This document shows, piece after piece, positions 1 through 64,000 of a stretch of 64,000 nucleotides of DNA. A program made the translations under genes and the position numbers. Positions within the stretch are counted from its first letter, which is position 1, and every line of letters begins with the position of its first letter. The notes beneath the pieces were generated by a model. It was not told where the DNA came from, made no database searches, and saw only the letters and a program-made list of their open reading frames with translations. This DNA is from Candidatus Poribacteria bacterium (GTDB taxonomy: Bacteria > Poribacteria > WGA-4E > PCPOR2b), in contig OZ242326.1 in NCBI GenBank assembly GCA_965208325.1, forward strand, positions 2,752,001 to 2,816,000, read 5' to 3'.

Positions 1-1484
1 TCGCTCATTAGTTCAATCTTTGCATTAGGTACAGGACGCAGCGATGAGAGCGAGTTGACCCATACCCACAACACATCCGCTGACTTTTTCGCCATGATGC
101 CGAGGTCGGTGAGCATAACCCACTGCGTAGCGCTCCGCCAACGGCGGTCGAAATCACGCGCCGTAACCTTAAAAATACCGATGTGATCGGCTGACAGGTA
201 ATCCTTTAAAAGGATAGGCGTTGTAACCTCGTCATTAAGTACAGACTGAATTGCAACCTCTTCAGTGTGCAGGGACTCACCTAGATTTCGCGCATAATCC
301 GACCAACCCTGCGCACTAGCGAGATAAACCAGATTATTTGCAAACACCTTCTCGAATTCAACCTGCACCTTGTTGACGTTAATTGTCGCCAAACCGAGGT
401 TTAATGCACCATCTCTGGGTAGATAGCGTCCCTCACCGATGAAACGGAGATTCGGTCTCAGGTTTGGAATTGCCACTGTTGTGGAAAACTCTTTCCGGAG
501 TACCGCGTTATCTTCCGAACGCAACCCCTGCTTAACTGTTACTGTATAACGTTCAGCAGGCTTAAAGTCACCTAAAATTCTCAAATAGCGGTATCGGCTA
601 GCAAGTCGAAAATCTATCTCGGGTTCCACCACTATATACGGTTTGGCATCCTTGATATCAACGCTCGAACTCACCTCAACCTCAATATAACGTCCGTCGC
701 CGCTGCTACGGGGGGATACGCGGGTGATGAGCAAATCATCGTGCCGCTTTAGGACAATTGGCGTGATATGAGCCTTCTTAAGACCGAGATGACCGTCAAT
801 CGGCTTGAAACCCTTATCGATTTTCATCTGAATGCGCTGATCACCGTCACCCCGTACAACTTCCTCTGTCTCTAATTCTACAATGTACGCCTCCGGCGCA
901 CGCGTGCGTATATGATAGGGAATTTTCGCGCCGCCTTCGTGCGAAATCGAGAGCCGTTCCCTCAACGTTATGGCGCTGACACGATAATTGAATTCGACCG
1001 TGCCGATAATCTTCGCATGGCTCTTTTTTTTGGTACTGTATTCAAACGCAAGCCGAGAACTCCGTACCTGAAAACGCTCGGTGAAAAAAGCAAACTTGCG
1101 TTTCCCGGTAATCGTAAATTTTGGCGATGAAGGTATTTTCGGGGATACTTCTGCAGTGTATTCGGTGGACGGGGAAAGGGAAACTATCGGGAAGAAACGA
1201 AGCGTGTTAAGTGCAATCCAGCGGAATTTGCCCGGAATTTGAGGAGTGAACCTGACGGGTATTTCGTCCACATCTTGGTTAATGACGGTGCTCTCAACAA
1301 CCGGGCGAGAGAATGCAATGGTAAAATTCCCATGCGGTTTTACTTGGCCCTCCGGCGAAAACGTCTCAACGTAGACTTGATCCATTTCTCTTGTGTTATG
1401 GATCCCAATATAGATTGCCCCAGCAACAATAATGAAGGAGAGGACACCGATGATGGCGAGCAGTTGTCTGTTGGTGAGTTTCAT
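1..1484 (-). CDS. Bacterial alpha-2-macroglobulin family protein, N-terminal part (runs off the left edge)
   Basis: Manually translated; absent from the ORF track because its stop is outside the window. ATG at 1484 with GGAGG RBS. MKLTNRQLLAIIGVLSFIIVAGAIYIG N-terminal TM, Ig-like/MG segments (FTPQIPGKFRWIALNTLRFFP; GDFKPAERYTVTVKQGL) and the typical QWVMLTDLGIMAKK..LWVWVNSLSSLRPVPNAKIEL segment. Confidence 0.8.
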   Translation of the reverse strand, partial: MKLTNRQLLAIIGVLSFIIVAGAIYIGIHNTREMDQVYVETFSPEGQVKPHGNFTIAFSRPVVESTVINQDVDEIPVRFTPQIPGKFRWIALNTLRFFPIVSLSPSTEYTAEVSPKIPSSPKFTITGKRKFAFFTERFQVRSSRLAFEYSTKKKSHAKIIGTVEFNYRVSAITLRERLSISHEGGAKIPYHIRTRAPEAYIVELETEEVVRGDGDQRIQMKIDKGFKPIDGHLGLKKAHITPIVLKRHDDLLITRVSPRSSGDGRYIEVEVSSSVDIKDAKPYIVVEPEIDFRLASRYRYLRILGDFKPAERYTVTVKQGLRSEDNAVLRKEFSTTVAIPNLRPNLRFIGEGRYLPRDGALNLGLATINVNKVQVEFEKVFANNLVYLASAQGWSDYARNLGESLHTEEVAIQSVLNDEVTTPILLKDYLSADHIGIFKVTARDFDRRWRSATQWVMLTDLGIMAKKSADVLWVWVNSLSSLRPVPNAKIELMS

Positions 1485-1556
1485 GTTTGTTTCCTCCTAT
1501 ACTAAACTAGACGATACTGTTTATTGTTGGTTTACGTGCAAAGCATCCAAATCACT

Positions 1557-1581
1557 GTAGGAGCGATCTCCGAATCTCGGC
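1557..1581 (+). repeat. GTAG-REP family A copy (GTAGGAGCGATCTCCGAATC(T/G)CG)
   Basis: Near-identical copies at 23350, 27836 and about 34966. Confidence 0.75.
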
Positions 1582-1749
1582 GTCAAATCTCGGCTTCTTC
1601 GATTGTGGGCGCGACATGCTCGTTTCGGGATTATCGTTCCAACCAGCTTAAACCCATGGCACAAACACGTGCTTCTTGGGAAGATTTTTGCATTGAACAC
1701 CGGCCTACTGTATGCTACACTCACGCAGTGTCTAAAGGGGAGGATAGGG

Positions 1750-1983
1750 ATGGTATCAAACACCGGCCAGACACCAAACGTAGATGAATTGATCGAACTT
1801 GCAGAGAGGAATTTGATTGAACTGGGCATCAAAGGGGCTTCCGTCTCCCATCACGGCGCGATTGTGCGCATCCAAGTGCCAGAATCGGATTTTAATCGAA
1901 CTATTCAGCTGCGCGAATCAATTGTAAATCGGCTTAAAGCAATCGGCTATCGGTATGTCGCCCTCGATTTAAACGAAAATTAA
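1750..1983 (+). CDS. Small protein resembling the C-terminal domain of LarE (sacrificial sulfur transferase)
   Basis: ATG 1750 after GGGGAGG. AERNLIELGIKGASVSHHGAIVRIQV...LKAIGYRYVALDL matches the LarE C-terminal pattern; no PP-loop domain. Confidence 0.6.
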   Translation: MVSNTGQTPNVDELIELAERNLIELGIKGASVSHHGAIVRIQVPESDFNRTIQLRESIVNRLKAIGYRYVALDLNEN

Positions 1984-2009
1984 CGACACACGACTCGGAG
2001 GTGTAAAGA

Positions 2010-3173
2010 ATGTCCGTTTTGGAATGGCCCACGGGTCTGACCGTGTATAAGCCTGAAAAGTGCTGCAACGGATACACCGTCTATTCGCCGCATCTCAGCC
2101 CATACGTGTACATGATCGACATGAACGGCGAGGTAGTTCACATGTGGGCGGTGAATATGCAAAAGGACGATGATAATCAAGGGACAACCATCGGAACGAC
2201 ATGGTACCACAAATTCTTGCCGAAGGGGAATCTCCTCGTTTTCGTTAACCGATTTGGGGTCAAGGAACTCGACTGGGATAGCCGCGTTGTCTGGGAATAC
2301 CGTGACAAGAATGCGCATCACGACTTCGTTCGATTGGACAACGGCAACACCATGATACTCACGCGCGAGTTGGGTATCAGTGAACCCCGGATTTCGGATA
2401 AGCCAGTTTATGACGACCGATTCATCGAAGTCACGCCATCAGGTGAAATTGTTTGGGAATGGCGGTCTATTGACCACTACGATGACTTTGAGTTCACTCC
2501 GGAGGCGAAGCGCCTGATTCGAGAACGCGGGCTTAGAAATGGAGGCGTAGACTGGCTGCACACCAACACACTAGAGGTTTTGCCCAACGGGAACATCTCA
2601 ACATGTTTCAGAGAAGTTGGTATGATCGCCATCGTTGACAAAAACACCGGAAGGTTCCTGTGGAAATATGATAACCTCGTCGGCCCGCATCACCCCAACA
2701 TGCTCGAGAACGGCAACATCATTGTCTATGATAACGGCGGACAAAGCGGGTATCCATTGCGATGGCGCAACTACACGCGTCTGCTAGAGATAAACCCGCA
2801 GACCAACGAGATTGTCTGGGAGTACAGCTACCTGCCGCAGAATTGGGAGCGGACGCATTTCTCCAGTCTGCAAGGCCGCCATAGAAGTCAGTTTTTTAGC
2901 ACTGCGTGGGGGTCAATTCAGCGGCTTCCCAACGGCAATACGTTTTCGCTGGATGCCACCGGCGGGCGCCTATTCGAAATTACGGCGGAGGGCGAGATTG
3001 TATGGGAATACGTTAATCCCTACCTGAGCTTCAGTTTTGAACCGTACGCAGCGGGATCGAGTGTCAACAGAGGCGTTTACCGGTGTTACAGAATCTCTTA
3101 TGAAGACGCGCCGCAGGCATCCACGCACGGGACCTCGGGCAAAGCGCTCTACAGACCAGGGTATAGGATATGA
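2010..3173 (+). CDS. Aryl-sulfate sulfotransferase (ASST) family beta-propeller, no signal peptide
   Basis: HHDF, DWLHTN, GPHHPN..DNG, QRLPNGNT and repeated G(E/K)IVWEY motifs; GGAGG RBS. Confidence 0.85.
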   Translation: MSVLEWPTGLTVYKPEKCCNGYTVYSPHLSPYVYMIDMNGEVVHMWAVNMQKDDDNQGTTIGTTWYHKFLPKGNLLVFVNRFGVKELDWDSRVVWEYRDKNAHHDFVRLDNGNTMILTRELGISEPRISDKPVYDDRFIEVTPSGEIVWEWRSIDHYDDFEFTPEAKRLIRERGLRNGGVDWLHTNTLEVLPNGNISTCFREVGMIAIVDKNTGRFLWKYDNLVGPHHPNMLENGNIIVYDNGGQSGYPLRWRNYTRLLEINPQTNEIVWEYSYLPQNWERTHFSSLQGRHRSQFFSTAWGSIQRLPNGNTFSLDATGGRLFEITAEGEIVWEYVNPYLSFSFEPYAAGSSVNRGVYRCYRISYEDAPQASTHGTSGKALYRPGYRI

Positions 3174-3225
3174 ACTCAGGGTCTAGTTCATACCAAACCC
3201 AAAGATTCCAAGTCTCGGTCTTCGT

Positions 3226-4611
3226 TTAGGAGTTGACAACCTTGCCCGGATTCATGATGTTCTGCGGGTCGATAGTCCGCTTGATAGCTCGCATCAGGGT
3301 GACCGCGTCACCGTGCTCCGCTAGCAAATACTTCATTTTGCCCAACCCAACACCATGTTCGCCCGTGCAAGTGCCATCCAATGCGAGCGCACGCATTACA
3401 AGCCGTTCATTTAGACGCTCCGCTTCGGCAACTTCCTCGGTGTCCTCCGGATTGATAAGAAAAACAACGTGGAAATTACCGTCTCCCACGTGGCCAAGGA
3501 TTGGCGCGGTAAGGAATGATTCGCGAAGATCCTTCTTGGTTTCGATGATACATTCGGCGAGCCGAGAGATGGGTACGCACACATCAGTAGGCCAACCTTT
3601 ACGGCCGGGGGACATCGCTTGTGCGGCATAATAGGCATCGTGTCGAGCCTGCCATAACTTGCTGCGTGCTTCCGCCTCGGTCGCCCACTGAAAACCGCCT
3701 CCGCCGAATTCCGATACAATATCTCCCACCAATTCCGCCTGCTCTTTGACACCCGCTTCAGTACCGTGAAACTCCATGAACAAGGTCGGCTGCACCGGAT
3801 AATCGAGGTCGGAATATCTGTTTACCGCTTCCATCTGAACCTCATCCAGCAGTTCCATCCGTGCTACCGGAACGCCGAACTGAATTGTTCGGATAACGGC
3901 GTTTACCGCCCCTTCAATATCCGTGAAAGACACCACCGCCGCAGAAATCGCCGCTGGAACCCCGTAGAGTTTAAGTGTGACTTCGGTAATGACGCCGAGC
4001 GTGCCTTCCGAACCTACGAACAACCGCGTCAAATCGTAGCCTGCCGACGATTTCCGCGCCCGGCGCGAAGTTTTAATAATCCTCCCATCTGGCAGCACGA
4101 CGCTAAGCCCAAGTACGTTCTCCAACATCGTCCCGTAACGGACGGCGTTGGTGCCGCTTGCGCGCGTAGATGCCATTCCGCCAATGGAAGCATCGGCGCC
4201 CGGATCAATTGGGAAGAACAAGCCCGTGCCCCGCAGGTGTTCATTCAATTGCTTGCGAGTGACACCGGCTTGGACAGTACAGTCCAGATCGGAGGGATTC
4301 ACCGCTAGGACATCCTTCATCTGGGAAAGGTCAATGCAGATACCGCCGTGCAGCGCAATCGCATTGCCTTCAACCCCGGTGCCGGTGCCAAACGGGATGA
4401 TTGGTGTGCTGTGGGCGGCGCAAATCTTGACAATTTCCGCAACTTCTGCCGTCGAATCGGGTAAGCAGACAGCATCAGGAGGACGCGGTTTATGGTAGGA
4501 TGCGTCTCTGCTGCGATTCGCAAGTGCCGAGGCGGATGTGGAAACTCGCTCTCCGAGAAGCACCCGCAACTCATGAATCACAGCGTTGAGTACAGCAGAA
4601 GTAACGCGCAT
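3226..4611 (-). CDS. FAD-linked oxidase, D-lactate dehydrogenase (cytochrome)-like
   Basis: PIDPGADASIGGM, KSSAGYDL, GSEGTLG, GHVGDGNFH and TGEHGVG motifs. Confidence 0.9.
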   Translation of the reverse strand: MRVTSAVLNAVIHELRVLLGERVSTSASALANRSRDASYHKPRPPDAVCLPDSTAEVAEIVKICAAHSTPIIPFGTGTGVEGNAIALHGGICIDLSQMKDVLAVNPSDLDCTVQAGVTRKQLNEHLRGTGLFFPIDPGADASIGGMASTRASGTNAVRYGTMLENVLGLSVVLPDGRIIKTSRRARKSSAGYDLTRLFVGSEGTLGVITEVTLKLYGVPAAISAAVVSFTDIEGAVNAVIRTIQFGVPVARMELLDEVQMEAVNRYSDLDYPVQPTLFMEFHGTEAGVKEQAELVGDIVSEFGGGGFQWATEAEARSKLWQARHDAYYAAQAMSPGRKGWPTDVCVPISRLAECIIETKKDLRESFLTAPILGHVGDGNFHVVFLINPEDTEEVAEAERLNERLVMRALALDGTCTGEHGVGLGKMKYLLAEHGDAVTLMRAIKRTIDPQNIMNPGKVVNS

Positions 4612-4642
4612 GGTGGGAAGTTTCAGATTCTCTAATTCAAAA

Positions 4643-4679
4643 ATTTCAGATGAGGGATTCTGGGAAAGTCATCTGAAAT
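4643..4679. terminator. Intergenic inverted repeat (ATTTCAGATGA...TCATCTGAAAT), possible terminator or stabilising hairpin
   Basis: 11-bp perfect inverted repeat between the SDR and FAD-oxidase genes. Confidence 0.4.
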
Positions 4680-4703
4680 CTCTAAGCATCTTTCTCAGTT
4701 GAG

Positions 4704-5483
4704 TTAATGTGTACACCTGCCGCCGTCAACGTTGATAGATTGTCCCGTGATATAAGCTGCATCATCGCTCACCAGAAAAGCTGCCATCCTGGCAATGTCT
4801 TCCGGCTCGGCTCTCGGTCCCAGTGGCGCAGCAGGTATCTGTATGAGTTCTTCGGGTATCTTGCCGTCGTCCACGTACGCCCGCATTTTAGCGAGGACTG
4901 ATTTTCCCATGTGCGTATCCACAACGCCGGGACATATTGCGTTTACTGTAATCTCGTGGGGTGCAAGCGCCATCGCAGCCGATTGCGTTAGGTTAATTAT
5001 GGCGGATTTGCTGGCGGCGTAGGCTGCTAAAACAGGCCGCCCAGACTTGCCCGCTACCGAGGAGATGTTTACGATTCGGCCGCACCGTCCTTGATTTATC
5101 ATCGCTTTGGCTGCCGCCTGCATGCCGAATAGCATGCCCTTCAGGTTTACCGCAAATACACCGTCCCATTCATCCTCGGTGATTTCCAAGAAGGGTTTGA
5201 CGTGTCCAACGCCGGCGTTGTTGACCATGATATCAAGCCGCCCGAAGTCCTCGGCTGCTTTATCAGCCATCGCCTCAATCTGGGATTGAACCGTCACATC
5301 GACCAGAAGCGGCAGCGCATCCGCGCCCACGGTTTTGATCTCATCGGCTACCGCGCGCGCCGTGTCTAAATTTCGGTCAGCGACTACCACATTGGCGCCA
5401 TTTCGCGCCAACTCAAGCGCAATTCCACGGCCGACACCCCTTCCACTACCTGTGACAACAGCAACTCGCCCTGCCAGCTTCAT
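4704..5483 (-). CDS. Short-chain dehydrogenase/reductase (acetoin/sorbitol dehydrogenase-like)
   Basis: TGSGRGVG, NNAG and YAASK motifs; likely start MKLAGR at 5483 (ORF track extends to 5570). Confidence 0.9.
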   Translation of the reverse strand: MKLAGRVAVVTGSGRGVGRGIALELARNGANVVVADRNLDTARAVADEIKTVGADALPLLVDVTVQSQIEAMADKAAEDFGRLDIMVNNAGVGHVKPFLEITEDEWDGVFAVNLKGMLFGMQAAAKAMINQGRCGRIVNISSVAGKSGRPVLAAYAASKSAIINLTQSAAMALAPHEITVNAICPGVVDTHMGKSVLAKMRAYVDDGKIPEELIQIPAAPLGPRAEPEDIARMAAFLVSDDAAYITGQSINVDGGRCTH

Positions 5484-5505
5484 AATACGTCGCCTCACTG
5501 TCAAT

Positions 5506-6345
5506 TCAAAACTCTTGGTACCCATCCAAGAAATCTTTAACCACGTGATAAAAGCGCTCAGGTTTCTCAACCATCGGTGCGTGATGCGAACCTTGAAATT
5601 CGTAAAATAGCCCGTTGAGCCTTTCGGCTAAACGCTCTGAGGCAGCGCGGGACACATACGGGTCATACTGTCCATGAATTACCAACACATCCGCTGAACA
5701 AGGCTCGAGGTCATCCAAGAGGTCACAGGCACACACCTGTTTTAAAAGTGTCGCCGCAGCTCGCACATCAACCTCCGCCAAGCTTTGCTGCTCATTTTTT
5801 GCAGCGGTCCACGATCTGAGCGCAATGAGTTTGCCGAGTTTGACTAAGGGAATCTGGAGTCCAATTGGTAGGGTCTTGAATGCACTTAAACAGTTTGTCA
5901 CAAGTTTCGGCCGATTCGCAACCGGATGCAGCCATTTCACATCAGTTACGGGCGCGCCGCACACAATCACGCGCTTCGCGGGAAGCATACGCTTAAGCAA
6001 TAGCAGCGATAGCTGCGCACCCATCGAATGGCCCAACAAACCGTGTAACTCCTGCTCATTTGTAATTTCCAAAATAAATTCGGCGAGGATTGCGGCATAA
6101 ATCTCAAGTGTCGTGTAATCCAGCGAAATCGCCGGAGTTTGTCCAAACGACGGCAAATCGAGTGCCCACACCTCATAATGCCGGCCAAGCCTCTCACCCA
6201 AATCCATCCACCTTAGGCTTGAATCTAACCAGCCGTGTACCAGCAGCACCCTAGGACCGTGTCCCCACCTTCTTACAAGGATTGGGGTTTTCCCATTAGT
6301 CGAAACTTTGAGGTCGTTTTCGAGGTCAATGTAGAAGCGTTCCAT
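5506..6345 (-). CDS. Alpha/beta fold hydrolase
   Basis: LLVHGW, DLPSFG, GHSMG nucleophile elbow, G-x-x-D and catalytic His (SHHAP); start 6345 or 6375. Confidence 0.85.
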   Translation of the reverse strand: MERFYIDLENDLKVSTNGKTPILVRRWGHGPRVLLVHGWLDSSLRWMDLGERLGRHYEVWALDLPSFGQTPAISLDYTTLEIYAAILAEFILEITNEQELHGLLGHSMGAQLSLLLLKRMLPAKRVIVCGAPVTDVKWLHPVANRPKLVTNCLSAFKTLPIGLQIPLVKLGKLIALRSWTAAKNEQQSLAEVDVRAAATLLKQVCACDLLDDLEPCSADVLVIHGQYDPYVSRAASERLAERLNGLFYEFQGSHHAPMVEKPERFYHVVKDFLDGYQEF

Positions 6346-6524
6346 ATCTTTATGTGTAGCTATTGAGTCTATCAACCGAGCTGTTTTTCAGGATGTGCGT
6401 AACCCGAAACGATAACATAACCCCTACTAGACGTCAAGCAAATACAGACGGCGCTAGGGTTTGCCGCGGCGTGGATCGCCGGATTCTACCGCAGCACAAA
6501 ATCCGAAAACAACGGTAAATCAAC

Positions 6525-6553
6525 TTGAATTTATTGGGTATCCATCATACAAT
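6525..6553 (+). promoter_or_regulatory. Sigma-70-type promoter with no downstream + strand gene
   Basis: TTGAAT-17 nt-TACAAT. Confidence 0.6.
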
Positions 6554-6560
6554 GAAACAT

Positions 6561-6757
6561 GTAAAGCGCATTTGGAAGAACGCGTCCAACAGTTCAGTCT
6601 ATTTTTGCACATCATTCGGTAAGTGCGGTTTCCACACGCACCCACCAACTAGTCAAATACCGCTACGGAGCGGAAACCGGTAGAACTCTTGCTGAAATCC
6701 ACCACAGGATTGGCGGGTGAAGTTTGTCGTTTTAATCGCTGAATGCTTAATGCGCAA
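6561..6757 (+). ncRNA. Candidate structured ncRNA of about 190 nt (6S-sized, family unassigned)
   Basis: Follows the promoter; ends pair (GCGCATT 6566-6572 / AATGCGC 6749-6755); several internal helices. Confidence 0.4.
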
Positions 6758-6763
6758 GTTCTC

Positions 6764-7144
6764 TCAGTCAGCCTCAATACGCGCAGATCCCCACTCTTTC
6801 CCTTCGGGTTCACCTAATTCAACTTCAACAGCTTTAAGTTGCACATCGAATCTTTTCAATTCTTCAGAAACGTGCGTAAAAAAATACGCGGACAACATTT
6901 CACAGGTTGGACACGCCATCTGTTCTTCGGTCAAAGCTGGATTTTCATTCAGATAGGTGTTAGCAACGTTTTGGACAAGCGGATCGGTAATCTCGCGTAA
7001 CTTCAGGATGTCGATAACCATTCCATTTTTCGGTATCCCTTTCACAAATAGCTTCAGCGTCCAGTGATGCGTGTGCGGCGTCTCACGCACCGACAAACTG
7101 TGGCTCGCATAGAATTCAAATGGAACGATGACAGTGGTGTACAA
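6764..7144 (-). CDS. 6-pyruvoyl-tetrahydropterin synthase / QueD-like T-fold protein
   Basis: F-x-A-S-H, ETPHTH metal motif, GMVID, YLNE, PTCE; TTG start with AAAGGAG RBS. Confidence 0.8.
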   Translation of the reverse strand: MYTTVIVPFEFYASHSLSVRETPHTHHWTLKLFVKGIPKNGMVIDILKLREITDPLVQNVANTYLNENPALTEEQMACPTCEMLSAYFFTHVSEELKRFDVQLKAVEVELGEPEGKEWGSARIEAD

Positions 7145-7184
7145 TGCTCTTCTCCTTTCACATATTTAAATTTGGACAAGGATT

Positions 7185-7213
7185 ATAATAAGAAATCCGA
7201 TAACTCCTGTCAA
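7185..7213 (-). promoter_or_regulatory. Sigma-70 promoter of the PTPS gene
   Basis: TTGACA-17 nt-TATTAT on the minus strand. Confidence 0.6.
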
Positions 7214-7247
7214 GCGGTAACACCAATTCCCGTTTTCGCGCCTTAAA

Positions 7248-7445
7248 GTAGCAAGCACACTCCGTGTGCCGTAACCATAGCAGACTTTCGAGAAATACCA
7301 TAACCCGCTTCCCAATGCTCCAATCGCACTTCAATTCAACCCATATAGTAGCAGGCACACTCCGTGTGCCGCAGCCGCAGCAGACATTCGCCGAATTCAT
7401 TAACCCGCTTCCCAATGCTACATTCACACTTCATATCAACCCAAT
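7248..7445 (+). repeat. Tandem duplication of a 100-bp REP-containing unit
   Basis: GTAGCA(A/G)GCACACTCCGTGTGCC at 7248 and 7348, each followed by a homologous TAACCCGCTTCCCAATGCT..TCAACCCA tail. Confidence 0.85.
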
Positions 7446-7487
7446 CACAATTCTACCTTGTATTCAATCAAGATAAGGATTCGCCTC

Positions 7488-8681
7488 ATGCCAAAACGAA
7501 AAAAAATCGCAGCAATTATCACTGAATATCGGCCGTTGTCCCACGCCGACGTGATAGTTACAAAATTCATGAAAGGTTTCCCGACCGATGGCGGGTTAAT
7601 TCAACCTCGCGTCGACATCGTGTCAATGTATGTCGACCAATTTGCCGAAAACGATTTGAGCCGAAAACTCGCCGCCGAACACGGTGTAGAAATCTATCCA
7701 AGCATTGTAAAAGCCTTGACACTTGGCAGCGAGCAGTTGGCTGTCGATGGTGTGCTCTTAATCGCGGAACACGGAGACTATGCATGGAATGAAAAAGACC
7801 AAAACCTCTACCCGCGAAAATATTTTATGGAGCAAATCTGCGGCGTCTTTGCGAAAAGCGGTAGCGCTGTCCCCGTTTTTTGCGATAAACACCTCTCTTA
7901 CAACTGGCACGACGCCAAGTGGATGGCCGGCCGCGCAGCGCAACTGGGTTCGCCCTTCATGGCGGGTTCTTCCCTGCCGCTAACCTATCGCAACCCGTGG
8001 CTGGAACACGAGCTGGACGCCCCGATTCAGGAGGCAATCGCAATTGGTTACGCCGGGCTGGATGTCTACGGTTTTCACACGCTGGAAACGCTGCAATGTA
8101 TGCTTGAGCGCCGCCTCGGCGGCGAAACGGGGGTTGCAGCCGTGACGTGCTTAGAAGGCGATGCCGTGTGGAATACCGCTACAATTGGATTGTGGTCGTA
8201 CAAACTGGCATCGGCCGCCTGTGACGCTATTGAGAACAAACCCGCGGGGTCAATGGAGGAACATTGCCCACATCCGGCACTATTTCTCATCGAATACCGC
8301 GATGGAACACGAGGCGCGATTCTGATGTTGAATGGCTATGTTTCTGATTTCGCATATGCCTGCCGCGTTAACAACGAAATCCATAGTACAGAATTCCATT
8401 TATTGAACAGTCCTCCGCACCCCCATTTTAGTTACCTTAGCTTGAACATCGAAGAGATGTTTGTCACCGGTGAGCCGTCTTATCCCGTCGAGCGAACCCT
8501 GCTGACGACAGGTGTGCTCGAAACAGCCTTGGACTCGCGCTATCGCGGTTATGCGCGTCTTGAAACACCTCATCTAGACATTGCATATCGCGCGCACAAT
8601 ACAATTCCGTGGAGGCCAACAGGCAGCCAACCGGTTGGCGCGTCGCTTGAACCGTTGCCATTGTCAGAGTATGACGGATAA
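7488..8681 (+). CDS. Conserved hypothetical protein (Rossmann-like / oxidoreductase-like)
   Basis: Long ORF; KIAAIITEYRPLSHADVI, DGVLLIAEHGDY, PVFCDKHL, YGFHTLE and YPVERTLLT motifs. Confidence 0.75.
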   Translation: MPKRKKIAAIITEYRPLSHADVIVTKFMKGFPTDGGLIQPRVDIVSMYVDQFAENDLSRKLAAEHGVEIYPSIVKALTLGSEQLAVDGVLLIAEHGDYAWNEKDQNLYPRKYFMEQICGVFAKSGSAVPVFCDKHLSYNWHDAKWMAGRAAQLGSPFMAGSSLPLTYRNPWLEHELDAPIQEAIAIGYAGLDVYGFHTLETLQCMLERRLGGETGVAAVTCLEGDAVWNTATIGLWSYKLASAACDAIENKPAGSMEEHCPHPALFLIEYRDGTRGAILMLNGYVSDFAYACRVNNEIHSTEFHLLNSPPHPHFSYLSLNIEEMFVTGEPSYPVERTLLTTGVLETALDSRYRGYARLETPHLDIAYRAHNTIPWRPTGSQPVGASLEPLPLSEYDG

Positions 8682-8721
8682 CACACAAACGTCGAGCGCG
8701 TCACGTTTTTTCCTTTCCATT

Positions 8722-9234
8722 TCACTTGTATAATTCTGAGAACAGGTCACTGTACGATCCAGCTATCAAATCCCCTTCCAAGATTCCAATCGCATCTCTC
8801 ACACGTTGATGCTCACGCCATGCCTCCCGTTCCGTCTGACTGCGGATAACTGTCTCCAATTCGACGAACTCACCGAGATTGGCGACCCGATCTAGGTGAA
8901 TCCGCGTGTCGCCGTACAGCCACAATTCGCGCAGCTTTTCGACAATAACCTTCATACCGAGAACGGTTGACATTATCTCCTTGAACGCCCCCGGGCTGGG
9001 AATATCCCACATTTGGTAGGTGCTAAAGCGCGATTCCGCGCCGTTTGGGCGTTCGTAGTAGACGAGGTATGCCTTACCGCCATCTATCTCCCGGAGTTTT
9101 ACCCTGCCTTTCGGAGCGTTGAAATAGGTGTCAATCTGTTCCACGGTCTCGCGGTATTCCGCTTTTATATTAACTAGCTGCCGCCGCACCGATTCCAGCG
9201 AACTGCATTTGGCTTTAAGCTCTAAATTTTTCAT
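8722..9234 (-). CDS. CYTH domain protein (class IV adenylate cyclase-like)
   Basis: ExExK (NLELKAK), QIDTYF, KLRE, LGEFVELE and SYSDL. Confidence 0.9.
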   Translation of the reverse strand: MKNLELKAKCSSLESVRRQLVNIKAEYRETVEQIDTYFNAPKGRVKLREIDGGKAYLVYYERPNGAESRFSTYQMWDIPSPGAFKEIMSTVLGMKVIVEKLRELWLYGDTRIHLDRVANLGEFVELETVIRSQTEREAWREHQRVRDAIGILEGDLIAGSYSDLFSELYK

Positions 9235-9353
9235 TGAACAAATGGCATGTTTATCTGTATAATTTTGTGCTAGTATCTACTGCGAGTCTATTCTGCGGTA
9301 CTTGGAACATCTCGGCATAGCTTCCGGCTGAATTTAACTTTCTGATGAAAAAT

Positions 9354-9379
9354 TGAAACTTGGGCTATGAACTGGTGTA
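9354..9379 (+). promoter_or_regulatory. ECF-type promoter (likely autoregulatory)
   Basis: TGAAAC-16 nt-TGTA immediately upstream of the ECF sigma gene. Confidence 0.55.
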
Positions 9380-9397
9380 TACATACAATAATCACCG

Positions 9398-10030
9398 GTG
9401 GAGGCAATGATTATGTCAGATTTGGACGATGAATTGATGCAACGGTGCCAACAAGGAGACACGGAAGCCTTCGATCTCATTGTGCGCCGAAACCGAGCGC
9501 CTCTCGTCAATTTCATCGGACGATTCTTGGGCGACCAAAACTCGGCTGAGGATTTGGCGCAAGAGACGTTTATACGTATGTTCAAAGCCGCTAACCGCTA
9601 CAGAACCGGGGCGGCAAAGTTCAGTACGTGGATGTATCATATTGCAGCTAATCTTTGCAAAAATGAGCTCCGCAACCGCGGACGGCGCGGCAATTTCTTC
9701 ATTGATAACGTTAGCTCTGAAGAACATCTCGGACAAGATAACAGCGTTGGCGAAGATTTAATTGCAACCGCCCCGGCTCACGCCTCCTTGCAACCCGAAA
9801 ACCAACTCGTTCAGAAGGAACGGCAACAAGCGGTACAAAATGCAATCTCCAAATTGCCGGAACGCTATAGATTACCATTGATACTCCGCGATCTGCAAGA
9901 CCGATGTTATGAAGAGATTAGCAAAATTTTGAACTTGCCGCTTGGAACCACGAAATCTCGTATCAATCGAGCACGACTAATGCTAAGAGACAAATTAAAA
10001 GACTTTGTGGAGGAACCATGGACTGCGTAA
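9398..10030 (+). CDS. ECF RNA polymerase sigma factor (RpoE/SigW-like)
   Basis: AEDLAQETF, KFSTWMYHIAANLC (region 2); YEEISKILNLPLGTTKSRINRAR (region 4). Confidence 0.93.
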   Translation: MEAMIMSDLDDELMQRCQQGDTEAFDLIVRRNRAPLVNFIGRFLGDQNSAEDLAQETFIRMFKAANRYRTGAAKFSTWMYHIAANLCKNELRNRGRRGNFFIDNVSSEEHLGQDNSVGEDLIATAPAHASLQPENQLVQKERQQAVQNAISKLPERYRLPLILRDLQDRCYEEISKILNLPLGTTKSRINRARLMLRDKLKDFVEEPWTA

Positions 10031-10644
10031 GCGTGGAAGAACAATTCTCCGCCTACCTTGAAGACGAACTTGATTATCAAACTACGAAGGTATTTGAGTC
10101 GCACCTTGCAAACTGCGGTTCGTGTCAAAACGGATTTACGTTATTCCGCGAATCGGTTAATTTATTGCATCAGATGCCGTCAATCGAACCATCGCCAAAC
10201 TTCGATTCGGATTTGCAATCTCGCCTCGCTAATGCGCAAATGGATTCGATTCCTTGGTGGCGTCGTACACTTGCGGCTATACGTTCGAAATCAGTGTGGG
10301 CGTTTAGCGGTGTCGCTTTGGGGATTGGAGTATGCGCCATAGCAGGCATTTATCTTTACCAAAACGCATACGTCGGAAACGAAACTATTTCAGTCGCAAG
10401 CACCGAGGATACACCCAATGTCAGACGTTACGACGTATTGCCGCCGCCCAGAATTCGTGTTGATGATTCATGGATAAGCAGAACGTCACCTTTAGTCCCT
10501 GATTTGGAACGGCAACGTCTCGTTGAGTTTCCTGCTTTTGAGGGGCCAGTTTTTCCAAAAACAGTTCAACCGCAGCGTGTCGAGCGAAATTACATCTTGC
10601 AGACGGTCACCTACACAGACACCCCTACAAGGGGAGGTTGGTAG
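10018..10644 (+). CDS. Zinc-binding (zf-HC2/ZAS) transmembrane anti-sigma factor
   Basis: C..SAYLEDEL..HLANCGSC (HxxxCxxC), one TM helix, overlaps the sigma gene. Confidence 0.88.
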   Translation: MDCVSVEEQFSAYLEDELDYQTTKVFESHLANCGSCQNGFTLFRESVNLLHQMPSIEPSPNFDSDLQSRLANAQMDSIPWWRRTLAAIRSKSVWAFSGVALGIGVCAIAGIYLYQNAYVGNETISVASTEDTPNVRRYDVLPPPRIRVDDSWISRTSPLVPDLERQRLVEFPAFEGPVFPKTVQPQRVERNYILQTVTYTDTPTRGGW

Positions 10645-10673
10645 GTGGTGGAAAAGGCACAGGATGGCGTAAA

Positions 10674-11798
10674 ATGAAGCACAAGTCATTTTCAATTCTT
10701 TCCAGTATTGTTCTATTTGCGATGGCGTCTTCCTTCGCTATCGCGGAAAAGAATGTTCTGAAAACGATGGAACGCGAGTTTCAAGCAATTGTTCAGTCTG
10801 TGAAGCCGGCTGTGGTTGAGGTAGTTGCATCATTCTCAGTACCTGAACGGCAAGCGGACGCTGGAATTTTCCCTTTGGATTCCGGTGTATCGCGTCCGTT
10901 CGCCGAGGATAGTCAGAAGACGGTTCATTTTCAAAATATCGGATCGGGTACACTTATTGATTCAGAGGGCTATATTGTGACGACCCGCGCTGTTGTTGAC
11001 GGCGCCGATGACATCGAGGTCGTATTCGGCAACGGACAGCGCAGTTCTGCTGAACTCGCAGGCATCGATCGCTTGACGGATATTGCCGTGCTGGCATTGA
11101 AGGAAGATTATTCATTACAAACAAAAATTGGGGATTCAGATCAGGTTCACACAGGGGCTTGGGTGATTACCGTTGGCAGTTCCTTTGGACACGCGCCAAC
11201 ACTTTCTTTTGGTATTGTTAGCGGTTCAGAAACATTGCCGAATCTGCCCTATGACGCCATCAAAGTGAATGTCGCAGTGAATCCCGGAAATAGCGGCGGG
11301 GCAGTGGTTAATACTTCTGGAGAGATTATTGGTATAATTACTGCAGCGCTGGCTGAACCTTATTTCACACCACTGCCTAATACCCCGTCAAGTCCCAAGT
11401 TGCCCGGTGATCAGTATGCCGTGTCGCGCGTCCGACCCTCCGAAGGAAACGTCTGGATGGACAGCGAAATCGGTTTCGCCATTCCGATTAAGACCGTTAA
11501 AACCGTTGCAGATCAGCTTATCCGAGATGGAAAAGTACGCCGCGGGTGGCTGGGAGTCGAAATTCTTCAGGACGAATTAGGAGTCCGAATCAATAAAGTA
11601 TTAGAAGATACGCCAGCGCAAAACGCCGGTCTCGTCGCTCAGGACATCATTACTGAATTTAAAGGCGTGCCCATTCATACACGTTGGGAATTACAAAAAC
11701 TCGTTGCAAACTCCAACCCAAATACACCGGTTACAATTAAAATTCAAAGGGGTAATAAGACACTTAAACGCCATGTTATACTCGGTGAAAGAGAATAA
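10674..11798 (+). CDS. HtrA/DegS-like protein with one PDZ; catalytic His apparently missing
   Basis: Signal peptide, GSG, DIAVL, NPGNSGG, RGWLGV PDZ; TTRAV where TNxHV is expected. Confidence 0.88.
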   Translation: MKHKSFSILSSIVLFAMASSFAIAEKNVLKTMEREFQAIVQSVKPAVVEVVASFSVPERQADAGIFPLDSGVSRPFAEDSQKTVHFQNIGSGTLIDSEGYIVTTRAVVDGADDIEVVFGNGQRSSAELAGIDRLTDIAVLALKEDYSLQTKIGDSDQVHTGAWVITVGSSFGHAPTLSFGIVSGSETLPNLPYDAIKVNVAVNPGNSGGAVVNTSGEIIGIITAALAEPYFTPLPNTPSSPKLPGDQYAVSRVRPSEGNVWMDSEIGFAIPIKTVKTVADQLIRDGKVRRGWLGVEILQDELGVRINKVLEDTPAQNAGLVAQDIITEFKGVPIHTRWELQKLVANSNPNTPVTIKIQRGNKTLKRHVILGERE

Positions 11799-11960
11799 CC
11801 TCCCCTTTTTTCCAATTCCATTCAACGATTTTTACCTTCCGTTATATCAGTAATTTACCGATTAATCCCCGCACCCTTGTTTTCTACGCTTCTTAGTTCT
11901 ACCCGCATTCCGTACACCACATTAAGTTAAGGGCAAATGGCACTAGTTTCCCAACGGCGC

Positions 11961-12150
11961 GTTGACATTTATGTGATGTCGTGCGTAATCGTAGGGACGG
12001 GGTCACCCCACCCATTCAATAACCGCGGGAAAGGAACTCCTAACCCTTAAGATCTGATATCTTCCTCATCTCTGTGGGAGCGTCCTCCCGGACGCGATAA
12101 GCCGCGAATATCAATCCAAGTCCGTTCCACAAAAAACACATCAACACCTC
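11961..12150 (+). repeat. Composite dispersed element (MITE/BIME-like), copy 1
   Basis: GTTGACATTT..GTAGGG palindrome..GATATCTTCCTCATCTCTGTGGGAGCGTCCTCCCGGACGCGA; homologous to copies at 17874 and 23064. Confidence 0.85.
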
Positions 12151-12313
12151 GTCACTCCCAAATTCCAACACATGGCATAGTTATTCCCACATTCGCCTTC
12201 AAACCTGTGATTAAGCCCGTCTAGTAAGGGTAGACACTTCCGGACGCAGAAAAAAACTTTACAATTACCCGCATCAAGTGTATACTTATACCTTCGCGGA
12301 GGAGGGGGCATGG

Positions 12314-12832
12314 GTGCCAAACATTGTCTTGGTCGGCTTTATGGGAACGGGGAAAACATCGGTAGGGCGGAGGATTTCCAAGCAGTTAAAGATGCCGTTA
12401 ATCGATACAGACAGTGTTATCGAACAAGACAGCGGCATGGTCATCTCAGACATCTTCGCGAGGCATGACGAATCCTACTTCCGCGATTTGGAGACCGCCG
12501 CTGTTTGCAAGGTTTCCGGGTTGGACAACCATGTAATCGCAACCGGCGGAGGGATTGTTCTTCGGAAATCTAATCTTAATACGCTAAAGCAGAATGGGAT
12601 TGTCTTTTGCCTAACGGCGTCTCCGGAGACAATCTGGAGGCGGGTGCGGCGCTCAACCCACCGTCCGTTGATTCAGACCTCCCAGTCGATGGACGAAATC
12701 CGGCGAATGCTTGCTGTTCGCGCCCCGTACTACGCTCGCGCCGACTACGATATCCAAACGTCCGGTTTATCAGTGTACCAAGTTGCAAATAGAATCATAG
12801 AGATATTTCAACATGCCGACCATCCACGTTGA
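12314..12832 (+). CDS. aroK: Shikimate kinase
   Basis: GFMGTGKT Walker A, DTD, FRDLE, ATGGG, RPL; GTG start after GGAGG. Confidence 0.95.
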   Translation: MPNIVLVGFMGTGKTSVGRRISKQLKMPLIDTDSVIEQDSGMVISDIFARHDESYFRDLETAAVCKVSGLDNHVIATGGGIVLRKSNLNTLKQNGIVFCLTASPETIWRRVRRSTHRPLIQTSQSMDEIRRMLAVRAPYYARADYDIQTSGLSVYQVANRIIEIFQHADHPR

Positions 12833-13898
12833 CCTTGATGAGAATTGCTATCCAATCTTTATTGAACACGGACATCTCGGTCAAATAGGAGAACTGCTTA
12901 AACCCAAGGCGAATTCACCAAAGGCGATTGTTGTTGCGGATGCTGTTGTAAGCAAACACTACAGCGAAACGGTTTCCGAGAGTCTGTCAAACGCTGGTTT
13001 TGACTTTCGGATTGTTGAAGTCCCATCCGGTGAAGAATACAAATCCTTAACGGAATTTACCAGGCTGCACAATCAGCTGATTAATCACCGCATCAATCGC
13101 GCTTCTACGTTGCTCGCGCTCGGAGGAGGTGCAATAGGCGATCTCGCGGGTTTCGTCGCCGCAACGTATATGCGCGGTATCGCATGGGTACAGGTGCCGA
13201 CGACTTTGCTAGCCCAAGTGGATGCGAGTGTGGGTGGTAAAACGGCAGTTAATCATCCGAAGGGCAAAAATCTTATTGGCGCGTTTCATCAACCCAAATT
13301 CGTCCTCATTGATGTAAAGACGCTTGAGACATTGCCGGCGCGTGAAATCCGATCCGGACTTGTTGAGATCATTAAGTACGGAATGATTATGGACACGCCG
13401 CTTTTCGATCAGATTGAGGAAAACCTCAAGGCTATACTCGATTTAGATGAATCGATCCTTATTGACATAATCGCTCGCTCTTGTAAGGATAAGGCTTACG
13501 TTGTAGGAAAGGATGAGAAAGAGAGCGGACTGAGAGAAATACTGAACTACGGGCACACTTTTGGCCACGCCCTTGAAGCACTGACGGATTACGATACCTA
13601 CCGCCACGGTGAAGCCATAGCAATTGGCATGAACTGCGCCGCCCGGCTCGCAGTGAATTTAGGTATGTTGGACTCAACGGATTGGGAGCGCCAGAGAATT
13701 CTCTTGCAGCGTGCAGGGCTGCCGGTGAATTTTGAATCGGGAATCGCCCCTGGCAAATTTATTGAAAAGATGTACCTTGATAAGAAAGCGAAGGGCGGGA
13801 ATCTGCGGCTCATCCTGCCGACACGCATTGGCGAAGTGATTGTACGCGGCGATATTGATGACGCCGCAATCAGCACCGCAATTTCGCAATGTACCTGA
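12813..13898 (+). CDS. aroB: 3-dehydroquinate synthase
   Basis: GGGAIGDLAGF, PTTLLAQVDASVGGKT, LNYGHTFGHA and HGEAIA. Confidence 0.97.
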   Translation: MPTIHVDLDENCYPIFIEHGHLGQIGELLKPKANSPKAIVVADAVVSKHYSETVSESLSNAGFDFRIVEVPSGEEYKSLTEFTRLHNQLINHRINRASTLLALGGGAIGDLAGFVAATYMRGIAWVQVPTTLLAQVDASVGGKTAVNHPKGKNLIGAFHQPKFVLIDVKTLETLPAREIRSGLVEIIKYGMIMDTPLFDQIEENLKAILDLDESILIDIIARSCKDKAYVVGKDEKESGLREILNYGHTFGHALEALTDYDTYRHGEAIAIGMNCAARLAVNLGMLDSTDWERQRILLQRAGLPVNFESGIAPGKFIEKMYLDKKAKGGNLRLILPTRIGEVIVRGDIDDAAISTAISQCT

Positions 13899-14059
13899 GG
13901 ATCATCATTCCTGAAGCGCCGAACAAGGGAAGAACCCAAGTACATGATAACATACGGCGTTATTTCGAGAAACACGCTGGCATCAGGCAAAAGAAGCCGG
14001 CGGAAAAGGCGAGTAAATTGAATAGACTCCGCTAGAATTGGGTCAAACGGAGTAACAGC

Positions 14060-14509
14060 ATGAAGGTTCTACTAATTCACGGACCAAATCTTCATCTCCT
14101 TGGTAGGCGCCAGCCCGAGGTTTACGGCACTCAAACTTTGACGGACATTAACGCGCCCCTGCTTGAAATTGCCGCTCAGCGGGGTGTTGAACTCAAAATC
14201 TTTCAATCAAACCACGAAGGCGAGATTGTCTCCGTCATCGGGGACAATATTGATTGGGCGGACGGGGTCCTAATTAATCCTGCAAGCTACACGCACACAA
14301 GCGTCGCCATCCGGGACGCATTGTCGGCTGTTAACCTTCCTGTTATTGAAATTCATCTTTCCAATATCTACGCTCGCGAACCGTTCCGCCACCGTTCTTA
14401 CATAAACCCCGTCGCTGTCGGTGTGATTGGCGGTTTTGGCGCCTATAGTTACGTTCTTGCGCTGGATGCAATTATCCACATCTTGCAGGAATCGCAACGC
14501 GTACACTGA
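14060..14509 (+). CDS. aroQ: Type II 3-dehydroquinate dehydratase
   Basis: HGPNL..LGRRQPEVYG, QSNHEG, INPASYTHTS and EIHLSN. Confidence 0.97.
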   Translation: MKVLLIHGPNLHLLGRRQPEVYGTQTLTDINAPLLEIAAQRGVELKIFQSNHEGEIVSVIGDNIDWADGVLINPASYTHTSVAIRDALSAVNLPVIEIHLSNIYAREPFRHRSYINPVAVGVIGGFGAYSYVLALDAIIHILQESQRVH

Positions 14510-14596
14510 TTTGGAATGATTTGGGAATATCGAGTTAGCCCAAAGCGAGTCTAGAGTAGAAACGCTCAAATTCTTCAATCGAACGAAGGGGTAATT

Positions 14597-15154
14597 ATGG
14601 CAGCACTCAATGACTTACGGAACGGCCTAGCTATTAAGCTGGATAATATCATCTACACCATCGTGGATTGCCAACACGTAAAGCCGGGAAAGGGCAACGC
14701 ATTCGCTCGGACCAAGCTCAAACGGGTTGCCGATGGTGCGGTCATCGATCGGACCTTTCGCGCAAGCGATACGGTCGAAACCGTCCGCCTCGAAGAACGC
14801 GAAATGCAATATATGTACAGAGATGGAATTCTATTGTATTTTATGGATAACGAAACTTTCGATCAATACTCATTATCGGAAGATTTTGTTGGAGATGGGA
14901 TAAAATTTCTCAAAGAAGGTGAAACAGTCAAAATCAAAATTGACGGGAATACACCGATGACCGTCGAATTGCCAACGTTTGTTGAATTAGCCATTGTTGA
15001 AACCGACCCGGGTCTGCGCGGTGACACGGCTAGCGGCGGATCAAAACCCGCTAAGCTGGAAACCGACGGGGTTGTCCAAGTACCTCTGTTTGTTAAAGAA
15101 GGGACAAAAATCAAAGTTGATACTCGCACGGGAACATATGTAGAAAGGGTTTAA
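14597..15154 (+). CDS. efp: Elongation factor P
   Basis: HVKPGKG loop, PGLRGDTA, VQVPLF and KVDTRTG. Confidence 0.97.
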   Translation: MAALNDLRNGLAIKLDNIIYTIVDCQHVKPGKGNAFARTKLKRVADGAVIDRTFRASDTVETVRLEEREMQYMYRDGILLYFMDNETFDQYSLSEDFVGDGIKFLKEGETVKIKIDGNTPMTVELPTFVELAIVETDPGLRGDTASGGSKPAKLETDGVVQVPLFVKEGTKIKVDTRTGTYVERV

Positions 15155-15157
15155 TTC

Positions 15158-15637
15158 ATGCCTGAAGATAAATCGTCATCGGCCATAGAATTGCTTGAGC
15201 AGGTCTGCGATTTAATGGAAAGTCGGGATTTGGCAGAAGTGTACCTGCACGAAGGGGATATTACCCTTAAAATCCGGCGGGGAGGTGAACCGGTCTCGCC
15301 TGCCTTGCCCGCGACAACTCGTGATGCTGCGTTGCCGTTGTCAACCGCGCAAATTCAATCCCCCGACACCACGTCAGCGGAAACACCTGATGATGCAGGT
15401 GAAACCATTAAAGCACCAATGCCCGGCATGTTTTATCGTGCCTCTTCTCCCGAAGAACCCTCGTTTGTTGAAACTGGCGCAGTCGTATCTGAAGAAGACA
15501 CTTTGTGTCTGATTGAAGCCATGAAAATTTTCAATGAAGTCAAAGCGGAATTCCCGTGTGAGATTGTTGAAATCCTTGTCGAAAACGGTGCACCTGTTGA
15601 ATTCGATCAACCGTTGTTTCGTGTTGAAAAAAGATAA
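15158..15637 (+). CDS. accB: Acetyl-CoA carboxylase biotin carboxyl carrier protein
   Basis: APMPGMFY and the EAMK biotinylation motif. Confidence 0.95.
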
Positions 15638-15648
15638 AATTCAAAATC

Positions 15649-17022
15649 ATGTTTAAAAAAATCTTAATCGCAAACCGCGGTGAAATTGCCGTCCGCATCA
15701 TTCGCGCTTGTCGAGACATGGGCATCAAAACCGTTGCCGTGCATTCAGTAGCCGACCGGGATGGTCTAAATGTAAAGCTCGCCGACGAGGCCGCTTGCAT
15801 CGGTCCGCCCGCACCCGCGGAGAGCTATCTCAAGCACGCAAACATCATTACGGTGGCGGAATTAACCAATGCAGATGCCATACACCCCGGCGCAGGATTT
15901 TTGGCGGAGGATGCGGAGTTCGCCGAAATCTGCGCCGCCCACAAGATTACCTTCATTGGCCCTTCAGTCGAAAATTTGAGGACAATGGGCGACAAAGCAG
16001 AAGCGCGAGAAACCATGGCGAAAGCCGGGTTAAGATTGGTGCCGGGCAGTCGGAGTAGCCGTCACGGACTGCGGAGAAGCTTGAAAAAGGGAGTTGTTGA
16101 AAGCGCGGAGGAAGCCGTCCGACTTGCAGATAAGATCGGCTACCCAGTCGGTGTAAAGGCCGTCGCGGGTGGTGGCGGACGCGGTATCAGAATTGCCCAC
16201 AACAGTATGAGTCTCCTGAACCTCTTCCACACCGCAAAAACAGAGGCAAAGGCGTCGTTCGGCAATGCAGAAGTCTATATTGAAAAGTGGATTCAGAATG
16301 CTCGGCACATTGAAGTTCAAATCTTGGCGGACAATCACGGCAACGTCATCCATCTCGGTGAACGGGCATGCTCCATTCAGCGCAAACGCCAGAAACTGCT
16401 CGAAGAAGCACCTGCACCTTCACTTAACCCAAAGATTCGCGGCGAGATTGGAAGGGCAGCTGTTAAAGCAGCAAGGTCGATCGGCTTTTCAAACGCAGGA
16501 ACAATTGAGTTTGTCGTTGATGCAGAAGACAACTTCTATTTCCTTGAGATGAATACGCGGATACAGGTTGAACACCCGGTAACGGAAATGATTACCGGAA
16601 TCGATTTGGTAAAGGATCAGATTCGTTTGGCTATGGGAGAAGAACTCGGGTACAACCAAGCGGATATTAAAATGAACGGACACGCAATTGAGTGCCGAAT
16701 TAACGCTGAAGACCCTGAGAACGATTTCCGTCCCTCACCGGGTTTAGTTGAAACATATTTGCCACCGGGAGGAATCGGCGTACGCGTCGATGGCTATATT
16801 TATCCCGGCTATGTCAAATCGCCTTACTACGATTCGTTGGTTGCTAAACTCATTGTGCATGGGGGTGACAGAGACGAAGCAATTGCACGAACGAAGCGAG
16901 CTTTGGGAGAGTTTAATATTGAAGGTATCAAGACCACGTTGCCGCTGCACGCCAAAATCCTTTATGATGAACGTTTTCTAAATGGAAATGTCTATACGAA
17001 CTTCTTAGAATCGAATTCGTAA
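15649..17022 (+). CDS. accC: Biotin carboxylase
   Basis: [27 protein letters not shown] and ECRINAED. Confidence 0.97.
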
Positions 17023-17085
17023 TGTCTGTGACATATTGCGTGTAGACGGACAAATACGTTTCACTGTCCATTCCCCAATCCGAGA

Positions 17086-17799
17086 ATGCCCGCTTCCATT
17101 GATGTAATCTTCACACCCGATCTTCTACCGCTTTCACCGCCCACCGGCAAAACTGTCGTCGTAGCGGATATTTTGCGCGCCACAACCACCATCACGTTTG
17201 CCATAGCAAATGGTGCGCTCGGTATCACCCCAGTGTTAACGCCGGATGACGCCTTTGAGTGTGCCGCGAATCGACGGAATACCATAATTTGCGGGGAACG
17301 CCGCGGGAAAAAGGTAAACGGCTTCCATCTTGGAAATTCGCCGTGCGAGTATACCAAAACCGCCGTTTCGGGCAAACAAATCGTTTTGACAACAACGAAC
17401 GGAACGCGTACCTTATGGGCGTGCCGTTCCGCTAAGCAAGTGTTTGTTGGCTGTTTTCTCAATCTTCAAGCCATCATAAATTCGCTCATGCAAGTCGAAG
17501 GTGAAGTTGTCATTGTGTGCGCTGGGCGGGAGGGTAGTTACTGCATGGAAGATACCGTCTTCGCAGGCGCTTGTGTAGCCTCGCTGAGCGCGGCGCATTT
17601 AACCGATGCCGCTGAAGCCGCGAACATCCTCTATCGTGCGCATCGCCATAATCTACCCAGCATGTTGAAAGACTGCTATCACGGTCGAAAACTCGCTGAG
17701 ATTGGATTAGCGGACGATCTCGAATTTTGCGCCCAGCTAAATCTTGTTGATGTAATACCTTATCAGATCGACGGACAAATCGTTTCGCCGCACGCTTAA
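17086..17799 (+). CDS. comB: 2-phosphosulfolactate phosphatase family
   Basis: DILRATTT, GER, GNSP, TTTNGT and EDTVFAG. Confidence 0.9.
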   Translation: MPASIDVIFTPDLLPLSPPTGKTVVVADILRATTTITFAIANGALGITPVLTPDDAFECAANRRNTIICGERRGKKVNGFHLGNSPCEYTKTAVSGKQIVLTTTNGTRTLWACRSAKQVFVGCFLNLQAIINSLMQVEGEVVIVCAGREGSYCMEDTVFAGACVASLSAAHLTDAAEAANILYRAHRHNLPSMLKDCYHGRKLAEIGLADDLEFCAQLNLVDVIPYQIDGQIVSPHA

Positions 17800-17873
17800 C
17801 AGCATCGGTTAGCATTTATTTCCCATTAGACATCAATAGCCACAAAGTAAATCTTCAACCTTAATAAGGCGCC

Positions 17874-18060
17874 TTGACATTTTTGTGACGTCGTCCGTAA
17901 TCGTAGGGGCGGGGCCCCCCGCCCATTCACCAACCGCGAACGGCGAACGCCTAACCGTTCAGATTTGATATCTTCCTCATCTCTGTGGGAGCGTCCTCCC
18001 GGACGCGATATGCACCGTATTTCAATGTAAGCAAATTCAACAGTAAACCTAGCAACACCC
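17874..18060 (+). repeat. Composite dispersed element (MITE/BIME-like), copy 2
   Basis: Homologous to copies at 11961 and 23064. Confidence 0.85.
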
Positions 18061-18191
18061 CAACGTTTAGCACCAGTGTGGGATCAAGCGAGTGATTAGC
18101 GAGTGCAATTGAGATTCTCAGGCATTTAGAACACGATACGCCTTAATGAAGCATATGCGAAATGCCCCCAACACCCAAATTGGAGAGATAT

Positions 18192-19634
18192 ATGGCAGAA
18201 ATCGATCAGAAACAGGTCGAAGAAATCGTCGCACAAGTCGTCAGGAATCTTCGAGATGACGATAAGGTTTTATCACCAACTCCCGCACCCCCGCTTTCAG
18301 GTACGCCTGGCTCGGTTGTGCACCCCACTGCCGATCAAGCGGTTGCAGCGGCAAAATCCGCGCAGACTGAACTCGTGGCACTCGGATTTGCCAAGCGCGT
18401 AGAAATCATCGCAGCCATCAGGAAGGCTTCACTCGAACATGCAACGCGGTTAGCAGAGCTGGCGGTCAAAGACACGGATATGGGAACCGCCCAGCATAAG
18501 ACCATGAAGAATGAAGCCGCTGCAAGGCTTTCTCCCGGCGTGGAAGATTTGCAATCAGAAACCACAACGGGCGATTCCGGGTTGTTGCTCGTCGAATATG
18601 CGCCATTCGGTGTCATCAATTCCATTACACCCACAACCAACCCAACATCAACCGTGATAAATCACGCAATCATTATGCTAGCGGCGGGAAACTCGGTCGT
18701 TTTCAGCCCGCACCCGAATGCGCGGGCATGCACGGAAGAAACCATGCGCGTAATTGATGAAGCAATCGTCAATGCCGGCGGCCCCTCTAATCTGCTTACG
18801 TCCGTTGCGCAGGCGAGTTTGCGTACAGCGAAAGAGATTATGAGTCACCCGGATGTATCCATGCTCGTCGCAACAGGCGGCGGCAGCGTGGTTCGGGCTG
18901 CGTTGTCCAGCGGAAAGAAAGCCATCGCGGCAGGCCCGGGTAATCCGCCGGCGATTATTGACGAAACTGCCGATGTCAAAAAAGCCGCGAACGATGTTAT
19001 CCTCGGCGCAAGTTTCGACAACAACCTGCTCTGCGTCGGTGAAAAAGCGCTCTTTGTTGTTGAATCCGTTGCCGATGAAGCCATCGGCGAACTTACTCAG
19101 AATGGCGGCCACCTCATCGGGACCGGCGAACTAAACAAACTGCAAAACGTCGTTGACAAAAGCGGGGACGTAAACCGCGAGTTTATCGGCAAAAACGCAA
19201 CCGTGATTCTCGGCGCCGCAGGCATCAACGCCCCAGCGAATACTGTTGTCATCGTGGTAGAAGTCTCGGCCAATCACCCCTTCGTAATTAACGAATACCT
19301 CATGCCGATTCTGCCGGTCGTGCGCGTCAGCGATTTCAACGAGGCGGTTAAAGGTGCAACTGCCGCCGACGGCGGACGCAAGCACACAATCGTGCTCCAC
19401 ACCAACAACATGGCACGAGTCACGCAGTTCACAAAAGCAATTAACGCGAACGTCGTGGTAGTCAACGCACCCTCATACGCATGCGCCGCAATTGACGGTG
19501 AGGGATTCCTGGCAATGACCATTGCAGGGACAACCGGCGAAGGTTACACGCGTCCGCGAACTTTTACGACTCGGCGGCAATTGACCATCACAGGCGGCTT
19601 ATCAATTCATACGCTACGAAACACAACCGAATAG
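18192..19634 (+). CDS. CoA-acylating aldehyde dehydrogenase (EutE/PduP type) with N-terminal microcompartment encapsulation peptide
   Basis: PTTNP, AAGPGNPP, SFDNNLLCVGEK catalytic Cys, TIAGTTGEG; N-terminal amphipathic IDQKQVEEIVAQVVRNL plus Pro-rich linker. Confidence 0.9.
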   Translation: MAEIDQKQVEEIVAQVVRNLRDDDKVLSPTPAPPLSGTPGSVVHPTADQAVAAAKSAQTELVALGFAKRVEIIAAIRKASLEHATRLAELAVKDTDMGTAQHKTMKNEAAARLSPGVEDLQSETTTGDSGLLLVEYAPFGVINSITPTTNPTSTVINHAIIMLAAGNSVVFSPHPNARACTEETMRVIDEAIVNAGGPSNLLTSVAQASLRTAKEIMSHPDVSMLVATGGGSVVRAALSSGKKAIAAGPGNPPAIIDETADVKKAANDVILGASFDNNLLCVGEKALFVVESVADEAIGELTQNGGHLIGTGELNKLQNVVDKSGDVNREFIGKNATVILGAAGINAPANTVVIVVEVSANHPFVINEYLMPILPVVRVSDFNEAVKGATAADGGRKHTIVLHTNNMARVTQFTKAINANVVVVNAPSYACAAIDGEGFLAMTIAGTTGEGYTRPRTFTTRRQLTITGGLSIHTLRNTTE

Positions 19635-19741
19635 TAAACCATTTAAATTTGGTCTTGCCATCGGCTCGTAAATCCGATAATCAATCGCCAAGTTTAACAC
19701 CCTGCGCTATCGATCCATGGTTGCCGCAACTGGAGAGTGAC

Positions 19742-20929
19742 ATGAAAATTACCGAAATTCACACCTATGTTGTGGATGGCGGCTGGAGGCCTTGGATATT
19801 CGTCAAAGTACAGACAGACGGTGGCATAATCGGATATGGCGAGTGCAGCGACAGCAAGAACCCTTACGGCATTGTAGGAACAATCGAAGACATAAAGCCC
19901 ATCCTCATCGGTGAAGACCCTAGAGCCTACGAGATGCGGTTCTGGGACATGATCCGAAGCACACGCCAGAGTCCGGGCGGAATTGCTGCCAAGGCGATTG
20001 CCGGAATTGAATGTGCGTTGATTGACATTAAAGCGAAGGCGCTCGGCATCTCGGTCGTCGAACTGTTCGGCGGCCCTACCCGTGAAGCCGTGCGCCTCTA
20101 CTGGTCACATTGCGGCACGACTAGAGCAGTTCATGCTGAACTTTTAGGCACGCCCCCGCTCAGAAGTATGGACGACATTGCGGAGCTAGCTCATGAAGTG
20201 GTCAGCAGAGGATTCACCGCACTCAAAACGAACATTATCATGCCCGGCACTCCCGCGGAAGTATATTTCCCTGGTTTTGGAAGCGGCCCCGGTACGACCG
20301 ACCAAGTCATTACCAATCAGCTTTTGCGGCACATCGAGACTCTGATTGGGACGTTCAGGAATGCAGTCGGCTCCGACGCGGACATTAACCTCGATCTCAA
20401 CTTCAATTTTAAGCCCGAAGCGTGTATGCGCATCGCCAAGATGCTGGAACAGTTCGATCTGCTGTGGTTAGAAATCGACATGTACGATCCCGATGCGATT
20501 CTCCAGATAAAGGAATCCACTTCCACCAAGATTTGCACCGGCGAAAACCTGTATTACATGCGCGGCTATATGCCCTATTTTGAACGGCATGCTGCCGACA
20601 TATTTATGGTGGATGTCCCTTGGAACGGTTTTTCCCAGTCAAAGAATATAGGCGGCCTCGCCGAAGTCTTCCAACTCAATATCGCGCCTCACAACTATTA
20701 TAGCCACCTTGCGACCTTCATTAGCGCCAGCTTGTGTGCCGTTCTTCCCAATGTGCGGATAATGGAAATTGACATCGACGATGTCCCTTGGAAGGACGAT
20801 TTGGTAACGCATAAACCCGAAATCAACGCAGGCAACATGCAAATTCCCACTGGACCGGGCTGGGGAACAGAACTCAACGAAGAAGAACTCAACAAGCACC
20901 TATGGCGCAACAAGAGTGCAAAATGGTAG
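19742..20929 (+). CDS. Mandelate racemase / muconate lactonizing (enolase superfamily) dehydratase
   Basis: MKITEI, GYGE, ALIDIKAKALG, TGEN, APHN and PTGPGWG. Confidence 0.9.
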   Translation: MKITEIHTYVVDGGWRPWIFVKVQTDGGIIGYGECSDSKNPYGIVGTIEDIKPILIGEDPRAYEMRFWDMIRSTRQSPGGIAAKAIAGIECALIDIKAKALGISVVELFGGPTREAVRLYWSHCGTTRAVHAELLGTPPLRSMDDIAELAHEVVSRGFTALKTNIIMPGTPAEVYFPGFGSGPGTTDQVITNQLLRHIETLIGTFRNAVGSDADINLDLNFNFKPEACMRIAKMLEQFDLLWLEIDMYDPDAILQIKESTSTKICTGENLYYMRGYMPYFERHAADIFMVDVPWNGFSQSKNIGGLAEVFQLNIAPHNYYSHLATFISASLCAVLPNVRIMEIDIDDVPWKDDLVTHKPEINAGNMQIPTGPGWGTELNEEELNKHLWRNKSAKW

Positions 20930-20995
20930 ATGCACAATTACCGGGGACGATGGTGTTAGTTGATTCAGCGTGCGTAGACGTGTTGAGGTAGAGAC

Positions 20996-21778
20996 ATGCA
21001 GAAATTCCTGTGGGACGGTGACAAAGCGGCTGCAATCAGCCTCACGTTTGATGACGGAATGCAGTCGCATATCGACACAGCCGTACCGTTGTTGGAAAAA
21101 TATGGACTGCGGGGGACATTTTACATCACGGGTAGCGGCGAAGACTATGGACGCCAGGCGTTAATGCGTTTTCGTCCCACTTATGAAGCCGGGCACGAAA
21201 TCGGCAATCATTCGATACACCACTGGTGTTCCTCTGCAGGCGTCATGGCGCCGGACCACCGCGGACTTGAGTATCGGACACTCGGCGAGATGGAAGAGGA
21301 GTTGCTCGAAGCGGACAGAAGATTCAAAGCCGTTTTTCCGGAAGTGAGGCGATGGACCTTTTGCTACCCTTGCTACAATACATTCGTTGGGAAGGGACTT
21401 AATCGGAGAAGCTATGTCCCAATCGTGGCGAGCAACTTCTTCGCAGCACGGGCGGGCGGCGAAATAGGTAATTCTATCAATTCACCCTATCATACAGACT
21501 TGCACTGCTTGAATTCCTTTAAATGTGAGCAGCGCGGCGCTGCTGAACTCATTGGACTAGTTGAACAAACAGCAAATCAGGGAGGATGGAGCATCCTCAC
21601 CTTTCATGGAATTGGCGACGGTCATCTGCTCGTCGCACGGTCAGATTTTGAGGAGGTGTTAGCCCATCTTGATGGTGCTCGTAATCGCATCTGGACTGCG
21701 CCCTTAATACGTATCGCGGAATATCTCCACGACAATAAAGCAATGCCCGCGAATACTAGGGGCGAGTCATGCGATTAA
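20996..21778 (+). CDS. Polysaccharide deacetylase family protein
   Basis: SLTFDDG, GHEIGNHSIHH and LTFHG. Confidence 0.85.
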   Translation: MQKFLWDGDKAAAISLTFDDGMQSHIDTAVPLLEKYGLRGTFYITGSGEDYGRQALMRFRPTYEAGHEIGNHSIHHWCSSAGVMAPDHRGLEYRTLGEMEEELLEADRRFKAVFPEVRRWTFCYPCYNTFVGKGLNRRSYVPIVASNFFAARAGGEIGNSINSPYHTDLHCLNSFKCEQRGAAELIGLVEQTANQGGWSILTFHGIGDGHLLVARSDFEEVLAHLDGARNRIWTAPLIRIAEYLHDNKAMPANTRGESCD

Positions 21779-21795
21779 CATCATAAACCCAAATA

Positions 21796-22998
21796 ATGCA
21801 AAACCTGCCAAAGATTACGTTTACGTGGTTATCTTTATGCCTGCCGATTTATCTGCCAACCTTCCTGCTCTCCTTTGGGCAAGGCGCCCTCATTCCAACA
21901 CTGCCGCTCTATGCGAAATCCTTCAACGTCTCCTTCAGCCTAATCGGTCTCGCTGTCGCCATGCATGAAGTCGGTATATTAATCGCCGACGTGCCCGCCG
22001 GTATCTTGCTAGATCGGGTTGGACGCAAATTGTCAATGTTAATTGGTTCTGTCGTGTTGGGGCTATCCATGCTCGGTATTGGACTTGCTCACTCCTTCTA
22101 CGAGTTGGTGGTCTATCAACTAATCGGAGGCATGGGCGGTGCGCTATGGGCGGTTGCCCGGTACACATACATGACAGATGCTATCCCGCGTGCGGTGCGC
22201 GGCAGATCGCTGGCACTGTTTGGCGGTATAAACCGAATTGGAACTTTTTTGGGTCCCGCTGCCGGGGGTTATTTCGGCACACATTATGGGCTGCGGTCTC
22301 CCTTTTTTATGTTTTCCGCAATTATGGCAATGAATTTCCTTCTATCTATCTTCTTCATTGCCAGAAGAAAACTTCAACCCCCAACAGTTCATTATTCGTT
22401 ATACTGGAAACGGTTCGTCGCTGTGTTAAAGTCGAATTACCGTGCGTTGGCACCAGCGGGCACTGCACATGTCTGCGCACAAGCGCTTCGGACAGGCAGG
22501 GGGATTATTATACCGCTCTACGGTAGTGAAATCGTCGGGCTGGATGTTCAAGCAGTAGGGCTTATTCTGAGCATTTCATCATTTGTTGACCTGTCGATGT
22601 TTCCGCTGGCTGGATTCATCATGGATCGATTCGGCAGGCGCTACGCCGTTGTCCCCTGTTTCTTCATTTTTGGACTGGGGATGGCGATGGTGCCGTTTAC
22701 TGGGAGTTTCGCCTCACTCCTCGTTGCAACCATTGTTATGGGGTTTGGGAATGGGCTTGGTTCCGGCACCATGATGACGCTTGGCGCTGACTTGGCGCCG
22801 CAGGAAGGCACAGGCGAATTCCTCGGAGTATGGCGGTTGATTGGGGACATTGGCGGTGTTACAGGTCCTTTGGTCGTGGGAAATATAGCGCAGGTGTGGG
22901 GGCTGCCAATCTCAGCTTTCGTTTTGGCAGGAATCGGATTGACAGGAGTTGCAATCTTCCTTCGGCTCGTCCCGGAGACCTTGCGCCGAGACAAATAG
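21796..22998 (+). CDS. MFS transporter
   Basis: About 12 TM helices; GILLDRVGRK and GFIMDRFGRR motif A. Confidence 0.92.
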   Translation: MQNLPKITFTWLSLCLPIYLPTFLLSFGQGALIPTLPLYAKSFNVSFSLIGLAVAMHEVGILIADVPAGILLDRVGRKLSMLIGSVVLGLSMLGIGLAHSFYELVVYQLIGGMGGALWAVARYTYMTDAIPRAVRGRSLALFGGINRIGTFLGPAAGGYFGTHYGLRSPFFMFSAIMAMNFLLSIFFIARRKLQPPTVHYSLYWKRFVAVLKSNYRALAPAGTAHVCAQALRTGRGIIIPLYGSEIVGLDVQAVGLILSISSFVDLSMFPLAGFIMDRFGRRYAVVPCFFIFGLGMAMVPFTGSFASLLVATIVMGFGNGLGSGTMMTLGADLAPQEGTGEFLGVWRLIGDIGGVTGPLVVGNIAQVWGLPISAFVLAGIGLTGVAIFLRLVPETLRRDK

Positions 22999-23063
22999 AC
23001 ATCTCGCCGCAATAATTCCGAAACTCAAAGCCCCAGAGGAAAACTTTAATCTCAATAGGGCAA

Positions 23064-23238
23064 GTTGACATTTATTTGATGGCGTGCGTATTCGTAGGGG
23101 CGGGGTCCCCCCCCGCCCATTGACCAACCGCACGCAGCGAACGCTTAACCATTCAGATTTGATATCTTCCCTAGCTCTGTGCGAGCGTCCTCCCGCACGC
23201 GATAAGAACCGTTTATCAATGCGCGCCAACTCAACCTA
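23064..23238 (+). repeat. Composite dispersed element (MITE/BIME-like), copy 3
   Basis: Homologous to copies at 11961 and 17874. Confidence 0.8.
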
Positions 23239-23280
23239 AAGCCCCATCCGCACGGCAGGCATAAAGAATACAGCATTTTC

Positions 23281-24400
23281 GTAGGTTGGCTCAACTAGAC
23301 GAACATATCGTCGGGAATCGGAATTCACTCCTATCAGAACCCGCCCGCCGTAGGAGCGATCTCCGAATCGCGACCATTATTCAAAAACAAACTCCTGTAG
23401 GTTGGGTAGAGCGGATTCATTCAAAAACCGCCCATTATAACGAACCGCACCACCAGCCTAACTGCGTGCAAAATCCGATGAAAGTAGCGAAACCCAACTC
23501 TTTTAAAACCTCACCCATCCCAATTGATCACCAAACAAGAACGCCGCGGCTAATTCCCAACAACCCTCATGTTATTTCATTCCAATCGCATAATTCATTC
23601 CACCCGACAACCAACCACCCGCACACAGCAAAAACCTGCCGTTTAGCCCCAGCGGGGCGAAACGTATATAGTACACCACCACGCCCCGTAGGCGGGGCAT
23701 CTTGCACCGCTCCATGCTGGAGTAAGGTATTTGGTGGGATCAAGCGACTGAATAGGATCAACTGAGCGAATAGTTCTTGTAGGTTGGGTTGAGCGGATTT
23801 CACCAAATAACGTGCAATTTTGCATTGCGCTACGGAAGACTAACGGCGTACAAGATTCGATGCACGGAGCGTAACCCAACGCTTTTGTAACCTCCCGCAA
23901 CCGAATCAATCTCGATTATCAAAAATTATGCATTGACTCATCGGTGTGTGGGAGAGGCTTCCCAGCCTCGATTTTCAATCACTCCTTGTGTATATTTACC
24001 CAAATGACTAAAATAATCATAGCCCATCATTTAATCACAAAAATCACAGTTCAGACAGTTCCTGAAGCTCTTGTAGGTTGGGTTGAGCGGACTTCACCGA
24101 ATATCGTACATTTTTACATTGCGCTACGGACGCCTTACGACATCCATGATTCCATGCGCAGAGCGTAACCCAACGCTTTTCCTAATTACCTAACGCTTCC
24201 GATAAATCAAACGCGCCGATATATCCAAAAGCGTTGGATTCGCTACACCTTGACAACTTCCGCAAATATTCAAATACCGATATCCGTACGACATTTTTCG
24301 CGTCCTTCGTTTAAACCGCTTAACCCAACCTACAAACGTTACCTTAGGGTTGCCTTTACAAGGATTATGTAGGGGCAGGTCTTGTGCCTGCCCAAAACCT
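23281..24400. repeat. REP island: cluster of GTAG-initiated palindromic elements of several families
   Basis: GTAGGTTGGG..AACCCAAC long elements at 23397, 23779, 24073 and inverted at about 24227-24334; family A pair 23308-23375; TAGCCCCAGCGGGGC at 23644; GTAGGGGCAGG..CCTGCCC at 24369. Confidence 0.85.
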
Positions 24401-24512
24401 CTCGGAACAGAGATGGGTTCAATTTGTGAAATGTCACCAAAACCTGGCGCCAAAGGTCAATAAGGAAAGATGTCAAATGAGAGAATCGCGGGAGGGGAAA
24501 ACCGAAAATGAA

Positions 24513-24599
24513 TGCCGGGAAGGGGACTCGAACCCCTACGGGCAAAAACGCCCACTAGATCCTGAATCTAGCTTGTCTACCAAATTCCAACATCCCGGC
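24513..24599 (-). tRNA. tRNA-Leu (anticodon CAG), CCA not encoded
   Basis: GCCGGGA acceptor stem, anticodon arm CTAGA-TTCAGGA-TCTAG, long variable arm, GGTTCGAGTCC T-loop; TTGACA promoter upstream. Confidence 0.97.
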
Positions 24600-24660
24600 A
24601 TACGGGAGAAAAGCATATAGAGTTTACATTACAGATACTGGGCTTGTCAAGCCAATTTCA

Positions 24661-25695
24661 CTATTCGACAGCACGCACCCTATTACCTCCAGCTTGCTTC
24701 GCCGCATAGCATCTTTTATCGGCTTTTTCAATTAGTAGGTCTGGATTAGTTGCATCTTCCGGACAAGTGGCAACCCCGGCACTAATCGTCAGTTTATATT
24801 CCGGATGCCCTTCATTAAACGAATGCTCGCCAACCAAGCGCACACATCGTTCCGCAAACCGAATCGCCCGGTGTTTTTCTGTTTCAAGCAGCAGGACAAC
24901 GAACTCGTCGCCGCCATACCGTGCGGCGATGTCAGTGTCGCGAATGTTGCGATTGAGTACACTAGCAATCTCCCGAAGAATGTTGTCCCCTTTCAGATGC
25001 CCGTACCGATCATTATAAAGTTTAAAATTATCCGTATCAATCATGACCAATGAAATTGACTGCTTCAGCGGCCTTTCATGCATCAGGTTCTGAAGCTGCG
25101 ACTGAAAATAGCGATGGTTGTATAGATTCGTTACACCGTCGCGTGTCGCTAAGTCGAACAATTCTTGATTATCCGCACGAGCCTGCTTCATTTCGCTGGC
25201 AAGATTATCGTACAGTTGCAGTAGTCTAGTCAGATCGCTTTCACGGGATTGTTTCACCTCGCGAGCCAATCTTTCCCGTTCAACTGCCAATCGGCGTTTA
25301 ACGAGCGCACTTGCAATGTCTTGAATAACCTCCTCCCAAATTGGAGGTTTCACAATAAAATCGTAGGCGCCTAACCGCATTGCACGCTTAATTGTATTGA
25401 GCGTGCCGTGACTCGTAATGATAATGACCTCAACCGAGGAATCAACCTGCTTCGCAAACTCTAGAAGTTTCAGTCCGCCGCTCAACCTCTCGCCCCCACT
25501 GATATCCGGCAGCACCAGATCCGTCAACACAACGTCATACACATCTTCTTTGATGAGTTGCATCGCCTCCGTACCGGTGAGCGAACTTGTAACATCATGG
25601 CCCGCTTCATCCAAAAACATCGACAACACTTCGGAGACTGAAGTCTCTCCATCAACCACAAGAATTTTACCTGTGAGCGGTTCGCTCTCATTCAT
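24661..25695 (-). CDS. Response-regulator diguanylate cyclase (REC-coiled coil-GGDEF)
   Basis: REC (VLTDL, GAYDFIVKP), RDTD I-site and intact RYGGDEF. Confidence 0.93.
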   Translation of the reverse strand: MNESEPLTGKILVVDGETSVSEVLSMFLDEAGHDVTSSLTGTEAMQLIKEDVYDVVLTDLVLPDISGGERLSGGLKLLEFAKQVDSSVEVIIITSHGTLNTIKRAMRLGAYDFIVKPPIWEEVIQDIASALVKRRLAVERERLAREVKQSRESDLTRLLQLYDNLASEMKQARADNQELFDLATRDGVTNLYNHRYFQSQLQNLMHERPLKQSISLVMIDTDNFKLYNDRYGHLKGDNILREIASVLNRNIRDTDIAARYGGDEFVVLLLETEKHRAIRFAERCVRLVGEHSFNEGHPEYKLTISAGVATCPEDATNPDLLIEKADKRCYAAKQAGGNRVRAVE

Positions 25696-25812
25696 ACCGT
25701 CTCAATCCTAATTTTCGAACGTCTTTGATGAACACCGAAAAATAATCCAACTAGACGTAGCATTTCAATCTATGCTAGCTTAATCTGTTTCACCGGACGT
25801 AATTCTCTGACC

Positions 25813-27777
25813 TCAAGGGATTACTTGTGCATCAGTGCCCCTCCCTGTTTTCAATTGCGCCCAAGTAGCAATGCGTTTTCCGCGGGGGCTGACGGCATAC
25901 TCAAAGCCCGGTCTGACCCAATCCGCTTCAGTCGCATCGTCCAGCCATAACCTAATTGTTTCACTCGCAATGTCAATCAAATAGAGCCTGTTTTCCTGTG
26001 GCGTGTCTGCCCCTATTTGCCCGATTGAGAGCATGAGTTGCGATCCATCCGGCGCCCAAACTAATCGGCGAATACCCCAATCTGATTCTACAATGTCCGG
26101 CAAAATGAAATGACGGATTTCCGAACTATCAAGGTTCATTAAGATCATTACGGCTTCAGCATTGATTACCACTCGTCCTCTATTCTTTCGTGCTCCGAAA
26201 AGAATACTGTTTCCATTCGGCGACCACGCGAGCCCCCATACAGGCATAAATTCGTCTGTACTTAACGGGGTTGGTAATCCTCCGTCAACACGAATCTTTA
26301 TTAAGCCGACATCGCCTTCCCGCCACGGGTCGACAAAAACCAGATGTTGACTATCGGGCGACCAGGCAGGTTGGCTCGTCGATTGAAAGTCCAGTTCACT
26401 CACGTTGGAATGAAAAATCCGTGTTTCGTCGCGACTCTGCGGATCAATGAGATAAAACCCCCAACTCCGTCTATCGCCAGACCCGAACGCAATCCATTTG
26501 CCATCGGGCGACCAAGCCGGTGCGCCATCAATTGTACGATCGCGATGCGTAATTTGTCGGACATTTTGCCCATTTGTGTCCATGATGTAAATTCTAAGTG
26601 CGCCATCTCGATCTGACAGGAAGACGATTTTGTCCCCGTCTGGCGACCAATTAGGGGCAACGTTAATACCGGGCTCAAACGTCAGACGCTGTTGATTCTG
26701 ACCGTTCGCATCCATCACGAAAATCGCCGCATCTCTTACGTTCAGCCATCGGCCAAACGCAATCCGTTGCCCATCAGGTGCCCAGCTTGCAGTCACTTCT
26801 CTCTCCGGTGACTGCGTCAAATTAATCATGTTTTCGCCATCTGGATCCATGACATAGATGTCCGCCGATTGGGCATTTTGGTGGTGTGGAGACGAAATCC
26901 ACAATAAAATTTTGCGACCATCTGGGTGCCAAGCCGCTGGAAACCTGTTTTCAGCTCCGCCAGATGTTAAAGCAGTGACCGTTCCGTCATTCAGATTCAT
27001 GGAGTAGATTTGGAATGGATTCGGAGGTGGGTTAGTTACTACGAAGTCGACGTAAGCGATTTGGCTGCGGCTCGGTGACCAGGTGGGTACAGCAATCGGT
27101 GATAACCATTCGGGTAGAATTCCAAAGTTGTCTCGCGTGACCTCAACGACGTTATTCCCATTATCGTCCGTAATAAACAACGTAAGGGTGTACGGTTCTG
27201 AATCTTTTTGAGATTCTCGGAGGTGGAGGTATAAGATGTGCTGACTATCGGGCGACCAACTGGGATGGAAAATAGAAGTTGGCCGCTGCGGTTGAAGGAT
27301 ATGCCGTATATGGCGAGTCTTCATATCCATAACACACAAATCAGTTTTCTCAGGTCCACTGTCTAGTATCCGTAGGGCTTTGATAAACAGAATTTGCCGC
27401 CCGTCTGGTGACCAATCTAGATCGGTATATCTCGTATCCTCGGCATCATCTGTCAACTTCTCGGTTTTTCGCGTTGCAATGCGCAGTTTGAAGATGTTTG
27501 AAGTTCCGCCCGGTGGACTTGAGACGAAAACAATCTCCGTGCCATCCGGAGAAATTGAGGGCCAACTTGCAAACATATTATGCGTGAGTTGAATCGGTCT
27601 GCCGTTCAAACCTTCAACCAAGAAAACCTCCGGGGTAAAGTTGCGCTTGGAAACGAAAACAATCTTATCTTCTAAGCCCCACCCCTGCGCAGGAGTCAGA
27701 ATCAATAACACCTGCACAATTCGGGCGGTGAAGCGAAAGTAGCCGATAATTAATCTCACAAATTTCAGGCTTCTCAT
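25813..27777 (-). CDS. Secreted TolB-like/PD40 double beta-propeller protein with C-terminal VxPxGK..TWxxLK tail
   Basis: Many WSPDG repeats; C-terminus AVSPRGKRIATWAQLK; likely start MRSLK at 27777. Confidence 0.88.
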   Translation of the reverse strand: MRSLKFVRLIIGYFRFTARIVQVLLILTPAQGWGLEDKIVFVSKRNFTPEVFLVEGLNGRPIQLTHNMFASWPSISPDGTEIVFVSSPPGGTSNIFKLRIATRKTEKLTDDAEDTRYTDLDWSPDGRQILFIKALRILDSGPEKTDLCVMDMKTRHIRHILQPQRPTSIFHPSWSPDSQHILYLHLRESQKDSEPYTLTLFITDDNGNNVVEVTRDNFGILPEWLSPIAVPTWSPSRSQIAYVDFVVTNPPPNPFQIYSMNLNDGTVTALTSGGAENRFPAAWHPDGRKILLWISSPHHQNAQSADIYVMDPDGENMINLTQSPEREVTASWAPDGQRIAFGRWLNVRDAAIFVMDANGQNQQRLTFEPGINVAPNWSPDGDKIVFLSDRDGALRIYIMDTNGQNVRQITHRDRTIDGAPAWSPDGKWIAFGSGDRRSWGFYLIDPQSRDETRIFHSNVSELDFQSTSQPAWSPDSQHLVFVDPWREGDVGLIKIRVDGGLPTPLSTDEFMPVWGLAWSPNGNSILFGARKNRGRVVINAEAVMILMNLDSSEIRHFILPDIVESDWGIRRLVWAPDGSQLMLSIGQIGADTPQENRLYLIDIASETIRLWLDDATEADWVRPGFEYAVSPRGKRIATWAQLKTGRGTDAQVIP

Positions 27778-28018
27778 TGTTAAGCGTGGAAATGGAATTA
27801 ACTCAAGACTGCCACAGTAACGCATCAAAATGACTGTAGGAGCGAACTTCGAATCGCGAACCTTTAACCTCACCAATAACGCAGCTGATTCTCAATCTCA
27901 AAAATCCCATCGCATTTGTTGGGGGGAATTCGGGAAGGCGTAACATACATCGGATTACAACCTATGGCGGGCGTGTACGGTAAACCATCGCGAACAACAC
28001 GTCGTTCGCATGAGAAAA

Positions 28019-29866
28019 CTATGGCTCCAACCCAAGCTGCTGTGCAAGCTCTATCACACGCTGATTAATCGCCGTCTTATTGATTCGATTGCCAGCGACA
28101 AATCCCCGAAATTCTTCGGGTAATTCCGCGGGAATCATCGAACGGGAATTGGCTTCCCGCAGGGCGAGCAGTGCAGTAAACTCATTCATCTCGGGTGAAT
28201 ACTCCGGCACATAGTCGATCGCCGCTTCGATGAGGTCAGCCTCAGTTACAGCTTGTCGATTATTACGTTTTGCAATGTTGTAGCTTCGCTGCACGATAAC
28301 ATTAAGGTGGCTGCTGCAAAGTCCGTCCGTAAAACCGTCCCCGCCAATCTTTCCAAAATCGACATGTTGGACAGCAATCTCGGCATCGTTGAAAAAATGC
28401 TCCAAAATATCGGCGCGTTCCGCCGGCGCGGGCGGAAGAAAGACCAATCTGTGATCGAAAACCCCGTCTCTACGGAATATTGCGTCCATCAGATCGGGGC
28501 GGTTTGACGAACCAACCCAAATCACTTTCCCGTGTAGCGAAGGGTCATCAATGGCGTTCAACAACTCAACCGGCAACGTGCTGACGAGGTGAGACGGCTG
28601 CAAACTCGCCCGAAGCGCCCAAGCCCTATCCATGTCTATCAATACAACAACTGGCGCAACCGCCTGGATAAAGTTTATGGCAAGTTTCAAATTCCGCTCA
28701 TAAGCGTGTTCCTCGCCGCTCGGATAGGCAAATTCCGCGCCGATTTCGCGAATGTTTCTGAGCCTCACGCACGCCATATTTGCATGACCTGCCAGCATTC
28801 CGGCAGCCATGGCTCTGCCGGTACCGGGGGTTCCGAGAAAAAGCAGACCGCGGGGTACGCGCCGAAGGTCGCCTTCGTTCATGGCTGCGGAAACGTCTCG
28901 AATGACAGCAATCACGTGATCCATCCCGCGTATCCCTCCCAAATCAGCGGAAGTGTCGAGAACCTCGACAATGCCGTGGCTGAAAATCTCAACGCGATTT
29001 CGGCGGTAGCTCTCTGTCAATTCAGGCGTAATTGCCGTCTGCGCTTCTTCAGCACGCAGCGCAACGTCATGTATACCAAACAGGTTCAAACCCGACGTAT
29101 CGCGGGCGAACTGCTCCACGCTAAATTCAGGGGCTAGCGTTATCGGCTTCGTGATTTGGCTGTCGGTCGGCGGCGGCGAGGGGATTGGGATATTGATGAG
29201 ATACTTGATGAATTCCAACCGCTCATTGTAGTGGGGGAACGGGATTTCGATTGTCGGAATTTCAGATTGCTTCAGGAGCGCCGGATGGACTTCCGCAAGA
29301 TTCTGCGTCATGAACAGCACGATATTCTTTTTCATGCGTACGTCAAAATCACCTGCCCACCCATGAAACATATCCAGAAAGAGGGCGGACTCCTTATCCA
29401 GCGCCGTCAACTCAGCATTCGGAACAATCTTTTCAACATAGTTGATGACCAGCCCAACTTTAGCACGTCCCTCATGTGCGAGAGCGTCAAGGTTTTTCCT
29501 TACAACGTCACTCGGTGGATGTTTGCCAGTCAAAAATCCGTCTTCGTGCAGGTTCCAGTGATGGATCTTTGAGTTAATCGGCGACCGGGATTCATCTCCT
29601 TTTTTTTCTTCATGCGGAAGCAACCCCAACCACTTTTGGATAGCTTTCCACCGATTGATATCCGGCCATACGACCCCTTGCGAAGGCGCATAGCCGATGA
29701 CGAAATCGCAGCCAAGGACATTCAGTTGCTCCATAACATATGGAAACATCGGCAAATAACCGTACACTTCATCACGTACCAAATCTTCAACATTAAAATG
29801 GAGCAGAAATTGGTGAGAAACGCCGGCGTTGTATTCTGAAGCGATCCGATCCCATAGCTGAGACAT
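28019..29866 (-). CDS. AAA+ ATPase-like protein with degenerate catalytic motifs
   Basis: VPRGLLFLGTPGTGRA (Walker A K to R), VLIDMD (Walker B lacks E), SSNRPDLMDAIFRRDGVFD. Confidence 0.85.
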   Translation of the reverse strand: MSQLWDRIASEYNAGVSHQFLLHFNVEDLVRDEVYGYLPMFPYVMEQLNVLGCDFVIGYAPSQGVVWPDINRWKAIQKWLGLLPHEEKKGDESRSPINSKIHHWNLHEDGFLTGKHPPSDVVRKNLDALAHEGRAKVGLVINYVEKIVPNAELTALDKESALFLDMFHGWAGDFDVRMKKNIVLFMTQNLAEVHPALLKQSEIPTIEIPFPHYNERLEFIKYLINIPIPSPPPTDSQITKPITLAPEFSVEQFARDTSGLNLFGIHDVALRAEEAQTAITPELTESYRRNRVEIFSHGIVEVLDTSADLGGIRGMDHVIAVIRDVSAAMNEGDLRRVPRGLLFLGTPGTGRAMAAGMLAGHANMACVRLRNIREIGAEFAYPSGEEHAYERNLKLAINFIQAVAPVVVLIDMDRAWALRASLQPSHLVSTLPVELLNAIDDPSLHGKVIWVGSSNRPDLMDAIFRRDGVFDHRLVFLPPAPAERADILEHFFNDAEIAVQHVDFGKIGGDGFTDGLCSSHLNVIVQRSYNIAKRNNRQAVTEADLIEAAIDYVPEYSPEMNEFTALLALREANSRSMIPAELPEEFRGFVAGNRINKTAINQRVIELAQQLGLEP

Positions 29867-30075
29867 TGCTGTTCCCCTAAGTCTTTCCTGCGGCTGATTT
29901 TGCGCATTATCATAGCATGCAGCGTTACGTCGTGCAAGGGCATTCTATCCACACGCTATTGAGCACATTGTGCAATTTATAAATCCGGCGCGCAAAAACC
30001 GCTTAAATCCCGTTGTCAGTGTGATAGACGAATCACCCCCTACATTTCCAAATCAACCAATGTCGTTTAACCAGG

Positions 30076-30111
30076 AAATCCCTAAATCCTGGAAACCCTG
30101 ATTCAGACAAT
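30076..30111 (+). repeat. AATCCTG..ATTCAGACAA dispersed repeat family
   Basis: Copies at 30076, 30690, 37807, 37875 and degenerate at 24033 and about 47800. Confidence 0.75.
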
Positions 30112-30180
30112 GACCTCATAATGCCGCGGCGGACCGTAGCCGCCTAAGTATTTGCATGCTACAAAAAAACCCACCTCTTA

Positions 30181-30210
30181 TTGACATTATCCTTTTAGAT
30201 GGTATATAAT
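30181..30210 (+). promoter_or_regulatory. Near-consensus sigma-70 promoter
   Basis: TTGACA-18 nt-TATAAT upstream of 30273. Confidence 0.75.
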
Positions 30211-30272
30211 TGTCGAACTGTTGGCAGTATTCTATTGTTTGAGGGTAAATCCAATTAAAAGGAAAGTCTTGC

Positions 30273-30686
30273 ATGGACACCCCGGAACTGGTTAAAATCA
30301 TAGTTAGCGCTGCAATAGCAGTTATTGCGGTAGCTGGTTTATGGGTTGCGTTCCTGAACTTCATATTTGGCCGCATTGACAAAAGATTTGAGGCAATTCA
30401 CCACACATTAAATGAACGATTCGACCTCCTTGAAAAGCTGTTAACAGCCAGACTGGACAACTATCCAAATAAAGAAGACATTTTTGAGTTGCGTACTCAG
30501 ATAAATGATGTGCGTCTTCAGATAGATGACGTACGTACTCAGATAGATGACGTGCGTACTCAAATAAATGACGTAAGTAATCAGATGTCAAAAGAGAACG
30601 AAACGCTTGCACGGAAAGTGGATGACATGAATGCAATTCTCATAAAACACATTGAGGATAGCACGCTGCATCCGAGCCGCACATAA
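30273..30686 (+). CDS. Small membrane-anchored coiled-coil protein with 7-aa tandem repeats
   Basis: N-terminal TM, IDKRFE..NERFD and (R-T/L-Q-I-N/D-D-V)x4 encoded by 21-bp repeats at 30490-30584. Confidence 0.75.
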   Translation: MDTPELVKIIVSAAIAVIAVAGLWVAFLNFIFGRIDKRFEAIHHTLNERFDLLEKLLTARLDNYPNKEDIFELRTQINDVRLQIDDVRTQIDDVRTQINDVSNQMSKENETLARKVDDMNAILIKHIEDSTLHPSRT

Positions 30687-30920
30687 ACCATTCCTGAAAA
30701 TCCTGATTCAGACAATCCCCGCCCGACTCCCAAACCCGCATTTACCTTGACATCTCCGGCACTGCGTGAAATAATCTGTCAAGATTGCCAATAAAACCCT
30801 TTCGACAATTCCTTTTCTCCCTTCCTGTCCTCCGCCCTCCGAATGGACGGCAATCCCTATGCGGGCGATGATAGATTTGCGCTTCTCTCACGGACGCTTT
30901 TCAAGCAGGGGTATTGCGTA

Positions 30921-32045
30921 TTGAAGGTTGCAATTGTTCATTACTGGCTAGTTAGTATGCGCGGCGGTGAGAAAGTTGTGGAGGCGCTCTGTGAACTCTT
31001 CCCCAATGCGGATGTCTTCACCCATGTGTATAAACCATCCGCTATTTCAGAGACCATTAAGAAGCATCGAATCCAGACGACATTTATCCAGAAATTGCCC
31101 GGTGCAGTCCGCCAATACCAGAGCTATTTGCCGTTAATGCCAATCGCGCTTGAACAACTTAATCTGAAGAACTACGACTTAGTGATAAGCAGCGAATCGG
31201 GTCCAGCGAAAGGGTTAGTGATTCCGCCCGAGGCGTTGCACGTGTGTTACTGCCATACCCCAATTCGATACGTGTGGCCCATGTACCACGACTATCAGCA
31301 AACTGCGAGCTGGTTAAAGCGCATTTTTATGCCGATAGTCGCTCACTACTTGCGGTTGTGGGATGTGACTTCAGCTTCGCGGGTCGATCAATTTGTCTCG
31401 AATTCCGCCTACGTGGGAAGGCGTGTTATGAGGTATTACCGCCGCGAATCTGAAGTCATTCACCCGCCCGTCGATACGCACGCCTTTACGCCGTCTGACA
31501 TACGGGGGGACTTCTACTTAATGGCCGGTCAACTCATCCCCTATAAACGCGTGGATGTCGCAGTGGAAGCCTTTAACAGGTCGGGAAAGCGGCTGACAAT
31601 CATCGGTGGCGGGGACCAATTGAAACGGTTGAGAAAAGCAGCCGCTCCTAACATTAACTTTTTGGGGCGGCAGCCTTTCTCAGTCCTGCGGGATCACTAT
31701 GCCCGTTGCCGTGCGCTTATCTTTCCCGGCGAAGAAGATTTCGGCATTGTTCCTGTAGAAGCTATGGCATCGGGGCGACCCGTCATTGCCTTTAAGGCGG
31801 GCGGCGCACTGGAAACGGTTGTGGATGGGGTGACGGGACTCTTCTTTGATGAGCAGACGCCCGATTCGCTTGTTGAAGCCGTTGAACGTTTTGAACTTAT
31901 GGAAACGAAGTTTTCATCGGCTCGTATCGCGCAACATGCAGAGCAATTTAACCGTCGGAATTTTAAGGAAGGCATGCGGCGGGCAATTGAGACATTATTC
32001 CAAGAAAAGAATCGTAAATCAATTGAGAATCTGTACGCCTCATAA
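30921..32045 (+). CDS. Glycosyltransferase family 4
   Basis: KVAIVHYWLVSMRGGEKV, YCHTPIRY and EEDFGIVPVEAMASG. Confidence 0.93.
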   Translation: MKVAIVHYWLVSMRGGEKVVEALCELFPNADVFTHVYKPSAISETIKKHRIQTTFIQKLPGAVRQYQSYLPLMPIALEQLNLKNYDLVISSESGPAKGLVIPPEALHVCYCHTPIRYVWPMYHDYQQTASWLKRIFMPIVAHYLRLWDVTSASRVDQFVSNSAYVGRRVMRYYRRESEVIHPPVDTHAFTPSDIRGDFYLMAGQLIPYKRVDVAVEAFNRSGKRLTIIGGGDQLKRLRKAAAPNINFLGRQPFSVLRDHYARCRALIFPGEEDFGIVPVEAMASGRPVIAFKAGGALETVVDGVTGLFFDEQTPDSLVEAVERFELMETKFSSARIAQHAEQFNRRNFKEGMRRAIETLFQEKNRKSIENLYAS

Positions 32046-32089
32046 CGGGACAAGTCAACGATGAAAGGTAGGACCGAATCGGACCGAAT

Positions 32090-32752
32090 ATGAAAATCCT
32101 TGGTGTTGATACATCAACTCCCATCGGAAGCGTTGGATTAATTGACGGCGAAAACTTCGTTGGTGAGCACAGTTTAAATATCGTACAGACTCACTCATCG
32201 CGCTTGATTCCCACAATCGATCAAATCCTAAAATGGGCAAACTTGACCGTTCATGAGCTTGATGCGTGCGCCGTCGGAATAGGCCCCGGTTCATTTACGG
32301 GCGTTCGAATTGGCGTTGGCGCCGCTAAAGCGCTCTGCTATGCAATCAGAAAACCAATCGTCGGGGTTTCCACGCTAGCGGCGGTTGCCGACAATCTTCG
32401 TTACACAAACACGCTGATTTGCCCCGTTCTTGACGCCCGCCGAAATGAAATATACGGTGCCGTCTTTCACGGCGGCGAAAGGTTGGAACGGAAATCTGAC
32501 GACCTATGTGTTCCGATTGAAGCATTTTTGGATCGCGTCAGTGACACCGCCGTGTTTGTCGGCGATGGGTTGAAGCGATACTCCGGCGCCATACTCAAGC
32601 GATTCGGGGAAAATGCGATTCTTGCATCCGCTGCCTTCAACGTGCCGCGCGGCTCGAACATCGCCCGACTCGGTTACGAACGAATATTAAACGGGCGCAC
32701 GGACGACTATTTCTCATTGACACCCAATTATGTCAGGAATCAACCGACTTAA
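32090..32752 (+). CDS. tsaB: tRNA threonylcarbamoyladenosine biosynthesis protein TsaB
   Basis: ILGVDTS, HS, GPGSFTGVRIG, DARRNEIY and PNYVR. Confidence 0.95.
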   Translation: MKILGVDTSTPIGSVGLIDGENFVGEHSLNIVQTHSSRLIPTIDQILKWANLTVHELDACAVGIGPGSFTGVRIGVGAAKALCYAIRKPIVGVSTLAAVADNLRYTNTLICPVLDARRNEIYGAVFHGGERLERKSDDLCVPIEAFLDRVSDTAVFVGDGLKRYSGAILKRFGENAILASAAFNVPRGSNIARLGYERILNGRTDDYFSLTPNYVRNQPT

Positions 32753-32813
32753 TCGAGAGCACGATAGTCCAAACCTCATCTCAAACACTATCGCATTCAC
32801 TAGTCAGTTGCAG

Positions 32814-33239
32814 TTACGGATTCGTCGGCGACGTACAAACTAGGACGATTAACATCTCAGTTCCGGTGTTCTCAAGACCGTGCACACACCAAGGCGGTAA
32901 GTAGATAAAATCGCCCGCTTTCACCTCACGAGTGTAATGGGCAAAAGTCATCTCCCCCTCGCCTTGGAGAATGACGTAGCATTCTTCGGGTTCGTGCGAA
33001 CCCGTGGGGAGTACTGTGTGCGGCGGCATGTAAAGTTGCGTGATACTGAAATTCTGAGATGGCGCGTTGGGATTGGTCGGATGCAGCACTCGGACAGCAG
33101 GCCCCTCGCACGGCGGAAATAGGATTGGGATTCCCTCTTGGACGGTTACAATCTTAGGATCCGGCGCCACATCGGGCTTGGGAATCTTGGGCGGCGGCGC
33201 GTCTTCTTCGTATCCTTTGTACACGATAAACTTTGACAT
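32814..33239 (-). CDS. Cupin domain protein
   Basis: GSHEPEECYVILQGEG and PPWCVHG; start MSKF after GGAGG. Confidence 0.85.
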   Translation of the reverse strand: MSKFIVYKGYEEDAPPPKIPKPDVAPDPKIVTVQEGIPILFPPCEGPAVRVLHPTNPNAPSQNFSITQLYMPPHTVLPTGSHEPEECYVILQGEGEMTFAHYTREVKAGDFIYLPPWCVHGLENTGTEMLIVLVCTSPTNP

Positions 33240-33300
33240 GAATTCCTCCTTAATGTACAGATTTCCTAAATAGTGCAATTGTCAACTTGAATTTCGATCT

Positions 33301-33420
33301 GAAACCGACGCTTTTTTCTTGAAAACTCGGTTTCTTTAACGGAGTAGCATATTCAAGCTACTCCCCCATTCCCATCGGCTTGTAATTCCAAGCCCTAATT
33401 CAAACCAGTTGTAAAAACGT
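33301..33420. repeat. AAACCGAG..CTCGGTTTCT palindrome-led dispersed repeat family
   Basis: Related copies at 34795, 34998-35110 and 50118-50235; the long copies share a TTCCA(A/T)GCCC..AATT tail. Confidence 0.65.
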
Positions 33421-33550
33421 AAGCGCTATGAAATTCTCTCGGTAACGTCAAAACTATAGCAGATAACTACCTCATATACAACATCAAAGTGATTATTCAA
33501 ACAGATTAGATTCCTGAATCGTTCCACAATTGCAGGAAGGTGAGGTCAAA

Positions 33551-34747
33551 ATGAAAATTACCGGCGTCCGCGTATTCGTTACTCGTCCAACGGGACTGAA
33601 CTATGTTGTCATCAAAATATTAACCGATGAAGGCGTTTATGGAGTGGGAGAGGGGTCGCTCAACGGAAACGAAATCGTTGTCGCTCGGTATCTCGAACAC
33701 ATCAAGGAGTTACTTATCGGACATGACCCGCACAACATCGAAGATTTGTGGCATTTGATTTACCGCAGCGGCTATTGGCGGTCAGGACCGGTGTTCAAAG
33801 CAGCCTTGTCCGCAATCGACTTCGCTCTCTGGGATATTAAGGGAAAAGTCGCGAACTTGCCCGTTTACCAACTGTTGGGCGGCGCTTCACGGAAAGCCGT
33901 AAAGGTTTATGGGCATGCCGGCGGGCGTGATGCCAAAGAGATAGAAGATAGCGTTCGTTCATTCTTGGAACGCGGCTTTAAAATTGTCCGCTGCCAAAGC
34001 GGTGACTACGGCGGCAGCGGCCGCCTCGATTACGAACCACCCATACGCGATGGTGTACCCGGCACAGCAATCTTTGAACCCGCGGGCTATCTACTTGAAA
34101 CACCTCGAAATTTTGAGCATCTGCGTAACGCGCTCGGTATGGAAGTTGAGTTGTGCCACGATGTACACGAGCAGCTAACACCGACGGAAGCCGCCTGGTT
34201 GGCAAAACAACTGGAGCCGTACCGGCTCTTTTTCCTCGAAGATCCCGTGATGCCGGAAGAGCGCGAAGGATTGCGCCAGATTCGGCAATCCTGCACCACA
34301 AATATCGCCATCGGCGAATTGTTCACCGATCGCGACGAGTGCATGATGCTGTTTCAAGAGCGGTTGATTGATTACATCCGTATCGCTCCGTTGCACGTCG
34401 GCGGTATCACGGAGGCGCGTAAAATCATGGTACTTGCCGAACCCTTCAGCGTGAAATCCGCGTTCCACGGCGCGGCGGATTTGGGGCCAATTTCACAGGC
34501 AGCCGCGCTCCATCTACAAATGGTTATCCCCAACTTCGGCGTACAAGAGTGGACCGACTTCAGCAGTAGCGAGACGCTGTGCGAGCTCTTTCCAACGCCC
34601 TGCAAACTTGTAGACGGTTATGCTCACCCAGGCGGCGCACCAGGACTCGGCATTGACTTCAACGAAGAGTTGGCGAAAAAATTCCCCTACCAATCTACGT
34701 ACATGCCGATTGTAAGGCGGTCGGATGGAACAATGCACCGCTACTAA
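33551..34747 (+). CDS. Enolase-superfamily sugar-acid dehydratase (mannonate dehydratase ManD/RspA-like)
   Basis: YWRSGPV, ALWDIKGK, HDVHE, LFFLEDP, IGELF, HGAAD and RRSDGTMH. Confidence 0.9.
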   Translation: MKITGVRVFVTRPTGLNYVVIKILTDEGVYGVGEGSLNGNEIVVARYLEHIKELLIGHDPHNIEDLWHLIYRSGYWRSGPVFKAALSAIDFALWDIKGKVANLPVYQLLGGASRKAVKVYGHAGGRDAKEIEDSVRSFLERGFKIVRCQSGDYGGSGRLDYEPPIRDGVPGTAIFEPAGYLLETPRNFEHLRNALGMEVELCHDVHEQLTPTEAAWLAKQLEPYRLFFLEDPVMPEEREGLRQIRQSCTTNIAIGELFTDRDECMMLFQERLIDYIRIAPLHVGGITEARKIMVLAEPFSVKSAFHGAADLGPISQAAALHLQMVIPNFGVQEWTDFSSSETLCELFPTPCKLVDGYAHPGGAPGLGIDFNEELAKKFPYQSTYMPIVRRSDGTMHRY

Positions 34748-34794
34748 ATCCGCTCCAAGTCATTGGGAATTTTTGTTCGTACAGAATGTAACTT

Positions 34795-35110
34795 GAAACC
34801 GAGGTTTTTTCTTCAACACTCAGTTTCTTAATCGCAGCAAAAACCGCCCTATAGCCCCAGCGGGGCGGCAGGTGTATAATAAACAGCATCTTCGCAGCTT
34901 GGGTTGAGGGCACAAACTCATCGTCGGGATTCGGAATTCCCTCCTACCAGACCTAATCTCCCCGAAGGAGCGATCTCCGAATCGCGGCCTTTAATTTAAA
35001 CCGAGTTTTATTCTTTAAAAATCGGCTTCTTTTACATAGCAATATTAGGAAACTACTCCACCATCCCTGCCGGCTACGGTTTCCATGCCCTTAATTTTTC
35101 CGGTACAATG
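34795..35110. repeat. Mosaic of repeat families (palindrome family, TAGCCCCAGCGGGGC, inverted family A REP pair)
   Basis: Modules shared with 23308-23375, 23644 and 33301. Confidence 0.7.
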
Positions 35111-35142
35111 TGTAAACCACTTTCGTCACAAATTCAATTTAG

Positions 35143-35168
35143 TGGAACAAATTTCAATTTATCGTGTG
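35143..35168 (+). promoter_or_regulatory. Possible ECF-type promoter
   Basis: TGGAAC-16 nt-TGTG, resembling the site at 9354. Confidence 0.4.
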
Positions 35169-35202
35169 CTACCTCCCAAACAATTAAAGGAGGAAACACA
35201 GA

Positions 35203-36681
35203 ATGAAATCTCACGTTCGAGTAACGCTATGTATCGCAGTAGCCTTGGCATTCGCCGTTAACATGGTCCATCCCACCGCGGCGCCAGCCGCAGATAAAAA
35301 ACAAACACTCCAAGAACTCAGCGACGCATTCGCAGAGGTTGCGAGTGAGGCTAGCAAAATGGTGGTGGCGGTTAAAGCCGAGCAATCTGTAAAGCACAGC
35401 AGTAAGGGAGAGCATTACTGGCTTCCCCGTGTGATTCCGAAAGGGGATGGGACATATCAACGCTTTTACCACGTACCTGAATCGGGAATTCTAAACCGAG
35501 AGTTCCGTCTCCCACCCGAACCACCTCATCTCTTGCAGGATTTTCCCTATTTCGAAGGCTTTGGTTCTGGCATCGTACTTGATGATGAAGGCCACATCGC
35601 CACGGCTGCGGAGTTAATCGGAAACGCCAACAATATCACCGTCACGCTCGGAAACAGCACGCACCGCGAAGCTAAACTGATTGGAGTGGACAACGGAACA
35701 GGCATTGCGGTAATTAAGGTCGATCGCGATGCCGTAACGCAAGCGAAAATTGGCGAATCTGATCAGGTTAAAGTCGGTGAGTTAGCGCTCGATCTCAGGC
35801 GTAACGGCGAAGGCGGCCTATCCGTAGCCCTTGGCGTCGTCAGCGGTACCGGTCGTCAACTACCTGTCCGCAATTATACCGACTTAATCGAAATCAACAC
35901 TAATCTTCGCTCCCATTCCGCGGGCGGCGCGGTCGTCAACGCGAGCGGTAAGGTCATCGGAATGGGTGTCGGTAACACATCGGACGGCGTGTTCGCTATC
36001 CCAATCCGCACCGTTAAGCGCATTGCCGCAGAACTCATTGAACACGGCGAAGTTCAACGCGGCTGGTTGGGTGTTCAGATTCAAAACGTCAATCCAGAAA
36101 CAACGCTGAAACTTGGGCTTGAGGCACCAAGCGGAGCGATTATCCTGCGCGTTCTTCAGGGAACACCTGCCGCAAGAGCAGGCTTGAAAACAAACGACGT
36201 AATTATCGCGATAGATGATGATGAAATTACCAATGCGAAACATCTGCGGTGGGTTATCGCAATGGCTAAACCGAATTCCGAAGTATCAGTCACGGTTATG
36301 CGCGATCGCTCAACAATCGAAATTCCTGTGACGCTTGGCAAACGCACACTTGAAGCCGTCCACGGCTCATTTGAGCGACATGAAACGAGACAAAGCGGTT
36401 GGAAAGGATTGAGTCTGCAAACTCTCACTGAGTCGCTTGCGGAAGCGTTCGGTTATGAGTCTCTTGAAGGAGTTTTGATCGCAGGTGTGGAGCCAGATAG
36501 TCCGGCCGCCGAAGCTGCTAACGGCGAAGAGAAACTTCGAAAGGGCGACCTTATCCTTGAAGTTGACCACCAACATGTCAAAAATGTTGACGCCTTTAAA
36601 GCCGCTGTTCAGACGGACACAGAGACCGTCTTATTGCGAGTGAAACGCGGTACACAGATGTGGTATGTTACCGTAAAGTGA
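35203..36681 (+). CDS. DegP/DegQ-like protein with two PDZ domains; catalytic triad degenerate
   Basis: Signal peptide, GFGSG, RGWLGV, two PDZ domains; TAAEL, GIAVI and RSHSAGG replace TNxHV, DIAV and NxGNSGG. Confidence 0.88.
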   Translation: MKSHVRVTLCIAVALAFAVNMVHPTAAPAADKKQTLQELSDAFAEVASEASKMVVAVKAEQSVKHSSKGEHYWLPRVIPKGDGTYQRFYHVPESGILNREFRLPPEPPHLLQDFPYFEGFGSGIVLDDEGHIATAAELIGNANNITVTLGNSTHREAKLIGVDNGTGIAVIKVDRDAVTQAKIGESDQVKVGELALDLRRNGEGGLSVALGVVSGTGRQLPVRNYTDLIEINTNLRSHSAGGAVVNASGKVIGMGVGNTSDGVFAIPIRTVKRIAAELIEHGEVQRGWLGVQIQNVNPETTLKLGLEAPSGAIILRVLQGTPAARAGLKTNDVIIAIDDDEITNAKHLRWVIAMAKPNSEVSVTVMRDRSTIEIPVTLGKRTLEAVHGSFERHETRQSGWKGLSLQTLTESLAEAFGYESLEGVLIAGVEPDSPAAEAANGEEKLRKGDLILEVDHQHVKNVDAFKAAVQTDTETVLLRVKRGTQMWYVTVK

Positions 36682-36872
36682 ATCCATTCGATCAGCTTTT
36701 GTAGAATCAAACGCTTTGGATGTGTTATAATTCAGCCGCTTCAACATGGCGCCGCGTTTTGTTGTGCCGCCGGATCGGGGTGTTGGGAATCTTATTCCAA
36801 CAACCAATGCCGCACAACTGAACACCATGGTATATGAACGCACATTCAAAGAAAGGGCAAAAGCAGAAACCG

Positions 36873-37745
36873 ATGGAATTACTTAAGTTGGGGATTCCCA
36901 AGGGTTCGCTCCAAGAATCCACCATCAACCTGTTCAAAAGAGCCGGATACAATATCACAGTCAGCAGTAGATCCTACTATCCACAGATAGACGACGACCA
37001 AATTGAGGTCATGCTTCTTCGTCCGCAAGAGATGGCGCTCTACGTCGAACGCGGCGTAATTGATGTGGGGTTGGCTGGACGCGACTGGGTGCGTGAATGC
37101 AAAGCGGACGTACTTGAGATTGCGTCGCTCACCTACAGCAAACAGACAAACCAACCAGCGCGATGGGTGCTGGCTGTCGGAGAGGAGTCACCCATCGAAT
37201 CTGTCGCAGACCTTGAAGGCAAGGTCATTTTCACCGAATTGGTTGAGGCGACCAGAAACTATCTCGCGCAAAGCGGTGTCAACGCAACAGTCAAATTTTC
37301 ACACGGCGCAACGGAAGTCAAGATTCCGCATTTATGCGACGCAATCGTGGAAATCACGGAAACAGGAAGTTCGCTACGCGCGAATCAATTGAAAATCGTC
37401 GACGTCGTGATGGAATCTGTGACCACGCTGATTTCGAATAAAGAGAGTTGGCAAAACGAATGGAAGCAGACGAAGACAAAAAACCTACAAATGCTGCTTT
37501 CAGGTGCGTTGACGGCGGAGCAGAAGGTTGGCTTGAAAATGAATATTAGTCAGGAAAACCTAAATTCGTTGCTGGCAATTCTGCCTGCCATGAAAAACCC
37601 GACAATATCTTCACTCAGCGACGACGGTTGGTACGCTGTCGAAACCATAATCGATGAGCACGTAGTGCGAGACTTGATACCGGAACTCAGGCGAATCGGC
37701 GCAGAAGGCATTATCGAGTATCCGCTAAACAAAGTGATTCCCTGA
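36873..37745 (+). CDS. hisG: ATP phosphoribosyltransferase (long form)
   Basis: GIPKGSLQ, RPQEM, GATE, DAIVEITETGSSLRAN and C-terminal ACT-like domain. Confidence 0.96.
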   Translation: MELLKLGIPKGSLQESTINLFKRAGYNITVSSRSYYPQIDDDQIEVMLLRPQEMALYVERGVIDVGLAGRDWVRECKADVLEIASLTYSKQTNQPARWVLAVGEESPIESVADLEGKVIFTELVEATRNYLAQSGVNATVKFSHGATEVKIPHLCDAIVEITETGSSLRANQLKIVDVVMESVTTLISNKESWQNEWKQTKTKNLQMLLSGALTAEQKVGLKMNISQENLNSLLAILPAMKNPTISSLSDDGWYAVETIIDEHVVRDLIPELRRIGAEGIIEYPLNKVIP

Positions 37746-38006
37746 AGCCGCACACAATTTCGAATTGAATCCAATCAACACACGCCATTTATCCTGCTCA
37801 GCCTCCAATCCTGAGAATCCTGATTCAGACAAATCCCCCGCCATTTCTCCAACCCAAATTTCCAAACCACCATTATCCTGAAAATCCTTTAATCCTGTAA
37901 ATCCTGCTTCAGACAATCACCCCAAACGCGCCCCTTTCAATCACCTGCTACCCCTAACCCTGCCCATGATTTAACCACACAATTCACAGTTGGGGAAAAA
38001 GCTTGA

Positions 38007-38594
38007 TCAGAGCATCCCTTTTGTCGAAGGTATACCGCTGATGCGATCGTCGAAACTCGTCGCAATATCCAACGCCCTTGCAACTGCCTTAAAGATTGCT
38101 TCGATGATATGATGGCGGTTTGTTCCATACGATACGTTCACATGCAATGTCGTTCCGCTATGGTTGACAAATCCATGAAAAAATTCCTCAGCGAGCTCAA
38201 CGTCAAAACTTCCCACCTTGCCCCGGCGCAGCGGCGTGCGGTAGAGCAGGTATGGTCGGCCGCACAAGTCTAGGTCCACTTGCGCCAAGGCTTCATACAT
38301 TGGGACAACGAAGCTGCCAAACCGGCGGATGCCAGCTTTGTCTCCCGCTGCCTTTTTGAAGGCTTCTCCCAAACAAATACCGACATCTTCCACTACGTGA
38401 TGATCGTCAACATGGAGATCGCCTGTCGCATTGACATTAAGATTAAAGAGTCCGTGCTTGGCAAAAAGTTCAAGCATGTGGTCTAGAAATCCGATGCGCG
38501 TGTTGATTTCCGACTCACCTGATCCATCAATGTTCAGTGTGAGCGTAATCTGCGTTTCCCGCGTTTCGCGTACAATCTCGGCTTCTCTTTTCAC
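38007..38594 (-). CDS. hisB: Imidazoleglycerol-phosphate dehydratase
   Basis: [32 protein letters not shown] and PSTKGML. Confidence 0.97.
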
Positions 38595-38664
38595 GGTATC
38601 CGTTCCTCATCGGCGTAGGTTGTTTCACGGAATAGCTTCGGCAATCGCCCTGTTCCGAGCGGAT

Positions 38665-38693
38665 AGTTTAGCATAAGGCCTGTGCTGAATCAA
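38665..38693 (-). promoter_or_regulatory. Sigma-70 promoter for hisB
   Basis: TTGATT-17 nt-TAAACT on the minus strand. Confidence 0.5.
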
Positions 38694-38856
38694 GTCCAAA
38701 TCTTACAGCAGAAATAAAAACCTAGCGCCAAAATATGTCCGTGCCTTCCATCAAACACCCCTGAATCGAGGTGCTTTGGGAGAGGGTGGTCGATGAAAGT
38801 GACGGCCTTGATTGGCTTCTCCTTCGACACGTCTCGGTGCTTTACTCAAACAAACG

Positions 38857-38885
38857 TTGACAGAAACTTCACTATATGGTACATT
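38857..38885 (+). promoter_or_regulatory. Sigma-70 promoter for the aminotransferase
   Basis: TTGACA-17 nt-TACATT with extended TG. Confidence 0.65.
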
Positions 38886-38948
38886 GTTTAGTGAATAAAC
38901 GTATAACAACAAAGAACAACAAAAGCGGAACGAATGCCGGAGCGAAAT

Positions 38949-40205
38949 ATGCCAGAACGATTGGCAATTCATGGTGGCAAACCGGTCACTACAGAACCTA
39001 TTCCCAGCGGAGTCCACGGACCAAGCGTTATTGATGAACGAGAGATTAAAGCGGTCAACGATGTGCTGCGGAGCGGAAACCTCTTCCGATTTGTCGAAAA
39101 TTCTAATGTAGCCGCGTTTGAGAAAAGTGCGGCTGAGTTATTGGGTGTGAAATATACATTGATGGTTAACTCCGGCACAAGTGCGTTAATTTGCGCTTTG
39201 ACGGGACTCGGCATCGGGCCCGGCGATGAGGTCATCCTCCCCGCTTACACCTTCATCGCAACAGCAGCGGCAATTGTCGCCGTAGGTGCTGTTCCCGTGA
39301 TAGCCGAAATTGACAATTCGCTTGGCATGGATCCTGCCGATGCCGCCCGCAAAATCTCTCCGCACACGAAGGCAATCCTGCCTGTTCACATGCAAGGTGT
39401 GCCCTGCAGTCTCGACAAACTCATTTCCCTCGCCCGGAAACATAACCTTAAAGTAGTTGAAGATTGCTGCCAGTGTATCGGGGGGCAATATAAAGGCGCC
39501 TATACCGGAACATTCGGTGATGCCGGAGCTTGGAGTCTTAACTACTATAAGGTAATAAGCTGCGGTGAAGGCGGATTAGTTTTTACAAATGACTACGATG
39601 TTTACGAGCGCGCAGCTTTCGCTAGTGATCCGGCAATGCCGATGTGGATGAGTGAAAAAGAATGGCAAAATCCGCCGTTCTCACGTCAATGTTACCGCCC
39701 AAGCGAAGTTATGGGCGCAATTGCACGAGTGCAGCTTGCTAAACTCGAAAACATATTGAGTAATACCCGTCGGCTGAAAAAAGCCTTCCTTGCGGAACTA
39801 GATGCTCCCAGAGGGTATACCCCGCAATTTGTGGACGACCCCAATGGCGAATGCGGCATCAGCGCAGCAATTATTATTGAAGACCCTAATCTCGTGCCAA
39901 CATATGCCGAAGCGCTCAAAGCTGAAGGCGTAAGCGCCGGTACAGTCTACAATGAAGGATTTCCGGATCGTCACATTTACCGTTACTGGAATTCGATTCT
40001 GTTCAAAAACAGCCCGCACCGGTCAAACTATCCTTGGAAAGACCCGCAATACCGTGGAAATGTCGAGTATTCACCAGACATGTGCCCGCAAACCCTTTCA
40101 ATTCTTAGTAGAACATTACGGTTTGGATTCAATGTCAACATGCACGACACTCATGCTAGATTATTAGCATCCGCCGTCAATAAGGTTGATGCGGCTTTAG
40201 GATGA
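38949..40205 (+). CDS. DegT/DnrJ/EryC1/StrS PLP-dependent aminotransferase
   Basis: NSGTSAL, GDEVILPAYTF, VVEDCCQ and SLNYYK..GEGG. Confidence 0.93.
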   Translation: MPERLAIHGGKPVTTEPIPSGVHGPSVIDEREIKAVNDVLRSGNLFRFVENSNVAAFEKSAAELLGVKYTLMVNSGTSALICALTGLGIGPGDEVILPAYTFIATAAAIVAVGAVPVIAEIDNSLGMDPADAARKISPHTKAILPVHMQGVPCSLDKLISLARKHNLKVVEDCCQCIGGQYKGAYTGTFGDAGAWSLNYYKVISCGEGGLVFTNDYDVYERAAFASDPAMPMWMSEKEWQNPPFSRQCYRPSEVMGAIARVQLAKLENILSNTRRLKKAFLAELDAPRGYTPQFVDDPNGECGISAAIIIEDPNLVPTYAEALKAEGVSAGTVYNEGFPDRHIYRYWNSILFKNSPHRSNYPWKDPQYRGNVEYSPDMCPQTLSILSRTLRFGFNVNMHDTHARLLASAVNKVDAALG

Positions 40206-40293
40206 ATGTGGAATCGCAGAAAAAATTTCCGAAGGCTTAGCTTGTCAGTTTCTTGTCATTCTCTCATCGCCTTCCAAGTTAAGTTCAATTTTC

Positions 40294-40319
40294 TGAAACG
40301 GATTTTGCCGTAAAGCGTT
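40294..40319 (+). promoter_or_regulatory. ECF-type promoter (likely autoregulatory)
   Basis: TGAAAC-16 nt-CGTT upstream of the second ECF gene. Confidence 0.6.
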
Positions 40320-40379
40320 GGGATAAATAGCAACAATTTGATTTGCACGTGCTTGATAACGATAGGGAGGACACCCATT

Positions 40380-40979
40380 TTGGCGCGCCAAATTACGGAT
40401 GATCCTTCGGATCAGGAAGATACCCATTTGGCAACTCTCACGAAAGAACGGGATGAGTCCGCCTTTCGCTTGTTGTACAACAAGCATTTCAGTTGGGTTT
40501 TTAGCAAGACGTATCGTATGCTTCAAAACCATCAAGATACTGAAGAGGTGTGCTCAGATATCTTTGTCAAAATGTGGGAGAAAATAGATAAGTGGGATAC
40601 CGACCAAGGAAGTTTTCAAGCATGGTTAAATGTCGTAGCCAAGAATACTATCATTGATGCAATTCGCAAGAAAGAAAGAATTCGTGAATCGCTGTTAAAT
40701 GTCGACGCCGATGCTGACATGCCAAGTGAGTACGAGGACAATCGGCCAACACCTGACAGACTGATTGAATCTCAAGAAGCTCAGGAGATTCTGGAACAAG
40801 CGCTCGCCCAGGTGACTAAGCCGAATCATCGAACAGCTTGGATATTACGTCATATAGAGGGATGTAGTATCGCAGAGATTTCGCAAACGCTTGACCGAAA
40901 AGAAGGTACCGTCAAGATTTGGATCTTTCGTTGCGCACAAGAGTTGAAACAAATCCTAATCAGAAAAGGCTTGCAATAG
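40380..40979 (+). CDS. ECF RNA polymerase sigma factor
   Basis: DTEEVCSDIF, SFQAWLNVVAKN..ID and SIAEISQTLDRKEGTVKIWIFR; TTG start after GGGAGG. Confidence 0.9.
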   Translation: MARQITDDPSDQEDTHLATLTKERDESAFRLLYNKHFSWVFSKTYRMLQNHQDTEEVCSDIFVKMWEKIDKWDTDQGSFQAWLNVVAKNTIIDAIRKKERIRESLLNVDADADMPSEYEDNRPTPDRLIESQEAQEILEQALAQVTKPNHRTAWILRHIEGCSIAEISQTLDRKEGTVKIWIFRCAQELKQILIRKGLQ

Positions 40980-41007
40980 ATATTCTAAACTTGGAGGGGA
41001 GTTAGCC

Positions 41008-42126
41008 ATGAACCTTTGGAAGAAATCAAGACCGATTTACAGCAGTGATGAATCGAAGAATGCGGAGTTGTTAGAAGTATACACATGTTGGATTAAAGGA
41101 GAGAAACTCTCGCGCAAGCAGAAACGACTGCTTAAATCCAGCCAAGACGACACACTGGTAGGGAATTTGAAGCCGCTAATCCACTTTGCCCACTACAGCT
41201 TTCGCGAAACAGAAAGTGTCTTACCTCGTCCTGGTGCAAAACAACGAATCGCTGACGCGCTAACGCGGCGAATTAAACCCACTGCAACTGAAAGCCTTCC
41301 CGACGCCATGCAATTGCAACCGGCTTACAGTATAGATCCGGTTGGAAGTGATAGTGAACTCGCTCACCCGCCTGATGCCGGAAACCTTCCGACGCATCCC
41401 CAACACCAGGTCGATCCCTCTGCTGAGACGGTAATAATCGAAAGAGAAGGTGAACCCGAAGGAATAACGCTTGCACCAGTGGAGGGCAGTTGCAATCTGA
41501 AATTAAGGACAACCCAGATTGATGGAATGCAACAGGAGTATAACATCGCCTTCAAAGAGGTAATCATTGGACGTAGCGTTGAGGCAACGATTCAGTTGAA
41601 TACCAATGCAGCAGTTTCGCGCCGGCATGCGTTGCTCACTGCTTACGGCGATAACGTTTACATTACCGACCTTGGCAGCAGTAACGGCACTTACGTTAAT
41701 GGCGTGCGCATATCTGAACCGACTCGGCTTCAGGTTGCATCTACAATTACCATCGTCAAGCAATCGCTTGAAGTCTCCGAAATTCAGCGTGAGGAAGGCG
41801 CCCTCCGTCTCTCTTTGACGGAATCCGAAGGCGAACATGTTGGACAGGTTTACACCGTCCATATCAAAGAGATTACTGTTGGGCGGGGCAGAGCCGCACG
41901 CCTCCGATTCTCCGATCCTGCCGGGACGCTTTCACGCCTGCATGCAAGATTTGAGTTGAAAAATGGAGATATATACATTACAGATCTCCACAGTACAAAC
42001 GGCACCTATGTGGATGGCGTTCCCATAGAAGGTCCGACTGTGCTTCAAACGGGCGCAACCATACAACTAGGCAGCGTTATCTGTTATGTAGTCGATATCG
42101 AACATGCGCCGTTAGTTTCTGTTTGA
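41008..42126 (+). CDS. Tandem FHA-domain protein with anti-sigma-like N-terminus
   Basis: IGRS..VSRRHA..DLGSSNGTYVNG and VGRG..LSRLHA..DLHSTNGTYVDG; no TM helix. Confidence 0.88.
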   Translation: MNLWKKSRPIYSSDESKNAELLEVYTCWIKGEKLSRKQKRLLKSSQDDTLVGNLKPLIHFAHYSFRETESVLPRPGAKQRIADALTRRIKPTATESLPDAMQLQPAYSIDPVGSDSELAHPPDAGNLPTHPQHQVDPSAETVIIEREGEPEGITLAPVEGSCNLKLRTTQIDGMQQEYNIAFKEVIIGRSVEATIQLNTNAAVSRRHALLTAYGDNVYITDLGSSNGTYVNGVRISEPTRLQVASTITIVKQSLEVSEIQREEGALRLSLTESEGEHVGQVYTVHIKEITVGRGRAARLRFSDPAGTLSRLHARFELKNGDIYITDLHSTNGTYVDGVPIEGPTVLQTGATIQLGSVICYVVDIEHAPLVSV

Positions 42127-42138
42127 ATTCTTGAGTGT

Positions 42139-43218
42139 ATGAATCAGAGACAACTTGCGTTAGCCCATTTTAACCGTGCCGCAAAGTATTACCAAAAAGC
42201 TATTTATGTCCAGGCAATTCACCATTACCTTGCGGGCTTGAAAATTGATGCCACTCGGGCTGAGATTTACGCAGACCTCGCAAAAGCGTATGAAATGCTG
42301 GGCTGCTGGGATCATGCGCTTAATTCGCTGGAAACTGCGTTGCGGTTACGGCCCGGATTCACAACAGCCCTACGGCGGAAACAGCGGATTCTGGAAGAAC
42401 AAGCGTTTTATGAGGCCACGCAAAACCGGCTAGACGTTAATCCAGAACTCCCGGTCCAACATCGTCGGAGTGAAAACTCTACCGACAATACCATTGAAAT
42501 CGAACACTCCCGCTTCACACTGACCTGTCCCGATACAACTCCGCAAAGTACGATTTCAGCCGTATGCCAACTAGCTGAACGAATCTACAATGAGGTTGGC
42601 GGGATGTTTCAGTGCTATCCCCGCCATCCAATTCCCATATCCATGGAAGATGCAAGTTTACCATCATATTCCACTCTCAATCGCACACTCCCGCCCTGGG
42701 CTGCCGCTCGATATAACAACGGCATTCAACTCATCCACCGCCCCGGAAACACTGGAACCGGGATTCTATCGACGTTGATTAGACACGAATGGGTTCATTT
42801 GACTGTTGACTTATTAGCACAAGGACAGTGCCCAAGATGGCTTGATGAAGGGCTTGCTCAGACGATTGCCCGTCCCCTTATGAATTTTGAGCACGAATAC
42901 CTAGAAGATGCAAGACAAAATCAGCAACTTTTGACAATGGATGTGTTGAAAAAACCATTCCACCAATTCGATTCCCGGCAACGCCGATTAGCATATCTTC
43001 AGTCAAGTGCGATAGTGGGATATTTGGTAAATCAATTTGGATTCGCCCGCATCCGTGAGATTCTCAATCGAATCGGAAATGGAAGCGCCTCTGAAATCGC
43101 AATCCAAGACACTTTGGGAAAAACACCGGATGAAATTTTAGCCTCGTGGCAATTGGACAATAACGGGGCAAATCATGAAACTCAGAGTAACCCTCGAACA
43201 GAGAATCCATTTGTATAA
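42139..43218 (+). CDS. TPR plus gluzincin (peptidase MA-like) metallopeptidase
   Basis: N-terminal TPRs, RHEWVH, PRWLDEGLA and LAYLQS. Confidence 0.85.
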   Translation: MNQRQLALAHFNRAAKYYQKAIYVQAIHHYLAGLKIDATRAEIYADLAKAYEMLGCWDHALNSLETALRLRPGFTTALRRKQRILEEQAFYEATQNRLDVNPELPVQHRRSENSTDNTIEIEHSRFTLTCPDTTPQSTISAVCQLAERIYNEVGGMFQCYPRHPIPISMEDASLPSYSTLNRTLPPWAAARYNNGIQLIHRPGNTGTGILSTLIRHEWVHLTVDLLAQGQCPRWLDEGLAQTIARPLMNFEHEYLEDARQNQQLLTMDVLKKPFHQFDSRQRRLAYLQSSAIVGYLVNQFGFARIREILNRIGNGSASEIAIQDTLGKTPDEILASWQLDNNGANHETQSNPRTENPFV

Positions 43219-43707
43219 ATGGAAACGCTTGATATCGTAATTGTAGTCCTTGTTGGTCTAGGAGGCTTGAATTGTCTTCGAGTTGGCTTTACACGCAGCG
43301 TGTGGGGAATTGCTGCTATCTCCATGGGTGTGTTTGTTGCTAGTCAACTGTGGCGGGAGCTTGCGTCAATCCTGCAAACCGTAATAAAGCATGAGGGCAT
43401 CTCGAAATGGGTGAGTGTCATCGCTATTGCAGCCGTCGTGAGCCTAACGGCGGACAAGGTATTTGAGCAGATTCAGAAAATCATCCGCCGAGGCGTTTTA
43501 GGATGGCTAGACAACATTGTCGGCGGCGTATTTGGAATTGCTGCCAGCGGCGTTATAATTGGATTGGCGCTCATATTGCTGAATCAACACGGCGGTGAAG
43601 GGTTTCAAGAAGCTATTGCAGCTTCCCGTTTCGCACCAACGCTTCTAGACGTTGCCCATCAGGTTTTTGATTTTGGAAAAGAGATGATTGAAAAACAAAC
43701 TGGTTAG
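43219..43707 (+). CDS. cvpA: CvpA (colicin V production) family membrane protein
   Basis: LDIVIV..GF, four TM helices, LDNIVGGVFG. Confidence 0.8.
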   Translation: METLDIVIVVLVGLGGLNCLRVGFTRSVWGIAAISMGVFVASQLWRELASILQTVIKHEGISKWVSVIAIAAVVSLTADKVFEQIQKIIRRGVLGWLDNIVGGVFGIAASGVIIGLALILLNQHGGEGFQEAIAASRFAPTLLDVAHQVFDFGKEMIEKQTG

Positions 43708-43999
43708 AAATTATAACACTTCCCTTCAGATACCCCATGATCAGGCTTGTTATTACCCACAAATGCGCAACTCATCCGCTCCGGGAGAGCGGTATGTGGA
43801 AATTTACGATAAATCGCTGCATCTAGGAAAGCATGATACGCTCCGACGAGATGTGGGTATAGCAAGCCCGATAAAGAGAACTAGGGGGGTTGCTCCCTAT
43901 TTTGATTGGATTGATATGTGTAATTTTTAGTTGCAATGACTATAGGACCTGCTTGTTGAATCCTAATGCCCTTTCTCGCAAGTCACATTTCACACTGAA

Positions 44000-44899
44000 A
44001 TGAAATCGTCCTTCCTTAAGTTTTTGCGGATTTGTTCTTTTTGTCTCCTGCCATTTTTTTCTCCTGTAACATATTCCCACTTTGATGCCGAAAATCTGCT
44101 CGCATTCGCAGATGCGCTCTTTCAAGAAGGAGATTATCCCAACGCCATTCATGAATATCAGCGCTACCTTTTCCTCTATCCCGAAGGTGATAAAAACGAC
44201 CTCGTTCAATTTCGTATCGCAGCAGCTTATCAAAACACCGGCCAACTGCAGGTGGCAATAGAATCTTACCAAAAGTTAATCGCCATCTACACGATGAGCC
44301 CTTTGGCCGAGCGGGCAAAATCGAATGTCGCACAATGCCAACTGCTGCAGGGCAAGAAGTCCGCTGCCATTACGTCGTTGCGTCAGTTCTTGGCAGATTC
44401 GCCAAATAGTGGGTTAGCTCCCCGCGCACAATTCATTATTGGCATGATTCACATGGAAAATAGAGATTGGTCAAGCGCCGCACAGGAGTGGAAACAGGTC
44501 AGTATCAGATATGCTCAGACACCCTTCGGCCCAATGAGTGACCGCCTTTCACGAATCGTTCAACATCGTGAATCTCTGCCGCGCCGTTCTCCGCTAACAG
44601 CCGGACTGCTCTCAACGTTCACTCCTGGGCTTGGACAGGCATATAGCAATCGTTCTACCGATGGATTGCGCACGCTGTTAGCCGTTGGTACCGTTGTCGG
44701 CGGGACCATATACTACGTTAACGAGGAACGCTATAGAATTGCGATTCCATTGGCGGCGATTGGGTTTTCTCTTCATCTGCGCAACATTTACGGCGCCGTA
44801 CAATCCGCAAAAACCTTTAATCGAAAACACGAAAGTACATTCCTCAACCGACTCAGAGCGCAGATTCACGAATCCAATCTATTCGGCGCTTCAGATTAA
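44000..44899 (+). CDS. Exported TPR protein with C-terminal TM2-like membrane region
   Basis: Signal peptide, TPRs, RSPLTAGLLSTFTPGLGQAY. Confidence 0.8.
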   Translation: MKSSFLKFLRICSFCLLPFFSPVTYSHFDAENLLAFADALFQEGDYPNAIHEYQRYLFLYPEGDKNDLVQFRIAAAYQNTGQLQVAIESYQKLIAIYTMSPLAERAKSNVAQCQLLQGKKSAAITSLRQFLADSPNSGLAPRAQFIIGMIHMENRDWSSAAQEWKQVSIRYAQTPFGPMSDRLSRIVQHRESLPRRSPLTAGLLSTFTPGLGQAYSNRSTDGLRTLLAVGTVVGGTIYYVNEERYRIAIPLAAIGFSLHLRNIYGAVQSAKTFNRKHESTFLNRLRAQIHESNLFGASD

Positions 44900-45231
44900 T
44901 GGATTCCGGAGAAACACTGTGCGTGAAAAATCCTTCTCCTGATTGTCGTAGATCAATCAATCGAATAGAATCTATTGAGCGAATAGCGAAGAAAATAGTC
45001 TTCTCATAATCCTCAGGAAAACACCCCCGACATGTCCGCTGTCTGTGATAAAATGAATTAAATCCACACGCCGAGAAATCAGCAACTATGCGGTCTGCAA
45101 CACTCCTGGTTACCTTGAATAACAAAAGATTCACCTGTCCGCTTTGGTCTCATTTTGAGGGTCGCCGGACGCCGAAACTGCCATTTAGCGCATTTAAAAC
45201 CCGCTTTTTCAATCGGAGTGTCCGTTTTTCT

Positions 45232-46143
45232 ATGTTTTTCCTGCTTTTCATTCTCATGGCCATTATCTGTCAACAAGCTCAGGCAGAGCAAGACGATTCG
45301 TATCTCCGATTTGCCGAACACCTCTTCAATCTCGGAAACTATGAATCATCAATCCTTGAACACAAGCGCTTTCTTTTCGACCATACGGATACAGATGTGG
45401 CTGACTTTGTACGTTACCGTATCGCACAGGGTTACTTTTATCAAGAAAATAGCGTAAAGGTCCAGCAGATGTTCGAAGAACTCATGAAGACGAATCCGGA
45501 TTCCCCGCTCAATCCTCATGTTCAACTGATGTTGGGAAAATCCTACCTTGACGCTGGAGAGTATACGAGTGCCCGCTCCAATTTATCCAAGATTATTCAT
45601 GCTGATGCAGATGTTCAGCTATCGGCACAGGCACAATACCTAAAGAGTTGGTGTTATATTCATGAGTGGAATTGGTTGAAGGGGATTGCGGAATTTAGAA
45701 AGGTCAGCAGGTTCCAGCCTGATACATCCCTCAGTACGGTATCCAACCATCTTGCAGACACGACGTTAGCCAAAATTCCTTTGCCGCTCAAGTCGCCCGA
45801 CAGCGCCCTATGGCTGTCCACTCTTTTTCCTGGAATAGGGCAAATCTACGCAGGCCAACACCGTAACGGACTCATCTCCGCCGCAGTCAGTGCCACGTTT
45901 ATATATCTCGCGGCTGACGCATCTCGTGACGAGCGGTATGTAGATGTGGTAGGTATTTCGCTATTAGGTTTGTGGCATTATTGGCGGGATCGGTCCAGTG
46001 CGAAAGGCTTAGCGGTCGAACACAATCGCAAGCTGGCAATGAATCTGATTTACGAGTTAAAGCAAAAATCAGCCGGGTTTAAGCCTTTAAATTTCGAACT
46101 GCCGGAAATTGAAATTATAGCCCCCGCTTCACTGGCGCCATGA
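45232..46143 (+). CDS. Exported TPR protein with C-terminal TM2-like region (paralogue of the upstream gene)
   Basis: Signal peptide, TPRs, KSPDSALWLSTLFPGIGQIYAG; start uncertain (ORF open from 45088). Confidence 0.78.
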   Translation: MFFLLFILMAIICQQAQAEQDDSYLRFAEHLFNLGNYESSILEHKRFLFDHTDTDVADFVRYRIAQGYFYQENSVKVQQMFEELMKTNPDSPLNPHVQLMLGKSYLDAGEYTSARSNLSKIIHADADVQLSAQAQYLKSWCYIHEWNWLKGIAEFRKVSRFQPDTSLSTVSNHLADTTLAKIPLPLKSPDSALWLSTLFPGIGQIYAGQHRNGLISAAVSATFIYLAADASRDERYVDVVGISLLGLWHYWRDRSSAKGLAVEHNRKLAMNLIYELKQKSAGFKPLNFELPEIEIIAPASLAP

Positions 46144-47772
46144 GTGCTGACTGAGGATATCATCCTGGCCCAACTCATCGAAAAGTGACGTGACATTGCT
46201 GCCGTCTGCATCCATAACCCAGATACCGAAACTGCCGTTGCGGTCGCTGCTAAAAGCAATCTTCGTCCCGTCCGGAGACCAACACGGATAGCCATTGTAA
46301 CTGTCCTCGCTGGTCAAGGTGGTTCGATCCCGTGAAAACAAATCTAATACACATATCGCAGCTTGGCTCAGAGATACTTCTTTGGTAAACACCAACTTAG
46401 AACCGTCCGGACTCCAATCCGGGTGGAGTTCGGTGTCTAAGCCCTCCGTTAACCGTTCAACGCCGCCTTCTATTACTGACGCAATGACGACCGGTGCTTG
46501 GGGCGGTTGATACTCCTCTTGCGCTGCACGTATTAATTCATGCAGTTTAGTCTCCGGTTCCGGCACTGGTATCGGGACGGGCGTTGGCTCCGGCTCGGGC
46601 TCCATTTCCGGTTCTGGCTCCGGTTCTGGTTCCGGTTCTACTTCTGGTGGGAGTGCCGCGTCAGCGGCAAGAAACGCTTCAATGTCCACCACAAAGAGAT
46701 TTCTATCATAAGAATACGCAATCTGGGTGCTGTCAGGCGACCAAGTCGGTTTCGAGTCTGCCTCGCAGAAGGAAAGTTTAACGCGATTTTCTCCGTTCAC
46801 ATCCATGATGTAAATCGACGGCTTTCGAAGGGCTTTCGAATGAACGTAAGCAATGCGGTCCCCATCAGGTGACCAAGCCGGATGCCGATCATTGAAAATG
46901 TCGCCGCTGATTGACCTCGTATTGCCGCCGCGGCTATTCATTACATAGATTTGTGGTGGGGCACCGCCTTCTGAGCGACTGAAGATAATTTGCCCGCCAT
47001 TCGGTGACCAGCTAGGTTGGTCGTCGAAAAAGTGAGTAAGCGCCGTCTCGTTTGCACGGTTTGCGTCAATGACTGAAATTCCAAAAAAGTCCTCGCCGGC
47101 AACATTTCCGCGAGCGAAGACAATTTGCCCAGTCATTTTGCGTCGAATAGAAATATTTTGTACGACATTTCTGTCACCGATAGTGATACCCGGCATGTCT
47201 ACTGTGTCATAACCCGGTTTTTCTGCCGTCAAATCGTATTGTCCATCGGAAACTGGGGCAATTATGAATTGTCCCGTAGTGTTCGTAACTGACGCGCGGT
47301 CGCCCAATGTAACCAGGACGTTTCGCACTGGATTGCCGTCGTTAGATATAACCTTGCCCTCAAACTTAACGCCGGGTTCAAGGCGGAAATCGACGGTTGC
47401 CGAATCTTTGCGAGTGACGCTCACTGCCGCTCGTTGTTCCAGATAACCAAGCGCTAAAATGCGCAGGTTATAGTCGCCGCTTTTGAGCGATTCAAACCTA
47501 AAGATGCCATTAGCATCGGTAGTTGTAGTTGCGACCTCCTCAAAGATGGATTTTTCGTCTGTAACGCTCTTTTTCGTAGACAACTTGACTGTCGCATTTG
47601 CAATTCCAGCATGGGTGACCAAATCTGTAACGGAACCTGAGATGACTCCCTCCGGCGATGACACTATCCTCGGACCGACATCTTCGGAATCGTCACCGCC
47701 GCAACCAACGAAAAACACAAACAGAACAAAAATAAACAGACCAAGGTAAGAGTAACGGATTAAGTTCTCCAT
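46129..47772 (-). CDS. Lipoprotein with carboxypeptidase-regulatory-like domains and a TolB-like propeller carrying an EP-repeat insertion
   Basis: Lipobox FVGC, GSVTD..TTDANGIF, WSPDG repeats, (EP)n tract. Confidence 0.85.
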   Translation of the reverse strand: MENLIRYSYLGLFIFVLFVFFVGCGGDDSEDVGPRIVSSPEGVISGSVTDLVTHAGIANATVKLSTKKSVTDEKSIFEEVATTTTDANGIFRFESLKSGDYNLRILALGYLEQRAAVSVTRKDSATVDFRLEPGVKFEGKVISNDGNPVRNVLVTLGDRASVTNTTGQFIIAPVSDGQYDLTAEKPGYDTVDMPGITIGDRNVVQNISIRRKMTGQIVFARGNVAGEDFFGISVIDANRANETALTHFFDDQPSWSPNGGQIIFSRSEGGAPPQIYVMNSRGGNTRSISGDIFNDRHPAWSPDGDRIAYVHSKALRKPSIYIMDVNGENRVKLSFCEADSKPTWSPDSTQIAYSYDRNLFVVDIEAFLAADAALPPEVEPEPEPEPEPEMEPEPEPTPVPIPVPEPETKLHELIRAAQEEYQPPQAPVVIASVIEGGVERLTEGLDTELHPDWSPDGSKLVFTKEVSLSQAAICVLDLFSRDRTTLTSEDSYNGYPCWSPDGTKIAFSSDRNGSFGIWVMDADGSNVTSLFDELGQDDILSQHSWRQ

Positions 47773-47921
47773 AATAATTCGTGGGTACGTTTATCCGTCA
47801 GATTCAGACAAACATCCCTCCTCCTCCTTTCCTAATTCACCTGCTGGCAAAAGCCTTCTATACATCAATTCAACCCAGTGAACCAATTCACTAGTCCTTG
47901 TTTAACTGTTTAAACAGAAAT

Positions 47922-49538
47922 CTACAATTTCTGCGCGGCATTTGGTGCATTCTTCCAAAAACCGTCGTCGGCTGAATCATTTAAAACCGTTTCGGGAATG
48001 TAGTTGCTGTAATCCGAAATATTCCCGTGCGTAATCGCATAGACGACAATGTTGATTAGTTGGCGCGCTGCATGCGGCGCAAGTTCCACTAGAATCTGGT
48101 TCTTATTTTTGAACTTGCCGTAGAAGGGCTTCTGAACTGCTCCATCGACTACATGCATCATCTGTTCAGTATCAACCAAAACGGCAAGCCGCCCGTCTAT
48201 AGTGATACCCTGCAGTTCCGAATATGGCCCAAAGTGAAGGGGAATGCTATGGCCCCCCATTGAGGTAATCTTGCGCAAGGGAAAACGTAAGGGGCCATTT
48301 AGCGAATAGTATGTGTTGTAAATCGGGTGATCATTGCGAACAATGCCGAGTTGATGCTCAGGCAGGAGGCTCCGAAGTACTTTCCTTGTACCTCTCATGG
48401 CATTTTCCGCATTTCCATGCGTCGCCATATAGATGAATCCCCCACGATGCAGCACATACTCCCGCAGACTTTGAACTTCAGAGTCTGTATACTTACTTAA
48501 TCCACCCGGACGCCTAGTATTCCAAATTGGATTACTGTGAGAGTTGAATACTCGCTTTAGATGTTCTGGGCTTAAATTGGATCCACCGGGTATCGGCTCC
48601 ATGAATATGATTGGTGCCTGAAAGAACCCGGAATCGTTCATTCCGACCGAATCGACAAACTGTGTTTTTATCTTAGTTTTTTCATTTAGCGATTGCACTA
48701 GATAGGACAGACCTGCCCCAAATCGGAAATTGCCGACACCGTTGCCTCATATGTCTGCACTAGGGTGTAGCGGATCTTCAAAACGCGCCAAGTTTAATCG
48801 CCCCATTATATTTCGACCGCGCCCCACCACGATAGCACCGGGAATACCATGGGGGAGCTCAGGCATGCCGCCTCCCAATGCTACCTTGTCAGCGACATCG
48901 GAAAGCGCGTCGTCAATGTTGGCAGCACCTTCGGCACCAATCAACGAAGTCAATCCGATACGGCCGCTTTCCCTGGTCCCATCCACATTGCTTCCTGAAC
49001 TGACAACCCTATGTCCGCCGCTGAAACCGCCGCCAACGCCTTCCGAGAGCGAACCGCCTCCGCTCACCCCCGACGTTAACGGGGCATTCGAGTGAAGCGG
49101 AAGATCGACAGCAGTAGCAAGAGGTTGGGCCGGTTGGCGATTGGCACGAGAAGACTGAACGAGTCCTTGGACAGATATTTCGGCGCGCGCGGCTTGCGTA
49201 GTAGATTGAGAAACTAGGGAATTCACCGCTGTAGCCTTCGCCGCAAATACGGAGGCAGATCGTCCAGGATGAGTCGTCAGAGCCCGCGACTGCGCCGACG
49301 CTATCTGTCGTTCGATTTGAATGTCAGGCATAGGTATTATCGGCACGGAGATAGGTGCCTTGACATACGGTAATTTCTCTACGGGCTTTATCGGTTTAAC
49401 TTTCAGAATGCTCACATTTAAGGCATCAACTTCTCTAGAATTAATTTGTTTGATGGCGATTAAACTAAACACAATCGCGAGACATAGATGTACCGCTAGA
49501 GACATTAACCAGAAGCGGTACTTGTAACGAGATTTCAT
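47922..49538 (-). CDS. Membrane-anchored DUF4159-domain protein with one in-frame TGA (48747-48749); candidate selenoprotein or nonsense-disrupted gene
   Basis: ORFs 48747..49538 and 47922..48698 are in the same frame, joined by TGA plus 16 sense codons. DUF4159-like motifs LREYV..GGFI, DHPIY, GITIDGRLAV and NIVVYAITH. Confidence 0.75.
48703..48720 (-). promoter_or_regulatory. Candidate bacterial SECIS hairpin
   Basis: UGGGGCA-GGUC-UGUCCUA 7-bp stem, loop at +34 to +37 after the UGA; core GCAGGUCUG as in E. coli fdhF SECIS. Confidence 0.45.
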
Positions 49539-49662
49539 TGGGGTAACCTCCTTTTGCGAATAGTTCGGCTAGTCTTGCCGTACCGGGAAGAGAAAACGGC
49601 ACTGCAATCAGCATAAAACCGATTCTCCAATTAGTGTTTACGCTGTGTTTACTTCTATTTAT

Positions 49663-49678
49663 AGCAAGTATGATGCCA
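49663..49678 (-). promoter_or_regulatory. Sigma-54 (-24/-12) promoter
   Basis: TGGCATCATACTTGCT = GG-N10-GC, about 125 nt upstream of the 49538 start. Confidence 0.75.
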
Positions 49679-50404
49679 GTTCGGAATGCTTTAAAATGAA
49701 GTCGGATAGGGATTGTTGCCCGATAAACTGTTCAATACATGGACGGGATTGTCCGAAAATCGTGCAATGAGAGTTCGGCGGCATAAATGGAAAATGCACC
49801 AACTTGTCACTTCGTCGTGTGAGACGTTGTCCGTGCGAGAAATTGGGTATGTCTATTTCTGAAAAAGGCACGCTTTCCCGTTCGCCATTGTGACACCAAC
49901 TTCAGCCCAAAAAATAAATCGTCATGACTGTATCATTTTTGCCACACTATCCCTTTCAATGCCAAGAAACCTTCACCGTAGCTCGGTCTTGCACCAAACG
50001 GTGCATTTTGAACCAAACCTTGCCCTGTTTTGTGCACTCATTGGACGAGATTAATCTCTCAATGCATTGCTGAGTTTTTTTGAGTTCACCAATATTTGCA
50101 AAAATGTCGATAGGTTTGAAACCGTATTTTTTTCTTGAAAACTCGATTTATTAAACCGTGCAGTAAATGGAAGCCATTCCGCCATGCCCGTCCGCTTAGA
50201 TTTCCAAGCCCGAATTGATACTAGCACAATTTTCAAACCATCTCCGTGGCCAATACAAAATTTGCTAATACGTAGCACACTCGTACGTAGTAGCATTTAT
50301 CTACTGTAGAAAAGCCAATCGAAATATGGTATTATGAAAGGGTAAAGTATCTAGTCCTTCAAGAAATCGGTTCATGGGCTCTCCACTCAAAGGTATATTG
50401 CCGC

Positions 50405-51445
50405 ATGCCAGAAATTGACCCGCTTGACAAATTCTTAAAGGAAACAAAAGAGAGAATTGATACGCACATCTTGAATTTTCTGCCTCAAGAACACGAACGC
50501 CATGAAGTGCGTCGGCTCTATGAAATGATGAGGGATTATCCGCTGCGTTCGGGCAAACGATTACGCCCCGCAATCTGTTTGCTAATCTGCGAAGCTTTCG
50601 GCGGAAATCTAAGAGAGGCTCTCAATACTGCTGCGGCACTAGAACTTTTGCAAGATTGGCTTTTAATCCATGACGATATTGAAGATCAGTCGGATTTGCG
50701 TCGCGGCCAACCGTGTTTACATCTAAAGTATGGTATTCCGATGGCTATTAACGTCGGCGATGCTCTCCACTGCAAAATGTGGGAAATGCTCCATTCGAAC
50801 GCAGATTCACTTGGCTATGAGATTGCGTTTCAGATTCTATCCGAGTTCTCACAACTCTGCAACCAGGTCGTCGAAGGGCAACATATCGAGTTAAGTTGGG
50901 TTAGCAACAACCGTTGGAACCTAACTGAAGCAGATTACTGGACTATGTGTGTGCAGAAAACAGCTTGGTATACATGTATCACCCCATGTCGAATCGGCGC
51001 TCTTATCGCTGGAGCAACTACAGCCGATGCCGATCAATTTAACGATATCGGCATGAATCTCGGAGTCGCCTTCCAAATACAAGACGACGTACTCAATCTA
51101 GTCGGTGAAGTGGGGCGGTACGGTAAAGAGATTGCTGGCGACATCAGTGAGGGCAAACGCACGCTTGTACTCATTCACTTGTTGAGCTCATGTACAAAGA
51201 CCGAGGCGCTGCGCGTAATCGAGATTATGGATAAATCTCGAGAGGATAAGACCCAAGAAGAAATTGAAGACGTGTTGCGCTTGATTGGGAAATACAAGTC
51301 CATTCAATACGCACAGCAGCAGTCCAAAAGACTCGCGCAAAACGCATTTACACAGTTCACTCGCGAATTTGCCCGCCTACCGGATAGTCGGGCAAAAAAT
51401 CTCTTTTCGCGCCTAATTCATTTCGTCATCGAACGTGAGTATTAA
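50405..51445 (+). CDS. Polyprenyl diphosphate synthase (GGPP synthase-like)
   Basis: GKRLRP, LIHDDIED..RRG, KTA and FQIQDDVL. Confidence 0.93.
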   Translation: MPEIDPLDKFLKETKERIDTHILNFLPQEHERHEVRRLYEMMRDYPLRSGKRLRPAICLLICEAFGGNLREALNTAAALELLQDWLLIHDDIEDQSDLRRGQPCLHLKYGIPMAINVGDALHCKMWEMLHSNADSLGYEIAFQILSEFSQLCNQVVEGQHIELSWVSNNRWNLTEADYWTMCVQKTAWYTCITPCRIGALIAGATTADADQFNDIGMNLGVAFQIQDDVLNLVGEVGRYGKEIAGDISEGKRTLVLIHLLSSCTKTEALRVIEIMDKSREDKTQEEIEDVLRLIGKYKSIQYAQQQSKRLAQNAFTQFTREFARLPDSRAKNLFSRLIHFVIEREY

Positions 51446-51572
51446 AATTCCGGCAACAATTCAGCACAAACCTTGCCGTTCGCAATGCCCCGAATTCAAA
51501 CTTCTGTTGAGGAAGGAATACATGTAATCCAAATATACTATTATTTCAATGATTCGGCGATTCACCAGTTGG

Positions 51573-52301
51573 TTACCCGCACGTCTTTACAAATGCCTTA
51601 AACAAGTTTAGCGCATCAGGATGGCGTTCCCACATCAGCTCCGGATGGCACGCTACTCCCAAAGCAAATTTGTGCGTTGGATTTTCGATGGCTTCGATAA
51701 CACCATCTTTTGAGTGTGCTGTGGCGACAAATCCATCCCCAACCTCGTCTACTGCCTGATGATGGAATGAGTTGACTCGGGTCGATGTGCCGCCGACTAT
51801 CTGTTTTAGGCGGCTGCCCTGAAGAATATCGATCGTATGCGATGCATACCAACCCGGTCCCTTCTGCATATGGCACAAAGTTGGCGGGGGCAATTCCGAC
51901 GCAATATCTTGGTATATTGTACCGCCTGCCGCAACGCTCAAAACCTGCATACCCCGGCACGTTGCTAGAATCGGCAAGTTCTGATCCAACGCTTTTCGTG
52001 TCAGTTGCAGTTCCATTTCATCGCGCACTCGGTCCACATTACCAATCTTCTGGTGCGGCTCCTGCCCAAACAGAAGCGGATCTATATCTCCCCCGCCGGA
52101 CAATATGAGCCCGTCAAGCAACCCGAGGTAATGGTCAATGCAACCCGAATCTTCAACGTGCGGCAAAAGGAGCGGTGTCCCGCCTATATGTTCAATCACG
52201 CGAGCATAGTCACACGCTATTTGATTGCGTTCCAAAAAATGTACGGTGCCTTCAATATTGGTTACTGTCAAACTGCAAGTTATGCCGATAACGGAACGCA
52301 T
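51573..52301 (-). CDS. Gamma-glutamyl-gamma-aminobutyrate hydrolase family (peptidase C26, class I GATase)
   Basis: SGGGDIDP, RDEMEL, TCRGMQ, VNSFHHQ and HPE. Confidence 0.9.
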   Translation of the reverse strand: MRSVIGITCSLTVTNIEGTVHFLERNQIACDYARVIEHIGGTPLLLPHVEDSGCIDHYLGLLDGLILSGGGDIDPLLFGQEPHQKIGNVDRVRDEMELQLTRKALDQNLPILATCRGMQVLSVAAGGTIYQDIASELPPPTLCHMQKGPGWYASHTIDILQGSRLKQIVGGTSTRVNSFHHQAVDEVGDGFVATAHSKDGVIEAIENPTHKFALGVACHPELMWERHPDALNLFKAFVKTCG

Positions 52302-52379
52302 TTTTAATCCCTCTGTTTGGACACCGGGAATCAAGTTAAACGCAATACCGAGGACATCGGTAAGGAGGATGTTGAAACC

Positions 52380-53093
52380 GTGTTAATCATACCCGCAATC
52401 GATCTCCGAAACGGAAAATGTGTCAATTTGTTACAAGGACGCCCCGAGGAGGAAACAATTTTTTCGAATCAGCCCGTAACCATGGCACAGCAGTGGCAAC
52501 AGGAAGGCGCCGAATATCTACATCTTGTCGATCTTGATGGCGCTTTTCGAGGTACAGCCGGGAACCTTCCCATAGTCAAGCAAATCATCGGTGCTGTTAG
52601 TATTCCTACGCAATTGGGTGGCGGTATACGCACAATCGAGAGGTTGCATCAGATTATAGGCCTCGGCGTATCGCGAGCAATTCTGGGTACAGCCGCGCTC
52701 AAAAATCCGCAGTTGGTTGAGGAGGCATTGAATATATATGGGGAACGAATTGCCGTCGGCATTGATGCAAAAGATGGAATGGTCGCAACAGAGGGTTGGT
52801 TAAATTTGTCTCAAGTTTCGGCGTTTACATTCGCCAAAGAAATAGAAGCCAAGGGGATTCAAACCATCATCTATACGGACATCAAAAGCGATGGAATGCT
52901 GAAGGGGCCTAACCTTGCGTCAACTCAAACTTTGATTCAGACGGTAAATATCGATGTCATCGCTTCCGGTGGTATCACGTCAATTCAAGATGTCGTAGAC
53001 CTGAAAACGTGCGGAGCAACGGGGGCTATTATAGGCCGCGCACTTTACACGAAAATGTTAAATTTGAAAGCTGCCATTACTGCCGCCCACTAA
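52380..53093 (+). CDS. hisA: ProFAR isomerase
   Basis: IIPAIDL, LHLVDLDGA, QLGGGIR, TDIKSDGMLKGPN and ASGG. Confidence 0.96.
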   Translation: MLIIPAIDLRNGKCVNLLQGRPEEETIFSNQPVTMAQQWQQEGAEYLHLVDLDGAFRGTAGNLPIVKQIIGAVSIPTQLGGGIRTIERLHQIIGLGVSRAILGTAALKNPQLVEEALNIYGERIAVGIDAKDGMVATEGWLNLSQVSAFTFAKEIEAKGIQTIIYTDIKSDGMLKGPNLASTQTLIQTVNIDVIASGGITSIQDVVDLKTCGATGAIIGRALYTKMLNLKAAITAAH

Positions 53094-53108
53094 GTACCCC
53101 TCTCTCTT

Positions 53109-53564
53109 CTACTCATCTGGACGAATCCAACTTACTACGTCTTCAGCTTCTCCCGATCCACCTTCGCGCCCATCACTGCCAAATGAAATCAAATCGTAAC
53201 CGTAGCGATCGTGGACGCCGGGGCGAATATAAATGTACTCATTCTGCCACGGATCCTTTGTAAAAGGTATCTTTAAGTACGGTCCACTCCAATTGACTGG
53301 AATAGGCGGTTTCTCAGGCTTTTCCCAGAGCGCAGTAAGTCCTTGCGCGGTCGATGGATAATCCCCATTGTCTTTCGCATAGCTATCAAGCGCGATGCCG
53401 AGCGCTTCAATCTCTTCAGCAGCCTGCGCTTGCAGGGCTTTTCCCGCTTGTCCAAGTATGCGGCCTCCGCCAAAAATGACCGCCGCCACAACACCTATGA
53501 TCACAATCACTACCAGGAGCTGGGTAGATGTCAGACCAGACTGTTGATTGTTAGTCCTTCTCAA
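53109..53564 (-). CDS. gspG: Type II secretion major pseudopilin GspG-like, atypical N-terminus
   Basis: YPSTAQGL, WSGPYL, DPWQNEY and SFGSDGREGG; TTG start after GGAGG; prepilin site G|LTSTQLLVV. Confidence 0.85.
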   Translation of the reverse strand: MRRTNNQQSGLTSTQLLVVIVIIGVVAAVIFGGGRILGQAGKALQAQAAEEIEALGIALDSYAKDNGDYPSTAQGLTALWEKPEKPPIPVNWSGPYLKIPFTKDPWQNEYIYIRPGVHDRYGYDLISFGSDGREGGSGEAEDVVSWIRPDE

Positions 53565-53723
53565 ACGAATTTCCTCCACTTTCTTTAGACAATCCCATTT
53601 TAGCACAACCGCCTTATGCCTGCAACTACATTCCATTTGTCTCACGAAATTCCAAAACCGGTTTTCGTTGACAAACTGTTGTCTTGCTGCAAACGCAACA
53701 ATCGACCTTAACCTGAAGAAATA

Positions 53724-54626
53724 TCAAAACGTCTGTTCGTTAAACTCTCGTTCCAATGTTCTCACGTTTTCCATCCCTGTGAGCTGTGCGACTTCTTGAA
53801 GCGGCATTAGCTCATCCGCTAACGATTTAGTTGTGCCTTTATCCTGTAGTTCCTTCATTACCCGAGTAACTGCTTTTGCCGCCGCCATGAGCGCGGTCAT
53901 AGGGTATATGACAACCTTAAATCCCATATGGTACAGTTCGTCACTGGTGAGCAACGGTCTTCCGACGGTTTCTGTCATATTCGCCAGTACATGAGCATAA
54001 GGGCCAATGTTCTGGGCAACTATCTTTAATTCGTCGACAGTCTCCTCAGTGTAACCCGGATCAACAAAGATTATGTCTGCACCCGCCTGAGCGTACGCAA
54101 TGCCGCGCTTTACACCCGCTTCCAACCCTATCGCCCGGCTTGCGTGTGTTCGGGCAATCACCACAAAATCTGGGTCCATCTCCGCTCGCACCTTGGCTAC
54201 GGCTTTCAGTTTGCGAGTCATCGCTTCCACCGGAATGACATCCCCTCCGCCTAAAGATGGCGATCGCTTGGGCGACACCTGATCCTCAATATACATGCCC
54301 GCCAGCCCTGCCTGAATGACTTCTCGCGTTGTCCGCAGCACATTGAAAAAATCCCCGAATCCGTCATCCATGTCGCAAATCACAGGGAGGTTTACTGCAG
54401 CCGCCATGTTTCTAGCATAGCTTACCATTTCGGTTGCGGTGAGCATCCCTATATCCGGCATTCCCAGAAAACTTGCCGCCGTGTTGTAACCACCGTGCAA
54501 TGCCGCCTTAAACCCGGCGCGCTCTATGATACGAAGAGAAAGGCAGTCATAAGCACATGGGGCAACAATTACGCCGGGTCGTTCCAGTAACTCCCGAAGT
54601 TGCGTCGTTCTTTTTTCGTTTATCAT
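53724..54626 (-). CDS. Isocitrate lyase / PEP mutase family protein
   Basis: AYDCLS, GMPDIG, DMDDGFG, IEDQ..PKR, ARTH, AGAD and ANMTE. Confidence 0.88.
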   Translation of the reverse strand: MINEKRTTQLRELLERPGVIVAPCAYDCLSLRIIERAGFKAALHGGYNTAASFLGMPDIGMLTATEMVSYARNMAAAVNLPVICDMDDGFGDFFNVLRTTREVIQAGLAGMYIEDQVSPKRSPSLGGGDVIPVEAMTRKLKAVAKVRAEMDPDFVVIARTHASRAIGLEAGVKRGIAYAQAGADIIFVDPGYTEETVDELKIVAQNIGPYAHVLANMTETVGRPLLTSDELYHMGFKVVIYPMTALMAAAKAVTRVMKELQDKGTTKSLADELMPLQEVAQLTGMENVRTLEREFNEQTF

Positions 54627-54682
54627 AGGTGTGCATAACAGTCAAGCTTACCGCGAGTCATGGGCAAAAAGTTATTTAATCT

Positions 54683-55081
54683 TTAGCGTATTCGTTCCCA
54701 ATCCTTCATCAAGTCCCGATAGGCTCCAACTGGCCCAAATACGGGGGGTGTGTTCACCCAGTAGAGTTCCATCTCCTCATCACCAGTGTTGATGGCGCGG
54801 TGACCTACACCAGGGGCAATGTATACCGCAGTTCCTTGCTCCACATCAACTACGCGATCGTCCAATACAAATTGACCCGTCCCCCGCACAACATAATAAA
54901 TCTCTTCTCCTTCGTGAACACTCAGCTTCGTCTGTTCCTCGCCAGCCGGTAATATTACGATTCCGGCCGCGATATTGGCGGTGGGAGTGATGTCTCTTTC
55001 GAATATCAAGCCCATACAACGCCGGTGCGGGCGTGGTGATTTCCATAACATACACTCATTCGCTTTCACGACATCCTTCAT
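54683..55081 (-). CDS. Cupin domain protein
   Basis: SVHEGEEIYYVVRGTG and PGVGHRAIN. Confidence 0.85.
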   Translation of the reverse strand: MKDVVKANECMLWKSPRPHRRCMGLIFERDITPTANIAAGIVILPAGEEQTKLSVHEGEEIYYVVRGTGQFVLDDRVVDVEQGTAVYIAPGVGHRAINTGDEEMELYWVNTPPVFGPVGAYRDLMKDWERIR

Positions 55082-55161
55082 CGTTTTTCCTCTCTTTTGT
55101 TTCAATAAGTGCTCCGTTCGTGACAAAATGTCTCTTGTCAACGTTCTACTTTATGATTCGC

Positions 55162-56025
55162 TCATGTTTCGCCTGCTAACGCGTCGGTGCTTGTAGCGGG
55201 CGAAAGGGCGCCCACGCCGCCATCGACACACAAGAGAGAACCGTTCACATAGTCAGAATCCGGAGACGCCAAGAACAACGCGGCGCGAGCCTGTTCTTCG
55301 GGTTGCCCCAGCCGTTGAAGTGGTACCCGCTTTGACCTATCAGCGCGATATGCTTCAGTCGTCGATTCCAGTAGCATCGGTGTCGCAGTTGCCCCGGGAC
55401 AGATACAGTTAACGTGGATATTGTATTTCCCCCATTCTACAGCTAACGCCCTAGTTAATCCCGCCACGCCGTGCTTTGAGGCCGTATAATGCGCCATCTG
55501 GGGCACGCCGCTAATTCCTGCTGTAGATGCAAAATTCACAATCTTCCCGGACCGCTGATTAATCATGGCCTTTCCAACTTCCCTGCAACACAAGAAAACC
55601 CCAGTCAGATTCACATCAAGCACTCTTCGCCATTCCTGCAAGGAGACCTCCGCAGTAGGTCCAAACTCGGCAATGCCGACACAGTTGACGAGGATGTCAA
55701 TCCTATGAAACTCCTGTAATACGGTATCGGCCAACCTTAACACCTGATTCTCATCTACGACATCTAGTGCTTGTGCTTGTGCATGACCTCCTGCCATTCT
55801 GACTTTTAATGCCACATCGTTCGCTTTCTCATCATCTATATCGCCGATGACGACCCTCGCTCCCTCTTGGCCAAAAAGTTGAGCGATAGATGCACCCATT
55901 CCCGATGCTCCGCCCGATATAATCGCAACCTTGTTTTGTAGCTTCATCGAAAACCTTTTGACATTGGGCTGATATTGAGGGATTTCGGTTACTTTGGCGG
56001 AAAAATTTTGCCGCGATTCACTCAA
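55162..56025 (-). CDS. Short-chain dehydrogenase/reductase
   Basis: SGGASGMG, YTASK and NCICPG; start may be MKLQNK at 55947. Confidence 0.9.
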   Translation of the reverse strand: MSESRQNFSAKVTEIPQYQPNVKRFSMKLQNKVAIISGGASGMGASIAQLFGQEGARVVIGDIDDEKANDVALKVRMAGGHAQAQALDVVDENQVLRLADTVLQEFHRIDILVNCVGIAEFGPTAEVSLQEWRRVLDVNLTGVFLCCREVGKAMINQRSGKIVNFASTAGISGVPQMAHYTASKHGVAGLTRALAVEWGKYNIHVNCICPGATATPMLLESTTEAYRADRSKRVPLQRLGQPEEQARAALFLASPDSDYVNGSLLCVDGGVGALSPATSTDALAGET

Positions 56026-56809
56026 AGTGGTGCGCGCGAATACATGCAGTTAATCCGCCATCGACCGGCAGAACAACACCGGTTATCCATGACGAATCTG
56101 GGGAGGCAAGAAACAGTGCGGCTTTCGCGACATCCGATAACTTGCCTAATCTGCCCATCGGGATTGATCGTAGCATACCTTCTTTAAATGCTGGATTCGT
56201 TGCCTCCATCAACAACGGCGTCTCAATCGTTGCCGGACAAATACAGTTGACATTTATGTTGTATGCGCCCAAGTCTACAGCGAGCGCTCTCGTCAGCCCC
56301 ACAACCCCGTGTTTCGCAATGCTATAAGAAGCAGCTTGAGGAATCGCGCGTACGGCAGCCGCTGACCCGATATTGATAATTTTTCCGCTTCGCTTTCTCA
56401 TCATCTCGGGCATAACCGCGTGACACGTGTTCCACATGCCGTCAAGATTGATAGATCGTATCTTCCGCCAAAGCTCCATCGAATAGGCATCAGGCGGTAC
56501 AAAGTGGTTCCAACCGGCACAATTGACCAAGATATCAACTGTACCAAGCTGCCGCAAAGCCTTTTCGACTTCCGCTTTCACCCCTTCATCATCTGTAATA
56601 TCTGTTTCTGAGGCAATAACTTCGCCATCAAGTTGTTCAATCGCCTTGGCTACCCTGGTACCGCCGGGACCATCAATGTCCATAACAACCAATGCGGCCC
56701 CTTGTCGAGTGAACTCCATGCAAATCCCTTCGCCGATACCCGAAGCGCCGCCTGTGACTATGGCGACCTTACCCTGCAATTGACCGCCGCTTGATGATTG
56801 GTCCGCCAT
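56018..56809 (-). CDS. Short-chain dehydrogenase/reductase
   Basis: TGGASGIG, NCAG, YSIAK and VDGG. Confidence 0.92.
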   Translation of the reverse strand: MADQSSSGGQLQGKVAIVTGGASGIGEGICMEFTRQGAALVVMDIDGPGGTRVAKAIEQLDGEVIASETDITDDEGVKAEVEKALRQLGTVDILVNCAGWNHFVPPDAYSMELWRKIRSINLDGMWNTCHAVMPEMMRKRSGKIINIGSAAAVRAIPQAASYSIAKHGVVGLTRALAVDLGAYNINVNCICPATIETPLLMEATNPAFKEGMLRSIPMGRLGKLSDVAKAALFLASPDSSWITGVVLPVDGGLTACIRAHHFE

Positions 56810-57016
56810 TAATGCGCTCCTGTTTTCCCAGTGCCGGAATCAACGATAACTCTACTTTTTGCATATTATACGTGGATACATCCTAAAGTCAAGTAGAAAG
56901 AAATCATAGGAACAACCTCCGTGGGCCGCCAAAAAAGAAGAACTGTCACGATGGCTGCGTTCTTAACCGCAACCGCAACATGCCCGATATTGAATTAAAA
57001 AATTCAGATTTTTCTC

Positions 57017-57045
57017 TTGATTTTTGATGTGAAGGTTTTTATAAT
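57017..57045 (+). promoter_or_regulatory. Sigma-70 promoter followed by a leader of about 250 nt
   Basis: TTGATT-17 nt-TATAAT. Confidence 0.6.
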
Positions 57046-57295
57046 GCTTTGGACTCTGGAACTTGGGTAGAACACGGTTAACATCTCGTATGGAAACAGG
57101 TTGTCAGATAGAGATGATTCCTCAATTGCCTTTTTCTGCTTTATAAAATGTTAGACCTCTGTAAAAATAACACCTACTTGGGATCTCATGAAAAACAGCC
57201 CGCGGGTGATGAGAAGTGGTTTCGTATTGCCTACCCGCCGACTCGTGGCAAGTTTCTACACATTGAAATACTACACCCATCGGTACCCATTGTAA

Positions 57296-58789
57296 ATGGA
57301 GCGCTTTATGTCGTTTACTGCGGAATCTAGTCAACTCAACGTGCAAAATCCCGCCGACGGTGAGCGGGAGATTCCGGCTCTGCTGCCTCGTGACGTCCCT
57401 GGGCATCAGTTTGTCGTCTATGCTGATTGTTGCTCTGGCGTGCCCGGCGCAAAATTTGAACCAAACTTCGCCGCTGTGAATGCCGTGGTAGCGAGGATTC
57501 ATCCCCAACCCGATTTCATCATCTTTCCTGGTGACCACATTCTGGGAATAACCCAAGACTATGCCGCGTTACGTCAGCAGTGGAACTATTGGCTTCAGAC
57601 TGAAATGAAACGGCTCAAGAAACGGTCTATTGAAATATTCCACACAACCAGCAACCACAACACATACGATGTCGAGAGCGAACAAGTGTGGCGTGACGTC
57701 TTTCCTGAAATCCCCTGCAATGGCCCCGCAGGTCAGGAGGGCTTGTCTTATTTCGTACGCCGTGATGACTTTTTGCTTGTGTGTGTCAATACGGCGTTCT
57801 CTGGACTAGGAGGCAACGGCCACGTTGAGCATGAATGGCTAGACCAAGTGCTATGTGCCAATGACGATGCCGCGCACAAATTTGTCGCCGGGCACCATCC
57901 GGTTCTGCCAGTAAATGGCTACGAACGGTATCCATTCTGGCGGATTGTACCCGATGAAGGACAAGCGTTTTGGGACATTTTGGTTAAACATCATGTCCAA
58001 GCTTACCTCTGCAGCCACATTATTGCTTTTGATGTTCAGGCACAACAGGGAGTGCTTCAAGTCTGCACCGGCGGGGCGGGAACCAACTATGGGCCCGGCG
58101 GTTTCATGCCCGGTCGAACAGAATATCACCACGCCGTGCAGTTTGCTGTCGACCCCGCAGGTACACGCTACCAAGTGATTGACACTAATGGTACAGTACG
58201 TGAGCGGCTGGAATGGCCGATATCGCTCCCGCTGGCGGATGAATGGAAACATGTAAATCCTGAGGAGGCATCGGCAACGTTCGGAGGCGCTTGGGACGAT
58301 TCTAGTCACAATCTTGGCGATGATTGGCTTTGTGCGTGGCGCATCTCAGGAGTGCTGCACCACATTGCATCTGGCAAAAACACACAATCCCTCCTCTGTG
58401 GATGGGACGACCTTGAGGGCGCCGCGACAATCTGGATTGGATTTGAAGGCTGTCCGCCGGTGCTCACGATTAAACTCGTGACCGAATCTGGAATGGGAAC
58501 ACAGACCTGGACTGGTACGGTATTAACACCGGGAGAACCTTTTGATTTTGAGCTGGCGCTGCACAGCGGGATGGGCCCCGGCGGTGTTCTGTATCGGTTA
58601 GATGACGCATCTCCTTGGTCGTCATTGCAATCATCTACGTCCATGGGGGCGGAAAACCTCATATGGCCGCGCAAATGGTACATTGGTCACAGCCAAAGCG
58701 GTATATCCGACCGCCCGTTTTTAGGTGGCAATCTGCGCGCAGCCTGGACAAAACGCCATCTCCCAACACCATCGCAAAGCGGTCATTAA
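57296..58789 (+). CDS. Calcineurin-like metallophosphoesterase with C-terminal beta domain
   Basis: YADCCSG, FPGDH, SNHN, GHHP and CSHI motifs. Confidence 0.82.
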   Translation: MERFMSFTAESSQLNVQNPADGEREIPALLPRDVPGHQFVVYADCCSGVPGAKFEPNFAAVNAVVARIHPQPDFIIFPGDHILGITQDYAALRQQWNYWLQTEMKRLKKRSIEIFHTTSNHNTYDVESEQVWRDVFPEIPCNGPAGQEGLSYFVRRDDFLLVCVNTAFSGLGGNGHVEHEWLDQVLCANDDAAHKFVAGHHPVLPVNGYERYPFWRIVPDEGQAFWDILVKHHVQAYLCSHIIAFDVQAQQGVLQVCTGGAGTNYGPGGFMPGRTEYHHAVQFAVDPAGTRYQVIDTNGTVRERLEWPISLPLADEWKHVNPEEASATFGGAWDDSSHNLGDDWLCAWRISGVLHHIASGKNTQSLLCGWDDLEGAATIWIGFEGCPPVLTIKLVTESGMGTQTWTGTVLTPGEPFDFELALHSGMGPGGVLYRLDDASPWSSLQSSTSMGAENLIWPRKWYIGHSQSGISDRPFLGGNLRAAWTKRHLPTPSQSGH

Positions 58790-58833
58790 CTGAGACAATC
58801 TTCCGTTAGGTACTTGCATAGCTTCATGGAGAA

Positions 58834-59652
58834 TTGATTCCGATGCGATTCGTGTACGTTATTTCCATACTCTTCTCCGCTTTGCAATTTCTTGTGCCTT
58901 CAGCCGGCGCGCAAGAAGATTTGTTGATTTACCTCCCATTCAATGAAGGAGGTGGAGTGCGCACCGAAGACGCTTCGGGCAACGGTTTTGACGGAAAACT
59001 CAAAAATGGAGCTAAGTGGACGGAAAACGGCAAGGGTGGTAGCGCCGTAGAATTTGGGAACGGGAACAATTCCCATGTTGCAGCCGAAGGAAAAATTCTC
59101 GACCCGATCTTAGAATCAGGGCAATTTACCATTGGCGCTTACTTTAAACTCACACAGCATCGTGGTTTTGACGCAATTATTAGCGTTGAGATGCAGGGCG
59201 CCGGTTGTTGCAAATATCGCATTCTGGTAAGCCCGGGTTTTAATCCCTATTGGAACGCATCAAACGGCCCGCCAAATGACAGAACCTTTGCCGGTTTCCA
59301 ATTTAAACTAAATACATGGTACAATTATGTCTTGACTTATGATGGTCAAAGGGGACATGTCTTTGTCAATGGGAAACTAATAACGGGCGTTGATGAAGGG
59401 ATAACACCGCCCATTGCTAGTCCATCTACGCTATACGTCGGGAGGGGCGAAGCTGACGGAATGCATACACTGGAAGGCGGTGTTATCGACGAAGTTTTCA
59501 TTTTCAGCCGCGCTTTAACACAGAGGGAAATTCAAACCATCATGAAAGGCGGCGTAATTCCTGCCGTCAGTGCTTTTGGCGTCGATCCTAAAGGTAAATT
59601 GTCAACCACTTGGTCCGCCCTAAAAACACATAGAATCGTGGACAGCTATTGA
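58834..59652 (+). CDS. Secreted LamG-like jellyroll protein with C-terminal VxPxGK..TWxxLK tail
   Basis: Signal peptide, YLPFNEG..DASGNG, WYNYVLTYDG, GVIDEVFIFSRAL and GVDPKGKLSTTWSALK. Confidence 0.9.
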   Translation: MIPMRFVYVISILFSALQFLVPSAGAQEDLLIYLPFNEGGGVRTEDASGNGFDGKLKNGAKWTENGKGGSAVEFGNGNNSHVAAEGKILDPILESGQFTIGAYFKLTQHRGFDAIISVEMQGAGCCKYRILVSPGFNPYWNASNGPPNDRTFAGFQFKLNTWYNYVLTYDGQRGHVFVNGKLITGVDEGITPPIASPSTLYVGRGEADGMHTLEGGVIDEVFIFSRALTQREIQTIMKGGVIPAVSAFGVDPKGKLSTTWSALKTHRIVDSY

Positions 59653-59818
59653 GGAGGAAGCCATAGGTTTTAATTTGGAGGTCAGCATAAATCTACGTCC
59701 GCCATTCAATTTAATAACAAAGCACCGATAATGACTCCCCATTTTAATTCCGTTAAAGGTTTCTGACGAGTGTATTTCACGATCGCGCATTAAACTATCA
59801 ATAAGGAGCTATTGCTTT

Positions 59819-61381
59819 ATGACAAAACTCAACGACGTGAACACGACTGACATCCACGACGCCATTTCTCTAGGTTGTCGCACCATGTGCTGCGTTTTCA
59901 ACGCGGACGACAATGACATCCCCTTTTTCGGGTCGCTTGTGCGCCCTGATGCGAAGTTGACCTTCGCTTCGTATGCTTCGGAATCCCATGTTCCAGGACG
60001 TCACTTAAACGCATTGTTAAATGCTGAAGATGCTACCGGTATCGAACTGGACGAGGATGCGATCGAAAAGCATGCGAATGCCGCATTCTATTCTTATAGC
60101 GGCCCGATACCGCTGCCCTTGAATCGAGAGACTATCGACGGCGAACTAAAGAATTGTATCGCACACAATATTCGAGAAGGCTTTCATGCGCTCTACGCAC
60201 TTGCCAAATACCGGCAGTCCGAGCAAGCCTGCCGCTTAGCCGAGGATTCAATCGCCGCCATTTTCGAATATTGGGCACCATCTCACGCCTGGGATCGGGA
60301 ACGCATAGAAGAAATGGGGTTGAGAGCCCCTGGCGATGCATTCGTTACCGGTTTAGCGCGTGCCATCGGCCCGCTGGTAAAGTATTACGAAGCAACGGGA
60401 TACGGTCCCGCCTTGGATTTAGCAATCGTCCTCAAGGAGAAAACCATCAACGGAATCTTCACTGAAGAGGGCGGATACGACCCGGAAATTTTTGCGACCC
60501 ATACCCATTCGACAACCTGCATCATGTCATCTCTTGCTCAACTCGCGGACCTAACAAGCGATTCAACACTAATGAATCGAGTGAAGGCTTTTTACGACAA
60601 CGGGCTTTGGGACATTCGCGATGCGCTTGGATGGGTAATCGAGTCTAGCCGCGAGGATGCATCTCCGGATAACGGCGAAGTAAATAACACCGGGGACATC
60701 GTTGAAACAGCGTTGATTCTAGGCAGTTGGGGTTACACGGATTATTACGGGGACGCTGAACGCATTTTGCGCGGACACCTGCTCCCTTCCCAATTACGCG
60801 ACATCTCCTTTATCGAAGAGCCGCCCAACCCGGAGGGCGAAGACGGCAAGCGCGATGTTGCCAACAGGCATCAAGGCGCATTCGGCTTCCCAGCACCTTA
60901 CGGTCACCAAGCAGTTGAAACCTCCCACGTAAGTTTCAACATGGACATCGTCGGCGGTGCGGTCGGTTCATTGTGTGAGGTATATCGGGAGGCAACACGG
61001 TTCGATTCCGCCGGACATTGGGTCAACCTTCTTTTCGATCACGAAACAGATGCAATCAACGTTCAATCCCCTTATACCGGATCGGCGTTACGAATTAGGA
61101 CAAAATACCCGGCCCCCTTATTTGTCCGCATTCCTTCTTGGGTTGATCCGGCGAGTATAACGGTAGAGGGAACATCTGAATCGCCAAGGCACACTAACGG
61201 CTATCTTTTTATCGGCGAACCTCCAGTGAATCGCGTGTTATCCCTTAAGTTCCCCATTCCCGAGCAGGAAATTCAGCTTAAACACCGCACGAGGAAAATT
61301 CGCACTCGGCTTCGGGGCGATGCAGTGGTTGCCATGCAGAACTTCGGTGCGGATCTAACGTTCTTCGATCCAATCGATTAA
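59819..61381 (+). CDS. Hypothetical protein, possibly GH127-like (alpha/alpha)6 barrel plus beta domain
   Basis: 520 aa with AAGGAG RBS; HTHS, EVNNTGD, AERILR and LFVRIPSW resemble GH127-like proteins. Confidence 0.6.
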   Translation: MTKLNDVNTTDIHDAISLGCRTMCCVFNADDNDIPFFGSLVRPDAKLTFASYASESHVPGRHLNALLNAEDATGIELDEDAIEKHANAAFYSYSGPIPLPLNRETIDGELKNCIAHNIREGFHALYALAKYRQSEQACRLAEDSIAAIFEYWAPSHAWDRERIEEMGLRAPGDAFVTGLARAIGPLVKYYEATGYGPALDLAIVLKEKTINGIFTEEGGYDPEIFATHTHSTTCIMSSLAQLADLTSDSTLMNRVKAFYDNGLWDIRDALGWVIESSREDASPDNGEVNNTGDIVETALILGSWGYTDYYGDAERILRGHLLPSQLRDISFIEEPPNPEGEDGKRDVANRHQGAFGFPAPYGHQAVETSHVSFNMDIVGGAVGSLCEVYREATRFDSAGHWVNLLFDHETDAINVQSPYTGSALRIRTKYPAPLFVRIPSWVDPASITVEGTSESPRHTNGYLFIGEPPVNRVLSLKFPIPEQEIQLKHRTRKIRTRLRGDAVVAMQNFGADLTFFDPID

Positions 61382-61467
61382 ACTGCGCGCACTGCTACAA
61401 TGAACATTAACTCTGCTTGGGTATGGCAGCGCTGCATGGGGCTAATTCAGACTTGTGAAGCGAATGG

Positions 61468-62643
61468 CTAGCTTGCCGATGCGTCCTTTACGTCTCGCCA
61501 TTGCCCAGTTTCCCACGAACGTTGAATCGCAGCCTGCACTTGTGCTACTGCTAACGCTTCTGCGAAGCCGGGTACAGTTTGCCGGCCGTCTCGGATAGAC
61601 TCTAAGAATTGGTGGGCTTCTATAACCTTGAGTTCTTCATACCCTAAGCCAATGCCCGGACCGGGATTAAATCGGGAATGGAAAGGATGCTCCGGCCCGC
61701 CCACTATGCGAACAAAACCTTCATGGGTATTGTTGTCATCTGGAAGATAAAGTTGGAGTTCATTCATCCGCTCAAAGTCCCAGCTCAACGCCCCGTGCGT
61801 ACCGTTCGCCTCGAACGCCATGGGAGATTTCAAACCGCTTATAATCCGGCATGCCTCTAGCGTACCATGTGCCCCATTGGCAAATTGCACCAGTGCGCCC
61901 GCATAGTCTTCGTTAGTTACATCTCCCATCGGTCCCGCCGTGCGAGCCGTCGTATGTGTAACTTCGCCGGGCTTGGGGAGTGGACGTTGCGGGATGAACG
62001 TCTCGCGATTCCCAATCACGCACTTTATTGGTCCCGCAATCATATGCGCCATATCAATCACATGCGACAGCAAATCTCCCAAAGTTCCTAACCCGGAAAA
62101 TTCTCGCTGAAACCGCCACGACAGTACCGTTTGAGGATTACTAGCCCAGCCTGTAAAGAATGTGCCCCGGTAGTGGGTTAGCTTACCCAAACGTCCATTC
62201 TGAATCAATTGGTGTGCGTACTGCACCAGCGGCGCCCACCTGTAATTGAAACCCACGAAAGTCAGAATACCCGCCCGGCGCGCCGTACGTTCTATTTCTT
62301 CCGTTTCCTTCGGGTTGCGACCAACAGGCTTTTCACAGAAGATGTGCTTACCAGCTTCGGCTGCTAACCGGGCAATTTCAAGATGGACGTTGTTCGATGC
62401 GGCAATATTCACTACTTCAACAGCCGGATCCGCGATTACTTGTCTCCAATCTACGGTGTGCCGTTCAAAACCGTACCGCGTTTTCGCTTGGCGCGCACGG
62501 TCTTCCGCCTCATCCGCACAAATTACCAGACGGGGTTGGATGCCGCTGTCATGAAATCGATGTGGAATCTCCCGGTAGGAGCGGCTGTGTGTCATCCCCA
62601 TCCAGCCCACACCAATCACGCCAATCCCAATTGTTCGCGTCAC
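61468..62643 (-). CDS. Gfo/Idh/MocA oxidoreductase
   Basis: GVGWMG, CEKP, GFNYR and [12 protein letters not shown]. Confidence 0.92.
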
Positions 62644-62759
62644 GGTTGCTCTCCTTCGCTTTCACATTTAGGCAAATCCGGTTGAAGCGAAAAATGCAGC
62701 TCGGCGATACGAACTTACGCTCATGCTCGCCTCCAGCAGAACAGCGCTGGTACGTCCTA

Positions 62760-64000
62760 CTAACCTGCAATCAACCGGCGGATGCGTTCGTCAAGTGCTT
62801 TTTGATCGGCAGCAAACGAGGCGAGTCCGGCGAGGTTCAAGAGCGTGTCGATCGCAAGTTCACCTGACTTGACGCGCTCTTCCCAGATTTCATGCTTCGG
62901 TATCTTGCCGTCGAAGGCGATTTTGTCAAGATCTGCTGTGGAAAGTCTAGGAAACAAATCGCCGGCACCCATGTCATGCGCCTGTATCACCAACTCTTCC
63001 GCCGTCTGAGGCGTATCGGTCGTAATACTTTCAACTAGACTACGCTCAGATTCTGCAACTTCCCACAACGTATGTAGACGCAAATCCGATGCACTGACCT
63101 CGTCGTTGAGACGTATCGGATAATCGCTGTCAACTTTGTAGCCCCACTCCCCTGAAAGTTCCTTTTTGGCAGCAGCAGCAACCTTTACGGGCATCGTGAT
63201 AACATCAATTCCTGCCAAATCCGCAAGCTGCCCAGCTCCTCTCAAGCTCGCGGCGATTTGTTGCGTCGGTACTTGAGTACCCTGAGCCAGGTCATTAACG
63301 GCTCGTTGGCTCGCAAGTGCAGATTTTTCACCAACCAACCGGCCGTCCCCCAATTGATTGTCAACCATGTAAGCATTTAGCCGACCAAGAAACACGTTTA
63401 CGTACGAAGGCGCGCCAAATGCTGTTGCTATGTAGTTATGTCGCGCACTGAACCCCAAAGTGAAATTAACCGGTACGCCTGATTCTCGTAAGCGGCGCGT
63501 AGCAATTAAACCCGCTGGCGTCAGCGGTATTTTGATGATAAAGGCGTCGGGGCAAATATTATAATACCGGTGACCATACGATACGCTTCTCTCAATGTCG
63601 TGAGCCAAATCCGTATGTAGCTCGACGCTCACTTTTCCGCCGAATCGTTGTGCTAGACGAAGTCCGTGATGGGCATTTAAGACAAACGCAATCTCGATAA
63701 TTTGTGTACTTGTATCCAACCCATAAAGCGTACCGGCAGTTTTCTGAATCAAATCATCGTATATACCCTTTTGCACCTCGGCGTTAAGCAACGTGTTGTT
63801 CGTCGTTAGCGCCGTGAATTCGTCGGTCCATAACGGCGTTGCTCCGTCAATATCACCTGTGTCAAGCCAAAGTTCAGTACCAATGTCACACAAAGCGCTC
63901 CAAAATGGATCTGATTCGGTGTCAAGACGTTCGCCATGTATATCAGCACCATCCTTTACAAAATCGTGGATTGGGTCAACGATATTCACAGCAGGTTCCA
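62760..64000 (-). CDS. Transaldolase family protein (start at or just beyond the right edge)
   Basis: LWLDTGD, TTNN, VSVE, IIKIP Schiff-base Lys, VNFTLGFS, FLGRL and AASLR; frame is open to the window end. Confidence 0.85.
   Translation of the reverse strand, partial: EPAVNIVDPIHDFVKDGADIHGERLDTESDPFWSALCDIGTELWLDTGDIDGATPLWTDEFTALTTNNTLLNAEVQKGIYDDLIQKTAGTLYGLDTSTQIIEIAFVLNAHHGLRLAQRFGGKVSVELHTDLAHDIERSVSYGHRYYNICPDAFIIKIPLTPAGLIATRRLRESGVPVNFTLGFSARHNYIATAFGAPSYVNVFLGRLNAYMVDNQLGDGRLVGEKSALASQRAVNDLAQGTQVPTQQIAASLRGAGQLADLAGIDVITMPVKVAAAAKKELSGEWGYKVDSDYPIRLNDEVSASDLRLHTLWEVAESERSLVESITTDTPQTAEELVIQAHDMGAGDLFPRLSTADLDKIAFDGKIPKHEIWEERVKSGELAIDTLLNLAGLASFAADQKALDERIRRLIAG

Follow-up and report, generated by a model that had tools for sequence, protein, structure and literature searches.

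A split DUF4159-fold gene of Poribacteria as a probable selenoprotein gene with an fdhF-like hairpin behind its in-frame UGA

On the minus strand of the window (the whole 64,000-nt stretch of Poribacteria DNA analysed here), two open reading frames follow one another in the same frame across a TGA codon, which raises the question of whether the locus holds a broken gene, two genes, or a single gene whose internal stop codon is decoded. Under translation table 11, the pair comprises 48747..49538 (263 aa, ATG start) and 47922..48698 (258 aa, GTG start). Translated straight through, 49538..47922 gives a single reading frame of 538 residues with one internal stop and a terminal TAG, as the first-pass annotation of this DNA had read it; the internal stop, codon 264, is a TGA (48749-48747) with the sequence ...EDPLHPSADI*GNGVGNFRFGAGLSYLVQSLNEKT... 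around it. Judging from sequence comparison, we consider it very likely that the split gene is one 538-residue selenoprotein gene whose UGA is decoded via SelB and a hairpin SECIS, and the "stop" at codon 264 almost certainly encodes selenocysteine (Sec). The gene and its start and recoding signals are laid out as follows.

47922..49538, minus strand: predicted complete selenoprotein gene of 538 codons plus TAG, split by gene callers into 263-aa and 258-aa ORFs; its full-length orthologues have one TGA.
49546..49553, minus strand: Shine-Dalgarno sequence AAGGAGGT, read from the sequence, separated by 7 nt from the ATG at 49538.
48747..48749, minus strand: in-frame UGA, codon 264, almost certainly read as selenocysteine.

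A purine-rich Shine-Dalgarno was also sought, by reading the sequence, before the downstream GTG at 48698, and none was found, which bears out the first-pass description of that start. Promoter-like and terminator-like sites around the gene were no commoner than in shuffled sequence. A window-wide search for TGA-interrupted frames returned three besides the Sec gene (41008-42126/42139-43218, 876-1505 and 21708-22526), the first of which consists of two adjacent genes sharing a frame.

The codon aligned with codon 264 was compared across relatives, a check that the first-pass annotation had proposed for telling TGA or Cys from Trp. In counts that are not independent, because the genome sets behind them overlap and the genomes are related, close homologues carry TGA at this column in 28 of 35 cases and Cys in 7; 81 matches reaching the column at 71 loci (70 of them titled Poribacteria) have TGA in 66, Cys in 14 (TGT 12, TGC 2) and TGG in one; and a phylum sample of 151 genomes contains the subfamily in 69, with exactly one TGA in 76 of 92 strong matches. 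The one-TGA matches span five genera and reach down to 44-49% protein identity, and 46 of the 57 genomes of one genus have the subfamily. Trp occupies the column only in distant paralogues (~30% identity), in which a 7-residue insert is missing as well. The frame is open on both sides of the TGA in orthologues, with no further stop. Over the 16 codons that follow the TGA, residues are exchanged conservatively and synonymous codons vary too, as they do in translated sequence. A quick tree places the Cys forms inside the Sec forms (2 changes), with SH-aLRT support of 96 and 99 for the key branches. The codon was also looked up in independent sequence data, where 48747-48749 is covered by contigs from four sponge-metagenome runs, each of another study; these have no difference at the codon among the 40 differences listed (62 more lie outside that list).

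The genome encodes the Sec machinery that the first-pass annotation had made a point to verify, with tRNA-Sec (77.5 bits, anticodon TCA), selA (588.7 bits), selB (373.5 bits) and selD (376.8 bits, itself with an in-frame TGA), all of which exceed the curated cut-offs. TGA terminates 528 of 1511 long frames in this genome (35%) and is thus an ordinary stop, with no genome-wide reassignment.

Two hairpins follow the UGA, both at the positions given for them in the first-pass annotation.

48722..48737, minus strand: hairpin 1, GUCGG-CAAUUU-CCGAU, at +10..+25 after the UGA; 65 of 66 Sec genes have the pattern, as do 13 of 14 Cys forms.
48703..48720, minus strand: hairpin 2, the candidate SECIS, UGGGGCA-GGUC-UGUCCUA, at +27..+44, with its loop at 48713-48710 (+34..+37); the core is invariant in Sec genes, and a 9-mer and the loop are common to E. 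coli fdhF.

The alignments show hairpin 2 to be under nucleotide-level constraint in Sec genes and relaxed in Cys forms. Its core, GGGGCAGGTCTG[TC]CC (GGGGCA-GGUC-UGYCC), is present in all 66 Sec genes versus 4 of the 14 Cys forms, and the GGUC loop is invariant in 56 distinct Sec sequences. Among 64 distinct Sec genes, only five of the 121 conserved 4-/6-fold degenerate codon columns use a single codon. These five, R272, G274, A275, G276 and L277, stand at codons +8 and +10 to +13 counted from the UGA and all fall in the hairpin region; the remaining degenerate columns have a median synonymous entropy of 1.53 bits. Given the nesting of the Cys forms within the Sec forms, their altered hairpins look like decaying relics. 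Much of both hairpins is nevertheless retained in the Cys forms, 4 of the 14 having the core of hairpin 2 intact and 13 having hairpin 1.

Folding stability is weak evidence in this case, and the weight comes from the comparison with other genomes. Folded alone, hairpin 2 reaches -7.1 kcal/mol, a stability found in none of 200 shuffles, and hairpin 1 reaches -4.3 kcal/mol, equalled by 24 of 200; the whole 48-nt stretch (-12.3 kcal/mol) is not unusual, being equalled by 74 of 200 shuffles, and the stability z-scores of the 48-nt and 63-nt stretches were not significant. The proposed stems of the two hairpins are paired in 95.5% of cells, compared with 32-52% when the partners are slid, and of the 33 unpaired cells (4.5%), 23 belong to the outermost pair of hairpin 2 and the other 10 to hairpin 1. 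Changes in the stems are one-sided and keep the pairing apart from these 33 cells; orthologues with C for U in the stem of hairpin 2 gain one G-C pair. Covariation, put forward in the first-pass annotation as a test of the hairpins, did not materialise: a compensatory double change was sought in every stem pair and no pair had changed on both sides, so the structure rests on conservation and not on covariation. A shuffle control for covariation carries no information, since the stems show hardly any variation.

The consensus bacterial SECIS model, as set out in the available portion of PMC13188914, has an upper stem of 4-16 bp capped by an apical loop of 3-9 nt, a G in loop position 1 or 2 that is often followed by G or U, a spacing of 16-37 nt from the UGA to the apical loop, and an MFE of -7.5 kcal/mol or lower. 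Set beside this model, hairpin 2 has a 4-nt loop on a 6-7 bp stem, a loop that opens with G (GGUC) and a spacing of 33 nt, at the far end of the range; the MFE limit lies between the value of hairpin 2 alone (-7.1 kcal/mol) and that of the stretch from the UGA to +45 (-12.3 kcal/mol). Other Sec-candidate genes of the same genome have like hairpins, with 6-7 bp stems and loops GGU, GUU, GUC and GGG; in four of them the loop starts at +18 to +24, and that of hairpin 2 lies 10-16 nt further out. Rfam scans of the TGA region and the upstream spacer gave no relevant family, the only match being PYLIS_3 at chance level (E 3.4).

The shared GGUC loop, which had first suggested a likeness to the fdhF SECIS, was confirmed on the E. 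coli K-12 sequence. The SECIS of fdhF (formate dehydrogenase H) serves as the model element for bacterial Sec insertion. After its TGA, fdhF reads ...GTTGCAGGTCTGCAC..., which contains the 9-mer GCAGGTCTG in the frame A-G-L and has its GGTC loop at +19..+22. The Poribacteria gene likewise has an in-frame UGA followed by a coding-sequence hairpin with the identical apical 9-mer GCAGGUCUG, the loop GGUC and the same codon frame (Ala-Gly-Leu); the two proteins are unrelated. The elements differ in their placement, since the loop starts at +34 here versus +19 in fdhF, a shift of 15 nt where about 12 nt had first been estimated, and here a second conserved hairpin fills the gap. The stem of hairpin 2 (GGGGCA/UGUCCU) is bulge-free and includes G-U pairs; the upper stem of fdhF contains a bulged U to which a role in SelB binding is ascribed.

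Against this background, a broken gene, arising from a recent TGG-to-TGA nonsense mutation, pseudogene formation or an assembly error, has next to no chance of being right. The Trp of the distant paralogues would agree with such an origin, and the first-pass annotation had entered the nonsense mutation as a caveat, but we reject it, because the same TGA recurs throughout the 71 loci and five genera in the numbers given above, the frame is open on both sides with no other stop, the contigs of four studies show no difference at the codon among those listed, and the post-TGA codons vary as those of translated sequence do. It is very improbable that there are two real genes, with the UGA as a true stop behind a small anchored protein and GTG 48698 as the start of a separate DUF4159 product, even though standard ORF calling yields two ORFs and public collections contain ~265-aa N-terminal clusters as well as a 245-aa 'DUF4159 domain-containing protein'. 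The GTG, besides having no Shine-Dalgarno, lies immediately 3' of hairpin 2; the frame is kept without an indel between the ORFs in all orthologues; the Cys forms translate straight across the same position; and a separate C-terminal piece would be left without a signal peptide, an anchor and the first strand of its own domain. Read-through of the UGA without Sec, whether by a near-cognate tRNA giving Trp or Cys or by genome-wide reassignment, could also appeal to the paralogous Trp and is quite improbable: TGA ends over a third of the long frames, dedicated tRNA-Sec, selA, selB and selD are present, UGA alternates with Cys and not with Trp within the subfamily, and the hairpin has the GGUC loop of the fdhF SECIS. 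The Sec read-through first proposed for this gene is supported by the TGA/Cys column, the Sec machinery and the constraint on the hairpin in Sec genes.

If Sec is inserted, the element that SelB recognises might still be hairpin 1, or the hairpin pair as a bipartite element, and not hairpin 2 alone. Hairpin 1 is conserved too, in all but one of the Sec genes, and its Arg codon CGA is among the five invariant codons; in the window its loop starts at +15 and in most orthologues at +16, nearer to the +18 to +24 of the other Sec-candidate genes of the genome, and excising its 16 nt would put the GGUC loop at +18. We nevertheless think this assignment unlikely. The loop of hairpin 1 (CAAUUU in the window, with AAUU and CAUC as common forms) has no G at positions 1-2, one Sec row (locus L100) having GAAC, and its spacing is below 16 nt, so that it departs on two counts from the consensus model in the available portion of the review. 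Hairpin 1 is also equally kept in the Cys forms, where the core of hairpin 2 is what decays. It may be a spacer or helper. With hairpin 2 as the SECIS, which we prefer, SelB carrying Sec-tRNA(Sec) would bind hairpin 2 and supply the ribosome with Sec at the UGA, in the manner of E. coli fdhF; when selenium is absent, translation would end after a 263-residue anchor fragment.

The protein itself has two recognisable parts, which lie on either side of a long linker.

49452..49511, minus strand: predicted single N-terminal membrane anchor, residues ~10-29, after MKSRYKYR; the top 19-residue hydropathy window starts at residue 11, and a helix spans 4-32 in a first AF2 model that was itself unusable (13-row alignment, pLDDT 35).
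47979..48797, minus strand: predicted extracytoplasmic DUF4159-fold domain, residues ~248-520; PF13709 at 60.6 bits, 4i66 profile E 2.2e-23, AF2 domain model with overall pLDDT 83.4, Foldseek to 4i66 E 1.6e-10.

With its short basic N-terminus, one TM helix, ~200-residue low-complexity linker and C-terminal DUF4159-fold domain, the product is predicted to be a type II membrane protein, the N-terminus inside and the C-terminal domain outside. The first-pass annotation had called it a membrane-anchored DUF4159 protein, and hydropathy, Pfam PF13709 and the 4i66 matches agree. The Pfam match is well above its cut-off of 25.9 and covers residues 349-501, corresponding to profile positions 64-201 only. 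By Pfam, profile and Foldseek (TM 0.72 on the target), the domain has the same fold and family as the solved DUF4159 protein PDB 4i66 (Hoch_4089 of Haliangium ochraceum), and a protein-atlas search returned DUF4159 clusters alone (score 0.93). The family-profile alignment to 4i66 extends over the whole domain and begins in the strand immediately preceding the TGA, which therefore falls at the start of the domain, as had been noted at first. Confidence in the AF2 domain model is lowest at the Sec loop, with residues 38-47 below pLDDT 50.

The subfamily departs from DUF4159 at large in having Sec or Cys at the conserved Trp of the family, a Trp that the first-pass annotation had already pointed to in other DUF4159 proteins. 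It also has inserts around the Sec residue (HPx and a Gly-rich 7-mer) and has His where its nearest relatives carry the Cys of DDCG and of DYMC. The resulting U/C-H-H pattern is found in 30 of 30 subfamily rows, compared with W-C-C in 19 rows of the nearest relatives. The motif at the Sec codon is U-G-x-G, and no nearby Cys forming a CxxU-type redox motif was found in the protein. In the AF2 model, the first strand leads into the loop that holds Sec264, strand 368-372 is followed by His374, and His462 stands where a helix begins. As the three always co-occur, against Trp/Cys/Cys in the nearest relatives, we infer that they may form one putative reactive site, either redox-active or metal-binding. 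Foldseek also gave weak matches of the domain to the class I glutamine amidotransferase-like fold group (E 0.013-0.3); the nucleophile position of that group is occupied here (strand, T-H-G-N, helix) by His374, the Sec residue being placed in the loop that follows the first strand.

A possible role for the domain is suggested by paralogues in which Sigma70_r2 and r4 are followed by a single membrane helix, a linker and then this extracytoplasmic domain. One such sigma fusion (739 aa, L140) has Sec at the same motif, and a DegP-like protease gene lies in the cluster of a sigma-fused paralogue in genome G010. ECF sigma factors with a TM anti-sigma-like C-terminal extension, such as IutY of Pseudomonas putida and members of ECF48/52/53 (e.g., SCO4117), are described in the available part of PMC8999054 as activated by regulated proteolysis. 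The paralogues resemble these in joining sigma domains to a membrane helix and an extracytoplasmic part. The protein of the window is unlike them, having no sigma domain and only ~9 cytoplasmic residues; sigma-70 r2/r4 and cytoplasmic anti-sigma domains were sought in it without any Pfam or NCBIfam match, and classical holding of a sigma factor is therefore impossible for this protein. Because sister proteins carry the domain behind an ECF sigma and a membrane helix, in one case with Sec, the domain is most likely an envelope-side sensing or reactive module.

The gene next to the Sec gene offers a putative partner.

46129..47772, minus strand: downstream predicted lipoprotein gene with two CarboxypepD_reg domains and a PD40 (TolB-like) beta-propeller; it adjoins the Sec gene in 22 of 30 matching loci (71 searched).

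The PD40 lipoprotein gene is present or absent jointly with the Sec gene, and the block is missing between conserved flanks in genome G001. In another 35 of the 71 loci, rhodanese, PTPS and GTP cyclohydrolase genes lie downstream of the Sec gene, and a search of the 71 loci for a neighbour gene conserved across both family clades found none. The Sec protein probably works with the adjacent PD40 lipoprotein.

These observations can be joined in one reading, which we put forward tentatively and regard as rather doubtful as a whole. Sec264, His374 and His462 would make up a selenium-based site at the membrane's outer face that senses oxidants, electrophiles or metals and, in the fused members, controls the ECF sigma; the 739-residue form would then be sigma factor and selenoprotein in one. 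A coordinated swap from Trp/Cys/Cys would have given rise to the site, and the Sec codon may stem from TGG by one transition, with the Cys forms arising later (TGA to TGY), the reverse of the usual Cys-to-Sec route.

The first-pass annotation knew of no DUF4159 selenoprotein, and none came to light here. The family matched 0 families among the curated models of NCBIfam release 20, and PF13709/DUF4159 is absent from the available text of the review PMC13188914, its family table included, and from the supplement text of deep-Sep and BSepDB. A full-text literature search pairing 'DUF4159' with 'selenoprotein' found nothing. The selenoprotein family is accordingly new relative to the catalogues checked, namely NCBIfam, the review table in its available form and the two database supplements.

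For builders of SECIS predictors, the gene provides an fdhF-like loop 33 nt from its UGA, behind a second conserved hairpin. Selenoproteins are routinely mis-annotated, and this family is a case of it: in public collections the protein appears solely as its two halves, one under the name 'DUF4159 domain-containing protein'. Sec normally sits at reactive sites, so that the codon gives a first pointer to a functional residue in the uncharacterised DUF4159 fold, accompanied by two His that co-vary. The link to ECF sigma fusions suggests a selenium-dependent envelope sensor. According to the available part of PMC5649159, most sponge-symbiont bins contain SelA and SelB genes together and most of their closely related reference genomes lack them, and that part gives no use for the Sec machinery of the symbionts. 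In Poribacteria, the family described here, present in 69 of the 151 genomes sampled, would be part of the answer to what that machinery is used for.

The Sec gene, predicted to encode a selenoprotein with a DUF4159 fold, is split by standard ORF calling into two same-frame ORFs, which the first-pass annotation had taken to be one frame of 538 a.a with the UGA at codon 264. Straight translation from 49538 to 47922 gave exactly this product, with a single internal stop.

Features of the Sec gene (window coordinates, or offsets after the UGA)
48747..49538, minus strand: upstream ORF, 263 a.a, ATG start
47922..48698, minus strand: downstream ORF, 258 a.a, GTG start
48749-48747, minus strand: in-frame TGA, codon 264, context ...EDPLHPSADI-TGA-GNGVGNFRFGAGLSYLVQSLNEKT...
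+10 to +25: hairpin 1, GUCGG-CAAUUU-CCGAU
+27 to +44: hairpin 2, the candidate SECIS, UGGGGCA-GGUC-UGUCCUA

A strong Shine-Dalgarno sequence (AAGGAGGT) lies 7 nt 5′ of the ATG at 49538, whereas inspection of the sequence revealed none before the GTG at 48698, in agreement with the first-pass annotation, which had also placed both hairpins correctly.

One alternative is a broken gene, and a TGG-to-TGA nonsense mutation had been considered plausible given that DUF4159 proteins often carry Trp here; by profile comparison the Sec column aligns with a conserved Trp of the solved DUF4159 protein 4i66. We searched the read-through protein against 41 related genomes and aligned 45 homologues. The close homologues (47–93% identity) carry TGA (28/35) or Cys (7/35) at this column, while in ten distant paralogues (~29% identity) a DWWAD motif puts Trp there and an insert of seven residues is missing. 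A one-genome-per-species scan yielded 71 loci (70 with Poribacteria in the title), and the 81 hits reaching the column read TGA in 66, TGT in 12, TGC in 2 (14 Cys together), and TGG in just one. Among 151 genomes drawn evenly from the phylum, the subfamily of Sec/Cys-type homologues was found in 69 (genera g1, 2/3; g5, 17/20; g14, 46/57; g15, 1/2; g17, 2/2), with exactly one TGA in 76 of the 92 matches and none in 16; as the homologue, locus, and phylum sets overlap and their genomes are related, all these counts indicate breadth rather than independent trials. The recurrence of TGA in all three sets rules out a lesion, and the nonsense mutation was not borne out. The codon is also covered by contigs from sponge-metagenome runs of four different studies (one run per study), with no difference at 48747-48749 among the 40 of 102 differences listed.

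We did note a fragment corresponding to residues 170–301 only, which itself contains a TGA and an unbroken hairpin core, beside a full Sec gene (L070:3306-3509; L063, G021:C1:1685358-1685753), which looks like a truncated extra copy.

Constraint is also seen at the RNA level. The stretch GGGGCAGGTCTG-Y-CC is unchanged, Y excepted, across 56 distinct Sec sequences. Across 64 distinct Sec genes, only five of 121 conserved codon columns for four- or six-fold degenerate residues use a single codon throughout (R272, G274, A275, G276, and L277, i.e., codons +8 and +10 to +13 past the UGA), with a median synonymous entropy of 1.53 bits at the remainder; all five lie in the hairpin region, and protein conservation does not account for the invariance of the stretch. 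The core of hairpin 2 is intact in 66/66 Sec genes and 4/14 Cys forms (Fisher's test p = 6e-10, overstated since the genes are related), the other ten Cys forms showing loop or stem changes (e.g., GGT to GGA, CTG to TTG or CTA, GCA to GTC or GCG). In a quick tree rooted on the Trp-type paralogues, the Cys forms nest within the Sec forms through two changes (SH-aLRT 96 and 99 on key branches), and their altered hairpins therefore look like relics, the need for which has been lost.

The proposed stems are paired in 95.5% of cells, compared to 32–52% with the partners slid, yet the covariation sought for the hairpins did not emerge: stem changes are one-sided, with no compensatory double change seen in the aligned family, and pairing is kept save for 33 cells, of which 23 fall at the outermost pair of hairpin 2 and the remaining 10 in hairpin 1. 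Fold stability by itself is unremarkable, with the 48-nt region at −12.3 kcal/mol matched by 74 of 200 shuffles. Hairpin 2 (−7.1 kcal/mol) agrees in loop, stem, loop G, and spacing with the consensus bacterial SECIS model as given in PMC13188914, and folded alone is just short of the energy limit stated there.

Comparison with E. coli K-12 fdhF confirmed the GGUC loop attributed to its SECIS, along with a shared 9-mer (GCAGGTCTG) in the identical codon frame. The loop does lie further out than in fdhF, as annotated, but at +34 versus +19 rather than by ~12 nt. Similar small hairpins occur in four other Sec-candidate genes of the genome (loops GGU, GUU, GUC, and GGG), all starting at +18 to +24, so the +34 spacing is the odd feature here. 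The gap between the UGA and hairpin 2 is filled by hairpin 1, conserved in 65/66 Sec genes and 13/14 Cys forms; if this 16-nt hairpin were removed, GGUC would fall at +18. The first two loop positions of hairpin 1 hold no G in the window (CAAUUU) or in its common forms (AAUU, CAUC), although one Sec row (L100) has GAAC. Hairpin 1 may act as a spacer or a helper, or may itself belong to the element.

The window's genome, a single contig of 4.7 Mb, contains the machinery that read-through would demand, and the organism is predicted from gene content to decode Sec: a tRNA-Sec (77.5 bits, anticodon TCA) adjoined by selA (588.7 bits) and selB (373.5 bits), and a selD (376.8 bits) that is itself interrupted by an in-frame TGA. 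Elsewhere in the genome TGA is an ordinary stop, since it terminates 528 of 1511 long frames. Family searches also found TGA inside four AhpC/TSA (peroxiredoxin)-type matches, one HMA, and one thioredoxin-type match.

In-frame-TGA matches in the window's genome (genome coordinates)
1378231-1378602, minus strand
4184435-4184776, plus strand, with a small hairpin
135149-135532, plus strand
4409456-4409866, plus strand, with a small hairpin
2973089-2973271, minus strand, with a small hairpin
3927364-3927639, plus strand

Each contains one TGA at a Cys-motif position (e.g., TSG-TGA-T, TTS-TGA-GPC, GQW-TGA-PSC, GLT-TGA-GGC, and TEW-TGA-GSC), and the hairpins in three of the six have loops that begin with G, at +18 to +24. 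Together, these matches suggest a sizeable selenoproteome.

A dispersed low-copy repeat of ~150 nt, starting with a hairpin (GAAACCGA...TCGGTTTC) and without a match in Rfam, has five copies in the genome, including window 50115-50262 and 33312-33408. One copy lies directly upstream of selA (genome 2045210-2045357), which may be coincidence.

In the protein, one strongly hydrophobic segment (residues about 11–29) follows MKSRYKYR, which predicts a type II membrane anchor and an extracytoplasmic C-terminal part. The Pfam DUF4159 match spans residues 349–501; a 75-row family profile matches 4i66 (E 2.2e-23) from the strand immediately before Sec, consistent with the annotated position of the stop at the start of a DUF4159-like domain. 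An AF2 model of residues 225–538 (mean pLDDT 83.4, pTM 0.85; below 50 in the Sec-bearing loop, model residues 38–47) retrieved 4i66 via Foldseek (E 1.6e-10), followed by weak matches (E 0.013–0.3) to class I glutamine-amidotransferase-like folds, in which the nucleophile is placed after a strand and before a helix. Sec or Cys at 264, His374 (likewise between a strand and a helix in the model), and His462 occur in 30/30 subfamily alignment rows; the nearest Trp-type relatives (19 complete rows) have Trp, Cys (DDCG), and Cys (DYMC) at these columns. We infer that the three residues may form one site.

The surroundings of the Sec gene differ between clades.

Neighbouring and fused genes
46129..47772, minus strand (window): next gene downstream, predicted lipoprotein, with lipobox FVGC, two CarboxypepD_reg domains, and PD40 repeats
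L138 and L139 (G010:C1:4143000-4174000): ~28-kb cluster, with two Sec genes in opposite orientation, one sigma-fused Cys paralogue, one Trp-type paralogue, three CarboxypepD_reg/PD40 genes, one PD40-only gene, one DDE transposase, and a DegP-like gene (Trypsin_2 and two PDZ domains)
L140:1460-3679, plus strand: sigma-fused Sec form, 739 residues, one TGA

The lipoprotein, which also gave TolB-like matches under the curated cut-off, has a lipoprotein-type signal (MENLIRYSYLGLFIFVLFVFFVGCGGDD) whose lipobox Cys, residue 24, is unchanged in 27 aligned relatives. Its gene adjoins the Sec gene in the window's genus and in neighbouring genus g5, and is matched in 30 of the 71 loci, directly downstream in 22 of those. 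A same-genus genome without the subfamily (G001, L143/L144) retains syntenic flanks (78–82% nucleotide identity) and has ~405 bp in place of 4154 bp (window 46108-50262: Sec gene, lipoprotein gene, and upstream spacer), indicating that both genes were gained or lost as one block. The other large clade, which is the largest, has different neighbours: a DUF5916/CBM9 gene upstream (28/71 loci) and, downstream, a tandem-rhodanese gene (same strand, e.g., L109:5930-6799), then PTPS and GTP cyclohydrolase I (35/71). Rhodaneses handle sulfur and also selenium, and a functional link between the tandem-rhodanese and Sec genes is possible.

Clusters in genus g5 combine the Sec gene with a DegP-like protease gene and with Cys-bearing paralogues (~760 a.a) in which Sigma70_r2/r4 is joined by a membrane helix to the same domain. 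In the L140 fusion, the ECF sigma part (TIGR02937, 103 bits) is connected through a membrane helix and linker to the same domain, with the motif ...HPSADIUGSGVGNFRFGAGL...; tree row L088 is identical to it over the domain, and we counted the two as one gene. It would be a sigma-factor fusion that is itself a selenoprotein. The sigma-fused paralogues resemble ECF sigma factors with membrane-spanning anti-sigma-like extensions activated by regulated proteolysis, as described in PMC8999054, although the window's protein itself has no sigma or anti-sigma part.

No NCBIfam model (release 20) matches the window's protein, PF13709/DUF4159 is absent from the review PMC13188914 with its family table and from the deep-Sep and BSepDB supplement text (long files, possibly incomplete), and in public protein collections only the two halves of the gene occur, one named 'DUF4159 domain-containing protein'. 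Full-text literature searches found no paper joining DUF4159 with selenoproteins, only the Pfam paper for DUF4159 alone, and only a paper on hydrogenases for Poribacteria with selenoproteins. As far as sequence can show, this is very probably a real selenoprotein gene, of a family that appears confined to Poribacteria within the searches made and absent from the catalogues checked. Recoding is predicted to follow the established bacterial mechanism, with an fdhF-like loop that lies unusually far from the UGA and is preceded by another conserved hairpin. Both the Sec/His/His pattern and the fusions to sigma factors suggest a candidate site, reactive or sensing, at the membrane's outer face.
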